Shown here: piece after piece, positions 1-64,000 of the stretch | Layout: every line of letters begins with the position of its first letter | How positions within the stretch are numbered: the first letter of the stretch is position 1 | DNA from: Eledone cirrhosa | Taxonomy: Eukaryota | Direction: 5' to 3' | Length of the DNA: 64,000 bases | Assembly (NCBI GenBank): GCA_964016885.1 | Contig: OZ024742.1 | Location: 365,800,001-365,864,000 of the forward strand | Translations under genes and position numbers: made by a program | Notes under the pieces: model-generated | Databases searched by the model: none | Seen by the model: the letters and a program-made list of their open reading frames with translations, nothing else | Told to the model about the DNA's origin: nothing

Positions 1-3000
1 TGTCAGAAAACTATATTCCATATATTGTCAGAAAACTATATTCCATATATTGTCAGAAAACTATATTCCATATATTGTCAGAAAACTATATTCCATATAT
101 TGTTGTCAGAAAACTATATTCCATATATTGTCAGAAAACTATATTCCATATATTGTTGTCAGAAAACTATATTCCATATATTGTCAGAAAACTATATTCC
201 ATATATTGTCAGAAAACTATATTCCATATATTGTCAGAAAACTATATTCCATATGTTGTCAGAAAACTATATTCCATATATTGTTGTCAGAAAACTATAT
301 TCCATATATTGTCAGAAAACTATATTCCATATATTGTCAGAAAACTATATTCCATATGTTGTCAGAAAACTATATTCCATATATTGTTGTCAGAAAACTA
401 TATTCCAGATATTGTTGTCAGAAAACTATATTCCATATACTGTCAGAAAACTATATTCCATATATTGTCAGAAAACTATATTCTATATGTTGTCAGAAAA
501 CTATATTCCATATATTGTTGTCAGAAAACTATATTCCATATATTGTCAGAAAACTATTTCCATATATTGTTGTCAGGAAACTATATTCCATATATTGTCA
601 GACAACTATATTCCATATATTGTTGTCAGTAAACTATATTCCATTTATTGTTGTCAGAAAACTATATTCCATATATTGTTGTCAGAAAACTATATTCCAT
701 ATATTGTTGTCAGTAAACAATATTCCATATATTGTCAGAAAACTATATTCCATATATTGTTGTCAGTAAACTATATTCCATATATTGTTGTCAGAAAACT
801 ATATTCCATATATTGTCAGAAAACTATATTCCATATATTGTTGTCAGAAAACTATATTCCATATATTGTCAGAAAACTATATTCCATATATTGTTGTCAG
901 AAAACTATATTCCATATATTGTCAGAAAACTATATTCCATATATTGTTGTCAGAAAACTATATTCCATATATTGTCAGACTACTATATTCCATATATTGT
1001 TGTCAGTAAACTATATTCCATATATTGTTGTTAGAAAACTATATTCCATATATTGTTGTCAGAAAACTATATTCCATATATTGTTGTCAGTAAACTATAT
1101 TCCATATATTGTCAGAAAACTATATTCCATATATTGTTGTCAGAAAACTATATTCCATATATTGTCAGAAAACTATATTCCATATATTGTTGTCAGAAAA
1201 CTATATTCCATATATTGTCAGAAAACTATATTCCATATATTGTCAGAAAACTATATTCCATATATTGATGTCTGAAAACTATATTCCATATATTGTCAGA
1301 AAACTATATTACATATATTGTTGTCAGAAAACTATATTCCATATATTGTCAGAAAACTATATTCCATATATTGTTTTCAGAAAACTATATTCCATATATT
1401 GTCAGACAACTATATTCCATATATTGTTGTCAGTAAACTATATTCCATATATTGTTGTTAGAAAACTATATTCCATATATTGTTGTCAGAAAACTATATT
1501 CCATATATTGTCAGAAAACTATATTCCTTATATTGTTGTCAGAAAACTATATTCCATATATTGTCAGAAAACTATATTCCATATATTGTTGTCAGAAAAC
1601 TATATTCCATATATTGTCAGAAAACTATATTCCATATATTGTTGTCAGAAAACTATATTCCATATATTGTCAGAAAACTATATTCCATATATTGTTGTCA
1701 GTAAACTATATTCCATATATTGTCAGAAAACTATATTCCATATATTGTTGTCAGAAAACTATATTCCATATATTGTCAGAAAACTATATTCCATATATTG
1801 TTGTCAGAAAACTATATTCCATATATTGTCAGAAAACTATATTCCATATATTGTTGTCAGAAAACTATATTCCATATATTGTCAGAAAACTATATTCCAT
1901 ATATTGTCAGAAAACTATATTCCATATATTGTTGTCAGAAAACTATATTCCATATATTGTTGTCAGAAAACTATATTCCATATATTGTCAGAAAACTATA
2001 TTCCATATATTGTTGTCAGAAAACTATATTCCATATATTGTCAGAAAACTATATTCCATATATTGTCAGAAAACTATATTCCATATATTGATGTCAGAAA
2101 ACTATATTCCATATATTGTCAGAAAACTATATTCCATATATTGTTGTCAGTAAACTATATTCCATATATTGTCAGAAAACTATATTCCATATATTGTCAG
2201 AAAACTATATGCCATATATTGTTGTCAGAAAACTATATTCCATATATTGTCAGAAAACTATATTCCATATATTGTCAGAAAACTATATTCCATATATTGT
2301 TGTCAGAAAACTATATTCCATATATTGTCAGAAAACTATATTCCATATATTGTCAGAAAACTATATTCCATATATTGTTGTCAGAAAACAATATTCCATA
2401 TATTGTCAGAAAACTATATTCCATATATTGTTGTCAGAAAACTATATTCCATATATTGTCAGAAAACTATATTCCATATATTGTTGTCAGAAAACTATAT
2501 TCCATATATTGTCAGAAAACTATATTCCATATATTGTCAGAAAACTATATTCCATATATTGTCAGAAAACTATATTCCATATATTGTCAGAAAACTATAT
2601 TCCATATATTGTTGTCAGAAAACTATATTCCATATATTGTTGTCAGAAAACTATATTCCATATATTGTTGTCAGAAATCTATATTCCATATATTGTCAGA
2701 AAACTATATTCCATATATTGTTGTCAGAAAACTATATTCCATATATTGTCAGAAAACTATATTCCATATATTGTTGTCAGAAAACTATATTCCATATATT
2801 GTCAGAAAACTATATTCCATATATTGTCAGAAAACTATATTCCATATATTGTCAGAAAACTATATGCCATATATTGTTGTCAGAAAACTATATTCCATAT
2901 ATTGTCAGAAAACTATATTCCATATATTGTCAGAAAACTATATTCCATATATTGTTGTCAGAAAACTATATTCCATATATTGTCAGAAAACTATATTCCA

Positions 3001-6000
3001 TATATTGTCAGAAAACTATATTCCATATATTGTTGTCAGAAAACAATATTCCATATATTGTCAGAAAACTATATTCCATATATTGTTGTCAGAAAACTAT
3101 ATTCCATATATTGTCAGAAAACTATATTCCATATATTGTTGTCAGAAAACTATATTCCATATATTGTCAGAAAACTATATTCCATATATTGTCAGAAAAC
3201 TATATTCCATATATTGTCAGAAAACTATATTCCATATATTGTCAGAAAACTATATTCCATATATTGTTGTCAGAAAACTATATTCCATATATTGTTGTCA
3301 GAAAACTATATTCCATATATTGTTGTCAGAAAACTATATTCCATATATTGTCAGAAAACTATATTCCATATATTGTCAGAAAACTATATTCCATATATTG
3401 TCAGAAAGCTATATTCCATATATTGTCAGAAAACTATATTCCATATATAGTTGTCAGTAAACTATATTCCATATATTGTCAGAAAACTATATTCCATATA
3501 TTGTCAGAAAACTATATGCCATATATTGTCAGAAAACTATATGCCATATATTGTCAGAAAACTATATTCCATATATTGTCAGAAAACTATATTCCATATA
3601 TTGTCAGAAAACTATATTCCATATATTGTCAGAAAACTATATTCCATGTATTGTTGTCAGAAAACTATATTCCATATATTGTCAGACAACTATATTCCAT
3701 ATATTGTTGTCAGAAGACTATATTCCATATATTGTCAGAAAACTATATGCCATATATTGTCAGAAAACTATATTCCATATATTGTCAGAAAACTATATTC
3801 CATATATCGTTGTCAGAAAACTATATTCCATATATTGTCAGAAAACTATATGCCATATATTGTCAGAAAACTATATTCCATATATTGTTGTCAGAAAACT
3901 ATATTCCATATATTGTCCGACAACTATATTCCATATATTGTTGTCAGAAAACTATATTCCATATATTGTCAGAAAACTATATTCCATATATTGTTGTCAG
4001 TAAACTATATTCCTTATATTGTTGTCAGTAAACTATATTCCATATATTGTTGTCAGTAAACTATATTCCATATATTGTTGTCAGCAAACTATATTCCAAA
4101 TATTGTCAGAAAACTATATTCCATATATTGTTGTCAGTAAACTATATTCCATATATTGTTGTCAGAAAACTATATTCCATATATTGTTGTCAGTAAATTA
4201 TATTCCATATATTGTCAGAAAACTATATTCCATATATTGTTGTCAGAAAACTATATTCCATATATTGTTGTCAGTAAACTATATTCCATATATTGTCAGA
4301 AAACTATATTCTATATATTGTTGTCAGAAAACCATATTCCATATATTGTTGTCAGAAAACTATATTCCATATATTGTTGTCAGTAAACTATATTCCATAT
4401 ATTGTTGTCAGAAAACTATATTCCATATATTGTCAGAAAACTATATTCCATATATTGTCAGAAAACTATATTCCATATATTGTTGTCAGAAAACAATATT
4501 CCATATATCGTCAGAAAACTATATTCCATATATTGTTGTCAGAAAACTATATTCCATATATTGTCAGAAAACTATATTCCATATATTGTTGTCAGAAAAC
4601 TATATTCCATATATTGTCAGAAAACTATATTCCATATATTGTCAGAAAACTATATTCCATATATTGTCAGAAAACTATATTCCATATATTGTCAGAAAAC
4701 TATATTCCATATATTGTTGTCAGAAAACTATATTCCATATATTGTTGTCAGAAAACTATATTCCATATATTGTTGTCAGAAAACTATATTCCATATATTG
4801 TCAGAAAACTATATTCCATATATTGTCAGAAAACTATATGCCATATATTGTCAGAAAACTATATTCCATATATTGTCAGAAAACTCTATTCCATATATTG
4901 TCAGAAAGCTATATTCCATATATTGTCAGAAAACTATATTCCATATATTGTTGTCAGTAAACTATATTCCATATATTGTCAGAAAACTATATTCCATATA
5001 TTGTCAGAAAACTATATGCCATATATTGTCAGAAAACTATATGCCATATATTGTCAGAAAACTATATTCCATATATTGTCAGAAAACTATATTCCATATA
5101 TTGTCAGAAAACTATATTCCATATATTGTCAGAAAACTATATTCCATGTATTGTTGTCATAAAACTATATTCCATATATTGTCAGACAACTATATTCCAT
5201 ATATTGTTGTCAGAAGACTATATTCCATATATTGTCAGAAAACTATATACCATATATTGTCAGAAAACTATATTCCATATATTGTCAGAAAACTATATTC
5301 CATATATCGTTGTCAGAAAACTATATTCCATATATTGTCAGAAAACTATATGCCATATATTGTCAGAAAACTATATTCCATATATTGTTGTCAGAAAACT
5401 ATATTCCATATATTGTCAGACAACTATATTCCATATATTGTTGTCAGAAAACTATATTCCATATATTGTCAGAAAACTATATTCCATATATTGTTGTCAG
5501 TAAACTATATTCCATATATTGTTGTCAGTAAACTATATTCCATATATTGTTGACAGTAAACTATATTCCATATATTGTTGTCAGCAAACTATATTCCAAA
5601 TATTGTCAGAAAACTATATTCCATATATTGTTGTCAGTAAACTATATTCCATATATTGTTGTCAGAAAACTATATTCCATATATTGTTGTCAGTAAACTA
5701 TATTCCATATATTGTCAGAAAACTATATTCCATATATTGTTGTCAGAAAACTATATTCCATATATTGTTGTCAGTAAACTATATTCCATATATTGTTGTC
5801 AGAAAATTATATTCCATATATTGTTGTCAGTAAACTATATTCCATATATTGTTGTCAGTAAACTATATTCCATATATTGTTGTCAGAAAACTATATTCCA
5901 TATATTGTTGTCAGAAAACTATATTCCATATATTGTTGTCAGTAAACTATATTCCATATATTGTCAGACAACTATATTCCATATATTGTTGTCAGTAAAC

Positions 6001-9000
6001 TATATTCCATATATTGTCAGAAAACTATATTCCATATATTGTTGTCAGAAAACTATATTCCATATATTGTTGTCAGTAAACTATATTCCATATATTGTCA
6101 GAAAACTATATTCCATATATTGTTGTCAGAAAACTATATTCCATATATTGTTGTCAGAAAACTATATTCCATATATTGTTGTCAGTAAACTATATTCCAT
6201 ATATTGTTGTCAGAAAACTATATTCCATATATTGTCAGAAAACTATATTCCATATATTGTTGTCAGAAAACTATATTCCATATATTGTTGTCAGTAAACT
6301 ATATTCCATATATTGTCAGACAACTATATTCCATATATTGTTGTCAGAAAACTATATTCCATATATTGTCAGAAAACTATATTCCATATATTGTTGTCAG
6401 TAAACTATATTCCATATATTGTTGTCAGAAAACTATATTCCATATATTGTTGTCAGTAAATTATATTCCATATATTGTCAGAAAACTATATTCCATATAT
6501 TGTTGTCAGTAAACTATATTCCATATATTTTCAGAAAACTATATTCCATATATTGTTGTCAGTAAACTATATTCCATATATTGTCAGAAAACTATATTCC
6601 ATATATTGTTGTCAGAAAACTATATTCCATATATTGTTGTCAGTAAACTATATTCCATATATTGTCAGAAAACTATATTCCATATATTGTTGTCAGTAAA
6701 CTATATTCCATATATTGTCAGAAAACTATATTCCATATATTGTTGTCAGTAAACTATATTCCATATATTGTCAGAAAACTATATTCCATATATTGTTGTC
6801 AGTAAACTATATTCCATATATTGTCAGAAAACTATATTCCATATATTGTTGTCAGAAAACTATATTCCATATATTGTTGTCAGTAAACTATATTCCATAT
6901 ATTGTCAGAAAACTATATTCCATATATTGTTGTCAGAAAACTATATTCCATATATTGTTTTCAGTAAACTATATTCCATATATTGTCAGAAAACTATATT
7001 CCATATATTGTTGTCAGAAAACTATATTCCATATATTGTCAGACAACTATATTCCATATATTGTTGTCAGAAAACTATATTCCATATATTGTCAAACAAC
7101 TATATTCCATATATTGTTGTCAGTAAACTATATTCCATATATTGTTGTCAGTAAACTATATTCCATATATTGTTGTCAGTAAACTATATTCCATATATTG
7201 TTGTTAGAAAACTATATTCCATATATTGTCAGAAAACTATATTCCATATATTGTTGTCAGTAAACTATATTCCATATATTGTTGTCAGAAAACTATATTC
7301 CATATATTGTTGTCAGTAAACTATATTCCATATATTGTCAGAAAACTATATTCCATATATTGTTGTCAGAAAACTATATTCCATATATTGTTGTCAGTAA
7401 ACTATATTCCATATATTGTTGTCAGAAAACTATATTCCATATATTGTTGTCAGTAAACTATATTCCATATATTGTTGTCAGTAAACTATATTCCATATAT
7501 TGTTGTCAGAAAACTATATTCCATATATTGTTGTCAGAAAACTATATTCCATATATTGTTGTCAGTAAACTATATTCCATATATTGTCAGACAACTATAT
7601 TCCATATATTGTTGTCAGTAAACTATATTCAATATATTGTCAGAAAACTATATTCCATATATTGTTGTCAGAAAACTATATTCCATATATTGTTGTCAGT
7701 AAACTATATTCCATATATTGTCAGAAAACTATATTCCATATATTGTTGTCAGAAAACTATATTCCATATATTGTTGTCAGAAAACTATATTCCATATATT
7801 GTTGTCAGTAAACTATATTCCATATATTGTTGTCAGAAAACTATATTCCATATATTGTCAGAAAACTATATTCCATATATTGTTGTCAGAAAACTATATT
7901 CCATATATTGTTGTCAGTAAACTATATTCCATATATTGTCAGACAACTATATTCCATATATTGTTGTCAGAAAACTATATTCCATATATTGTCAGAAAAC
8001 TATATTCCATATATTGTTGTCAGTAAACTATATTCCATATATTGTTGTCAGAAAACTATATTCCATATATTGTTGTCAGTAAACTATATTCCATATATTG
8101 TCAGAAAACTATATTCCATATATTGTTGTCAGTAAACTATATTCCATATATTGTCAGAAAACTATATTCCATATATTGTTGTCAGTAAACTATATTCCAT
8201 ATGTTGTCAGAAAACTATATTCCATATATTGTTGTCAGAAAACTATATTCCATATATTGTTGTCAGTAAACTATATTCCATATATTGTCAGAAATCTATA
8301 TTCCATATATTGTTGTCAGTAAACTATATTCCATATATTGTCAGAAAACTATATTCCATATATTGTTGTCAGTAAACTATATTCCATATATTGTCAGAAA
8401 ACTATATTCCATATATTGTTGTCAGTAAACTATATTCCATATATTGTCAGAAAACTATATTCCATATATTGTTGTCAGAAAACTATATTCCATATATTGT
8501 TGTCAGTAAACTATATTCCATATATTGTCAGAAAACTATATTCCATATATTGTTGTCAGAAAACTATATTCCATATATTGTTGTCAGTAAACTATATTCC
8601 ATATATTGTCAGAAAACTATATTCCATATATTGTTGTCAGTAAACTATATTCCATATATTGTCAGAAAACTATATTCCATATATTGTTGTCAGAAAACTA
8701 TATTCCATATATTGTTGTCAGTAAACTATATTCCATATATTGTCAGAAAACTATATTCCATATATTGTTGTCAGAAAACTATATTCCATATATTGTTTTC
8801 AGTAAACTATATTCCATATATTGTCAGAAAACTATATTCCATATATTGTTGTCAGAAAACTATATTCCATATATTGTTGTCAGTAAACTATATTCCATAT
8901 ATTGTTGTCAGAAAATTATATTCCATATATTGTTGTCAGTAAACTATATTCCATATATTGTTGTCAGTAAACTATATTCCATATATTGTTTTCAGTAAAC

Positions 9001-12000
9001 TATATTCCATATATTGTTGTTAGAAAACTATATTCCATATATTGTCAGAAAACTATATTCCATATATTGTCAGAAAACTATATTCCATATATTGTCAGAA
9101 AACTATATTCCATATATTGTCAGAAAACTATATTCCATATATTGTTGTCAGAAAACTATATTCCATATATTGTCAGAAAACTATATTCCATATATTGTTG
9201 TCAGTAAACTATATTTCATATATTGTCAGAAAACTATATTCCATATATTGTTGTCAGAAAACTATATTCCATATATTGTCAGAAAACTATATTCCATATA
9301 TTGTCAGAAAACTATATTCCATATATTGTCAGAAAACTATATTCCATATATTGTTGTCAGAAAACTATATTCCATATATTGTCAGAAAACTATATTCCAT
9401 ATATTGTTGTCAGAAAACTATATTCCATATATTGTCAGAAAACTATATTCCATATATTGTCAGAAAACTATATTCCATATATTGTCAGAAAACTATATTC
9501 CATATGTTGTCAGAAAACTATATTCCATATATTGTTGTCAGAAAACTATATTCCATATATTGTCAGAAAACTATATTCCATATATTGTTGTCAGAAAACT
9601 ATATTCCATATATTGTCAGACAACTATATTCCATATATTGTTGTCAGTAAACTATATTCCATTTATTGTTGGCAGAAAACTATATTCCATATATTGTTGT
9701 CAGAAAACTATATTCCATATATTGTTGTCAGTAAACAATATTCCATATATTGTCAGAAAACTATATTCCATAAATTGTTGTCAGTAAACTATATTCCATA
9801 TATTGTTGTCAGAAAACTATATTCCATATATTGTCAGAAAACTATATTCCATATATTGTTGTCAGTAAACTATATTCCATATATTGTCAGAAAACTATAT
9901 TCCATATATTGTTGTCAGAAAACTATATTACATATATTGTCAGAAAACTATATTCCATATATTGTCAGAAAACTATATTCCATATATCGTTGTCAGAAAA
10001 CTATATTCCATATATTGATGTCTGAAAACTATATTCCATATATTGTCAGAAAACTATATTCTATATATTGTTGTCAGTTAACTATATTCCATATATTGTC
10101 AGAAAACTATATTCCATATATTGTTGTCAGAAAACTATATTCCATATATTGTCAGAGAACTATATTCTATATATTGTTGTCAGGAAACTATATTCCATAT
10201 ATTGTCAGACATCTATATTCCATATATTGTTGTCAGTAAACTATATTCCATATATTGTTGTTAGAAAACTATATTCCATATATTGTCAGAAAACTATATT
10301 CCATATATTGTCAGAAAACTATATTCCATATATTGTCAGAAAACTATATTCCATATATTGTCAGAAAACTATATTCCATATATTGTTGTCAGAAAACTAT
10401 ATTCCATATATTGTCAGAAAACTATATTCCATATATTGTTGTCAGTAAACTATATTTCATATATTGTCAGAAAACTATATTCCATATATTGTTGTCAGAA
10501 AACTATATTCCATATATTGTCAGAAAACTATATTCCATATATTGTCAGAAAACTATATTCCATATATTGTTGTCAGAAAACTATATTTCATATAGTGTCA
10601 GAAAACTATATTCCATATATTGTCAGAAAACTATATTCCATATATTGTTGTCAGACAACTATATTCCATATATTGTTGTCAGAAAACTATATTCCATATA
10701 TTGTCAGAAAACTATATTCCATATATTGTTGTCAGTAAACTATATTCCATATATTGTCAGAAAACTATATTCCATATATTGTCAGAAAACTATATTCCAT
10801 ATATTGTCAGAAAACTATATTCCATATATTGTCAGAAAACTATATTCCATATATTGTTGTCTGAAAACTATATTCCATATATTGTCAGACAACTATAATC
10901 CATATATTGTTGTCAGTAAACTATATTCCATATATTGTTGTCAGAAAACTATTTTCCATATATTGTTGTCAGTAAACTATATTCCATATATTGTCAGAAA
11001 AATATATTCCATATATTGTTGTCAGAAAACTATATTCCATATATTGTCAGAAAACTATATTCCATATATTGTTGTCAGAAAACTATATTCCATATATTGT
11101 CAGAAAACTATATTCCATATATTGTTGTCAGAAAACTATATTCCATATATTGTCAGAAAACTATATTCCATATATTGTTGTCAGAAAACTATATTCCATA
11201 TATTGTCAGAAAACTATATTCCATATATTGTCAGAAAACTATATTCCATATATTGTCAAAAAACTATATTCCATATATTGTCAGAAAACTATATTCCATA
11301 TATTGTTGTCAGAAAACTATATTCCATATATTGTCAGAAAACTATATTCCATATATTGTCAGAAAACTGTATTCCATATATTGTTGTCTGAAAACTATAT
11401 TCCATATATTGTCAGACAACTATATTCCATATATTGTTGTCAGTAAACTATATTCCATATATTGTTGTCAGAAAACTATATTCCATATATTGTTGTAAGA
11501 AAACTATATTCCATATATTGTCAGAAAAATATATTCCAAATATTGTTGTCAGAAAACTATATTCCATATATTGTCAGAAAACTATATTCCATATATTGTC
11601 AGAAAACTATATTCCATATATTGTTGTCAGAAAACTATATTCCATATATGGTTGTCAGTAAACTATATTCCATATATTGTCAGAAAACTATATTCCATAT
11701 ATTGTTGTCAGAAAACTATATTCCATATATTGTTGTCAGAAAACTATATTCCATATATTGTCAGAAAACTATATTCCATATATTGTCAGAAAACTATATT
11801 CCATATATTGTTGTCAGTAAACTATATTCCATATATTGTCAGAAAACTATATTCCATATATCGTTGTCAGAAAACTATATTCCATATATTGATGTCTGAA
11901 AACTATATTCCATATATTGTCAGAAAACTATATTCCATATATTGTTGTCAGTAAACTATATTCCATATATTGTCAGAAAACTATATTCCATATATTGTTG

Positions 12001-15000
12001 TCAGAAAACTATATTCCATATATTGTCAGAAAACTATATTCCATATATTGTTGTCAGAAAACTATATTCCATATATTGTGAGAAAACTATTTTCCATATA
12101 TTGTCAGAAAACTATATTCCATATATTGATGTCTGAAAACTATATTCCATATATTGTCAGAAAACTATATTACATATATTGTTGTCAGAAAACTATATTC
12201 CATATATTGTCAGAAAACTATATTCCATATATTGTTGTCAGAAAACTATATTCCATATATTGTCAGAAAACTATATTCCATATATTGTTGTCAGTAAACT
12301 ATATTCCATATATTGTCAGAAAACTATATTCCATATATTGTTGTCAGAATACTATATTCCATATATTGTCAGAAAACTATATTCCATATATTGTTGTCAG
12401 AAAACTATATTCCATATATTGTCAGAAAACTATATTCCATATATTGTTGTCAGAAAACTATATTCCATATATTGTCAGAAAACTATATTCCATATATTGT
12501 CAGAAAACTATATTCCATATATTGTTGTCAGAAAACTATATTCCATATATTGTTGTCAGAAAACTATATTCCATATATTGTCAGAAAACTATATTCCATA
12601 TATTGTCAGAAAACTATATTCCATATATTGTTGTCAGTAAACTATATTTCATATATTGTCAGAAAACTATATTCCATATATTGTTGTCAGAAAACTATAT
12701 TCCATATATTGTCAGAAAACTATATTCCATATATTGTCAGAAAACTATATTCCATATATTGTCAGAAAACTATATTCCATATATTGTTGTCAGAAAACTA
12801 TATTCCATATATTGTCAGAAAACTATATTCCATATATTGTTGTCAGAAAACTATATTCCATATATTGTCAGAAAACTATATTCCATATATTGTCAGAAAA
12901 CTATATTCCATATATTGTCAGAAAACTATATTCCATATGTTGTCAGAAAACTATATTCCATATATTGTTGTCAGAAAACTATATTCCATATATTGTCAGA
13001 AAACTATATTCCATATATTGTTGTCAGAAAACTATATTCCATATATTGTCAGACAACTATATTCCATATATTGTTGTCAGTAAACTATATTCCATTTATT
13101 GTTGGCAGAAAACTATATTCCATATATTGTTGTCAGAAAACTATATTCCATATATTGTTGTCAGTAAACAATATTCCATATATTGTCAGAAAACTATATT
13201 CCATAAATTGTTGTCAGTAAACTATATTCCATATATTGTTGTCAGAAAACTATATTCCATATATTGTCAGAAAACTATATTCCATATATTGTTGTCAGTA
13301 AACTATATTCCATATATTGTCAGAAAACTATATTCCATATATTGTTGTCAGAAAACTATATTACATATATTGTCAGAAAACTATATTCCATATATTGTCA
13401 GAAAACTATATTCCATATATCGTTGTCAGAAAACTATATTCCATATATTGATGTCTGAAAACTATATTCCATATATTGTCAGAAAACTATATTCTATATA
13501 TTGTTGTCAGTTAACTATATTCCATATATTGTCAGAAAACTATATTCCATATATTGTTGTCAGAAAACTATATTCCATATATTGTCAGAGAACTATATTC
13601 TATATATTGTTGTCAGGAAACTATATTCCATATATTGTCAGACATCTATATTCCATATATTGTTGTCAGTAAACTATATTCCATATATTGTTGTTAGAAA
13701 ACTATATTCCATATATTGTCAGAAAACTATATTCCATATATTGTCAGAAAACTATATTCCATATATTGTCAGAAAACTATATTCCATATATTGTCAGAAA
13801 ACTATATTCCATATATTGTTGTCAGAAAACTATATTCCATATATTGTCAGAAAACTATATTCCATATATTGTTGTCAGTAAACTATATTTCATATATTGT
13901 CAGAAAACTATATTCCATATATTGTTGTCAGAAAACTATATTCCATATATTGTCAGAAAACTATATTCCATATATTGTCAGAAAACTATATTCCATATAT
14001 TGTTGTCAGAAAACTATATTTCATATAGTGTCAGAAAACTATATTCCATATATTGTCAGAAAACTATATTCCATATATTGTTGTCAGACAACTATATTCC
14101 ATATATTGTTGTCAGAAAACTATATTCCATATATTGTCAGAAAACTATATTCCATATATTGTTGTCAGTAAACTATATTCCATATATTGTCAGAAAACTA
14201 TATTCCATATATTGTCAGAAAACTATATTCCATATATTGTCAGAAAACTATATTCCATATATTGTCAGAAAACTATATTCCATATATTGTTGTCTGAAAA
14301 CTATATTCCATATATTGTCAGACAACTATAATCCATATATTGTTGTCAGTAAACTATATTCCATATATTGTTGTCAGAAAACTATTTTCCATATATTGTT
14401 GTCAGTAAACTATATTCCATATATTGTCAGAAAAATATATTCCATATATTGTTGTCAGAAAACTATATTCCATATATTGTCAGAAAACTATATTCCATAT
14501 ATTGTTGTCAGAAAACTATATTCCATATATTGTCAGAAAACTATATTCCATATATTGTTGTCAGAAAACTATATTCCATATATTGTCAGAAAACTATATT
14601 CCATATATTGTTGTCAGAAAACTATATTCCATATATTGTCAGAAAACTATATTCCATATATTGTCAGAAAACTATATTCCATATATTGTCAAAAAACTAT
14701 ATTCCATATATTGTCAGAAAACTATATTCCATATATTGTTGTCAGAAAACTATATTCCATATATTGTCAGAAAACTATATTCCATATATTGTCAGAAAAC
14801 TGTATTCCATATATTGTTGTCTGAAAACTATATTCCATATATTGTCAGACAACTATATTCCATATATTGTTGTCAGTAAACTATATTCCATATATTGTTG
14901 TCAGAAAACTATATTCCATATATTGTTGTAAGAAAACTATATTCCATATATTGTCAGAAAAATATATTCCAAATATTGTTGTCAGAAAACTATATTCCAT

Positions 15001-18000
15001 ATATTGTCAGAAAACTATATTCCATATATTGTCAGAAAACTATATTCCATATATTGTTGTCAGAAAACTATATTCCATATATGGTTGTCAGTAAACTATA
15101 TTCCATATATTGTCAGAAAACTATATTCCATATATTGTTGTCAGAAAACTATATTCCATATATTGTTGTCAGAAAACTATATTCCATATATTGTCAGAAA
15201 ACTATATTCCATATATTGTCAGAAAACTATATTCCATATATTGTTGTCAGTAAACTATATTCCATATATTGTCAGAAAACTATATTCCATATATCGTTGT
15301 CAGAAAACTATATTCCATATATTGATGTCTGAAAACTATATTCCATATATTGTCAGAAAACTATATTCCATATATTGTTGTCAGTAAACTATATTCCATA
15401 TATTGTCAGAAAACTATATTCCATATATTGTTGTCAGAAAACTATATTCCATATATTGTCAGAAAACTATATTCCATATATTGTTGTCAGAAAACTATAT
15501 TCCATATATTGTGAGAAAACTATTTTCCATATATTGTCAGAAAACTATATTCCATATATTGATGTCTGAAAACTATATTCCATATATTGTCAGAAAACTA
15601 TATTACATATATTGTTGTCAGAAAACTATATTCCATATATTGTCAGAAAACTATATTCCATATATTGTTGTCAGAAAACTATATTCCATATATTGTCAGA
15701 AAACTATATTCCATATATTGTTGTCAGTAAACTATATTCCATATATTGTCAGAAAACTATATTCCATATATTGTTGTCAGAATACTATATTCCATATATT
15801 GTCAGAAAACTATATTCCATATATTGTTGTCAGAAAACTATATTCCATATATTGTCAGAAAACTATATTCCATATATTGTTGTCAGAAAACTATATTCCA
15901 TATATTGTCAGAAAACTATATTCCATATATTGTCAGAAAACTATATTCCATATATTGTTGTCAGAAAACTATATTCCATATATTGTTGTCAGAAAACTAT
16001 ATTCCATATATTGTCAGAAAACTATATTCCATATATTGTCAGAAAACTATATTCCATATATTGATGTCAGAAAACTATATTCCATATATTGTCAGAAAAC
16101 TATATTCCATATATTGTTGTCAGTAAACTATATTCCATATATTGTCAGAAAACTATATTCCATATATTGTTGTCAGAAAACTATATTCCATATATTGTCA
16201 GAAAACTATATTCCATATATTGTCAGAAAACTATATTCCATATATTGTTGTCAGTAAACTATATTCCATATATTGTTGCCAGAAAACTATATTCCATATA
16301 TTGTTGTCAGAAAACTATATTCCATATATTGTCAGAAAACTATATTCCATATATTGTCAGAAAACTATATTCCATATATTGATGTTTGAAAACTATATTC
16401 CATATATTGTCAGAAAACTATATTACATATATTGTTGTCAGAAAACTATATTCCCTATATTGTCGGAAAACTATATTCCATATATTGTTGTCAGAAAACT
16501 ATATTCCATATATTGTCAGACAACTATATTCCATATATTGTTGTCAGTAAACTATATTCCATATATTGTTGTTAGAAAACTATATTCCATATATTGTTGT
16601 CAGAAAACTATATTCCATATATTGTTGTCAGTAAACTATATTCCATATATTGTTGTCAGAAAACTATATTCCATATATTGTCATATATTGTCAGACAATT
16701 ATATTCCATATATTGTTGTCAGAAAACTATATTCCATATATTGTTGTCAGAAAACTATATTCCATATATTGTCAGAAAACTATATTCCATATATTGTTGT
16801 CAGTAAACTATATTCCATATATTGTTGCCAGAAAACTATATTCCATATATTGTTGTCAGAAAACTATATTCCATATATTGTCAGAAAACTATATTCCATA
16901 TATTGTCAGAAAACTATATTCCATATATTGATGTTTGAAAACTATATTCCATATATTGTCAGAAAACTATATTACATATATTGTTGTCAGAAAACTATAT
17001 TCCCTATATTGTCGGAAAACTATATTCCATATATTGTTGTCAGAAAACTATATTCCATATATTGTCAGACAACTATATTCCATATATTGTTGTCAGTAAA
17101 CTATATTCCATATATTGTTGTTAGAAAACTATATTCCATATATTGTTGTCAGAAAACTATATTCCATATATTGTTGTCAGTAAACTATATTCCATATATT
17201 GTCAGAAAACTATATTCCATATATTGTTGTCAGAAAACTATATTCCATATATTGTCAGAAAACTATATTCCATATATTGTTGTCAGAAAACTATATTCCA
17301 TATATTGTGAGAAAACTATTTTCCATATATTGTCAGAAAACTATATTCCATATATTGATGTCTGAAAACTATATTCCATATATTGTCAGAAAACTATATT
17401 ACATATATTGTTGTCAGAAAACTATATTCCATATATTGTCAGAAAACTATATTCCATATATTGTTGTCAGAAAACTATATTCCATATATTGTCAGAAAAC
17501 TATATTCCATATATTGTTGTCAGTAAACTATATTCCATATATTGTCAGAAAACTATATTCCATATATTGTTGTCAGAATACTATATTCCATATATTGTCA
17601 GAAAACTATATTCCATATATTGTTGTCAGAAAACTATATTCCATATATTGTCAGAAAACTATATTCCATATATTGTTGTCAGTAAACTATATTCCATATA
17701 TTGTCAGAAAACTATATTCCATATATTGTCAGAAAACTATATTCCATATATTGTTGTCAGAAAACTATATTCCATATATTGTTGTCAGAAAACTATATTC
17801 CATATATTGTCAGAAAACTATATTCCATATATTGTCAGAAAACTATATTCCATATATTGATGTCAGAAAACTATATTCCATATATTGTCAGAAAACTATA
17901 TTCCATATATTGTTGTCAGTAAACTATATTCCATATATTGTCAGAAAACTATATTCCATATATTGTTGTCAGAAAACTATATTCCATATATTGTCAGAAA

Positions 18001-21000
18001 ACTATATTCCATATATTGTCAGAAAACTATATTCCATATATTGTTGTCAGTAAACTATATTCCATATATTGTTGCCAGAAAACTATATTCCATATATTGT
18101 TGTCAGAAAACTATATTCCATATATTGTCAGAAAACTATATTCCATATATTGTCAGAAAACTATATTCCATATATTGATGTTTGAAAACTATATTCCATA
18201 TATTGTCAGAAAACTATATTACATATATTGTTGTCAGAAAACTATATTCCCTATATTGTCGGAAAACTATATTCCATATATTGTTGTCAGAAAACTATAT
18301 TCCATATATTGTCAGACAACTATATTCCATATATTGTTGTCAGTAAACTATATTCCATATATTGTTGTTAGAAAACTATATTCCATATATTGTTGTCAGA
18401 AAACTATATTCCATATATTGTTGTCAGTAAACTATATTCCATATATTGTCAGAAAGCTATATTCCATATATTGTTGTCAGAAAACTATATTCCATATATT
18501 GTCAGAAAACTATATTCCATATATTGTTGTCAGAAAACTATATTCCATATATTGTGAGAAAACTATTTTCCATATATTGTCAGAAAACTATATTCCATAT
18601 ATTGATGTCTGAAAACTATATTCCATATATTGTCAGAAAACTATATTACATATATTGTTGTCAGAAAACTATATTCCATATATTGTCAGAAAACTATATT
18701 CCATATATTGTTGTCAGAAAACTATATTCCATATATTGTCAGAAAACTATATTCCATATATTGTTGTCAGTAAACTATATTCCATATATTGTCAGAAAAC
18801 TATATTCCATATATTGTTGTCAGAATACTATATTCCATATATTGTCAGAAAACTATATTCCATATATTGTTGTCAGAAAACTATATTCCATATATTGTCA
18901 GAAAACTATATTCCATATATTGTTGTCAGAAAACTATATTCCATATATTGTCAGAAAACTATATTCCATATATTGTCAGAAAACTATATTCCATATATTG
19001 TTGTCAGAAAACTATATTCCATATATTGTTGTCAGAAAACTATATTCCATATATTGTCAGAAAACTATATTCCATATATTGTCAGAAAACTATATTCCAT
19101 ATATTGATGTCAGAAAACTATATTCCATATATTGTCAGAAAACTATATTCCATATATTGTTGTCAGTAAACTATATTCCATATATTGTCAGAAAACTATA
19201 TTCCATATATTGTTGTCAGAAAACTATATTCCATATATTGTCAGAAAACTATATTCCATATATTGTCAGAAAACTATATTCCATATATTGTTGTCAGAAA
19301 ACTATATTCCATATATTGTCAGAAAACTATATTCCATATATTGTTGTCAGAAAACTATATTCCATATATTGTCAGAAAACTATATTCCATATATTGTCAG
19401 AAAACTATATTCCATATATTGTCAGAAAACTATATTCCATATGTTGTCAGAAAACTATATTCCATATATTGTTGTCAGAAAACTATATTCCATATACTGT
19501 CAGAAAACTATATTCCATATATTGTCAGAAAACTATATTCCATATGTTGTCAGAAAACTATATTCCATATATTGTTGTCAGAAAACTATATTCCATATAT
19601 TGTCAGAGATCTATATTCCATATATTGTTGTCAGGAAACTATATTCCATATATTGTCAGACAACTATATTCCATATATTGTTGTCAGTAAACTATATTCC
19701 ATATATTGTTGTTAGAAAACTATATTCCATATATTGTCAGAAAACTATATTCCATATATTGTCAGAAAACTATATTCCATATATTGTCAGAAAACTATAT
19801 TCCATATATTGTCAGAAAACTATATTCCATATATTGTTGTCAGAAAAATATATTCCATATATTGTCAGAAAACTATATTCCATATAATGTTGTCAGTAAA
19901 CTATATTTCATATATTGTTGTCAGAAAACTATATTCCAGATATTGTTGTCAGAAAACTATATTCCATATACTGTCAGAAAACTATATTCCATATATTGTC
20001 AGAAAACTATATTCCATATGTTGTCAGAAAACTATATTCCATATATTGTTGTCAGAAAACTATATTCCATATACTGTCAGAAAACTATATTCCATATATT
20101 GTCAGAAAACTATATTCCATATGTTGTCAGAAAACTATATTCCATATATTGTTGTCAGAAAACTATATTCCATATATTGTCAGAAAACTATTTCCATATA
20201 TTGTTGTCAGGAAACTATATTCCATATATTCTCAGACAACTATATTCCATATATTGTTGTCAGTAAACTATATTCCATTTATTGTTGTCAGAAAACTATA
20301 TTCCATATATTGTTGTCAGAAAACTATATTCCATATATTGTTGTCAGTAAACAATATTCCCTATATTGACAGAAAACTATATTCCATATATTGTTCTCAG
20401 TAAACTATATTCCATATATTGTCAGACAACTATATTCCATATATTGTTGTCAGTAAACTATATTCCATATATTGTCAGAAAACTATATTCCATATATCGT
20501 TGTCAGAAAACTATATTCCATATATTGATGTCTGAAAACTATATTCCATATATTGTCAGGAAACTATATTCTATATATTGTTGTCAGAAAACTATATTCC
20601 ATATATTGTCAGAAAACTATATTCCATAAATTGTTGTCAGAAAACTATATTCCATATATTGTCAGAGAACTATATTCCATATATTGTTGTCAGGAAACTA
20701 TATTCCACATATTGTCAGACAACTATATTCCATATATTGTTGTCAGTAAACTATATTCCATATATTGTTGTTAGAAAACTATATTCCATATATTGTCAGA
20801 AAACTATATTCCATATATTGTCATAAAACTATATTCCATATATTGTCAGAAAACTATATTCCATATATTGTTGTCAGAAAACTATATTCCATATATTGTC
20901 AGAAAAATATATTCCATATATTGTTGTTAGAAAACTATATTCCATATATTGTCAGAAAACTATATTCCATATATTGTTGTCAGTAAACTATATTCCATAT

Positions 21001-24000
21001 ATTGTCAGAAAACTATATTCCATATATTGTCAGAAAACTATATTCCATATATTGTTGTCAGAAAACTATATTCCATATATTGTCAGAAAACTATATTCCA
21101 TATATTGTTGTCAGAAAACTATATTTCATATATTGTCAGAAAACTATATTCCATATATTGTCAGAAAACTATATTACATATATTGTTGTCAGAAAACTAT
21201 ATCCCATATATGGTTGTCAGAAAACTATATTGCATATATTGTCAGAAAACTATATTCCATATATTGTTGTCAGTAAACTATATTCCATATATTGTCAGAA
21301 AACTATATTCCATATATTGTTGTCAGAAAACTATATTCCATATATTGTCAGAAAACTATATTCCATATATTGTCAGAAAACTATATTCCATATATGGTTG
21401 TCAGAAAACTATATTCCATATATTGTCAGAAAACTATATTCCATATATTGTTGTCAGAAAACTATATTCCATATATTGTCAGACAACTATATTCCATATA
21501 TTGTTGTCAGAAAACTATATTCCATATATTGTTGTCAGTAAACTATATTCCATATATTGTTGTCAGAAAACTATATTCCATATATTGTTGTCAGAAAACT
21601 ATATTCCATATATTGTTGTCAGAAAACTATATTCCATATATTGTCAGAAAACTATATTCCATATATTGTTGTCAGAAAACTATATTCCATATATTGTCCG
21701 AAAACTGTATTCCATATATTGTTGTTAGTAAATTATATTCCATATATTGTCAGAAAACTATATTCCATATATTGTTGTCAGAAAACTATATTCCATATAT
21801 TGTCAGAAAACTATATTCCTTATATTGTCAGAAAACTATATTCCATATATTGTCCGAAAACTATATTCCATATATTGTTAGAAAACTATATTCCATATAT
21901 TGTTGTCATAAAACTATATTACATATATTGTTGTCATAAAACTATATTCCATATATTGTCAGAAAACTATATTCCATATATTGTTAGAAAACTATATTCC
22001 ATATATTGATGTCAGTAAACTATATTACATATATTGTCAGAAAACTATATTCCATATATTGTTGTCAGTAAACTATATTCCATATATTGTTGTCAGTAAA
22101 CTATATTCCATATATTGTCAGAAAACTATATTCCATATATTGTAGTCAGTAAAGTATATTCCATATAATGTCAGAAAACTATATTCCATATATTGTTGTC
22201 AGTAAACTATATTCCATATATTGTCAGACAACTATATTCCATATATTGTTGTCAGTAAACTATATTCCATATATTGTCAGAAAACTATATTCCATATATC
22301 GTTGTCAGAAAACTATATTCCATATATTGATGTCTGAAAACTATATTCCATATATTGTCAGAAAACTATATTCTATATATTGTTGTCAGAAAACTATATT
22401 CCACATATTGATGTCTGAAAACTATATTCCATATATTGTCAGAAAACTATATTCTATATATTGCTGTCAGAAAACTATATTCCATATATTGTTGTCAGGA
22501 AACTATATTCCACATATTGTCAGACAACTATATTCCATATATTGTTGTCAGTAAACTATATTCCATATATTGTTGTTAGAAAACTATATTCCATATATTG
22601 TCAGAAAACTATATTCCATATATTGTCAGAAAACTATATTCCATATATTGTCAGAAAACTATATTCCATATATTGTCAGAAAACTATATTCCATATATTG
22701 TTGTCAGAAAACTATATTCCATATATTGTCAGAAAACTATATTCCATATATTGTTGTCAGTAAACTATATTTCATATATTGTCAGAAAACTATATTCCAT
22801 ATATTGTTGTCAGAAAACTATATTCCATATATTGTTGTCAGTAAACTATATTCCATATATTGTTGTCAGAAAACTATATTCCATATATTGTCAGAAAACT
22901 ATATTCCATATATTGTTGTCAGAAAACTATTTTCCATATATTGTCAGAAAACTATATTCCATATATTGTTGTCAGAAAACTATATTCCATATATTGTCAG
23001 AAAACTATATTCCATATATTGTCAGAAAACTATATTCCATATATTGTCAGAAAACTATATTCCATATGTTGTCAGAAAACTATATTCCATATATTGTTGT
23101 CAGAAAACTATATTCCATATATTGTCAGAAAACTATATTCCATATATTGTTGTCAGAAAACTATATTCCATATATTGTCAGACAACTATATTCCATATAT
23201 TGTTGTCAGTAAACTATATTCCATTTATTGTTGTCAGAAAACTATATTCCATATATTGTTGTCAGAAAACTATATTCCATATATTGTTGTCAGTAAACAA
23301 TATTCCATATATTGTCAGAAAACTATATTCCATAAATTGTTGTCAGTAAACTATATTCCATATATTGTTGTCAGAAAACTATATTCCATATATTGTCAGA
23401 AAACTATATTCCATATATTGTTGTCAGTAAACTATATTCCATATATTGTCAGAAAACTATATTCCATATATTGTTGTCAGAAAACTATATTACATATATT
23501 GTCAGAAAACTATATTCCATATATTGTCAGAAAACTATATTCCATATATCGTTGTCAGAAAACTATATTCCATATATTGATGTCTGAAAACTATATTCCA
23601 TATATTGTCAGAAAACTATATTCTATATATTGTTGTCAGTTAACTATATTCCATATATTGTCAGAAAACTATATTCCATATATTGTTGTCAGAAAACTAT
23701 ATTCCATATATTGTCAGAGAACTATATTCTATATATTGTTGTCAGGAAACTATATTCCATATATTGTCAGACATCTATATTCCATATATTGTTGTCAGTA
23801 AACTATATTCCATATATTGTTGTTAGAAAACTATATTCCATATATTGTCAGAAAACTATATTCCATATATTGTCAGAAAACTATATTCCATATATTGTCA
23901 GAAAACTATATTCCATATATTGTCAGAAAACTATATTCCATATATTGTTGTCAGAAAACTATATTCCATATATTGTCAGAAAACTATATTCCATATATTG

Positions 24001-27000
24001 TTGTCAGTAAACTATATTTCATATATTGTCAGAAAACTATATTCCATATATTGTTGTCAGAAAACTATATTCCATATATTGTCAGAAAACTATATTCCAT
24101 ATATTGTCAGAAAACTATATTCCATATATTGTCAGAAAACTATATTCCATATATTGTTGTCAGAAAACTATATTCCATATATTGTCAGAAAACTATATTC
24201 CATATATTGTTGTCAGAAAACTATATTCCATATATTGTCAGAAAACTATATTCCATATATTGTCAGAAAACTATATTCCATATATTGTCAGAAAACTATA
24301 TTCCATATGTTGTCAGAAAACTATATTCCATATATTGTTGTCAGAAAACTATATTCCATATATTGTCAGAAAACTATATTCCATATATTGTCAGAAAACT
24401 ATATTCCATATGTTGTCAGAAAACTATATTCCATATATTGTTGTCAGAAAACTATATTCCAGATATTGTTGTCAGAAAACTATATTCCATATACTGTCAG
24501 AAAACTATATTCCATATATTGTCAGAAAACTATATTCCATATGTTGTCAGAAAACTATATTCCATATATTGTTGTCAGAAAACTATATTCCATATATTGT
24601 CAGAAAACTATTTCCATATATTGTTGTCAGGAAACTATATTCCATATATTGTCAGACAACTATATTCCATATATTGTTGTCAGTAAACTATATTCCATTT
24701 ATTGTTGTCAGAAAACTATATTCCATATATTGTTGTCAGAAAACTATATTCCATATATTGTTGTCAGTAAACAATATTCCATATATTGTCAGAAAACTAT
24801 ATTCCATATATTGTTGTCAGTAAACTATATTCCATATATTGTTGTCAGAAAACTATATTCCATATATTGTCAGAAAACTATATTCCATATATTGTTGTCA
24901 GAAAACTATATTCCATATATTGTCAGAAAACTATATTCCATATATTGTTGTCAGAAAACTATATTCCATATATTGTCAGAAAACTATATTCCATATATTG
25001 TTGTCAGAAAACTATATTCCATATATTGTCAGACTACTATATTCCATATATTGTTGTCAGTAAACTATATTCCATATATTGTTGTTAGAAAACTATATTC
25101 CATATATTGTTGTCAGAAAACTATATTCCATATATTGTTGTCAGTAAACTATATTCCATATATTGTCAGAAAACTATATTCCATATATTGTTGTCAGAAA
25201 ACTATATTCCATATATTGTCAGAAAACTATATTCCATATATTGTTGTCAGAAAACTATATTCCATATATTGTCAGAAAACTATATTCCATATATTGTTGT
25301 CAGTAAACTATATTCCATATATTGTCAGAAAACTATATTCCATATATTGTTGTCAGAAAACTATATTACATATATTGTCAGAAAACTATATTCCATATAT
25401 TGTCAGAAAACTATATTCCATATATCGTTGTCAGAAAACTATATTCCATATATTGATGTCTGAAAACTATATTCCATATATTGTCAGAAAACTATATTCT
25501 ATATATTGTTGTCAGTTAACTATATTCCATATATTGTCAGAAAACTATATTCCATATATTGTTGTCAGAAAACTATATTCCATATATTGTCAGAGAACTA
25601 TATTCTATATATTGTTGTCAGGAAACTATATTCCATATATTGTCAGACATCTATATTCCATATATTGTTGTCAGTAAACTATATTCCATATATTGTTGTT
25701 AGAAAACTATATTCCATATATTGTCAGAAAACTATATTCCATATATTGTCAGAAAACTATATTCCATATATTGTCAGAAAACTATATTCCATATATTGTC
25801 AGAAAACTATATTCCATATATTGTTGTCAGAAAACTATATTCCATATATTGTCAGAAAACTATATTCCATATATTGTTGTCAGTAAACTATATTTCATAT
25901 ATTGTCAGAAAACTATATTCCATATATTGTTGTCAGAAAACTATATTCCATATATTGTCAGAAAACTATATTCCATATATTGTCAGAAAACTATATTCCA
26001 TATATTGTCAGAAAACTATATTCCATATATTGTTGTCAGAAAACTATATTCCATATATTGTCAGAAAACTATATTCCATATATTGTTGTCAGAAAACTAT
26101 ATTCCATATATTGTCAGAAAACTATATTCCATATATTGTCAGAAAACTATATTCCATATATTGTCAGAAAACTATATTCCATATGTTGTCAGAAAACTAT
26201 ATTCCATATATTGTTGTCAGAAAACTATATTCCATATATTGTCAGAAAACTATATTCCATATATTGTCAGAAAACTATATTCCATATGTTGTCAGAAAAC
26301 TATATTCCATATATTGTTGTCAGAAAACTATATTCCAGATATTGTTGTCAGAAAACTATATTCCATATACTGTCAGAAAACTATATTCCATATATTGTCA
26401 GAAAACTATATTCCATATGTTGTCAGAAAACTATATTCCATATATTGTTGTCAGAAAACTATATTCCATATATTGTCAGAAAACTATTTCCATATATTGT
26501 TGTCAGGAAACTATATTCCATATATTGTCAGACAACTATATTCCATATATTGTTGTCAGTAAACTATATTCCATTTATTGTTGTCAGAAAACTATATTCC
26601 ATATATTGTTGTCAGAAAACTATATTCCATATATTGTTGTCAGTAAACAATATTCCATATATTGTCAGAAAACTATATTCCATATATTGTTGTCAGTAAA
26701 CTATATTCCATATATTGTTGTCAGAAAACTATATTCCATATATTGTCAGAAAACTATATTCCATATATTGTTGTCAGAAAACTATATTCCATATATTGTC
26801 AGAAAACTATATTCCATATATTGTTGTCAGAAAACTATATTCCATATATTGTCAGAAAACTATATTCCATATATTGTTGTCAGAAAACTATATTCCATAT
26901 ATTGTCAGACTACTATATTCCATATATTGTTGTCAGTAAACTATATTCCATATATTGTTGTTAGAAAACTATATTCCATATATTGTTGTCAGAAAACTAT

Positions 27001-30000
27001 ATTCCATATATTGTTGTCAGTAAACTATATTCCATATATTGTCAGAAAACTATATTCCATATATTGTTGTCAGAAAACTATATTCCATATATTGTCAGAA
27101 AACTATATTCCATATATTGTTGTCAGAAAACTATATTCCATATATTGTCAGAAAACTATATTCCATATATTGTCAGAAAACTATATTCCATAAATTGTTG
27201 TCAGTAAACTATATTCCATATATTGTTGTCAGAAAACTATATTCCATATATTGTCAGAAAACTATATTCCATATATTGTTGTCAGTAAACTATATTCCAT
27301 ATATTGTCAGAAAACTATATTCCATATATTGTTGTCAGAAAACTATATTACATATATTGTCAGAAAACTATATTCCATATATTGTCAGAAAACTATATTC
27401 CATATATCGTTGTCAGAAAACTATATTCCATATATTGATGTCTGAAAACTATATTCCATATATTGTCAGAAAACTATATTCTATATATTGTTGTCAGTTA
27501 ACTATATTCCATATATTGTCAGAAAACTATATTCCATATATTGTTGTCAGAAAACTATATTCCATATATTGTCAGAGAACTATATTCTATATATTGTTGT
27601 CAGGAAACTATATTCCATATATTGTCAGACATCTATATTCCATATATTGTTGTCAGTAAACTATATTCCATATATTGTTGTTAGAAAACTATATTCCATA
27701 TATTGTCAGAAAACTATATTCCATATATTGTCAGAAAACTATATTCCATATATTGTCAGAAAACTATATTCCATATATTGTCAGAAAACTATATTCCATA
27801 TATTGTTGTCAGAAAACTATATTCCATATATTGTCAGAAAACTATATTCCATATATTGTTGTCAGTAAACTATATTTCATATATTGTCAGAAAACTATAT
27901 TCCATATATTGTTGTCAGAAAACTATATTCCATATATTGTCAGACTACTATATTCCATATATTGTTGTCAGTAAACTATATTCCATATATTGTTGTTAGA
28001 AAACTATATTCCATATATTGTTGTCAGAAAACTATATTCCATATATTGTTGTCAGTAAACTATATTCCATATATTGTCAGAAAACTATATTCCATATATT
28101 GTTGTCAGAAAACTATATTCCATATATAGTCAGAAAACTATATTCCATATATTGTTGTCAGAAAACTATATTCCATATATTGTCAGAAAACTATATTCCA
28201 TATATTGTCAGAAAACTATATTCCATAAATTGTTGTCAGTAAACTATATTCCATATATTGTTGTCAGAAAACTATATTCCATATATTGTCAGAAAACTAT
28301 ATTCCATATATTGTTGTCAGTAAACTATATTCCATATATTGTCAGAAAACTATATTCCATATATTGTTGTCAGAAAACTATATTACATATATTGTCAGAA
28401 AACTATATTCCATATATTGTCAGAAAACTATATTCCATATATTGTTGTCAGTAAACTATATTCCATATATTGTCAGAAAACTATATTCCATATATTGATG
28501 TCTGAAAACTATATTCCATATATTGTCAGAAAACTATATTCTATATATTGTTGTCAGTTAACTATATTCCATATATTGTCAGAAAACTATATTCCATATA
28601 TTGTTGTCAGAAAACTATATTCCATATATTGTCAGAGAACTATATTCTATATATTGTTGTCAGGAAACTATATTCCATATATTGTCAGACATCTATATTC
28701 CATATATTGTTGTCAGTAAACTATATTCCATATATTGTTGTTAGAAAACTATATTCCATATATTGTCAGAAAACTATATTCCATATATTGTCAGAAAACT
28801 ATATTCCATATATTGTCAGAAAACTATATTCCATATATTGTCAGAAAACTATATTCCATATATTGTTGTCAGAAAACTATATTCCATATATTGTCAGAAA
28901 ACTATATTCCATATATTGTTGTCAGTAAACTATATTTCATATATTGTCAGAAAACTATATTCCATATATTGTTGTCAGTAAACTATATTCCATATATTGT
29001 TGTCAGAAAACTATATTCCATATATTGTCAGAAAACTATATTCCATATATTGTTGTCAGAAAACTATATTCCATATATTGTCAGAAAACTATATTCCATA
29101 TATTGTTGTCAGAAAACTATATTCCATATATTGTCAGAAAACTATATTCCATATATTGTTGTCAGAAAACTATATTCCATATATTGTCAGACTACTATAT
29201 TCCATATATTGTTGTCAGTAAACTATATTCCATATATTGTTGTTAGAAAACTATATTCCATATATTGTTGTCAGAAAACTATATTCCATATATTGTTGTC
29301 AGTAAACTATATTCCATATATTGTCAGAAAACTATATTCCATATATTGTTGTCAGAAAACTATATTCCATATATTGTCAGAAAACTATATTCCATATATT
29401 GTTGTCAGAAAACTATATTCCATATATTGTCAGAAAACTATATTCCATATATTGTCAGAAAACTATATTCCATAAATTGTTGTCAGTAAACTATATTCCA
29501 TATATTGTTGTCAGAAAACTATATTCCATATATTGTCAGAAAACTATATTCCATATATTGTTGTCAGTAAACTATATTCCATATATTGTCAGAAAACTAT
29601 ATTCCATATATTGTTGTCAGAAAACTATATTACATATATTGTCAGAAAACTATATTCCATATATTGTCAGAAAACTATATTCCATATATCGTTGTCAGAA
29701 AACTATATTCCATATATTGATGTCTGAAAACTATATTCCATATATTGTCAGAAAACTATATTCTATATATTGTTGTCAGTTAACTATATTCCATATATTG
29801 TCAGAAAACTATATTCCATATATTGTTGTCAGAAAACTATATTCCATATATTGTCAGAGAACTATATTCTATATATTGTTGTCAGGAAACTATATTCCAT
29901 ATATTGTCAGACATCTATATTCCATATATTGTTGTCAGTAAACTATATTCCATATATTGTTGTTAGAAAACTATATTCCATATATTGTCAGAAAACTATA

Positions 30001-33000
30001 TTCCATATATTGTCAGAAAACTATATTCCATATATTGTCAGAAAACTATATTCCATATATTGTCAGAAAACTATATTCCATATATTGTTGTCAGAAAACT
30101 ATATTCCATATATTGTCAGAAAACTATATTCCATATATTGTTGTCAGTAAACTATATTTCATATATTGTCAGAAAACTATATTCCATATATTGTTGTCAG
30201 AAAACTATATTCCATATATTGTCAGACTACTATATTCCATATATTGTTGTCAGTAAACTATATTCCATATATTGTTGTTAGAAAACTATATTCCATATAT
30301 TGTTGTCAGAAAACTATATTCCATATATTGTTGTCAGTAAACTATATTCCATATATTGTCAGAAAACTATATTCCATATATTGTTGTCAGAAAACTATAT
30401 TCCATATATAGTCAGAAAACTATATTCCATATATTGTTGTCAGAAAACTATATTCCATATATTGTCAGAAAACTATATTCCATATATTGTCAGAAAACTA
30501 TATTCCATAAATTGTTGTCAGTAAACTATATTCCATATATTGTTGTCAGAAAACTATATTCCATATATTGTCAGAAAACTATATTCCATATATTGTTGTC
30601 AGTAAACTATATTCCATATGTTGTCAGAAAACTATATTCCATATATTGTTGTCAGAAAACTATATTACATATATTGTCAGAAAACTATATTCCATATATT
30701 GTCAGAAAACTATATTCCATATATTGTTGTCAGTAAACTATATTCCATATATTGTCAGAAAACTATATTCCATATATTGATGTCTGAAAACTATATTCCA
30801 TATATTGTCAGAAAACTATATTCTATATATTGTTGTCAGTTAACTATATTCCATATATTGTCAGAAAACTATATTCCATATATTGTTGTCAGAAAACTAT
30901 ATTCCATATATTGTCAGAGAACTATATTCTATATATTGTTGTCAGGAAACTATATTCCATATATTGTCAGACATCTATATTCCATATATTGTTGTCAGTA
31001 AACTATATTCCATATATTGTTGTTAGAAAACTATATTCCATATATTGTCAGAAAACTATATTCCATATATTGTCAGAAAACTATATTCCATATATTGTCA
31101 GAAAACTATATTCCATATATTGTCAGAAAACTATATTCCATATATTGTTGTCAGAAAACTATATTCCATATATTGTCAGAAAACTATATTCCATATATTG
31201 TTGTCAGTAAACTATATTTCATATATTGTCAGAAAACTATATTCCATATATTGTTGTCAGAAAACTATATTCCATATATTGTCAGAAAACTATATTCCAT
31301 ATATTGTCAGAAAACTATATTCCATATATTGTCAGAAAACTATATTCCATATATTGTTGTCAGAAAACTATATTCCATATATTGTCAGAAAACTATATTC
31401 CATATATTGTTGTCAGAAAACTATATTCCATATATTGTCAGAAAACTATATTCCATATATTGTCAGAAAACTATATTCCATATATTGTCAGAAAACTATA
31501 TTCCATATGTTGTCAGAAAACTATATTCCATATATTGTTGTCAGAAAACTATATTCCATATATTGTCAGAAAACTATATTCCATATATTGTCAGAAAACT
31601 ATATTCCATATGTTGTCAGAAAACTATATTCCATATATTGTTGTCAGAAAACTATATTCCAGATATTGTTGTCAGAAAACTATATTCCATATACTGTCAG
31701 AAAACTATATTCCATATATTGTCAGAAAACTATATTCTATATGTTGTCAGAAAACTATATTCCATATATTGTTGTCAGAAAACTATATTCCATATATTGT
31801 CAGAAAACTATTTCCATATATTGTTGTCAGGAAACTATATTCCATATATTGTCAGACAACTATATTCCATATATTGTTGTCAGTAAACTATATTCCATTT
31901 ATTGTTGTCAGAAAACTATATTCCATATATTGTTGTCAGAAAACTATATTCCATATATTGTTGTCAGTAAACAATATTCCATATATTGTCAGAAAACTAT
32001 ATTCCATATATTGTTGTCAGTAAACTATATTCCATATATTGTTGTCAGAAAACTATATTCCATATATTGTCAGAAAACTATATTCCATATATTGTTGTCA
32101 GAAAACTATATTCCATATATTGTCAGAAAACTATATTCCATATATTGTTGTCAGAAAACTATATTCCATATATTGTCAGAAAACTATATTCCATATATTG
32201 TTGTCAGAAAACTATATTCCATATATTGTCAGACTACTATATTCCATATATTGTTGTCAGTAAACTATATTCCATATATTGTTGTTAGAAAACTATATTC
32301 CATATATTGTTGTCAGAAAACTATATTCCATATATTGTTGTCAGTAAACTATATTCCATATATTGTCAGAAAACTATATTCCATATATTGTTGTCAGAAA
32401 ACTATATTCCATATATTGTCAGAAAACTATATTCCATATATTGTTGTCAGAAAACTATATTCCATATATTGTCAGAAAACTATATTCCATATATTGTCAG
32501 AAAACTATATTCCATATATTGATGTCTGAAAACTATATTCCATATATTGTCAGAAAACTATATTACATATATTGTTGTCAGAAAACTATATTCCATATAT
32601 TGTCAGAAAACTATATTCCATATATTGTTTTCAGAAAACTATATTCCATATATTGTCAGACAACTATATTCCATATATTGTTGTCAGTAAACTATATTCC
32701 ATATATTGTTGTTAGAAAACTATATTCCATATATTGTTGTCAGAAAACTATATTCCATATATTGTCAGAAAACTATATTCCTTATATTGTTGTCAGAAAA
32801 CTATATTCCATATATTGTCAGAAAACTATATTCCATATATTGTTGTCAGAAAACTATATTCCATATATTGTCAGAAAACTATATTCCATATATTGTTGTC
32901 AGAAAACTATATTCCATATATTGTCAGAAAACTATATTCCATATATTGTTGTCAGTAAACTATATTCCATATATTGTCAGAAAACTATATTCCATATATT

Positions 33001-36000
33001 GTTGTCAGAAAACTATATTCCATATATTGTCAGAAAACTATATTCCATATATTGTTGTCAGAAAACTATATTCCATATATTGTCAGAAAACTATATTCCA
33101 TATATTGTTGTCAGAAAACTATATTCCATATATTGTCAGAAAACTATATTCCATATATTGTCAGAAAACTATATTCCATATATTGTTGTCAGAAAACTAT
33201 ATTCCATATATTGTTGTCAGAAAACTATATTCCATATATTGTCAGAAAACTATATTCCATATATTGTTGTCAGAAAACTATATTCCATATATTGTCAGAA
33301 AACTATATTCCATATATTGTCAGAAAACTATATTCCATATATTGATGTCAGAAAACTATATTCCATATATTGTCAGAAAACTATATTCCATATATTGTTG
33401 TCAGTAAACTATATTCCATATATTGTCAGAAAACTATATTCCATATATTGTCAGAAAACTATATGCCATATATTGTTGTCAGAAAACTATATTCCATATA
33501 TTGTCAGAAAACTATATTCCATATATTGTCAGAAAACTATATTCCATATATTGTTGTCAGAAAACTATATTCCATATATTGTCAGAAAACTATATTCCAT
33601 ATATTGTCAGAAAACTATATTCCATATATTGTTGTCAGAAAACAATATTCCATATATTGTCAGAAAACTATATTCCATATATTGTTGTCAGAAAACTATA
33701 TTCCATATATTGTCAGAAAACTATATTCCATATATTGTCAGAAAACTATATTCCATATATTGTCAGAAAACTATATTCCATATATTGTCAGAAAACTATA
33801 TTCCATATATTGTCAGAAAACTATATTCCATATATTGTTGTCAGAAAACTATATTCCATATATTGTCAGAAAACTATATTCCATATATTGTCAGAAAACT
33901 ATATTCCATATATTGTTGTCAGAAAACTATATTCCATATATTGTCAGAAAACTATATTCCATATATTGTTGTCAGAAAACTATATTCCATATATTGTCAG
34001 AAAACTATATGCCATATATTGTCAGAAAACTATATTCCATGTATTGTTGTCAGAAAACTATATTCCATATATTGTCAGACAACTATATTCCATATATTGC
34101 TGTCAGAAAACTATATTCCATATATTGTCAGAAAACTATATGCCATATATAGTCAGAAAACTATATTCCATATATTGTCAGAAAACTATATTCCATATAT
34201 CGTTGTCAGAAAACTATATTCCATATATTGTCAGAAAACTATATGCCATATATTGTCAGAAAACTATATTCCATATATTGTTGTCAGAAAACTATATTCC
34301 ATATATTGTCAGACAACTATATTCCATATATTGTTGTCAGAAAACTATATTACATATATTGTCAGACAACTATATTCCATATATTGTTGTCAGTAAACTA
34401 TATTCCATATATTGTTGTCAGTAAACTATATTCCATATATTGTTGTCAGTAAACTATATTCCATATATTGTTGTCAGAAAACTATATTCCATATATTGTC
34501 AGAAAACTATATTCCATATATTGTTGTCAGTAAACTATATTCCATATATTGTTGTCAGAAAACTATATTCCATATATTGTTGTCAGTAAACTATATTCCA
34601 TATATTGTCAGAAAACTATATTCCATATATTGTTGTCAGAAAACTATATTCCATATATTGTTGTCAGTAAACTATATTCCATATATTGTTGTCAGAAAAC
34701 TATATTCCATATATTGTTGTCAGTAAACTATATTCCATATATTGTTGTCAGTAAACTATATTCCATATATTGTTGTCAGAAAACTATATTCCATATATTG
34801 TTGTCAGAAAACTATATTCCATATATTGTTGTCAGTAAACTATATTCCATATATTGTCAGACAACTATATTCCATATATTGTTGTCAGTAAACTATATTC
34901 TATATATTGTCAGAAAACTATATTCCATATATTGTTGTCAGAAAACTATATTCCATATATTGTTGTCAGTAAACTATATTCCATATATTGTCAGAAAACT
35001 ATATTCCATATATTGTTGTCAGAAAACTATATTCCATATATTGTTGTCAGAAAACTATATTCCATATATTGTTGTCAGTAAACTATATTCCATATATTGT
35101 TGTCAGAAAACTATATTCCATATATTGTCAGAAAACTATATTCCATATATTGTTGTCAGAAAACTATATTCCATATATTGTTGTCAGTAAACTATATTCC
35201 ATATATTGTCAGACAACTATATTCCCTATATTGTTGTCAGAAAACTATATTCCATATATTGTCAGAAAACTATATTCCATATATTGTTGTCAGTAAACTA
35301 TATTCCATATATTGTTGTCAGAAAACTATATTCCATATATTGTTGTCAGTAAACTATATTCCATATATTGTCAGAAAACTATATTCCATATATTGTTGTC
35401 AGTAAACTATATTCCATATATTGTCAGAAAACTATATTCCATATATTGTTGTCAGTAAACTATATTCCATATATTGTTGTCAGTAAACTATATTCCATAT
35501 ATTGTCAGAAAACTATATTCCATATATTGTTGTCAGTAAACTATATTCCATATATTGTCAGAAAACTATATTCCATATATTGATGTCAGTAAACTATATT
35601 CCATATATTGTCAGAAAACTATATTCCATATATTGTTGTCAGTAAACTATATTCCATATATTGTCAGAAAACTATATTCCATATATTCTTGTCAGAAAAC
35701 TATATTCCATATATTGTTGTCAGTAAACTATATTCCATATATTGTCAGGAAACAATATTCCATATATTGTTGTCAGAAAACTATATTCCATATATTGTTG
35801 TCAGTAAACTATATTCCATATATTGTCAGAAAACTATATTCCATATATTGTTGTCAGAAAACTATATTCCATATATTGTTGTCAGTAAACTATATTTCAT
35901 ATATTGTCAGAAAACTATATTCCATATATTGTCAGAAAACTATATTCCATATATTGTCAGACAACTATATTCCATATATTGTTGTCAGAAAACTATATTC

Positions 36001-39000
36001 CATATATTGTCAGACAACTATATTCCATATATTGTTGTCAGTAAACTATATTCCATATATTGTTGTCAGTAAACTATATTCCATATATTGTTGTCAGTAA
36101 ACTATATTCCATATATTGTTGTCAGAAAACTATATTCCATATATTGTCAGAAAACTATATTCCATATATTGTTGTCAGTAAACTATATTCCATATATTGT
36201 TGTCAGAAAACTATATTCCATATATTGTTGTCCGTAAACTATATTCCATATATTGTTGTCAGTAAACTATATTCCATATATTGTTGTCAGAAAACTATAT
36301 TCCATATATTGTCAGACAACTATATTCCATATATTGTTGTCAGAAAACTATATTCCATATATTGTTGTCAGAAAACTATATTCCATATATCGTCAGAAAA
36401 CTATATTCCATATATTGTCAGTAAACTATATTCCATATATTGTTGTCAGTAAACTATATTCTATATATTGTCAGAAAACTATATTCCATATATTGTTGTC
36501 AGAAAACTATATTCCATATATTGTTGTCAGTAAACTATATTCCATATATTGTCAGAAAACTATATTCCATATATTGTTGTCAGAAAACTATATTCCATAT
36601 ATTGTTGTCAGAAAACTATATTCCATATATTGTTGTCAGTAAACTATATTCCATATATTGTTGTCAGAAAACTATATTCCATATATTGTCAGAAAACTAT
36701 ATTCCATATATTGTTGTCAGAAAACTATATTCCATATATTGTTGTCAGTAAACTATATTCCATATATTGTCAGACAACTATATTCCCTATATTGTTGTCA
36801 GAAAACTATATTCCATATATTGTCAGAAAACTATATTCCATATATTGTTGTCAGTAAACTATATTCCATATATTGTTGTCAGAAAACTATATTCCATATA
36901 TTGTTGTCAGTAAACTATATTCCATATATTGTCAGAAAACTATATTCCATATATTGTTGTCAGTAAACTATATTCCATATATTGTCAGAAAACTATATTC
37001 CATATATTGTTGTCAGTAAACTATATTTAATATATTGTTGTCAGTAAACTATATTCCATATATTGTCAGAAAACTATATTCCATATATTGTTGTCAGTAA
37101 ACTATATTCCATATATTGTCAGAAAACTATATTCCATATATTGTTGTCAGTAAACTATATTCCATATATTGTCAGAAAACTATATTCCATATATTGTTGT
37201 CAGTAAACTATTTTCCATATATTGTCAGAAAACTATATTACATATATTGTTGTCAGAAAACTATATTCCATATATTGTTGTCAGTAAACTATATTCCATA
37301 TATTGTCAGGAAACTATATTCCATATATTGTTGTCAGAAAACTATATTCCATATATTGTTGTCAGTAAACTATATTCCATATATTGTCAGAAAACTATAT
37401 TCCATATATTGTTGTCAGAAAACTATATTCCATATATTGTTGTCAGTAAACTATATTTCATATATTGTCAGAAAACTATATTCCATATATTGTCAGAAAA
37501 CTATATTCCATATATTGTCAGACAACTATATTCCATATATTGTTGTCAGAAAACTATATTCCATATATTGTCAGACAACTATATTCCATATATTGTTGTC
37601 AGTAAACTATATTCCATATATTGTTGTCAGTAAACTATATTCCATATATTGTTGTCAGTAAACTATATTCCATATATTGTTGTCAGAAAACTATATTCCA
37701 TATATTGTCAGAAAACTATATTCCATATATTGTTGTCAGTAAACTATATTCCATATATTGTTGTCAGAAAACTATATTCCATATATTGTTGTCCGTAAAC
37801 TATATTCCATATATTGTTGTCAGTAAACTATATTCCATATATTGTTGTCAGAAAACTATATTCCATATATTGTCAGACAACTATATTCCATATATTGTTG
37901 TCAGAAAACTATATTCCATATATTGTTGTCAGAAAACTATATTCCATATATCGTCAGAAAACTATATTCCATATATTGTCAGTAAACTATATTCCATATA
38001 TTGTTGTCAGAAAACTATATTCCATATATTGTTGTCAGTAAACTATATTCCATATATTGTCAGAAAACTATATTCCATATATTGTTGTCAGTAAACTATA
38101 TTCCATATATTGTCAGACAACTATATTCCATATATTGTTGTCAGTAAACTATATTCCATATATTGTTGTCAGTAAACTATATTCCATATATTGTTGTCAG
38201 AAAACTATATTCCATATATTGTCAGACAACTATATTCCATATATTGTTGTCAGAAAACTATATTCCATATATTGTTGTCAGAAAACTATATTCCATATAT
38301 TGTCAGAAAACTATATTCCATATATTGTCAGTAAACTATATTCCATATATTGTTGTCAGAAAACTATATTCCATATATTGTTGTCAGTAAACTATATTCC
38401 ATATATTGTCAGAAAACTATATTCCATATATTGTTGTCAGTAAACTATATTCCATATATTGTCAGACAACTATATTCCATATATTGTTGTCAGAAAACTA
38501 TATTCCATATATTGTTGTCAGAAAACTATATTCCATATATTGTTGTCAGAAAACTATATTCCATATATTGTTGTCAGTAAACTATATTCCATATATTGTC
38601 AGAAAACTATATTCCATATATTGTTGTCAGAAAACTATATTCCATATATTGTTGTCAGTAAACTATATTCCATATATTGTCAGAAAACTATATTCCATAT
38701 ATTGTTGTCAGTAAACTATATTCCATATATTGTCAGACAACTATATTCCAAATATTGTTGGCAGAAAACTATATTCCATATATTGTTGTCAGAAAACTAT
38801 ATTCCATATATTGTTGTCAGAAAACTATATTCCATATATTGTTGTCAGTAAACTATATTCCATATATTGTCAGAAAACTATATTCCATATATTGTCAGAA
38901 AACTATATTCCACATATTGTTGTCAGTAAACTATATTCCATATATTGTCAGTAAACTATATTCCATATATTGTCAGAAAACTATATTCCATATATTGTTG

Positions 39001-42000
39001 TCAGTAAACTATATTCCATATATTGTCAGAAAATTATATTCCGTATATTGTTGTCAGTAAACTATATTCCATATATTGTCAGAAAACTATATTCCATATA
39101 TTGTTGTCAGTAAACTATATTCCATATATTGTCAGAAAACTATATTCCATATATTGTTGTCAGAAAACTATATTCCATATATTGTTGTCAGTAAACTATA
39201 TTCCATATATTGTCAGAAAACTATATTCCATATATTGTTGTTAGTAAACTATATTCCATATATTGTCAGACAACTATATTCCATATATTGTTGTCAGAAA
39301 ACTATATTCCATATATTGTTGTCAGAAAACTATATTCCATATATTGTTGTCAGAAACCTATATTCCATATATTGTTGTTAGTAAACTATATTCCATATAT
39401 TGTCAGAAAACTATATTCCATATATTGTCAGAAAACTATATTCCATATATTGTTGTCAGTAAACTATATTCCATATATTGTCAGAAAACTATATTCCATA
39501 TATTGTTGTCAGTAAACTATATTCCATATATTGTCAGAAAACTATATTCCATATATTGTTGTCAGTAAACTATATTCCATATATTGTTGTCAGTAAACTA
39601 TATTCCATATATTGTCAGAAAACTATATTCCATATATTGTTGTCAGAAAACTATATTCCATATATTGTCAGAAAACTATATTCCATATATTGTTGTCAGA
39701 AAACTATATTCCATATATTGTTGTCAGTAAACTATATTCCATATATTGTCAGAAAACTATATTCCATATATTGTTGTCAGTAAACTATATTCCATATATT
39801 GTCAGAAAACTATATTCCATATATTGTCAGACAACTATATTCCATATATTGTTGTCAGAAAACTATATTCCATATATTGTTGTCAGAAAACTATATTCCA
39901 TATATTGTTGTCAGAAAACTATATTCCATATATTGTTGTCAGTAAACTATATTGCATATATTGTCAGAAAACTATATTCCATATATTATCAGAAAACTAT
40001 ATTCCATATATTGTTGTCAGTAAACTATATTCCATATATTGTCAGAAAACTATATTCCATATATTGTCAGAAAACTATATTCCATATATTGTTGTCAGTA
40101 AACTATATTCCATATATTGTCAGAAAACTATATTCCATATACTGTTGTCAGTAAACTATATTCCATATATTGTCAGAAAACTATATTCCATATATTGTTG
40201 TCAGTAAACTATATTCCATATATTGTCAGAAAACTATATTCCATATATTGTTGTCAGTAAACTATATTCCATATATTGTCAGAAATCTATATTCCATATA
40301 TTGTTGTCAGTAAACTATATTCCATATATTGTCAGAAAACTATATTCCATATATTGTTGTCAGAAAACTATATTCCATATATTGTTGTCAGAAAACTATA
40401 TTCCATATATTGTTGTCAGAAAACTATATTCCATATATTGTTGTCAGTAAACTATATTCCATATATTGTCAGAAAACTATATTCCATATATTGTTGTCAG
40501 AAAACTATATTCCATATATTGTTGTCAGTAAACTATATTCCATATATTGTTGTCAGTAAACTATATTCCATATATTGTTGTCAGAAAACTATACTCCATA
40601 TATTGTCAGAAAACTATATTCCATATATTGTTGTCAGTAAACTATATTCCATATATTGTTGTCAGAAAACTATATTCCATATATTGTTGTCAGTAAACTA
40701 TATTCCATATATTGTTGTCAGTAAACTATATTCCATATATTGTTGTCAGTAAACTATATTCCATATATTGTTGTCAGAAAACTATATTCCATATATTGTC
40801 AGACAACTAAATTCCATATATTGTTGTCAGAAAACTATATTCCATATATTGTTGTCAGAAAACTATATTCCATATATTGTCAGTAAACTATATTCCATAT
40901 ATTGTTGTCAGAAAACTATATTCCATATATTGTTGTCAGTAAACTATATTCCATATATTGTCAGAAAACTATATTCCATATATTGTTGTCAGTAAACTAT
41001 ATTCCATATATTGTCAGACAACTATATTCCATATATTGTTGTCAGAAAACTATATTCCATATATTGTTGTCAGAAAACTATATTCCATATATTGTTGTCA
41101 GAAAACTATATTCCATATATTGTTGTCAGTAAACTATATTCCATATATTGTTGTCAGAAACCTATATTCCATATATTGTTGTTAGTAAACTATATTCCAT
41201 ATATTGTCAGAAAACTATATTCCATATATTGTTGTCAGTAAACTATATTCCATATATTGTCAGAAATCTATATTCCATATATTGTTGTCAGAAAACTATA
41301 TTCCATATATTGTTGTCAGTAAACTATATTCCATATATTGTCAGAAAACTATATTCCATATATTGTTGTTAGTAAACTATATTCCATATATTGTCAGACA
41401 ACTATATTCCATATATTGTTGTCAGAAAACTATATTCCATATATTGTTGTCAGAAAACTATATTCCATATATTGTTGTCAGAAACCTATTCTTTCCATAT
41501 ATTGTTGTTAGTAAACTATATTCCATATATTGTCAGAAAACTATATTCCATATATTGTCAGAAAACTATATTCCATATATTGTTGTCAGTAAACTATATT
41601 CCATATATTGTCAGAAAACTATATTCCATATATTGTTGTCAGTAAACTATATTCCATATATTGTCAGAAAACTATATTCCATATATTGTTGTCAGTAAAC
41701 TATATTCCATATATTGTTGTCAGTAAACTATATTCCATATATTGTCAGAAAAATATATTCCATATATTGTTGTCAGAAAACTATATTCCATATATTGTCA
41801 GAAAACTATATTCCATATATTGTTGTCAGAAAACTATATTCCATATATTGTTGTCAGTAAACTATATTCCATATATTGTCAGAAAACTATATTCCATATA
41901 TTGTTGTCAGTAAACTATATTCCATATATTGTCAGAAAACTATATTCCATATATTGTCAGACAACTATATTCCATATATTGTTGTCAGAAAACTATATTC

Positions 42001-45000
42001 CATATATTGTTGTCAGAAAACTATATTCCATATATTGTTGTCAGAAAACTATATTCCATATATTGTTGTCAGTAAACTATATTGCATATATTGTCAGAAA
42101 ACTATATTCCATATATTATCAGAAAACTATATTCCATATATTGTTGTCAGTAAACTATATTCCATATATTGTCAGAAAACTATATTCCATATATTGTCAG
42201 AAAACTATATTCCATATATTGTTGTCAGTAAACTATATTCCATATATTGTCAGAAAACTATATTCCATATACTGTTGTCAGTAAACTATATTCCATATAT
42301 TGTCAGAAAACTATATTCCATATATTGTTGTCAGTAAACTATATTCCATATATTGTCAGAAAACTATATTCCATATATTGTTGTCAGTAAACTATATTCC
42401 ATATATTGTCAGAAATCTATATTCCATATATTGTTGTCACTAAACTATATTCCATATATTGTCAGAAAACTATATTCCATATATTGTTGTCAGAAAACTA
42501 TATTCCATATATTGTTGTCAGAAAACTATATTCCATATATTGTTGTCAGAAAACTATATTCCATATATTGTTGTCAGTAAACTATATTCCATATATTGTC
42601 AGAAAACTATATTCCATATATTGTTGTCAGAAAACTATATTCCATATATTGTTGTCAGTAAACTATATTCCATATATTGTTGTCAGTAAACTATATTCCA
42701 TATATTGTTGTCAGAAAACTATACTCCATATATTGTCAGAAAACTATATTCCATATATTGTTGTCAGTAAACTATATTCCATATATTGTTGTCAGAAAAC
42801 TATATTCCATATATTGTTGTCAGTAAACTATATTCCATATATTGTTGTCAGTAAACTATATTCCATATATTGTTGTCAGTAAACTATATTCCATATATTG
42901 TTGTCAGAAAACTATATTCCATATATTGTCAGACAACTAAATTCCATATATTGTTGTCAGAAAACTATATTCCATATATTGTTGTCAGAAAACTATATTC
43001 CATATATTGTCAGAAAACTATATTCCATATATTGTCAGTAAACTATATTCCATATATTGTTGTCAGAAAACTATATTCCATATATTGTTGTCAGTAAACT
43101 ATATTCCATATATTGTCAGAAAACTATATTCCATATATTGTTGTCAGAAAACTATATTCCATATATTGTTGTCAGTAAACTATATTTCATATATTGTCAG
43201 AAAACTATATTCCATATATTGTCAGAAAACTATATTCCATATATTGTCAGACAACTATATTCCATATATTGTTGTCAGAAAACTATATTCCATATATTGT
43301 CAGACAACTATATTCCATATATTGTTGTCAGTAAACTATATTCCATATATTGTTGTCAGTAAACTATATTCCATATATTGTTGTCAGTAAACTATATTCC
43401 ATATATTGTTGTCAGAAAACTATATTCCATATATTGTCAGAAAACTATATTCCATATATTGTTGTCAGTAAACTATATTCCATATATTGTTGTCAGAAAA
43501 CTATATTCCATATATTGTTGTCCGTAAACTATATTCCATATATTGTTGTCAGTAAACTATATTCCATATATTGTTGTCAGAAAACTATATTCCATATATT
43601 GTCAGACAACTATATTCCATATATTGTTGTCAGAAAACTATATTCCATATATTGTTGTCAGAAAACTATATTCCATATATCGTCAGAAAACTATATTCCA
43701 TATATTGTCAGTAAACTATATTCCATATATTGTTGTCAGAAAACTATATTCCATATATTGTTGTCAGTAAACTATATTCCATATATTGTCAGAAAACTAT
43801 ATTCCATATATTGTTGTCAGTAAACTATATTCCATATATTGTGAGACAACTATATTCCATATATTGTTGTCAGTAAACTATATTCCATATATTGTTGTCA
43901 GTAAACTATATTCCATATATTGTTGTCAGAAAACTATATTCCATATATTGTCAGACAACTATATTCCATATATTGTTGTCAGAAAACTATATTCCATATA
44001 TTGTTGTCAGAAAACTATATTCCATATATTGTCAGAAAACTATATTCCATATATTGTCAGTAAACTATATTCCATATATTGTTGTCAGAAAACTATATTC
44101 CATATATTGTTGTCAGTAAACTATATTCCATATATTGTCAGAAAACTATATTCCATATATTGTTGTCAGTAAACTATATTCCATATATTGTCAGACAACT
44201 ATATTCCATATATTGTTGTCAGAAAACTATATTCCATATATTGTTGTCAGAAAACTATATTCCATATATTGTTGTCAGAAAACTATATTCCATATATTGT
44301 TGTCAGTAAACTATATTCCATATATTGTCAGAAAACTATATTCCATATATTGTTGTCAGAAAACTATATTCCATATATTGTTGTCAGTAAACTATATTCC
44401 ATATATTGTCAGAAAACTATATTCCATATATTGTTGTCAGTAAACTATATTCCATATATTGTCAGACAACTATATTCCAAATATTGTTGGCAGAAAACTA
44501 TATTCCATATATTGTTGTCAGAAAACTATATTCCATATATTGTTGTCAGAAAACTATATTCCATATATTGTTGTCAGTAAACTATATTCCATATATTGTC
44601 AGAAAACTATATTCCATATATTGTCAGAAAACTATATTCCACATATTGTTGTCAGTAAACTATATTCCATATATTGTCAGTAAACTATATTCCATATATT
44701 GTCAGAAAACTATATTCCATATATTGTTGTCAGTAAACTATATTCCATATATTGTCAGAAAATTATATTCCGTATATTGTTGTCAGTAAACTATATTCCA
44801 TATATTGTCAGAAAACTATATTCCATATATTGTTGTCAGTAAACTATATTCCATATATTGTCAGAAAACTATATTCCATATATTGTTGTCAGAAAACTAT
44901 ATTCCATATATTGTTGTCAGTAAACTATATTCCATATATTGTCAGAAAACTATATTCCATATATTGTTGTCAGTAAACTATATTCCATATATTGTCAGAA

Positions 45001-48000
45001 AACTATATTCCATATATTGTTGTCAGAAAACTATATTCCATATATTGTTGTCAGTAAACTATATTCCATATATTGTCAGACAACTATATTCCATATATTG
45101 TTGTCAGAAAACTATATTCCATATATTGTTGTCAGAAAACTATATTCCATATATTGTTGTCAGAAACCTATATTCCATATATTGTTGTTAGTAAACTATA
45201 TTCCATATATTGTCAGAAAACTATATTCCATATATTGTCAGAAAACTATATTCCATATATTGTTGTCAGTAAACTATATTCCATATATTGTCAGAAAACT
45301 ATATTCCATATATTGTTGTCAGTAAACTATATTCCATATATTGTCAGAAAACTATATTCCATATATTGTTGTCAGTAAACTATATTCCATATATTGTTGT
45401 CAGTAAACTATATTCCATATATTGTCAGAAAACTATATTCCATATATTGTTGTCAGAAAACTATATTCCATATATTGTCAGAAAACTATATTCCATATAT
45501 TGTTGTCAGAAAACTATATTCCATATATTGTTGTCAGTAAACTATATTCCATATATTGTCAGAAAACTATATTCCATATATTGTTGTCAGTAAACTATAT
45601 TCCATATATTGTCAGAAAACTATATTCCATATATTGTCAGACAACTATATTCCATATATTGTTGTCAGAAAACTATATTCCATATATTGTTGTCAGAAAA
45701 CTATATTCCATATATTGTTGTCAGAAAACTATATTCCATATATTGTTGTCAGTAAACTATATTGCATATATTGTCAGAAAACTATATTCCATATATTATC
45801 AGAAAACTATATTCCATATATTGTTGTCAGTAAACTATATTCCATATATTGTCAGAAAACTATATTCCATATATTGTCAGAAAACTATATTCCATATATT
45901 GTTGTCAGTAAACTATATTCCATATATTGTCAGAAAACTATATTCCATATACTGTTGTCAGTAAACTATATTCCATATATTGTCAGAAAACTATATTCCA
46001 TATATTGTTGTCAGTAAACTATATTCCATATATTGTCAGAAATCTATATTCCATATATTGTTGTCAGTAAACTATATTCCATATATTGTCAGAAATCTAT
46101 ATTCCATATATTGTTGTCAGTAAACTATATTCCATATATTGTCAGAAAACTATATTCCATATATTGTTGTCAGAAAACTATATTCCATATATTGTTGTCA
46201 GAAAACTATATTCCATATATTGTTGTCAGAAAACTATATTCCATATATTGTTGTCAGTAAACTATATTCCATATATTGTCAGAAAACTATATTCCATATA
46301 TTGTTGTCAGAAAACTATATTCCATATATTGTTGTCAGTAAACTATATTCCATATATTGTTGTCAGTAAACTATATTCCATATATTGTTGTCAGAAAACT
46401 ATACTCCATATATTGTCAGAAAACTATATTCCATATATTGTTGTCAGTAAACTATATTCCATATATTGTTGTCAGAAAACTATATTCCATATATTGTTGT
46501 CAGTAAACTATATTCCATATATTGTTGTCAGTAAACTATATTCCATATATTGTTGTCAGTAAACTATATTCCATATATTGTTGTCAGAAAACTATATTCC
46601 ATATATTGTCAGACAACTAAATTCCATATATTGTTGTCAGAAAACTATATTCCATATATTGTTGTCAGAAAACTATATTCCATATATTGTCAGAAAACTA
46701 TATTCCATATATTGTTGTCAGTAAACTATATTCCATATATTGTCAGACAACTATATTCCATATATTGTTGTCAGAAAACTATATTCCATATATTGTTGTC
46801 AGAAAACTATATTCCATATATTGTTGTCAGAAAACTATATTCCATATATTGTTGTCAGTAAACTATATTCCATATATTGTTGTCAGAAACCTATATTCCA
46901 TATATTGTTGTTAGTAAACTATATTCCATATATTGTCAGAAAACTATATTCCATATATTGTTGTCAGTAAACTATATTCCATATATTGTCAGAAAACTAT
47001 ATTCCATATATTGTTGTCAGAAAACTATATTCCATATATTGTTGTCAGTAAACTATATTCCATATATTGTCAGAAAACTATATTCCATATATTGTTGTTA
47101 GTAAACTATATTCCATATATTGTCAGACAACTATATTCCATATATTGTTGTCAGAAAACTATATTCCATATATTGTTGTCAGAAAACTATATTCCATATA
47201 TTGTTGTCAGAAACCTATATTCCATATATTGTTGTTAGTAAACTATATTCCATATATTGTCAGAAAACTATATTCCATATATTGTCAGAAAACTATATTC
47301 CATATATTGTTGTCAGTAAACTATATTCCATATATTGTCAGAAAACTATATTCCATATATTGTTGTCAGTAAACTATATTCCATATATTGTCAGAAAACT
47401 ATATTCCATATATTGTTGTCAGTAAACTATATTCCATATATTGTTGTCAGTAAACTATATTCCATATATTGTCAGAAAACTATATTCCATATATTGTTGT
47501 CAGAAAACTATATTCCATATATTGTCAGAAAACTATATTCCATATATTGTTGTCAGAAAACTATATTCCATATATTGTTGTCAGTAAACTATATTCCATA
47601 TATTGTCAGAAAACTATATTCCATATATTGTTGTCAGTAAACTATATTCCATATATTGTCAGAAAACTATATTCCATATATTGTCAGACAACTATATTCC
47701 ATATATTGTTGTCAGAAAACTATATTCCATATATTGTTGTCAGAAAACTATATTCCATATATTGTTGTCAGAAAACTATATTCCATATATTGTTGTCAGT
47801 AAACTATATTGCATATATTGTCAGAAAACTATATTCCATATATTATCAGAAAACTATATTCCATATATTGTTGTCAGTAAACTATATTCCATATATTGTC
47901 AGAAAACTATATTCCATATATTGTCAGAAAACTATATTCCATATATTGTTGTCAGTAAACTATATTCCATATATTGTCAGAAAACTATATTCCATATACT

Positions 48001-51000
48001 GTTGTCAGTAAACTATATTCCATATATTGTCAGAAAACTATATTCCATATATTGTTGTCAGTAAACTATATTCCATATATTGTCAGAAAACTATATTCCA
48101 TATATTGTTGTCAGTAAACTATATTCCATATATTGTCAGAAATCTATATTCCATATATTGTTGTCAGTAAACTATATTCCATATATTGTCAGAAAACTAT
48201 ATTCCATATATTGTTGTCAGAAAACTATATTCCATATATTGTTGTCAGAAAACTATATTCCATATATTGTTGTCAGAAAACTATATTCCATATATTGTTG
48301 TCAGTAAACTATATTCCATATATTGTCAGAAAACTATATTCCATATATTGTTGTCAGAAAACTATATTCCATATATTGTTGTCAGTAAACTATATTCCAT
48401 ATATTGTTGTCAGTAAACTATATTCCATATATTGTTGTCAGAAAACTATACTCCATATATTGTCAGAAAACTATATTCCATATATTGTTGTCAGTAAACT
48501 ATATTCCATATATTGTTGTCAGAAAACTATATTCCATATATTGTTGTCAGTAAACTATATTCCATATATTGTTGTCAGTAAACTATATTCCATATATTGT
48601 TGTCAGTAAACTATATTCCATATATTGTTGTCAGAAAACTATATTCCATATATTGTCAGACAACTAAATTCCATATATTGTTGTCAGAAAACTATATTCC
48701 ATATATTGTTGTCAGAAAACTATATTCCATATATTGTCAGAAAACTATATTCCATATATTGTCAGTAAACTATATTCCATATATTGTTGTCAGAAAACTA
48801 TATTCCATATATTGTTGTCAGTAAACTATATTCCATATATTGTCAGAAAACTATATTCCATATATTGTTGTCAGTAAACTATATTCCATATATTGTCAGA
48901 CAACTATATTCCATATATTGTTGTCAGAAAACTATATTCCATATATTGTTGTCAGAAAACTATATTCCATATATTGTTGTCAGAAAACTATATTCCATAT
49001 ATTGTTGTCAGTAAACTATATTCCATATATTGTCAGAAAACTATATTCCATATATTGTTGTCAGAAAACTATATTCCATATATTGTTGTCAGTAAACTAT
49101 ATTCCATATATTGTCAGAAAACTATATTCCATATATTGTTGTCAGTAAACTATATTCCATATATTGTCAGACAACTATATTCCATATATTGTTGGCAGAA
49201 AACTATATTCCATATATTGTTGTCAGAAAACTATATTCCATATATTGTTGTCAGAAAACTATATTCCATATATTGTTGTCAGTAAACTATATTCCATATA
49301 TTGTCAGAAAACTATATTCCATATATTGTCAGAAAACTATATTCCACATATTGTTGTCAGTAAACTATATTCCATATATTGTCAGTAAACTATATTCCAT
49401 ATATTGTCAGAAAACTATATTCCATATATTGTTGTCAGTAAACTATATTCCATATATTGTCAGAAAACTATATTCCGTATATTGTTGTCAGTAAACTATA
49501 TTCCATATATTGGCAGAAAACTATTTTCCATATATTGTTGTCAGTAAACTATATTCCATATATTGTGAGAAAACTATATTCCATATATTGTTGTCAGAAA
49601 ACTATATTCCATATATTGTTGTCAGTAAACTATATTCCATATATTGTCAGAAAACTATATTCCATATATTGTTGTTAGTAAACTATATTCCATATATTGT
49701 CAGACAACTATATTCCATATATTGTTGTCAGTAAACTATATTCCATATATTGTTGTCAGTAAACTATATTCCATATATTGTTGTCAGTAAACTATATTCC
49801 ATATATTGTTGTCAGAAAACTATATTCCATATATTGTCAGACAACTAAATTCCATATATTGTTGTCAGAAAACTATATTCCATATATTGTTGTCAGAAAA
49901 CTATATTCCATATATTGTCAGAAAACTATATTCCATATATTGTCAGTAAACTATATTCCATATATTGTTGTCAGAAAACTATATTCCATATATTGTTGTC
50001 AGTAAACTATATTCCATATATTGTCAGAAAACTATATTCCATATATTGTTGTCAGTAAACTATATTCCATATATTGTCAGACAACTATATTCCATATATT
50101 GTTGTCAGAAAACTATATTCCATATATTGTTGTCAGAAAACTATATTCCATATATTGTTGTCAGAAAACTATATTCCATATATTGTTGTCAGTAAACTAT
50201 ATTCCATATATTGTCAGAAAACTATATTCCATATATTGTTGTCAGAAAACTATATTCCATATATTGTTGTCAGTAAACTATATTCCATATATTGTCAGAA
50301 AACTATATTCCATATATTGTTGTCAGTAAACTATATTCCATATATTGTCAGACAACTATATTCCATATATTGTTGGCAGAAAACTATATTCCATATATTG
50401 TTGTCAGAAAACTATATTCCATATATTGTTGTCAGAAAACTATATTCCATATATTGTTGTCAGTAAACTATATTCCATATATTGTCAGAAAACTATATTC
50501 CATATATTGTCAGAAAACTATATTCCACATATTGTTGTCAGTAAACTATATTCCATATATTGTCAGTAAACTATATTCCATATATTGTCAGAAAACTATA
50601 TTCCATATATTGTTGTCAGTAAACTATATTCCATATATTGTCAGAAAACTATATTCCGTATATTGTTGTCAGTAAACTATATTCCATATATTGGCAGAAA
50701 ACTATATTCCATATATTGTTGTCAGTAAACTATATTCCATATATTGTGAGAAAACTATATTCCATATATTGTTGTCAGAAAACTATATTCCATATATTGT
50801 TGTCAGTAAACTATATTCCATATATTGTCAGAAAACTATATTCCATATATTGTTGTTAGTAAACTATATTCCATATATTGTCAGACAACTATATTCCATA
50901 TATTGTTGTCAGTAAACTATATTCCATATATTGTTGTCAGAAAACTATATTCCATATATTGTTGTCAGAAAACTATATTCCATATATTGTTGTTAGTAAA

Positions 51001-54000
51001 CTATATTCCATATATTGTCAGAAAACTATATTCCATATATTGTCAGAAAAATATATTCCATATATTGTTGTCAGTAAACTATATTCCATATATTGTTAGA
51101 AAACTATATTCCATATATTGTTGTCAGTAAACTATATTCCATATATTGTCAGAAAACTATATTCCATATATTGTTGTCAGTAAACTATATTCCATATATT
51201 GTTGTCAGTAAACTATATTCCATATATTGTCAGAAAACTATATTCCATATATTGTTGTCAGAAAACTATATTCCATATATTGTCAGAAAACTATATTCCA
51301 TATATTGTTGTCAGAAAACTATATTCCATATATTGTTGTCAGTAAACTATATTCCATATATTGTCAGAAAACTATATTCCATATATTGTTGTCAGTAAAC
51401 TATATTCCATATATTGTCAGAAAACTATATTCCATATATTGTCAGACAACTATATTCCATATATTGTTGTCAGAAAACTATATTCCATATATTGTTGTCA
51501 GAAAACTATATTCCATATATTGTTGTCAGAAAACTATATTCCATATATTGTTGTCAGTAAACTATATTCCATATATTGTCAGAAAACTATATTCCATATA
51601 TTGTCAGAAAACTATATTCCATATATTGTTGTCAGTAAACTATATTCCATATATTGTCAGAAAACTATATTCCATATATTGTCAGAAAACTATATTCCAT
51701 ATATTGTTGTCAGTAAACTATATTCCATATATTGTCAGAAAACTATAATCCATATATTGTTGTCAGTAAACTATATTCCATATATTGTCAGAAAACTATA
51801 TTCCATATATTGTTGTCAGTAAACTATATTCCATATATTGTCAGAAAACTATATTCCATATATTGTTGTCAGTAAACTATATTCCATATATTGTCAGAAA
51901 ACTATATTCCATATATTGTTGTCAGTAAACTATATTCCATATATTGTTGTCAGTAAACTATATTCCATATATTGTCAGAAAACTATATTCCATATATTGT
52001 TGTCAGAAAACTATATTCCATATATTGTCAGAAAACTATATTCCATATATTGTTGTCAGAAAACTATATTCCATATATTGTTGTCAGTAAACTATATTCC
52101 ATATATTGTCAGAAAACTATATTCCATATATTGTTGTCAGTAAACTATATTCCATATATTGTCAGAAAACTATATTCCATATATTGTTGTCAGTAAACTA
52201 TATTCCATATATTGTCAGAAAACTATATTCCATATATTGTTGTCAGTAAACTATATTCCATATATTGTCAGAAAACTATATTCCATATATTGTTGTCAGA
52301 AAACTATATTCCATATATTGTTGTCAGTAAACTATATTCCATATATTGTCAGAAAACTATATTCCATATATTGTTGTCAGAAAACTATATTCCATATATT
52401 GTTGTCAGAAAACTATATTCCATATATTGTTGTCAGAAAACTATATTCCATATATTGTTGTCAGTAAACTATATTCCATATATTGTCAGAAAACTATATT
52501 CCATATATTGTCAGAAAACTATATTCCATATATTGTTGTCAGTAAACTATATTCCATATATTGTCAGAAAACTATATTCCATATATTGTCAGAAAACTAT
52601 ATTCCATATATTGTTGTCAGTAAACTATATTCCATATATTGTCAGAAAACTATATTCCATATATTGTTGTCAGTAAACTATATTCCATATATTGTCAGAA
52701 AACTATATTCCATATATTGTTGTCAGTAAACTATATTCCATATATTGTTGTCAGTAAACTATATTCCAGATATTGTCAGAAGACTATATTCCATATATTG
52801 TTGTCAGAAAACTATATTCCATATATTGTCAGAAAACTATATTCCATATATTGTTGTCAGAAAACTATATTCCATATATTGTTGTCAGTAAACTATATTC
52901 CATATATTGTCAGAAAACTATATTCCATATATTGTTGTCAGTAAACTATATTCCATATATTGTCAGAAAACTATATTCCATATATTGTCAGACAACTATA
53001 TTCCATATATTGTTGTCAGAAAACTATATTCCATATATTGTTGTCAGAAAACTATATTCCATATATTGTTGTCAGAAAACTATATTCCATATATTGTTGT
53101 CAGTAAACTATATTCCATATATTGTCAGAAAACTATATTCCATATATTGTCAGAAAACTATATTCCATATATTGTTGTCCGTAAACTATATTCCATATAT
53201 TGTCAGAAAACTATATTCCATATATTGTCAGAAAACTATATTCCATATATTGTCAGAAAACTATATTCCATATATTGTTGTCAGTAAACTATATTCCATA
53301 TATTGTCAGAAAACTATATTCCATATATTGTTGTCAGTAAACTATATTCCATATATTGTCAGAAAACTATATTCCATATATTGTTGTCAGTAAACTATAT
53401 TCCATATATTGTCAGAAAACTATATGCCATATATTGTTGTCAGTAAACTATATTCCATATATTGTCAGAAAACTATATTCCATATATTGTTGTCAGTAAA
53501 CTATATTCCATATATTGTCAGAAAACTATATTCCATATATTGTTGTCAGAAAACTATATTCCATATATTGTTGTCAGTAAACTATATTCCATATATTGTC
53601 AGAAAACTATATTCCATATATTGTTGTCAGTAAACTATATTCCATATATTGTCAGAAAACTATATTCCATATATTGTTGTCATAAAACTATATTCCATAT
53701 ATTGTTGTCAGAAAACTATATTCCATATATTGTTGTCAGTAAACTATATTCCATATATTGTTGTCAGAAAACTATATTCCATATATTGTTGTCAGTAAAC
53801 TATATTCCATATATTGTTGTCAGTAAACTATATTCCATATATTGTTGTCAGAAAACTATATTCCATATATTGTCAGACAACTATATTCCATATATTGTTG
53901 TCAGAAAACTATATTCCATATATTGTTGTCAGAAAACTATATTCCATATATTGTTGTCAGTAAACTATATTCCATATATTGTTGTCAGTAAACTATATTC

Positions 54001-54437
54001 CATATATTGTCAGAAAACTATATTCCATATATTGTTGTCAGAAAACTATATTCCATATATTGTTGTCAGTAAACTATATTCCATATATTGTCAGAAAACT
54101 ATATTCCATATATTGTTGTCACAAAACTATATTCCATATATTGTTGTCAGAAAACTATATTCCATATATTGTTGTCAGAAAACTATATTCCATATATTGT
54201 TGTCAGTAAACTATATTCCATATATTGTCAGAAAACTATATTCCATATATTGTTGTCAGAAAACTATATTCCATATATTGTTGTCAGTAAACTATATTCC
54301 ATATATTGTTGTCAGAAAACTATATTCCATATATTGTTGTCAGAAAACTATATTCTATATATTGTTGTCAGAAAACTATATTCCATATATTGTCAGAAAA
54401 CTATATTCTATATATTGTTGTCAGAAAACTATATTCT
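1..54437 (+). repeat. Satellite DNA array of 25/28-bp monomers, consensus (TGT)TGTCAG[A/T]AAACTATATTCCATATAT, about 2,000 copies, continuing beyond the window start
   Basis: Directly visible head-to-tail repetition in one orientation with no spacers or foreign insertions seen. It ends abruptly at ...TCAGAAAACTATATTCT (54437). Copy number is estimated as 54.4 kb / ~26.5 bp. Confidence 0.99.
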
Positions 54438-54727
54438 CGTTTTAGAGTGGTATCATTATTTTCGTATTTGAAGTTCATTTGAAAGAAACACTCAATTCTC
54501 GCGATGCCGCATATCTAGATTATTACTTTTAACGATTCTGGATTTAGGATTAATATTTCATTCATGCTTCTCTTATGATATAAATTTCTGTCTTTTTTGG
54601 AATCACTTGAAATAATTATATCATAAATCGAAAAATGTCTTATTCTATCCGACTACGTTTGAAATATGTTACGTAAGTGATGAAAGCAAACATTTAAAGC
54701 AGAAATGGACAGTGGAAATCTACTGTA

Positions 54728-54925
54728 GATATTGCCAGCAGATGTAGAGAGTGAAAACTGATAGATATCAGCTGTAGACATTTACAGATATTGACAGTAA
54801 AGATTGACACTGAAGATTGAGAGAAAATTACATTAAATGCTGACAAGACAAATTAACAGTAAAACTTGACATACTGACAGTAAAAATTTAAGTTGGAAAT
54901 TGAAAGTGAATATTGAAAGCAAAAA
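54728..54925 (+). repeat. Degenerate ~12-bp periodic repeat (ATTGACAGTAAA-like)
   Basis: Recurring ATTGCCAGCA, ATATTGACAGTAAA (54788), ATTGACACTGAA, ATTGAGAGAAAA, ATTAACAGTAAA, ATACTGACAGTAAA (54871), ATTGAAAGTGAA and ATTGAAAGCAAA. Confidence 0.55.
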
Positions 54926-55038
54926 CTTAAAATACTTAAAATAAACTTAAGATGAAATATAATTTATCAAGGCAACAGAGATTATTCCATGTTTATATGA
55001 GGTTTTTAAATATTTCAATGAACCAGACAAATGTATAC

Positions 55039-55075
55039 CTTAGAATATTGTCGAGATTACTGGAAAGGTGGAGAT
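55039..55075 (-). CDS. Candidate 37-nt internal exon of an unidentified minus-strand gene
   Basis: On the minus strand, acceptor ttttctctcacAG, exon ATCTCCACC...ATTCTAAG, donor GTatac. It joins the 55157-55247 exon in an open frame (..N-LHLSSNLDNIL..). Confidence 0.4.
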
Positions 55076-55156
55076 CTGTGAGAGAAAATTACAAAGTAAA
55101 TTTAGAAAAATATAAAATACTTCTTTGGAAACTATACACTCGTTTAGGTAACTTAC

Positions 55157-55247
55157 TGCTTCCATGTTGGCAAACTGGGTTTCCCAGTTGCAGGAAAAGA
55201 CTACCAATTGTAAAATTACAGGTGCATCCATTAGTATGAAGGTAAAC
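55157..55247 (-). CDS. Candidate 91-nt exon of an unidentified minus-strand gene
   Basis: On the minus strand, branch-like ctactgac, acceptor ttgtttcacttAG and consensus donor GTAAGT (55151-55156). An 81-nt GT..AG intron follows. The open frame reads VYLHTNGCTCNFTIGSLFLQLGNPVCQHGS. Confidence 0.45.
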
Positions 55248-56276
55248 CTAAGTGAAACAATCTAGAAATTTAGTCAGTAGTTTGTAAATGAAAACAGGAT
55301 AAGAAATACAAACTCGTATAGAAGTATATGTGATTATACAATAGGTTAAAATATACATATTCACACTTACCATGTCATGCATACAAGCTGGTACACATAC
55401 ATTTATACCATACATGCAATATAAAAGTATATGAGTAAGATTAGAGTGCTATTTCTAGCAGGCTGAAATAGAGTTGAGGCAACTCAGTACATAGCATCAC
55501 TAAAAACATTGAGGCATAAAGGCAGTTTTATGTTTGCCTCTACAATTATCCAAACATTAAACAAAAATTAGTTTCCTAACTAAATTGTTTCCCCTGTTAT
55601 ACATTTATGTAATAGAAACATTTATTTCAGTGAAGTGGTATTAATCAGACCAGATTCTATAAAGTACCTTTTATGAAGGGCCACTACTACCATTAAGTAT
55701 TCTTATGGGACTTTAAAAGATCACAATTTTATAGAAATGTGGGTAAATAACTTCAGAATTTCATGTAATCAATAAATAAATTACTCAACATTTTTGCCGC
55801 GAGAAGTATAAAGGAAATGTCGAAAGAGGTGGAGAGGATTGTATAGTTTTATAACCAACTACATTCCTTGGTGTGGGAGACAGTGGACTGTGGAGTGGAA
55901 AATGTGAGATACAACTTTGATAGGTTTTGGCCAGTATTGGACCAGGTCATGTTTAAATTAATAGCACCAACTGACGAATTTTCTTAGTGACGTCAGAGCA
56001 ACATCTGTCAACGCTAGGTTTGTCAGCTTAACAAACTGAAATATTAAAGTAATATTAGAACATGAGGGGGGGGGGGCATAAATGGGAAAAGGAGGACTAA
56101 TTCTAGTGTTAGCTTCAGGCGCTGAATATCCAGATGCCGGCCCTGATTTGGCAGAGACAAATTTTACGCCAGCGATAATGGATAACATAGCGAATAACAT
56201 TTACAATACAACCAATATAGGTGAGGTATCGAAGGCTGTAATAGATTTCTGTTGACTGTATACTATATACTAGTGC

Positions 56277-56279
<3 letters not shown>

Positions 56280-56341
<62 letters not shown>
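56280..56341. repeat. (TA)n microsatellite
   Basis: About 30 perfect TA units. Confidence 0.98.
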
Positions 56342-56345
<4 letters not shown>

Positions 56346-56538
56346 GAAACACACAGATACATGCGGACACACACATATATACATGAATGCATCCGCACCC
56401 AACTGTGAGTTAAGGGTGCCAACTTCACCGATGTTGCTCAACATCGGTGAAGTTGGCACCCTTAACTCACAGTTGGGTGCGGATGCATTCATGTATATAT
56501 GTGTGTGTCCGCATGTATCTGTGTGTTTCTTAATATAT
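56337..56538. mobile_element. Perfect fold-back palindrome (100-bp arms, 2-nt CT loop), MITE-like
   Basis: 56337-56436 is the exact reverse complement of 56439-56538, checked base by base. It lies at the end of a (TA)n tract. The MITE interpretation is inference. Confidence 0.75.
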
Positions 56539-56950
56539 TAATAACTCCCTCTGGTCGAACAATCTTTGAAGTGTGGGGACAACTGGAAAGCTTCCATTAC
56601 TCATACTTCTCGCCTTCTTCACTACCTCTTCTACGGCCTCGATATGAATACCCCCTCCGCCTCCGTGGTATTCTCTTCGTGGTTATAAGAGGCTTAGCTC
56701 TGTTTCTCGACCGTTATATCGCGTGACTATCTCCCCCTCCGCCTTTTGGGATTCTTTCTCACGTCGTGTAGACGCGTTCTTGAGACTAGTAAAATGAGGT
56801 ATCCTCTTGATAAGTCGGCAGACCTCGCAAGAACTCTATATCTTTGATATATTGTTTTTGTTTATGCCACGAAACTACGTAGTCGAGGAATTTAGGAACA
56901 GTTTAGGTATGATACATTTTATTACTAATTATATCTAAATGTTTCTTCTC
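56539..56950 (+). mobile_element. Non-coding Penelope-like/retrozyme-like fragment carrying a hammerhead ribozyme
   Basis: CpG-containing island between microsatellites with an internal direct repeat CCCCCTCCGCCT (56651, 56733) and a hammerhead at 56802-56889. Boundaries are approximate. Confidence 0.5.
56802..56889 (+). ncRNA. Type I hammerhead ribozyme, U3-A8 core variant, palindromic stem III
   Basis: Stem I TCCTC/GAGGA; core TTGATAA (CTGATGA with compensatory C3U/G8A); stem II GT(c)GGCA/TGCCAC extended by GCAAGAAC/GTTTTTGT and TATATC-TTT-GATATA; GAAA at 56871; stem III ACTACGTAGT (self-complementary); GTC triplet with predicted cut after 56884. Confidence 0.8.
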
Positions 56951-56961
56951 TCTTCATAATG

Positions 56962-57004
<43 letters not shown>

Positions 57005-57269
57005 GTGTGTAGATATGTATGTTTTTTTGTGTGTATATATGATTTAGTCGTGTTTAGATGTGTTTGTATAAGTGTAAGTGTATGTATGTTCGAGTATATA
57101 TGCATGTATGTATGTTTGTGTATATATGCATGTATGTGTATATGAGTGTATATATGCTCGTGTATGTATGTATGTTTGCGTATAAATGTATATCTGTATG
57201 TTAGTCTGTTGTATATATGAGTGTGTATATATGTATATATATGTGTATGTTAGTCTGTTGTATATATGA

Positions 57270-57329
<60 letters not shown>

Positions 57330-57370
57330 GTTAGTCTGTTGTATATATGAGTGTATATATATATATATAT
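56951..57370. repeat. Compound (TA)n/(TG)n/(TATG)n microsatellite with three embedded copies of TATGTTAGTCTGTTGTATATATGAGTGT
   Basis: Directly visible. Embedded copies at about 57197, 57247 and 57327, with a fourth at about 57850. Confidence 0.9.
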
Positions 57371-57840
57371 CACGATAAATTAACGGAGGCATAGGCCGTC
57401 GTTATTCCCTGTAAATAATGTGCTCAAAGGAGAAGAGATCCTGAGCTCTTTAAAATATAATATGTTGAGAAGGTAACACACCAGAGAGAGATATATAGTG
57501 CGTTATCAATAATACAGGGAAAAAAACCACCAGTGTATGGAATCTATAACCTATGAAAGGCAGACTATAGACACGATAATTAAAAATATAAATTAAAGCG
57601 TAAATAAATACCTCTATAACTATATAACACACGTACAAATCCAAAGATATGTTTCACCAAAAATTTGTTGAAAGAAATGGTCTAGTCTCGGTTCATCAGC
57701 GTGTGTAAGGCCATACAATTCAGACAACATTAAGAGAATTTTAAAATTGACTGTCCAGCTACACGTGGGAGAGAGAAGTCACAGCGTGTTTAAGGGCAGT
57801 GAACCAGTGGCCTCTGAGAGACGAACTGCTAGAAAGGGCA
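57371..57840 (-). mobile_element. 470-bp hammerhead-bearing insert (Penelope-like/retrozyme-like) flanked by ~50-bp direct repeats
   Basis: Complex sequence bounded by near-identical TATATGTTAGTCTGTTGTATATATGAGTGTAT(AT)n at about 57320-57370 and 57841-57895 (TSD-like). It contains a canonical hammerhead on the minus strand and no recognisable protein. Confidence 0.6.
57627..57706 (-). ncRNA. Type I hammerhead ribozyme, canonical core
   Basis: Minus strand reads ACACACG (stem I) - CTGATGA - ACCGAGA...TTTTGGT (stem II) - GAAA - CATATCTTTGGATTTG (stem III, one T-T mismatch) - TA - CGTGTGT (stem I'). GTA triplet, predicted cut between 57634 and 57633. Confidence 0.85.
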
Positions 57841-57880
57841 ATATGTGTATATGTTAGTCTGTTGTATATATGAGTGTATG

Positions 57881-57911
<31 letters not shown>

Positions 57912-58039
57912 AAGAATGTTTTCGAAACAGCGAGCGGGTTTGAAATTATTATAAATGTAAGCTATCGCCGTATTTTGACTAAAGAAATTAAAGAAATTAT
58001 TTAGCCTGGTAGGGGTGTTAAGAACCCTCGGAGAAATGG

Positions 58040-58044
58040 AAAAA
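58040..58044 (-). terminator. Candidate Pol III terminator (T5) downstream of the tRNA-like unit
   Basis: TTTTT on the minus strand about 10 nt after the cloverleaf 3' end. Confidence 0.45.
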
Positions 58045-58053
58045 GATGAGTAT

Positions 58054-58125
58054 TGACGTACATGGGAGTCGAACCCACATCTTTGGTTATCCAGACCACT
58101 GTGCTACCATTTACACGAACACATG
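58054..58125 (-). pseudogene. tRNA-like cloverleaf (tRNA-derived Pol III unit or pseudogene; nominal anticodon GGA)
   Basis: Acceptor CATGTGT/GTACGTC (6 of 7 pairs including G-U), D-arm GTGT-AAATGGTA-GCAC, anticodon arm TGGT-CTGGATA-ACCA, T-arm GTGGG-TTCGACT-CCCAT (B box GGTTCGACTCC). The short variable loop and T37 are atypical for a true tRNA-Ser. Confidence 0.7.
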
Positions 58126-58215
58126 TGTTGGTGTAAATGGTAGGGTTCTTAACACCCCTACCAGGCTAAATAATTTCTTTAATTTCTTTAGTCAAAATAC
58201 GGCGATAGCTTACAT

Positions 58216-58220
<5 letters not shown>

Positions 58221-58295
<75 letters not shown>

Positions 58296-58722
58296 GGGGG
58301 GGGTTGTGAGAGAGTGTACCTATATGGGGGTGTTTCTGTGTCTACGTGTGTCTGTATGTGTCTGTGTGCGTCTCTGTCTACGTATGTATATGTGTGTGAC
58401 TATGTATCTGTGTCTATGTATGCGTGTGCGTGTGTTTCTATGTCTGTGTGTGTTTATGTATATGTCTATATCCGTGTGTCTGTGTGTGTGTCTATGTGTG
58501 TCTATGTCTGTGTGTGTATGTGTGTGTGTCTATGTGTGTCTATGTGTCTATGTGTGTATGTGTCTATGTCTATGTGTCTAGGCATGTATCTATATGTGTC
58601 TATGTCTGTGTGTATATCTATATGTATGTATATCTATATGTATGTATGTATCTATATATGTGTCTATGTATGTATCTATATGTGTGTATGTGTCTATGTA
58701 TGTGTCTATGTCTGTGTCTATG
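58221..58722. repeat. (TA)n, (TG)n and G-run, followed by degenerate TGTGTCTA/TATG compound microsatellite
   Basis: Directly visible low-complexity tract. Confidence 0.92.
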
Positions 58723-58930
58723 TGAAGGCTGATGGCTGGAGAGTAAGGTCGTCCACCAGTCTGACCACTGTACCATGTCGCTCTCTAAAGATAGGACCAC
58801 CTAACAACTATGTAGCTCTTATGTGGAGGAGGTGAGAAAGGAGGGACAAGGAAGCTAAGAAAACTTAGAAATCTCTCATATGTCATATGAAGCACCTCTT
58901 CATATTGGCAGGCTTTATTATATTACTACT

Positions 58931-59117
58931 AAGGGCGGTGGATTGGCAGTATCGGTAGAGGGTCGGACGCCATGCTTTCCAGCATAGTTACGTCCCTTTA
59001 CGATCTGAGTACAAATCCCGCCGAGGTTGACTTTGCCTTTCATCCTTACGGGGTCGATAAAATAAAGTACCAGTAATGCACTGGGTAATTGCTGGCCTTG
59101 TGCCTAAAGTAGAAACA
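58931..59117 (+). mobile_element. tRNA-derived SINE copy 1 with 14-bp target-site duplication
   Basis: A-box TGGCAGTATCGG and B-box-like GAGTACAAATCCC. Highly similar to the copy at 60071-60259. ATTATATTACTACT occurs on both sides (58917-58930 and 59118-59131). Confidence 0.85.
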
Positions 59118-59265
59118 ATTATATTACTACTGATACTTTCTTTCTTTATACGTATGTCTGCAGCATGTGGCTGTCTGCTGTGTGTATGTGTGTGTGTGTA
59201 CATATGCTTTGTGTAATTGTATGTGTGAATGTGTACATTTGTAAGTATGTATTTGAAACAAATAT

Positions 59266-59295
59266 ATTCACGAGCATACTCTAGAATTATATATA

Positions 59296-59364
<69 letters not shown>

Positions 59365-59422
59365 TATATACACACACACACACACACACATATATATATC
59401 ATTCTAGAGTATGCTCGTGAAT
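59266..59422. repeat. Inverted repeat (22-bp unique arms) enclosing mirror-arranged (TG)n-(TA)n-(CA)n
   Basis: ATTCACGAGCATACTCTAGAAT (59266-59287) versus ATTCTAGAGTATGCTCGTGAAT (59401-59422). The interior microsatellites are also complementary. Confidence 0.85.
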
Positions 59423-59877
59423 GTATATATATATATATATATACATATATGTATATATATATTTATAAATGTGTGTGTGTGTGTGTGAGTGTGTATGTGA
59501 GTGTAATAGTGTGTTCATGTGCTTATTTATAAGTATGTACTTCAAACGTAGAAAGAATCAGAAATCTATTGTTTGGTTCTGTGTACAGGTTAATGTAGAG
59601 AGACCTATGTTGCTACTTAAACCTACGTCTACATGTGATATATGTCTCATATCAGTTCTCATGTAAATATATATTTACATACATGGATGCACACATGTAT
59701 GTATTGTTCTGAAATTCAGTAAACATGTTTTTCGTTGAATTGACATTTCTACAGTGCGGGGTTATATCTGCCTCAGTTGTGGGAAATATGGCGGCGAGGA
59801 TTTCTCCTTCTCTTCGTTGATATCCTGCTATTATCAACTGTCAATCGAATAATAATAATAAGAATAATAATAATAAT

Positions 59878-60051
59878 GGTTTCTGACTTAGGCACACGGC
59901 CAAATATTTTTAGGGGAAGGGAAAGTCGATGAAATTGACCCCAGTGTGTGACTTTATTTTATGGACTCTGTAAGGATGAAAGGTAAAGCTAACCTCAGAA
60001 TGTAAAGAGCCATAACTCTGCCGTGAAGCATGGTGTTGTTATACTGCCAAA
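59878..60051 (-). mobile_element. Degenerate SINE copy 3 (same or related family)
   Basis: Shares TAAGGATGAAAG, ACTTTATTTTAT, AAGCATGG and ATACTGCCAA blocks with copy 2. Flanked by (AAT)n at 59848-59877 and about 60050-60070. Confidence 0.7.
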
Positions 60052-60070
60052 TAATAATAATAATAATAAT

Positions 60071-60259
60071 TGTTTCTACTTTTGGCACAAGGCCAGCAAT
60101 TACTCAGTGTATTACTGGTACTTTATTTTATCGACCCCGTAAGGATGAAAAGCAAAGTTAACCTCGGCGGGATTTGAAGTCAGACCATAAAAGGCCGTAA
60201 CTCTTTGCTGCAAAGCATGGCGTCCGACCCTCTACTGATACTGCCAATCCACCGCCCTT
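60071..60259 (-). mobile_element. tRNA-derived SINE copy 2
   Basis: Reverse complement starts AAGGGCGGTGGATTGGCAGTATC like copy 1, has B-box-like GACTTCAAATCCC, and ends CCTTGTGCCAAAAGTAGAAACA followed by (ATT)n. Confidence 0.85.

Positions 60260-60264
<5 letters not shown>

Positions 60265-60312
<48 letters not shown>
60265..60312. repeat. (AAT)16 microsatellite between the LINE 3' end and SINE copy 2
   Basis: Directly visible. Confidence 0.97.
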
Positions 60313-60314
<2 letters not shown>

Positions 60315-63300
60315 TTTCTTTATTAACCACAAGGGTGTACATAAAGTAGACATTAAGGACAGTGCAGGACAATACAGGACGGTACAAATGGGCATTTCTG
60401 CGTGTAAAAAAACAAAAAAAACAGAGGGTGTAACAAAAATAACAATGAAAAATTCCCCAATAGGGGGGAGACTTCGGAGGGACATTTGTGGAGAAAGCCC
60501 AGTAAAAAGCCACAATGACCCTGACCACCAAGGCAAGTGCCCTCTCCGAGTTTTCCACCTTTAATTTACAGATATATACTCAGAGTAGGCCCATTCACTC
60601 GGGCCATTCTTGCTTCTCTCACCCATCTTTCAACAAAATGCTGGGAAAAGAGCACTTCCCTCTCTACTCTGATTTTCCTTTTCAAATGAAATTTGAAAAA
60701 GTCAATCAGAGCATCACCGAAGAGGTAAGTGCTCGTCTTCAGCGCTTTCAAACGTGTCCACCATACTATCTCTTTCGCCATGGCCACCAGAGAGATAAAA
60801 ACTGCCTGCTCTTCCCGGCTAAAGGAGGAGGGCGGGGTAATCCTCACGATGGACTCAGATGATAGCCGGATCCGTCCTAAACGCGACAGCAGGTGTTCGA
60901 CATAAACCCACAAGTCAGCAATTTTCGGACACTGGACGAGTGCGTGCAGGACGGTTTCGTCGCCCTGCGCGCATCTCGGACATGCCCGGCTGACGGCACC
61001 TCCATGCCTGTAGAGTTTATCCCGAACTGGCAAGGCTCCTCGGTAGCACTGCCAGGCCAGAGATTTCTGGAAGTTGTCCATAGGCCCTGGCCCGAAAGTT
61101 CTTCCGAAGAGATTGGCTAGTTGATTTTTGTCGACGCCTAGAGTTTCCCCAAGTACGTCGTCGCTCTTCCCCTCCACTAATCCTCTATAGAACGCCGAGG
61201 TGGAGTTTCCACCGATCACATTGCCCGATTGGTCGAGGGCTGTGAGCGCCTGAAGAGATTCCAGTCTCCAGGCGCTCCCTCTCGGTCTTCGCTTGACCCA
61301 GGACTGCAGCTCCGTCAAGGAAACGAGCTGGGGAAATAAGTGTCTAGCAAACGGCGACCACACCTGATCACAGTCGAGGAAGAGGTGAAGATGTCGTAGC
61401 CTGAGCGCGTGTCTGCTCATCATCAGCCACGGCATGCCCAGCCCTCCACGTAGCGGGTGTGACAGCAGATGGACCGCCTGACCATCGGAGCGCGTCCCTT
61501 CCACAAAAAGCTCCAGCGCAGTCAGGCGAGGCTTAGGACAAGGTACGACGGTCAGGCGGTAGCAGATAACAGACGACGCGATGTACGCGTTAGCCACCTC
61601 CGCTCGACCTTTCAGGGATAGCTTCCTCTCCGCCCATTTCTGGGTGAGAGAAGCCACCCTGCTCGTCACCTCGTCCCAGTTTTTGTCCGTCTGGAGGTCC
61701 GGACCGAACCAGACCCCTAGCAATTTAACCGGTCCGTCCGTCCAGCGTCCGACAACGCTGTTGGACGGCATGGACCTGCCTCTCCAGGTGCCGAGCTGCA
61801 GGCCCACTGACTTTTCCTGGTTGATCATTGCTCCTGTCACCGCTTCGTATTCTCTTAGTGTAGTGCCGATCGCCTCGATGTGTTTGGCGTTCGACACCAC
61901 TACGGTGACATCGTACGCATATGCTGACACGGATCTTCCGCATCCTAGTTCGCGCGGGACGCCCCTCAACGTCTCCAGTTTGTGCAGTAATGGCTCGAGA
62001 GTCAATACGTACAAGAGGGACGAGAGGGGACATCCTTGGCGGACCGAGCGCATGATGTTGAACGGTTCCGACAGGTGACCGTTCACTCTCACCACAGAGC
62101 AGATGTCGCTGTGCATGGCAGCGATCGAGCCTCTGAAGACGGGCCCAAAGCCAGCCGCCCTCAGGACTGCCGCTAGGTAACGATGGTCGACCCTATCGAA
62201 AGCTTTCGACTGATCTAAATTGATCAAGGACCCACCCGTGCCAGGTTCCCTAGCTACCCTCTCTACGATGTATCGCATGAGGTGGAGGTTGTCGTGGATG
62301 GTTCTGTCGGGAATGGCACATGTCTGCGCCTCTCCCACCAGACCACCAACGACAAGCGCCAACCTCTTTGCTAGCACCTTGGCCAAAATCTTGAACTCTG
62401 TGTTTAGCAGAGTTATGGGCCGGAAATGATCTATGTTATCCCCCTTGTTCGGATCCTTTCTCAGCAGTCCCACCGCTCCTCGGCTCACAGAACTGGGAAT
62501 TCTCCCGTTCTGTTGCCAGTTGCAGTAGACGTCCGCCAAGAGGCCTCCGAACAAGTCTGGCATCTGTACGTAAAGTTCATAGGGCAGACCATCCAAACCA
62601 GGCGATTTACCCCTTGTGCAGCCAGTCATTGTCTCCCTTACTTCAGCGGCTGTTATCGGCTTTTCGCAACACTTCGCCTCAGTGGCCGAGAGCCGCGGCA
62701 GTCCGTCGAGGTAGACACTAAAGTCCATCCCTCGACCCGGCCCACCGCTGCCCCCGAACAGCTGAGCGAAGTGTCGCTGAAAAGCTTCACACATTTGCCC
62801 GGGATCGAGTATCATGCGCCCATCGTGGTCCACCAAAGACCGGATCGTGGTTTGTTGCCACGACGCGCCTCCGCCACTCGGGCCCATTGAACAGCTTTCG
62901 TCCCCTCGTGTCTGAGAGCACGTACCCTTGCTCTGACAACGCAGCCTTCGTGCTTTGCATTGAAGAATTGGTCAAGGGCCAATTTCGCCGCAAGCACGTC
63001 GGTCGCAATGCCTTTGCTAAGCGCCTCGTCTAATTTTCTAACTAGTTCTCCCTCTGCTCTATTTTTCTCTATTGCTAAAGCCTTACTAAACCTAATGGAT
63101 TCTATTCTAATCGCTCTTTTCAGAGCAAACCACCACTTGTTGTTGACGATGGCCCCCGTCAACGCCCGCTTAACTAGTTCGCTAATCCGGTCTCTGTAGG
63201 CCTTGCGCGCTGGTAAGGACGCGTTTAGCTTCCAGTAGCCGGGTCCTCGTCTATGAAGCCTATCTAAGTCAAGCACACAGATCACGAATTTGTGGTCCGT

Positions 63301-64000
63301 GTAGCTGATTATCTTGAATTGTGGACAGCCTATGCTACACCTATCTATTTCCCTACAAAATACTCTATCTAGATATGATCTGGATGACGCTATGCGATTT
63401 GTCCAAGTCCACATTGGCACATTCGGGAAATCCAATCGGTACCTGTGAGACAGTTCAAAACGCCTGAGCAGGTTGGTAAGGCTCTTGCACCCTCCACCCC
63501 TATCCGCTAATCCCACACAGTCCCAGCGTGCATCTAAGATCCCGTTCCAGTCGCCCACTAACACTAAAGAGCGGGACGTTCCAAGAAAGGTCTCCAGACG
63601 CCGGAAGAAATCAGGCCGCCCTGCTCCTGTCGGGGCATAGACGGCCACTAGCCTGAAAGCTTGCCCGTCTCCGCTGGTCACGTCCAGCACCACCAGCTTA
63701 TCCTCTGGGTCCAGGAGGATGGCTCGTATGGCGAGATCCAAACCTCTCCGAAAAAGCACAGCAACTCCTCCCCCCAATCCAGGACGGCTGGGAGATGCGT
63801 ACACATCGTAGCCGCCGAAGATCGGTGCGAAGGCCCGTGCTTCGGAGATTCTGGTCTGGCCACTACATCTATGTTTAGTGACCTGAGGTCGTTGAGCAGG
63901 TGACCCTGCTTCCATGACGACCCCAAGCCACGCGCATTTATGCTGCCTATTCTGAGTGAGGTCATGTTTAAAATAGAGTGGAAAAGATGGGAAAGACCAC
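60313..64000 (-). mobile_element. Non-LTR retrotransposon, Tx1/L1 clade (ORF2 and 3' UTR; 5' part outside the window)
   Basis: GC-richer segment encoding APE endonuclease, reverse transcriptase and C-terminal Cys/His motifs. The 3' UTR has AATAAA (60319-60324, minus strand) and abuts (ATT)n. Confidence 0.93.
60566..63965 (-). pseudogene. Disrupted LINE ORF2 (APE endonuclease - reverse transcriptase - zinc-finger-like C terminus)
   Basis: APE motifs SINARG, AVYAP, LVGDWNG, TWTN, YLDRVF, TDH. RT motifs KSPGLDGLP, FRPITLLNTEFKILAK, LDQSKAFDRVDH, VRQGCPLS, YAYD (for YADD), LLGVWFG. C-terminal CPRC..ETVLHALVQC. Frameshifts at about 63860 and 62850, plus a compensating pair at about 61512/61461. 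Confidence 0.92.

Follow-up and report, generated by a model that had tools for sequence, protein, structure and literature searches.

The window analyzed here, a 64,000-nucleotide stretch of Eledone cirrhosa DNA, begins with a long satellite (25% GC) built of about 2,040 monomers, in a mixture of 25 and 28 bp. Downstream of it, a head-to-head insertion derived from a 591-bp repeat lies between two (TA)n tracts, and a hammerhead ribozyme motif was found in its main arm. Three further features follow. A unique-looking stretch of 490 bp between microsatellites is 85% similar to part of another locus (L212), and neither an open frame nor a match to proteins of Penelope-like elements (PLEs) was found in it. 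Next to it, inverted arms of about 80 bp that end at TA enclose a tRNA-like sequence on the minus strand (Rfam tRNA, 37.2 bits), which has related copies in loci such as L041, L130, and L195; this is possibly a tRNA-derived element with a PLE-type inversion. Finally, a LINE-like endonuclease/RT region includes two long frames (395 and 801 codons) that are apparently frameshifted. A target-site duplication of the insertion is unreadable, as both of its ends fall within (TA)n. Since only one hammerhead is present in it, the window copy would allow neither the release of a monomer nor a dimer in cis, and this truncated copy is probably inert.

Table 1. Features of the window and reference loci of related families (positions refer to the window unless a locus is named).
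Feature	Position	Strand	Basis or detail
Satellite	1-54436		
Left (TA)n target tract	56280-56342	.	sequence
Entire insertion (inverted copy, head to head), abutting (TA)n on both sides	56337-56964	.	unit alignment
Short inverted arm, 105 bp, unit 141-245; 3' end is the long end (unit 245)	56337-56441	-	unit alignment
Main arm, 526 bp, unit 146-591 then 1-80; 3' end is the short end (unit 80)	56439-56964	+	unit alignment
Long hairpin predicted at unit 171-234, immediately upstream of the long end point	56464-56527	+	reference-unit fold, -32.7 kcal/mol
Hammerhead motif	56802-56889		
Stem I 5' strand, TCCTC	56802-56806	+	sequence, covariation
Catalytic core TTGATAA (U3 U4 G5 A6 U7 A8 A9; U3 at 56807, A8 at 56812)	56807-56813	+	sequence
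Stem II (57 nt); base conserved and containing a bulged C, upper helices variable	56814-56870	+	folding, covariation
G12 A13 A14 (GAA)	56871-56873	+	sequence
Stem III, perfect palindrome ACTACGTAGT (A15.1 to U16.1)	56874-56883	+	two copies predicted to form a 10-bp duplex
C17, after which cleavage is predicted	56884	+	hammerhead numbering
Stem I 3' strand, GAGGA; starts at unit position 1 (56885)	56885-56889	+	sequence, covariation
Long hairpin predicted at unit 1-71, immediately upstream of the short end point and sequestering the 3' strand of stem I	56885-56955	+	folds
Right (TA)n target tract	56962-56992	.	sequence
490-bp stretch between microsatellites	57360-57850		
Inverted arms of about 80 bp around tRNA-like sequence	57950-58225		
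tRNA-like sequence	58054-58125	-	
LINE-like endonuclease/RT region	60569-63999	-	
Family B reference locus	L102:4889-8007, contig C1 near 11.23 Mb		U3-A8 hammerhead, long stems II and III; thousands of matches
Family C loci	L106, L115-L126, L140-L159		

The motif is a type I hammerhead with a U3-A8 core, a long stem II, and a palindromic stem III, as the initial annotation had described it, and every one of its elements was located (Table 1). Positions 3-9, 12-14, A15.1-U16.1, and H17 were all present, with U3-A8 instead of C3-G8 as the Watson-Crick pair between positions 3 and 8, and the base of stem II is formed by G10.1-C11.1 with a single bulged C. When the 111-nt segment that contains the motif was folded in isolation, its stability was unremarkable (z -1.38). 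The anticipated failure of standard models was also observed: the Rfam hammerhead models gave no match in the window at gathering level, and none within 56300-57000 even at E<=10, where the low-scoring Rfam matches were TA-repeat and hairpin noise. The long stem II and the core swap are the likely cause. The suggestion of an uncatalogued family holds in that a large family is invisible to these models, but U3-A8 hammerheads as such have already been published. About 1,300 U3-A8 motifs were reported in PLEs of S. mansoni (PMC4209133), and natural examples are said to be active in vitro (PMC3088659). The accompanying statement that a U3-A8 swap can retain cleavage proved context dependent, as in the reported pairwise scan of another hammerhead only the G-C swap rescued activity and U-A did not (PMC9901934). 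The U3-A8 core alone is therefore already known, and any novelty would lie in a rule of insertion ends and in an A>G skew, both described below.

A genome search for family copies, as had been proposed, revealed at least 6,668 matches to the whole-motif pattern across the 3.0 Gb genome and none to the reversed control; counts from gapped patterns are lower bounds, and a looser pattern gave only 202 matches. With a 391-bp query, 40 near-identical matches were obtained among the 40 of 123 candidates that were scored, many of them 591 bp apart or inverted. The host repeat is a 591-bp unit that occurs in tandem and inverted arrays inside (TA)n. These arrays reach eight or more units with a period of 591 and one type I hammerhead per unit, and they are circularly permuted and show no LTR structure. 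Older subfamilies have periods of 578-623 and are approximately 73-88% identical to the young unit where compared. The unit has no coding capacity: its longest ATG-initiated frame is 75 aa, a tblastn search with seven PLE proteins from the same genome returned nothing below E 0.14, and a frame with RT plus GIY-YIG is absent inside the unit. The linked Penelope RT/GIY-YIG frame that had been expected was found neither in nor beside the unit, and the element is non-autonomous.

On every sequence-level test for the class, the unit would be a non-LTR retrozyme, a known kind of element. Like the metazoan non-LTR retrozymes in the accessible text of PMC7229834, it is a non-coding tandem unit with one type I hammerhead per unit and a GC content under 50%, with thousands of dispersed copies, a strongly self-paired predicted circle, and PLEs in the same genome. 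It differs from them in the U3-A8 core, the 57-nt stem II, and the 10-nt palindrome. Its 591 nt also compare with 170-400 nt reported for invertebrate retrozymes (PMC7229834) and with 51-972 bp in a second survey (bioRxiv 10.64898/2026.07.22.740005). The U3-A8 hammerheads of the S. mansoni Cercyon PLEs share with it the covariant core, a palindromic stem III, and the association with PLEs (PMC4209133). However, the Cercyon and other natural U3-A8 motifs, as presented in the accessible parts of PMC4209133 and PMC3088659, are heterogeneous and mostly single minimal motifs, in contrast to the homogeneous tandem non-coding family found here, with its full stem III and long stem II.

Conservation was examined among 20 homologous copies hand-chosen across several subfamilies, where core and stems were retained. 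U3 and A8 were invariant in all 20 aligned copies, position N7 being T, A, or G, and 91.9% of pairing cells could pair, versus 35-52% with slid partners. The stem covariation that had been sought was present: two of five pairs in stem I and two of five in the stem III palindrome were changed on both sides, and the base of stem II was conserved without two-sided change. Stem I occurred as TCCTC/GAGGA, TCCCC/GGGGA, TCCTC/GGGGA, TTCTC/GAGAA, and TTCCC/GGGAA, and stem III as ACTACGTAGT or ACTGTACAGT, with the palindrome centre changing from ACGT to GTAC in older subfamilies. The central pair of this zero-loop palindrome was thus kept through a change from C-G to U-A, which is explicable only if two copies pair with each other in a duplex. 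None of 500 shuffles matched the covariation score, and 139 of 500 matched the count of seven two-sided pairs; the related rows represent few events. A MAFFT alignment that included family B (see below) was misaligned and kept out of the pair counts. The extension of stem I varies between subfamilies and is not conserved.

The 3-8 pair behaved differently from the compensatory change on which the initial annotation had based its argument for selection. In a sample of 30 loci picked by the 3' half alone (81 matches, of which 30 distinct ones were read), six lacked the 5' part, and the TTGANAA core was intact in 19 of the 24 others; none had C3-G8. Within the family, C3-G8 was found in no copy, U3-G8 in eight, and C3-A8 in seven, and these core variants were no rarer than the control changes T7C (six) and an upstream A>G (three). 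Hence neither covariation between positions 3 and 8 nor a depletion of single core changes was seen within the family. A pattern search of the genome also gave no matches for a canonical-core relative with a short stem II and the same palindrome. A contrast of fixed differences between old and young subfamilies (core and stems 0/44, upper stem II 12/44, flanks 53/252) was set aside because it is partly circular, some 27 of the 44 core and stem positions having been specified in the search pattern itself. The case for selection comes from the covariation of stems I and III, not from the 3-8 pair.

Fold predictions point to a ribozyme that would act between neighboring units. The palindrome ACTACGTAGT is predicted to form no hairpin alone (0.0 kcal/mol) and a duplex of -12.9 kcal/mol. 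In a two-unit transcript, the double hammerhead was placed 2.8-6.1 kcal/mol above the minimum free energy (MFE) and two monomeric hammerheads 13.5-17.2 kcal/mol above it; the single hammerhead was predicted 4.8 kcal/mol above the MFE. Self-cleavage of the unit RNA is accordingly predicted to take place in a double hammerhead. When 130 nt of upstream sequence was included in equilibrium folds, the probability of stem I was at most 0.02, and no co-transcriptional window favouring stem I was found in the fold predictions. As a circle, the plus strand folded with a z-score of -6.5 and the minus strand with -1.3 (40 shuffles each), and the ribozyme is folded off in the predicted plus-strand circle. 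According to the accessible text of PMC7229834, a hammerhead blocked in this way is found in plant retrozymes and in only some mussel circles.

The ends of insertions were tallied in each of the 49 loci that account for the first 100 pattern matches (the first 54 Mb of contig C1) and in 16 further loci including the window. The 3' ends fell at unit 77-83 or 242-254 in 99 of 103 cases (hereafter sites 80 and 245), and they adjoin (TA)n in the junctions inspected. A long hairpin is predicted directly before each 3' end, which finishes in TA-like bases, in older copies as well, where a hairpin resembling that of unit 171-234 is also predicted. Of the 35 inverted insertions (among which the L060 pair is a local duplicate counted twice), 33 combined one short and one long end, two had one odd end, and none had two alike. 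The 5' ends were scattered, with one of 103 within 6 nt of the cut site where about two are expected, and four arms ending at unit 576-579 were inspected and all found to run through the site. As there is no excess of 5' ends at the cut site, the genomic copies hold no record of cleavage. In most arrays the units on both arms were near-identical, and they carried common insertion-specific variants, which indicates that both arms were copied from one template lineage. The arrays of L047 and L037 have a periodicity of 1,182 bp, in that one set of private variants recurs in alternate units; this fits a dimer template or later duplication.

These observations leave little room for a dispersed minisatellite spread by DNA-level recombination, in which the hammerhead-like motif would be a matter of chance or a fossil. 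Arrays in L047 and L060 do show possible later local duplication, but the fixed 3' ends with random 5' ends, the (TA)n targeting, the inversion rule, and the covariation, along with the strand-asymmetric fold and the A>G skew, point to an RNA template. Such an origin is extremely improbable, being largely refuted by the end tally (99/103 and 33/35). The unit insertions instead bear PLE-type marks, namely 5' truncation, an inverted 5' arm, a tail at one end, and a microsatellite target. The retrozyme and PLE context and the dimer-type stem III, as originally proposed, are supported.

A search of the same genome for other U3-A8 hammerheads, with a general pattern that excluded T7, gave 4,915 matches versus 109 in the control, and nearly all of the 100 matches listed belonged to one family, here named B. 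Its tandem unit of 3,118 bp ends in a U3-A8 hammerhead and has an open frame of 719 aa with the motifs RLRWR (RWK-like), DKTG, YRDD, the linker CNCPDRSIC (CxCX5C), YIG, CNLC (CxxC), and CKH (CxH). Judged by its motifs, single ORF, C-terminal endonuclease, and (TA)n target, family B is assigned to the Hydra-clade PLEs. Pfam gave no match on the frame, and among the Atlas neighbors of the protein HTH_animal was present on 25-38% of members. In 24 loci, mostly chosen for opposite-strand matches, all 20 inverted pairs had one end of each kind, 11-25 and 95-103 nt past the cut site (about +17 and +97). The same arrangement of ends is therefore found in the unit and in an ORF-bearing PLE. The one-of-each rule was not found in the PLE and retrozyme literature open to search; subscription papers and Repbase/Dfam lay outside that search and may describe the repeat. 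Literature searches on Penelope inverted copies, tails, and pLTRs at both ends, and on cephalopod non-autonomous Penelope elements with ribozymes, gave no match, and titles and abstracts on octopus hammerhead ribozymes included nothing on the 591-bp family.

Additional hammerhead repeats were observed. Family C is an older U3-A8 hammerhead repeat with the palindrome ACTATCGATAGT (72 matches) that often ends in (TA)n and is apparently tandem and non-coding in the loci inspected. Besides C3-G8 families, another two U3-A8 motifs were seen whose stem II is short (L021:2367 minus and L093:2422; L281:198 minus and L288:2397 minus). A canonical C3-G8 minimal hammerhead ends a few bases before (TA)n in L034, L042, L045, L059, and L065, and in L059 it lies downstream of a PLE ORF with a C-terminal GIY-YIG match. 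Two young Hydra-type PLE families (L280-L339) each had 150 scored matches at 96-100% identity, and no recurring hammerhead was found within 1.5 kb of them.

The resemblance to these elements raises the question of whether the unit is an orphan pseudo-LTR, that is, the end of an autonomous PLE that has lost its ORF and was amplified in cis by its family, which escaped detection here. The PLE-type inversion, the tail, and the (TA)n targeting are identical to those of the local Hydra PLE, whose hammerhead is of the same design, and vertebrate retrozymes are reported to match PLE pLTRs (bioRxiv 10.64898/2026.07.22.740005). However, all subfamily loci examined close on themselves as units of 580-620 bp with no in-register ORF, and no nucleotide or protein similarity to the PLE families compared was detected (three Hydra-type families in depth). 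The best match between the unit and family B was not significant (E 0.95), and only TA/TG repeats and one neighboring unit copy were common to the unit and the 60 loci of the two young families. Family B and the families of L070 and L041, considered as autonomous partners, had no sequence in common with the unit, and no autonomous PLE sharing its sequence was found among the three Hydra-type families and the PLE fragments in the loci examined. An orphan pseudo-LTR is therefore regarded as very unlikely.

Sequence variants provided a further view of the template. When 63 insertions were compared, the variants common to every overlapping copy within one insertion included A>G at 29 sites and T>C at nine (p 3e-6 after composition). 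The excess was also seen among variants private to one insertion (15 versus 7, p 0.007) and among those polarised by older copies (23 versus 10, p 5e-4), while variants of single units showed no skew (A>G 13, T>C 18). A G stood directly 5' of the changed A in two of 29 cases, versus 28 of 133 for all A. ADAR editing disfavours a G 5' of the target A. The skew thus fits A-to-I editing of plus-strand RNA before copying, and suggests that edited RNA was retro-copied. In family B, the skew was opposite (one A>G and 24 T>C, majority-polarised), and the strand asymmetry may therefore have other causes, such as RT error or polarity. Retro-copied edited retrozymes were not found in the accessible retrozyme and PLE papers or in literature searches, subscription papers and Repbase/Dfam being beyond reach; a search for A-to-I edited retrotransposons with A-to-G genomic copies gave no match, and one for retrozymes and ADAR a single unrelated review. 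The unit was present in six sequencing runs from three studies, none of which was recorded as RNA. Contigs of four of these runs were compared with the array; in one (X1), a single 621-nt contig (591+30) lay wholly on it, as would result equally from a closed loop in a 31-mer assembly or from a tandem array.

Taken as a whole, the window copy is with good confidence read as one truncated copy of a 591-bp U3-A8 hammerhead unit that is likely a non-LTR retrozyme. RNA of the unit is predicted to be cut by its own double hammerhead, and a PLE RT/GIY-YIG enzyme likely copied it into (TA)n. A tandem array would be transcribed, and neighboring hammerheads would pair via the 10-nt palindrome and cut after C17 to yield 591-nt monomers, as the anatomy and covariation of the motif lead one to predict. 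By analogy to other retrozymes, the monomers would then likely be ligated to circles, in which the ribozyme is predicted to be folded off. The PLE enzyme would nick both (TA)n strands, and the DNA ends would prime at unit 80 and 245, one each, as the observed end points suggest. Copying would pass the cut site for up to several rounds, from a circle or an uncut multimer, and give the tandem arms joined 5' to 5' that are seen in the arrays.

The last step could also be explained by a non-autonomous PLE copied from uncut tandem transcripts, with no circle needed and with a hammerhead that is retained although it seldom cleaves or has a role only when protein is present. The arms do read through the cut site without enrichment of 5' ends there, the hammerhead fold is predicted to be disfavoured at equilibrium, and the alternating unit variants of L047 and L037 fit a multimer template. 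The hammerhead of the Anolis Poseidon PLE is reported to require protein and to be unnecessary for in vitro insertion, as hammerhead mutants still inserted and unprocessed RNA was the main substrate (PMC11167929). A published caution on predicted cleavage in general is that one of nine predicted Xenopus retrozyme dimers is reported to have cleaved (bioRxiv 10.64898/2026.07.22.740005). Against copying from uncut transcripts, the near-identical units and the insertion-specific variants on both arms are what several rounds of copying from a single template would produce, the covariation of stems I and III extends across 20-25% sequence divergence, and the stable circular fold is strand specific. 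Copying from uncut transcripts is thus considered unlikely, and the self-cleaving retrozyme is preferred.

The copying step proposed for this retrozyme has parallels in published PLEs. The purified Anolis Poseidon enzyme cleaves AT-rich DNA on both strands and initiates at two sites within the RNA (Frangieh et al. 2024, PMC11167929). As proposed for the unit, two internal RT starts define a tail there, and each of the two cut strands is extended. In the accessible account of that system the start sites are adjacent and show no strand difference, whereas here each arm uses one site, the two sites are 165 nt apart, and both finish in TA-like bases that could pair with the target. Tails, inversions, a (TA)n bias, and other features of the Hydra clade were described by Craig et al. 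2021 (PMC8557442). The unit resembles that clade in its (TA)n targeting, inverted 5'-truncated arm, and tail at one end, and differs in having no ORF and in its tail of 165 nt, versus 80 nt in the local Hydra family and 30-40 bp in PMC8557442. Four Hydra hammerhead rows in File S2 of that paper have C3-G8, versus U3-A8 here. Head-to-head (TA)n insertions with two fixed 3' ends are not described for metazoan retrozymes in the accessible portions of the papers compared.

Mobilisation of non-LTR retrozymes by PLEs has been proposed before (Cervera and de la Pena 2020, PMC7229834; Li et al., bioRxiv 10.64898/2026.07.22.740005), and for animal retrozymes it has so far been argued from co-occurrence and from pLTR similarity. 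The retrozyme insertions described here bear a countable PLE signature that is common to an ORF-bearing PLE of the same genome. That each inversion pairs a short end with a long one limits the ways in which PLE inversions and tails can originate, a step that the cited papers leave unsettled, and with the 591-nt RNA, the 719-aa PLE frame, and a (TA)n oligo the copying step becomes testable in vitro. Because Rfam misses the family, hammerhead counts in such genomes are underestimated. Tentatively, and with somewhat more doubt than belief, the observations may be joined into a single picture: a circular RNA with two dedicated priming sites at the feet of hairpins, a dimeric PLE enzyme that uses one site per DNA strand, A-to-I editing before copying, and an overlooked U3-A8 radiation. 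If this is true, asymmetric priming would build inverted rolling-circle insertions, a radiation of U3-A8 hammerheads with a long stem II, comprising at least five families in this genome, would have been missed by standard models, and host RNA editing would be written back into the genome and drive the evolution of the family.

Follow-up and report, generated by a model that had tools for sequence, protein, structure and literature searches.

A type I hammerhead motif in a 5'-truncated, non-coding repeat of Eledone cirrhosa: a possible Penelope-mobilised, retrozyme-like element

Toward the right-hand end of a 64,000-nt stretch of Eledone cirrhosa DNA (the window), a short segment carrying a hammerhead motif lies between two closely similar TA/TG-rich flanks, which raises the question of what kind of element this is and how it came to be there. 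The initial annotation had read it as a non-autonomous ribozyme-carrying retroelement, either a Penelope terminal repeat or a retrozyme monomer, inserted in a TA/TG-rich target. To evaluate this reading we combined motif descriptors, fold calculations, and protein, Pfam and Rfam searches with a comparison of the segment against public sequencing runs. The hammerhead motif proved to be real, complete and beyond chance, and the insert turned out to be one member of a repeat family that is abundant, diverged and also found under a second species label. The explanation that we prefer, and that we judge to have an even chance of being correct, is that a retrozyme-like, non-autonomous unit of ~540 nt, mobilised by Penelope enzymes, left the insert as a 5'-truncated copy. 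The coordinates of the features are given in Table 1.

Table 1. Features of the window and of the hammerhead-bearing insert (positions counted from the first nucleotide of the window)
Feature	Positions	Strand	Basis or remark
Satellite, 25-28-nt unit	1-54436		~2000 copies, 89% matches
Minisatellite units 1 and 2	57197-57224, 57246-57273	plus	Outside the supposed duplication
Left flank: minisatellite unit 3 and TA run	57318-57370	plus	51/53 identical to 57841-57893
Insert: non-coding repeat, 5'-truncated copy of an abundant family	57371-57840	minus	Family sequence aligned across; common loose end behind 57840
Weak 3'-terminal hairpin	57381-57404	minus	10 nt from element end; z = -0.45, not above chance
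Predicted three-way-junction domain 3' of the ribozyme	57405-57521	minus	Fold z = -3.80; 0/200 shuffles as good
Hammerhead ribozyme motif, type I	57627-57706	minus	Strict descriptor and fold calculation
Right flank: minisatellite unit 4 and TA run	57841-57893	plus	Starts exactly where the family sequence ends
L1/Tx1-like LINE	60566-64000	minus	Endonuclease, RT and zf-RVT domains; frameshift split near 62900

The motif has the core of a type I hammerhead (CUGANGA, GAAA and an NUH cleavage triplet), with CUGAUGA at 57699-57693, GAAA at 57655-57652 and a GUA triplet at 57636-57634 on the minus strand. Helix I comprises 7 perfect bp (57700-57706 with 57627-57633, minus strand), helix II comprises 7 bp (57692-57686 with 57662-57656) closed by a 23-nt loop, and helix III comprises 6 bp with a single U.U mismatch and a 4-nt loop; all three helices are thus present (7 + 7 + 6 bp), with the open ends in helix I, as is typical of type I. 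The motif, its strand and its 7-bp stem I agree with what had been annotated, and the GUA triplet leads to the same predicted cut, 57634|57633. A strict descriptor requiring at least 7 bp in helix I matched none of 5,000 dinucleotide shuffles of the insert; when the 9.6 kb of the window outside the satellite were shuffled, 2 of 300 shuffles matched. Self-cleavage of the motif is a prediction; of 9 predicted retrozyme dimers in one study, 8 failed to cleave (bioRxiv 10.64898/2026.07.22.740005).

In five sequence contexts at 37 C, the hammerhead fold lies 0.7-0.8 kcal/mol above the minimum free energy and makes up ~1% of the ensemble; pairing probabilities, in a model that omits tertiary contacts, are 0.63-0.92 for helix I and 0.01-0.03 on average for helix II. 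In the window copy, helix II begins with an A-U pair, in contrast to the G10.1-C11.1 pair, which is described as highly conserved in hammerheads, though not invariant (PMC4209133). Reading by eye at a loose end behind 57647 identified a diverged subfamily with a C at 11.1, in which GAAA is kept and a G.U replaces the U.U of the window copy. At E <= 10, Rfam returned no hammerhead family for this motif or for the other hammerhead-like motif of the window (see below), and its search of the insert recovered no hammerhead, twister, HDV-like or SECIS family; the long loop II may be the cause of the miss, and since Rfam misses the family, standard annotation would overlook it. The unusual features of the hammerhead are its long, non-palindromic helix III, its long loop II and the 37-nt spacing between the core halves. 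Exact-pattern scans gave no matches in metagenome contigs (two scans) and none in genome contigs, and the one match in viral contigs (L001) was discarded as a 19-nt chance hit.

We then considered the distribution of the insert among 17 listed public runs; no RNA run is listed as containing it, which has no bearing on expression. It is wholly or partly contained in 13 of them, and the four with half of its words or more carry either a source-like species label (A) or a second one (B). Family counts were drawn from X1, X4, X5 and X15, leaving aside X6 (share, 0.26), X7 (0.21) and X8-X13 (small shares); X1 is possibly the source sample and is not independent, whereas X15 consists of raw reads from a different sample and study. 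The insert is matched by 1,789 contigs of X1, with identities spread over 80-100% (494, 530, 505 and 260 contigs in four bands), and by 2,425 raw reads of X15, 86% of the aligned reads continuing into unlike sequence. These counts rule out a single-copy sequence, which the initial annotation had named among the conditions that would refute it; at this locus the window has one copy of the family. Organism B contributes a 419-nt contig (X4) that departs from 57522-57840 by 4 differences and 1 gap (~98.7% identity). Summed X1 depth, which is not a copy number, reaches 1.8e5 inside the insert versus 24-27 on the right flank; the copies of the family probably number in the thousands.

Variation within the family, read from 40 listed substitution rows out of 125 and 12 listed indel rows out of 19 (unphased differences), offers possible signs of selection on the hammerhead. 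Eight of the 40 listed substitution rows fall in it, 5 in loop II and 3 in outer helix II, and none is listed for the 51 nt that comprise helix I, helix III, the core and the inner part of helix II. Against selection, the eight are probably traces of a single subfamily, and indels are listed both in helix I, where 39 of 544 X15 reads have 2 extra letters behind 57631, and in helix II.

The insert, annotated at 470 bp, is exactly 470 nt long (G+C, 37%). Its right end is independently fixed by the loose ends of the family at 57840, which are common to all four runs (522 X15 reads, 19 X1 contigs, where the listed loose ends of X1 have 14-19 contigs each), while its left end falls outside the coverage of the run comparison, which skipped 57335-57379. 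Other copies run past 57840 with common sequence, for no fewer than 30 letters and in the X4 contig for as many as 99, none of which returns to window sequence; the window copy is therefore 5'-truncated with respect to the ribozyme strand. The same continuation rules out the 470 nt as a whole monomer or a whole terminal repeat; the original proposal is supported as to a multi-copy, non-coding, ribozyme-bearing repeat in a TA/TG target and has to be amended as to its completeness. By eye, 57419-57427 recurs in the continuation as a 9-nt repeat, and 57812-57818 has a 7-nt complement there, which suggests that structured non-coding RNA continues past 57840.

The length of the complete unit is hinted at by a single contig of X5 (contig 22; 420 nt, depth 14.5), which runs from 57840 back to 57405 with at most ~105 letters between, as in a head-to-tail unit of no more than ~540 nt. 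With this joint and the 99 unmatched X4 letters, a unit of about 535-540 nt is consistent. The contig comes from a diverged subfamily (12 differences in 91 letters, the intervening letters being unread), was joined at a likeness setting for which the tool warns of repeat-made joints, and displays the head-to-tail joint without two hammerheads; the joint is listed in none of the three other runs compared, and two truncated autonomous copies in tandem would yield an identical one. The library type of X5 is not on record, and the looping contig was not taken as circular RNA. The 12 listed joints include 6 that switch strand (1 being an internal hairpin) and 1 that runs backward, mostly in single contigs; inverted 5'-truncated copies are a described Penelope trait (PMC8557442). 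At three further X5 loose ends (57455, 57566 and 57619) the sequence is a TA-rich run, which would follow if TA repeats also adjoin other members of the family.

Multiple searches bear out the description of the insert as non-coding. Its longest open frame has 67 codons (57653-57453), a length equalled in 436 of 1,000 shuffles; a protein search with this frame yielded 26 candidates, none at E <= 10, and Pfam scans of 4 insert frames yielded nothing near the cut-off, only E > 0.1. In the window copy, neither an ORF remnant (207 nt upstream and 263 nt downstream of the cut) nor a linked RT or GIY-YIG frame was found, and no Penelope ORF is seen linked to the family in this copy and the first 30 loose letters. 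The insert sequence likewise has no tRNA head, poly(A) or short tandem tail. The term "non-autonomous" depends on the one X5 contig. Retrozymes likewise combine a type I hammerhead with a non-coding, G+C-poor unit. An intron-like GT-AG candidate of 61 nt (57611-57551, minus strand) is at chance level, with 279 of 2,000 shuffles giving one; a short spliceosomal intron near the ribozyme is a trait of some Penelope-like families.

Folded as a linear molecule (470 of ~540 nt), the insert is modestly structured (z = -1.63; 5 of 100 shuffles fold equally well). From its predicted fold, the three-way-junction domain is a candidate cis signal for a mobilising protein. The 12 differences listed within it comprise 6 at unpaired sites, 3 that keep the pair alone, 2 at partner sites that preserve pairing only if they co-occur, and 1 that breaks a pair; because 41 of 78 transitions at paired sites keep the pair anyway, this pattern supports the domain only weakly.

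The flanks had been interpreted as a target duplication of ~50 bp. Their 53-nt match is evident, with a longest common exact run of 34 nt, but it is indistinguishable from insertion between existing units of a minisatellite. The 28-nt unit is present four times (57197, 57246, 57327 and 57850), and units 2 and 3 are identical at 52/53 positions in the same register, which is better than the flank pair (51/53); hence, the flank match is not proof of duplication. Insertion between existing units would leave a spacer of 25 nt, within the range of the other unit spacers (21 and 53 nt), and we therefore rejected the duplication as proof of insertion. The start of the right flank at the family end does fit a target duplication, and the odds that the 53-nt match is one are about even. 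Duplications are often indiscernible for microsatellite-targeting Penelope elements (Craig et al., PMC8557442), rotifer Penelope copies have duplications of 8-10 bp (PMC3846280), and those of retrozymes are given as "larger than 4 bp" (PMC7229834). The combination of 5' truncation with a (TA)n target, as seen in the loose end common to 4/4 runs, the TA-rich X5 ends and the TA/TG flanks, is of the Penelope-like kind.

On the preferred reading, copies arranged head to tail, or transcribed by read-through, would give rise to minus-strand transcripts, which the hammerhead would trim to unit length. The RT/GIY-YIG protein of an autonomous Penelope-like element, which would supply the enzymes for pasting, would bind the structured domain 3' of the ribozyme and nick AT-rich DNA, with cDNA synthesis beginning near 57371; synthesis would have halted at 57840, and the unit would have been pasted into the TA-rich minisatellite. 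The window copy would not release unit-length RNA by itself, because it has one hammerhead and lacks ~70 nt. We infer this insertion model by analogy with the Penelope element PAc, which cleaves AT-rich DNA, depends on RNA lying 3' of the hammerhead and begins at a stem-loop in that region (PMC11167929); the PAc hammerhead cleaved only with protein and was dispensable for insertion in vitro (PMC11167929).

The closest competitor to this reading, possible yet clearly short of an even chance, is that the insert derives from an autonomous Penelope-like retrotransposon, of which the 3' end (a pseudo-LTR or a long 3' UTR) is present as a heavily 5'-truncated solo copy. Most Penelope insertions are indeed 5'-truncated and have one terminal repeat (bioRxiv 10.64898/2026.07.22.740005, PMC8557442); Octopus has Penelope, Hydra and Naiad families, with a (TA)n preference listed for the Hydra and Naiad ones (PMC13282606, PMC8557442); and Octopus Naiads have ~1 kb of non-coding 3' sequence (by eye) and "half-core" hammerheads whose core halves lie 35-50 nt apart, compared with 37 nt here (PMC8557442). 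The failure of the 99 loose X4 letters to re-enter window sequence also suits a longer element, whereas the return of the X5 contig to 57405 within ~105 letters and the lack of an ORF remnant in the 207 nt and 263 nt on the two sides of the cut speak for a short one. In addition, none of 4 window motifs was matched in the published Naiad/Hydra consensus supplement, although a match could be masked there by a line break, and three Octopus Naiads have 3' ends that appear unrelated by eye (PMC8557442). As animal retrozymes have been argued to derive from Penelope ends (bioRxiv 10.64898/2026.07.22.740005), these two leading readings would be stages of one process. By analogy, the element would behave like a retrozyme or a solo pseudo-LTR; neither a two-hammerhead array nor a linked ORF was seen that would assign it to one of these classes.

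More distant explanations dispense with Penelope or with the ribozyme. Movement by another route, either as a SINE-like partner of a LINE or as a satellite spread by recombination between TA/TG arrays, would accommodate the long duplication-like flank, which fits LINE-type integration better than the 8-10 bp of rotifer Penelope (PMC3846280), and an L1/Tx1-like LINE does lie 2.7 kb away. We consider this improbable: the insert shows no similarity to the LINE, it has none of the tRNA head, poly(A) or short tandem tail mentioned above, and animal type I hammerheads are tied to Penelope ends and retrozymes (PMC4209133, PMC7229834, bioRxiv 10.64898/2026.07.22.740005). That the family is real while its hammerhead is a chance or long-dead motif without a role is very improbable. 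The missing Rfam hammerhead match, the A-U pair at 10.1-11.1 and the weakness of helix II in the fold ensemble would be explained in this way, but not the absence of the motif from all 5,000 shuffles or the sparing of the core and of helices I and III by the listed substitutions.

The surroundings of the insert are themselves rich in repeats, the last 9.6 kb of the window being a patchwork of microsatellites and repeats that ends in the LINE, the best named relative of whose RT is from Argonauta hians (72% identity), which points to an octopod as the likely host. The "second, dissimilar" hammerhead implied by the initial annotation has its counterpart in a hammerhead-like motif at ~56802-56888 (plus strand), without blastn similarity to the insert; lacking such similarity, the two were rejected as parts of one inverted element. 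This motif has a U3-A8 core, a variant described for Schistosoma Penelope elements (PMC4209133), together with a 5-bp helix I, a long structured loop II and a palindromic helix III of the dimer type (fold z = -2.91), and it is likely another Penelope-type end. The segment that contains it is adjoined on the left by a near-perfect inverted repeat (56332-56543; 105 nt, 2 nt between the arms). A perfect inverted repeat (57947-58223; 82 nt) encloses a tRNA-like sequence (58054-58125, minus strand), which ARAGORN calls Ser(GGA) but which is without the long variable arm and is probably a SINE head or a pseudogene; another inverted repeat (59267-59422) has TA/CA-rich arms. Three related SINE-like stretches (58985-59110, 59925-60010 and 60110-60190) presumably resemble an octopus SINE.

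Among known systems, retrozymes and Penelope hammerheads have both been recorded in molluscs (PMC7229834), and 235 hammerhead-1 matches are given for the giant squid genome (PMC6962438). In the literature searched we found no description of the present family, and the main text of an Octopus vulgaris repeat paper has no use of "ribozyme" or "hammerhead" (PMC13282606). The family is thus apparently an undescribed octopod member of a class known across animals. Its diverged copies are a usable set for testing monomer cleavage by hammerheads with a long loop and a long helix III, and for asking whether retrozymes arise from Penelope ends outside vertebrates.

With metazoan non-LTR retrozymes (Cervera and de la Pena 2020, PMC7229834; Li, Clavereau and Pollet 2026, bioRxiv 10.64898/2026.07.22.740005), the insert shares a type I hammerhead, the lack of coding capacity, a G+C below 50%, many dispersed monomers and a long duplication-like flank; mussel retrozymes have about 5000 copies and units of 350-390 bp (PMC7229834). 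It differs from them in being a single truncated copy whose tandem form is suggested by one contig only, in its 23-nt loop II and 6-bp helix III, and apparently in its modest overall fold, unlike the highly self-paired retrozyme circles. The inferred unit of ~540 nt is above one published range of 150-450 bp (PMC7229834) and inside another of 51-972 bp (bioRxiv 10.64898/2026.07.22.740005).

Like the Penelope pseudo-LTRs (Cervera and de la Pena 2014, PMC4209133; PAc, Frangieh et al. 2024, PMC11167929), the insert has a hammerhead with a 7-bp helix II, placed some hundreds of nt from the 3' end, 5' truncation, an AT-rich target and structured RNA 3' of the ribozyme; unlike Penelope elements, it has no attached ORF in the window copy. 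Metazoan Penelope hammerheads have a helix I of 4-5 bp, an extra base at 9/10.1, the G10.1-C11.1 pair and a minimal palindromic helix III that requires a dimer (PMC4209133). In contrast, the hammerhead of the insert, with its 7-bp helix I, A-U at 10.1-11.1 and long non-palindromic helix III, is closer to the monomer-competent fungal and protist forms. The Octopus Naiads (Craig et al. 2021, PMC8557442) have in common with it the (TA)n target and a long non-coding 3' region, although kinship was not found in the motif comparison with their consensus supplement, and Naiads are described there as being without canonical hammerheads, whereas the motif of the insert has all three helices. Two bolder analogies, both of which we hold to be unlikely, would place the family either among octopod retrozymes of ~540 nt that exist in thousands of copies, with a hammerhead that works as a monomer and abundant circular RNA, or in the 3' UTR of an undescribed Naiad; if the latter were true, the Naiad "half-core" motifs would be full hammerheads with a long loop II.

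Follow-up and report, generated by a model that had tools for sequence, protein, structure and literature searches.

The 64,000-nt stretch of Eledone cirrhosa DNA analyzed here (the window) carries three SINE copies close to the 3' end of a LINE with a broken ORF2, in a setting rich in ATT repeats. Which LINE lineage supplied the SINE tail, which enzyme copies the SINEs, and why do these elements lie where they do? A sequence-only reading of the locus had proposed a partnership between a Tx1 LINE and the SINEs aimed at (ATT)n. We give a probability of about 60% to a related explanation, in which a SINE family with an L1/Tx1-like tail is copied in trans by the ORF2 protein of that lineage, which would read the tail as a hairpin and prime synthesis at ATT-rich sites.

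The elements and their shared 3' motif

The three SINEs are copies of one family (Table 1). Of the 187 bases aligned between SINE1 and SINE2, 173 are identical. SINE3, which has the same head, core and end, is missing its first ~13 nt as well as 16 nt that include the B-box-like motif, and keeps a longer tail. All three are non-coding and 172–189 nt long. Motif sharing among them is therefore plain homology, their use as three independent lines of support was rejected, and the window offers a single SINE–LINE comparison. The family is likely transcribed by Pol III; its 5' and 3' ends pair like an acceptor stem on folding, box-like motifs are visible by eye, and no tRNA head was called by ARAGORN, Rfam or a strict box regex. 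Scanning a genome contig collection with a 24-nt core pattern returned 0 further copies, as did blastn against plasmids and phages. A protein-library search with the SINE1 translation gave five matches, and the two short ones that were inspected both stop short of the 5' flank; P0245, a spurious translation resembling the SINE tail, has no ATT-type run after its tail-like part. Short-word look-ups in part of the published supplements found no match to a CORE, Deu, Meta or Ceph central domain. The tRNA-derived octopus SINEs OR1 and OR2 (Ohshima and Okada 1994, as cited in passages of PMC4758252 and PMC4824008) likely come from the same host group, and the window SINEs may be one of these families.

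The ORF2 of the adjacent LINE combines an N-terminal APE endonuclease, a reverse transcriptase (RT) and a zf-RVT domain (PF03372, E 3e-10; PF00078, E 4e-24; PF13966, E 1e-7), is interrupted by frame changes near 63846 and within 62854–62968, and has the RT motif YAYD where its relatives have YADD. The 5' part of the element, ORF1 included, lies beyond the window. Ten matches to solved structures fall into only two families, with L1 ORF2p scoring best (E about 1e-35) and R2 second (1e-19), and the atlas names matching this ORF2 include the LINE-1 ORF2 family. The Dong/R4 clade has a restriction-like endonuclease and is not known to have an N-terminal APE domain; the adjacent LINE differs from it by its APE domain, combined with an apparently L1-like RT. 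The element is probably an L1/Tx1-like retrotransposon with a broken ORF2, where the label Tx1-like is our assumption from motif patterns.

A regex search for CC[TG]TGTG-N8-AGAAA-NN-ATT, run over the whole window on either strand, gave exactly four matches, one at the 3' end of each element. The signature that had been described for the LINE and the three SINEs is thus present in all four copies with identical spacing, and none is followed by poly(A). The motif is real; in place of its linear reading, we prefer a predicted 3' RNA hairpin with a 5-nt loop.

Table 1 Features of the SINE/LINE locus, in window coordinates
Feature	Position	Strand	Remark
SINE1 5' TSD, 14 bp, starts ATTAT	58917-58930	+	ATTATATTACTACT
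SINE1, full length, 187 nt, without tail	58931-59117	+	
SINE1 A-box-like motif	58944-58955	+	by eye, against consensus
SINE1 B-box-like motif	59007-59018	+	by eye, against consensus
SINE1 predicted 3' hairpin	59094-59104	+	GGC-CTTGT-GCC
Motif copy, SINE1	59096-59120	+	regex
SINE1 3' TSD	59118-59131	+	ATTATATTACTACT
(ATT)5 CTT (ATT)4, 3' of SINE3	59848-59877	-	
Motif copy, SINE3	59875-59899	-	regex
SINE3	59878-60049	-	same family as SINE1 and SINE2
SINE3 tail module	59890-59925	-	CCCTTCCCC, A run, GGC-CGTGT-GCC (59891-59901); matches 3' end of related LINEs
(ATT)7, between SINE2 and SINE3	60050-60070	-	
Motif copy, SINE2	60068-60092	-	regex
SINE2, full length	60071-60259	-	
SINE2 predicted hairpin	around 60084-60094	-	TGGC-CTTGT-GCCA
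(ATT)16, between LINE and SINE2	60265-60312	-	
Motif copy, LINE	60310-60334	-	regex
LINE 3' UTR, 253 nt	60313-60565	-	
LINE AATAAA	60319-60324	-	in 3' UTR
LINE predicted hairpin	60326-60336	-	ACC-CTTGT-GGT, in 3' UTR
LINE broken ORF2	60566-63965	-	APE endonuclease, RT, zf-RVT

Affinity of the SINE tail

With the ATT repeat left out, the similarity between the LINE and SINE ends is modest (p 0.005–0.06). Shuffles of the LINE UTR reached the observed score in 23 (SINE1), 161 (SINE2) and 310 (SINE3) of 5000 trials, and shuffles of its last 65 nt did so in 32, 306 and 241 of 5000, respectively. For outside comparison, relatives were fetched by ORF2 protein alone, giving 38 overlapping loci of about 40% identity from one assembly. 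Nine served as representatives; eight of these are 92–94% identical in ORF2, so that only two independent outside lineages are represented. A phylogeny built from 34 rows hand-chosen among the matches places the window ORF2 and its relatives in one clade with support of 97/94. Tx1L, Kibi, Koshi and Keno, or any other named Tx1 sequence, occur neither in this tree nor among the matches listed. A Sepia pharaonis protein (P0126), 74% identical to the ORF2 of relative L001, groups with it at 100/99, and a sister lineage thus exists in coleoids. Relatives L020 and L001 also have an ORF1 with a CCHC knuckle (PF00098, E 1.6e-4 and 1.8e-3).

The relatives all end in CCCTTCCCC...GGC-CTNGT-GCC...AATAAA. 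The sequence GGCCTNGTGCC is present in element orientation in 38 of 38 loci (47 matches, overlaps counted twice), 18–22 nt before the terminal AATAAA, and neither an ATT nor a poly(A) tail follows any of the 47 ends. A spacer of ~17 nt separates this end from the next copy, be that copy complete or 5'-truncated (L034, L027), which identifies it as a real 3' end, and the end is kept between L001 and the L002–L038 group, whose ORF2s are about 50% identical. We also considered the terminal 240 nt as a separate target gene and rejected this reading; no Rfam match (8 of 38 loci scanned) or tRNA match (13 of 38 scanned) was found, and the spacer precedes truncated copies too.

It is this end that the SINE tail resembles. 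The SINE3 tail module matches L002 at 28 of 36 nt without gaps; the best local match of SINE3 falls within the last 70 nt of the 4.4–6.4 kb unit in eight of nine representatives; and the last-55-nt comparison of the SINE3 tail with the relatives' end beats all other 80-nt windows in nine of nine (0 of 418–624 each). SINE1 and SINE2 alone match the relatives weakly, with 0–42 of 418–624 windows scoring as high. A covariance model built from the nine relatives alone and run on the 64 kb gave four matches, the best three being SINE3 (E 0.015), SINE1 and SINE2 (both E 2.2). The match is terminal in SINE and LINE alike, comprises two blocks with identical spacing, and recurs in two LINE lineages, neither of which was found through its UTR. 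With this genome sampled by three SINE copies and a single LINE end, and with L1/Tx1-like ends as the only comparison set, the tail is likely derived from the L1/Tx1-like lineage to which the adjacent LINE belongs. That part of the proposed partnership holds, namely that the tail matches true 3' ends of this lineage. The neighbor itself fits less well: against the relatives' ends, its last 55 nt score no better than background (14–178 of 418–624 windows), and its end was missed by the covariance model in runs with 4 and 15 matches. The LINE end might correspond instead to the relatives' internal AATAAA, a comparison that is borderline in two of nine representatives and not significant in seven.

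Could the adjacent LINE then be a bystander that shares an ATT hot spot with a SINE moved by a sister family with a GGC/GCC stem and CCCTTCCCC? This alternative is a sub-case of our preferred explanation that denies a pairing of the SINE with its neighbor. The SINE tail is closer to relatives of 40% identity than to the LINE beside it, the sister lineage is present in coleoids, and O. vulgaris has 80 L1-Tx1 families, 13 of them recently active (PMC13282606). By contrast, the terminal AGAAA-NN-ATT and a 24-nt loop-to-end spacing are common to the SINEs and the neighbor and absent from the relatives, which also carry a second hairpin between loop and end, unlike the SINEs and the adjacent LINE. 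We consider the bystander alternative rather unlikely.

Predicted hairpin, ATT repeats and the mobilizing enzyme

In its predicted hairpin, the LINE keeps the loop and differs by two compensatory pairs (G-C to A-U and G-C to C-G); double changes occur at three of four stem pairs, a result matched by 0 of 500 shuffles. When UTRs were shuffled, hairpins of this class arose in the last 50 nt in 42 of 20,000 trials, and no more than 5 nt away from the SINE register in 9 of 20,000. The covariation rests on three cells, and the hairpin class was set after the LINE end had been seen. The stem has only 3–4 pairs, its pairing probability in a 77-nt context is 0.08–0.17 in the four window elements versus at least 0.8 in six of nine relatives, and the LINE end folded alone prefers a shifted register. 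No end beats shuffles, and thermodynamic stability alone gives no support for the hairpin in the window elements.

On the minus strand, the elements form the series LINE-(ATT)16-ATATA-SINE2-(ATT)7-SINE3-(ATT)5 CTT (ATT)4. The head-to-tail chain noted earlier is correct, but its members are not separated only by (AAT)n, as the 5-nt ATATA precedes SINE2. ATTAT opens the 3' flank of three of three SINE insertions, and (ATT)n also lies on the 5' side of two of the three; in the background, ATTAT begins at 22 of 10,380 start positions and there is no (ATT)4+ tract. The TSD claimed for SINE1 is exactly 14 bp with ATTAT first, both copies were located, and the ATT after SINE1 is thus TSD rather than tail. 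For the flanks in the window, the ATT context of the earlier proposal gains support, and the SINE likely inserts at ATT repeats, which may act as an endonuclease target or as a transcribed repeat that pairs with the primer. A target is favored over a tail because the relatives have no ATT tail.

It is also possible, with much the same modest chance as the bystander alternative, that slippage added (ATT)n to the RNA as a tail and that sites are chosen by tail–primer pairing at loosely selected nicks, as has been proposed for RTE elements, without a sequence-specific endonuclease. In passages of PMC6007223, the 3' microsatellites of RTE-related elements correlate with the first TSD base; moreover, the apparent lack of a tail on SINE1 would fit a short tail hidden in the TSD, and the 5' ATT of a chained element may be its neighbor's tail. 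Several observations weigh against slippage: the absence of repeat tails in the relatives, the frequency of microsatellite targets among Tx1-clade families (passages of PMC4494074 and PMC3812793), the co-orientation of three elements in one tract, and the many nearby (TA)n and (TG)n tracts, none of which holds a copy of this SINE.

A less probable alternative is that another clade, either Dong/R4 or CR1/L2/RTE, moves the SINE and that the L1/Tx1-like matches reflect chance or an inactive relic. Dong targets TAA microsatellites (passages of PMC3812793), the same trinucleotide class as ATT, and is abundant in octopus. Among the LINEs of O. vulgaris, Dong-R4 has the largest number of recently active insertions (1129 versus 421 for L1-Tx1), mollusc SINE partners in literature passages are CR1, L2, Nimb or I types, and in a blast search with SINE3 the relative loci reach a raw E of only 0.051. 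Neither chance nor a relic sits easily with a match that is terminal in both SINE and LINE, in two equally spaced blocks and in two LINE lineages. Finally, copying of the chain as a single unit by 3' transduction or template switching, which would make it uninformative on repeated targeting, is very improbable: read-through is plausible given a single LINE AATAAA 6 nt before the repeat and all three elements are co-oriented, yet the chain must have formed somewhere by insertion at ATT, and SINE1, whose TSD opens with ATTAT, was inserted independently.

In the preferred explanation, trans-copying by the L1/Tx1-like lineage, the SINE would have captured its tail from an ancestral family of that lineage; SINE3 would represent the long tail form, and SINE1 and SINE2 would have lost about 30 nt of tail. 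As in stringent L2 elements (PMC4176376), the ORF2 protein would bind the loop of the hairpin, with a C-U-U/C-G-U loop as the predicted recognition feature. Its APE domain would nick the (AAT) strand, producing TSDs that start with ATTAT. As (ATT)n contains no T4 terminator, transcripts would run into the flanking repeat, and pairing of the transcribed AUU units with the primer at the nick could make target and tail strengthen one another. The LINE-SINE2-SINE3 chain would have been built up by successive insertions into a single tract. That the mobilizer is the adjacent LINE's own family is somewhat doubtful, and it may be a sister family with an unchanged stem. The LINE copy in the window is itself broken. 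More broadly, an invertebrate L1/Tx1-like lineage with stringent hairpin reading, which switched to (ATT)n targets in octopods and became the motor of octopus SINE expansion, is a rather improbable extension.

Relation to known SINE/LINE systems

That SINEs borrow LINE ends is an old general principle. Octopus genomes consist in large part of SINEs (PMC8967140, PMC13282606), which make up 11.6% in O. vulgaris (PMC13282606), and the literature searched names no autonomous partner for them. Nor did that literature yield the pairing proposed here, which may already be recorded in sources outside it, namely Repbase Reports, Dfam or the octopus SINE paper of 1994. Should the broader extension above hold, this would be the first SINE known in animals to carry a tail of L1/Tx1 origin, and it would both seed and lengthen the ATT tracts that it targets. 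If confirmed, the pairing would show stringent 3' recognition by an animal member of the L1/Tx1 group, would bear on whether the poly(A)-only recognition of mammalian L1 is derived, and would add a new microsatellite target; the 11-nt hairpin, whose compensatory variants occur naturally, would allow a precise test.

The only Tx1/SINE partnership in the passages searched, SINEU and Tx1-Mar of crocodilians (Kojima 2015, PMC4494074), was proposed from a shared target with no shared end. There too, a Tx1 family with a target preference is the proposed mover of a SINE, and tandem insertions occur at the shared target. In the same passages, SINEU has U1/U2 heads, poly(A) tails, a Mariner target and no LINE with the same 3' end, whereas the window SINEs have a shared 3' module, a putatively tRNA-like head and an (ATT)n context. 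Target preference is defined there as one sequence in over 20% of flanks; the window provides one LINE copy with one flank. Kibi at (TC)n, Koshi at (TTC)n and the crocodilian Tx1 families at (TTCC)n/(TTTC)n are, as here, APE-type LINEs abutting a microsatellite; the passages of PMC4494074 and PMC3812793 give them no (ATT)n target or partner SINE, and the window LINE may belong to the same clade.

For recognition of the tail, UnaL2/UnaSINE and ZfL2 provide the model of a 3' stem-loop bound by ORF2 protein, with the loop as the specificity determinant (PMC4176376). These stringent L2 pairs belong to another clade and binding has been demonstrated for them, whereas here we infer it, for a much shorter hairpin. 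Of the 58 SINE/LINE pairs in Table 1 of Ohshima 2013 (PMC3747384), as seen in the passages available, L1-clade tails occur in grasses and a green alga only, with no Tx1 partner and no cephalopod SINE. Those pairs, ZmSINE2/3 with LINE1-1_ZM and SINEX-3_CR with L1-1_CR, have plant and algal hosts, unlike the window elements; as proposed here, an L1-group LINE and a SINE share a short 3' hairpin with compensatory changes.

A 3′ motif shared by three SINEs and a broken LINE

Beyond the 28/53-bp satellite lies microsatellite-rich DNA, at whose end a minus-strand LINE runs past the window limit; the LINE/SINE cluster is <10 kb from the satellite edge. As the sequence-only reading had claimed, the motif CC[TG]TGTG-N8-AGAAA-NN-ATT marks four element ends: its only four occurrences in the 64 kb are at the 3′ ends of the LINE, SINE1, SINE2 and SINE3. 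The 14-bp target-site duplication (TSD) of SINE1 is likewise confirmed. The proposed head-to-tail chain has the order LINE-(ATT)16-ATATA-SINE2-(ATT)7-SINE3-(ATT)5CTT(ATT)4, and thus departs from an (AAT)n-only arrangement in the extra ATATA before SINE2. SINE1 and SINE2 agree at 173/187 bases and SINE3 is a shortened relative, yet with a tail ~30 nt longer; the four ends thus come from a single LINE and a single SINE family. With ATT excluded, UTR shuffles matched the similarity to the LINE end in 23/5000 (SINE1), 161/5000 (SINE2) and 310/5000 (SINE3) cases; this similarity is real for SINE1 and marginal for SINE2 and SINE3.

The SINE1/SINE2 inverted pair could give double-stranded RNA if transcribed through. 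The near-perfect palindromes, which adjoin or enclose (TA)n tracts, may be genuine or artefacts of assembly fold-back.

Features of the window
Feature	Positions	Strand	Details
54-kb satellite	1-54436		units 25/28/53 bp; GC ~25%
Palindrome	56332-56543		arms 105 nt, 98%; spacer 2 nt
Inverted arms	57947-58223		perfect, 82 nt; 113-nt spacer
tRNA-Ser(GGA)-like gene	58054-58125	-	in the 113-nt spacer; Rfam 37 bits
SINE1 (without tail)	58931-59117	+	14-bp TSD starting ATTAT
SINE1/SINE2 inverted pair	58986-59122 and 60066-60202		92% complementary; 943 nt apart
Palindrome	~59262-59422
10-bp tandem repeat, ×3	60356-60386		LINE 3′ UTR, just upstream of terminal hairpin

Relatives of the LINE and the probable origin of the SINE tail

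The window LINE has ORF2 domains APE, RT and zf-RVT, but this copy is broken, as ORF2 is split over three frames and its RT motif reads YAYD. Among named proteins the closest match, at 65% identity, comes from Argonauta hians, an octopod, which points to an octopod host. P0007, entered in the database under a Herbaspirillum MAG, shares 64% identity with the window ORF2 and falls inside its clade, which suggests that this bacterial record contains animal LINE DNA. An ORF2 alignment search of genome contigs recovered 38 overlapping relative loci (L001-L038), all belonging to a single assembly catalogued as a bacterial MAG; its contigs (CAXXMW01..., 13-94 kb) are evidently eukaryotic DNA. These relatives are intact two-ORF LINEs in head-to-tail arrays (unit ~6.4 kb, no poly(A)); the spacer that separates successive copies is specific to each array and measures ~17 nt in the L020 group. 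A telomere-specific Tx1 is on record for comparison (citation in PMC10088271). They comprise two lineages with ~50% ORF2 identity to each other and ~40% to the window element. The ORF2 tree, built without named Tx1 references, places the window LINE in a single clade with the relatives (97/94) and groups it with the Argonauta protein (100/100).

The relatives' 3′ ends consist of a CCTTCCCC block, GGCCTNGTGCC (in 38/38 loci; 47 matches, some double-counted), a second hairpin and AATAAA. Because a ~17-nt spacer comes after this end ahead of full-length and 5′-truncated copies alike (L034, L027), it is established as the true 3′ end; it carries neither ATT nor poly(A) (0/47). Two AATAAA signals lie ~240 nt from each other in the 3′ UTR, and the intervening sequence is conserved across lineages only 50% identical in ORF2. 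The last ~240 nt hold two terminal hairpins, the arms of the second varying but staying complementary.

The SINE tail matches this true 3′ end. The best local match of SINE3 lies within the last 70 nt of the 4.4-6.4 kb unit in 8/9 representative relatives, and its last 55 nt score above all other windows in 9/9; against L002, 28/36 nt are identical without gaps (raw blast E 0.051). A covariance model trained on the nine relatives alone, with no window sequence, returned SINE3 (E 0.015) and SINE1 and SINE2 (E 2.2) as the top three of its four window matches. Taken alone, SINE1 and SINE2 match the relatives weakly, and only over the 11-14-nt hairpin.

The end of the neighboring LINE, ACC-CTTGT-GGT, has an identical loop and two compensatory pairs, and over 13 ends three of four pairs show double changes, a level reached in 0/500 shuffles, although this covariation depends on three cells. 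The hairpin class, drawn up after the LINE end was seen, falls inside the last 50 nt of 42/20,000 shuffled UTRs and occurs five times in the non-satellite window, four at element ends. Predicted pairing probability is 0.08-0.17 in window elements versus at least 0.8 in 6/9 relatives, and the LINE end is predicted to fold in a shifted register. Its last 55 nt match the relatives' ends no better than background, and the covariance model does not detect it. The proposed partnership is supported in part, with the neighbor's lineage in place of this specific copy. The L001 lineage, whose end is unchanged, is present in coleoids, since L001 shares 74% identity with a protein of Sepia pharaonis; this lineage might be the actual partner. 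The short loop-to-end spacing and AGAAA-NN-ATT end, common to the SINEs and window LINE only, favor the latter, and we regard its own family as a possible but rather doubtful partner.

ATT repeats and a candidate mechanism

All three SINE 3′ flanks start with ATTAT, found at 22/10,380 background positions. Two of the three SINEs have (ATT)n on both flanks; tracts of that kind are absent from the window background. The LINE 5′ flank lies beyond the window, and the flank data are those of the three SINE copies; a contig pattern scan and blastn of plasmids/phages yielded no further ones. A repeat tail is absent from the relatives, and targeting of microsatellites is described for several Tx1 families (PMC4494074, PMC3812793); our analysis favors ATT as target over tail. 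Pairing between RNA and primer through a 3′ repeat, as outlined in PMC6007223, would yield identical junctions. In one SINE-like translation, no ATT-type run follows the tail. On balance, ATT is probably an endonuclease target.

We propose, with a probability of roughly 0.6 for the whole scheme, that the SINE tail was acquired from this LINE lineage, an ORF2p of which would bind the hairpin loop, nick the AAT strand and prime on RNA whose transcription would continue into the adjoining repeat. The LINE-SINE2-SINE3 chain could then have grown as a single ATT tract was used again and again.

No paper listed in the literature searches, which did not take in Repbase, Dfam, or Ohshima and Okada 1994, names a pairing of this SINE with an L1/Tx1-like LINE, and Table 1 of PMC3747384 has no Tx1 and no cephalopod pair. 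We liken the system to microsatellite-targeting Tx1 families, its LINE being L1/Tx1-like. SINEU/Tx1-Mar (PMC4494074) is the precedent for Tx1 partnership, but SINEU, unlike the window SINEs, is tailed with poly(A) and lacks an end in common with its LINE. In its working, our candidate, drawn from sequence alone, resembles the stringent SINE/LINE pair described in part of PMC4176376.
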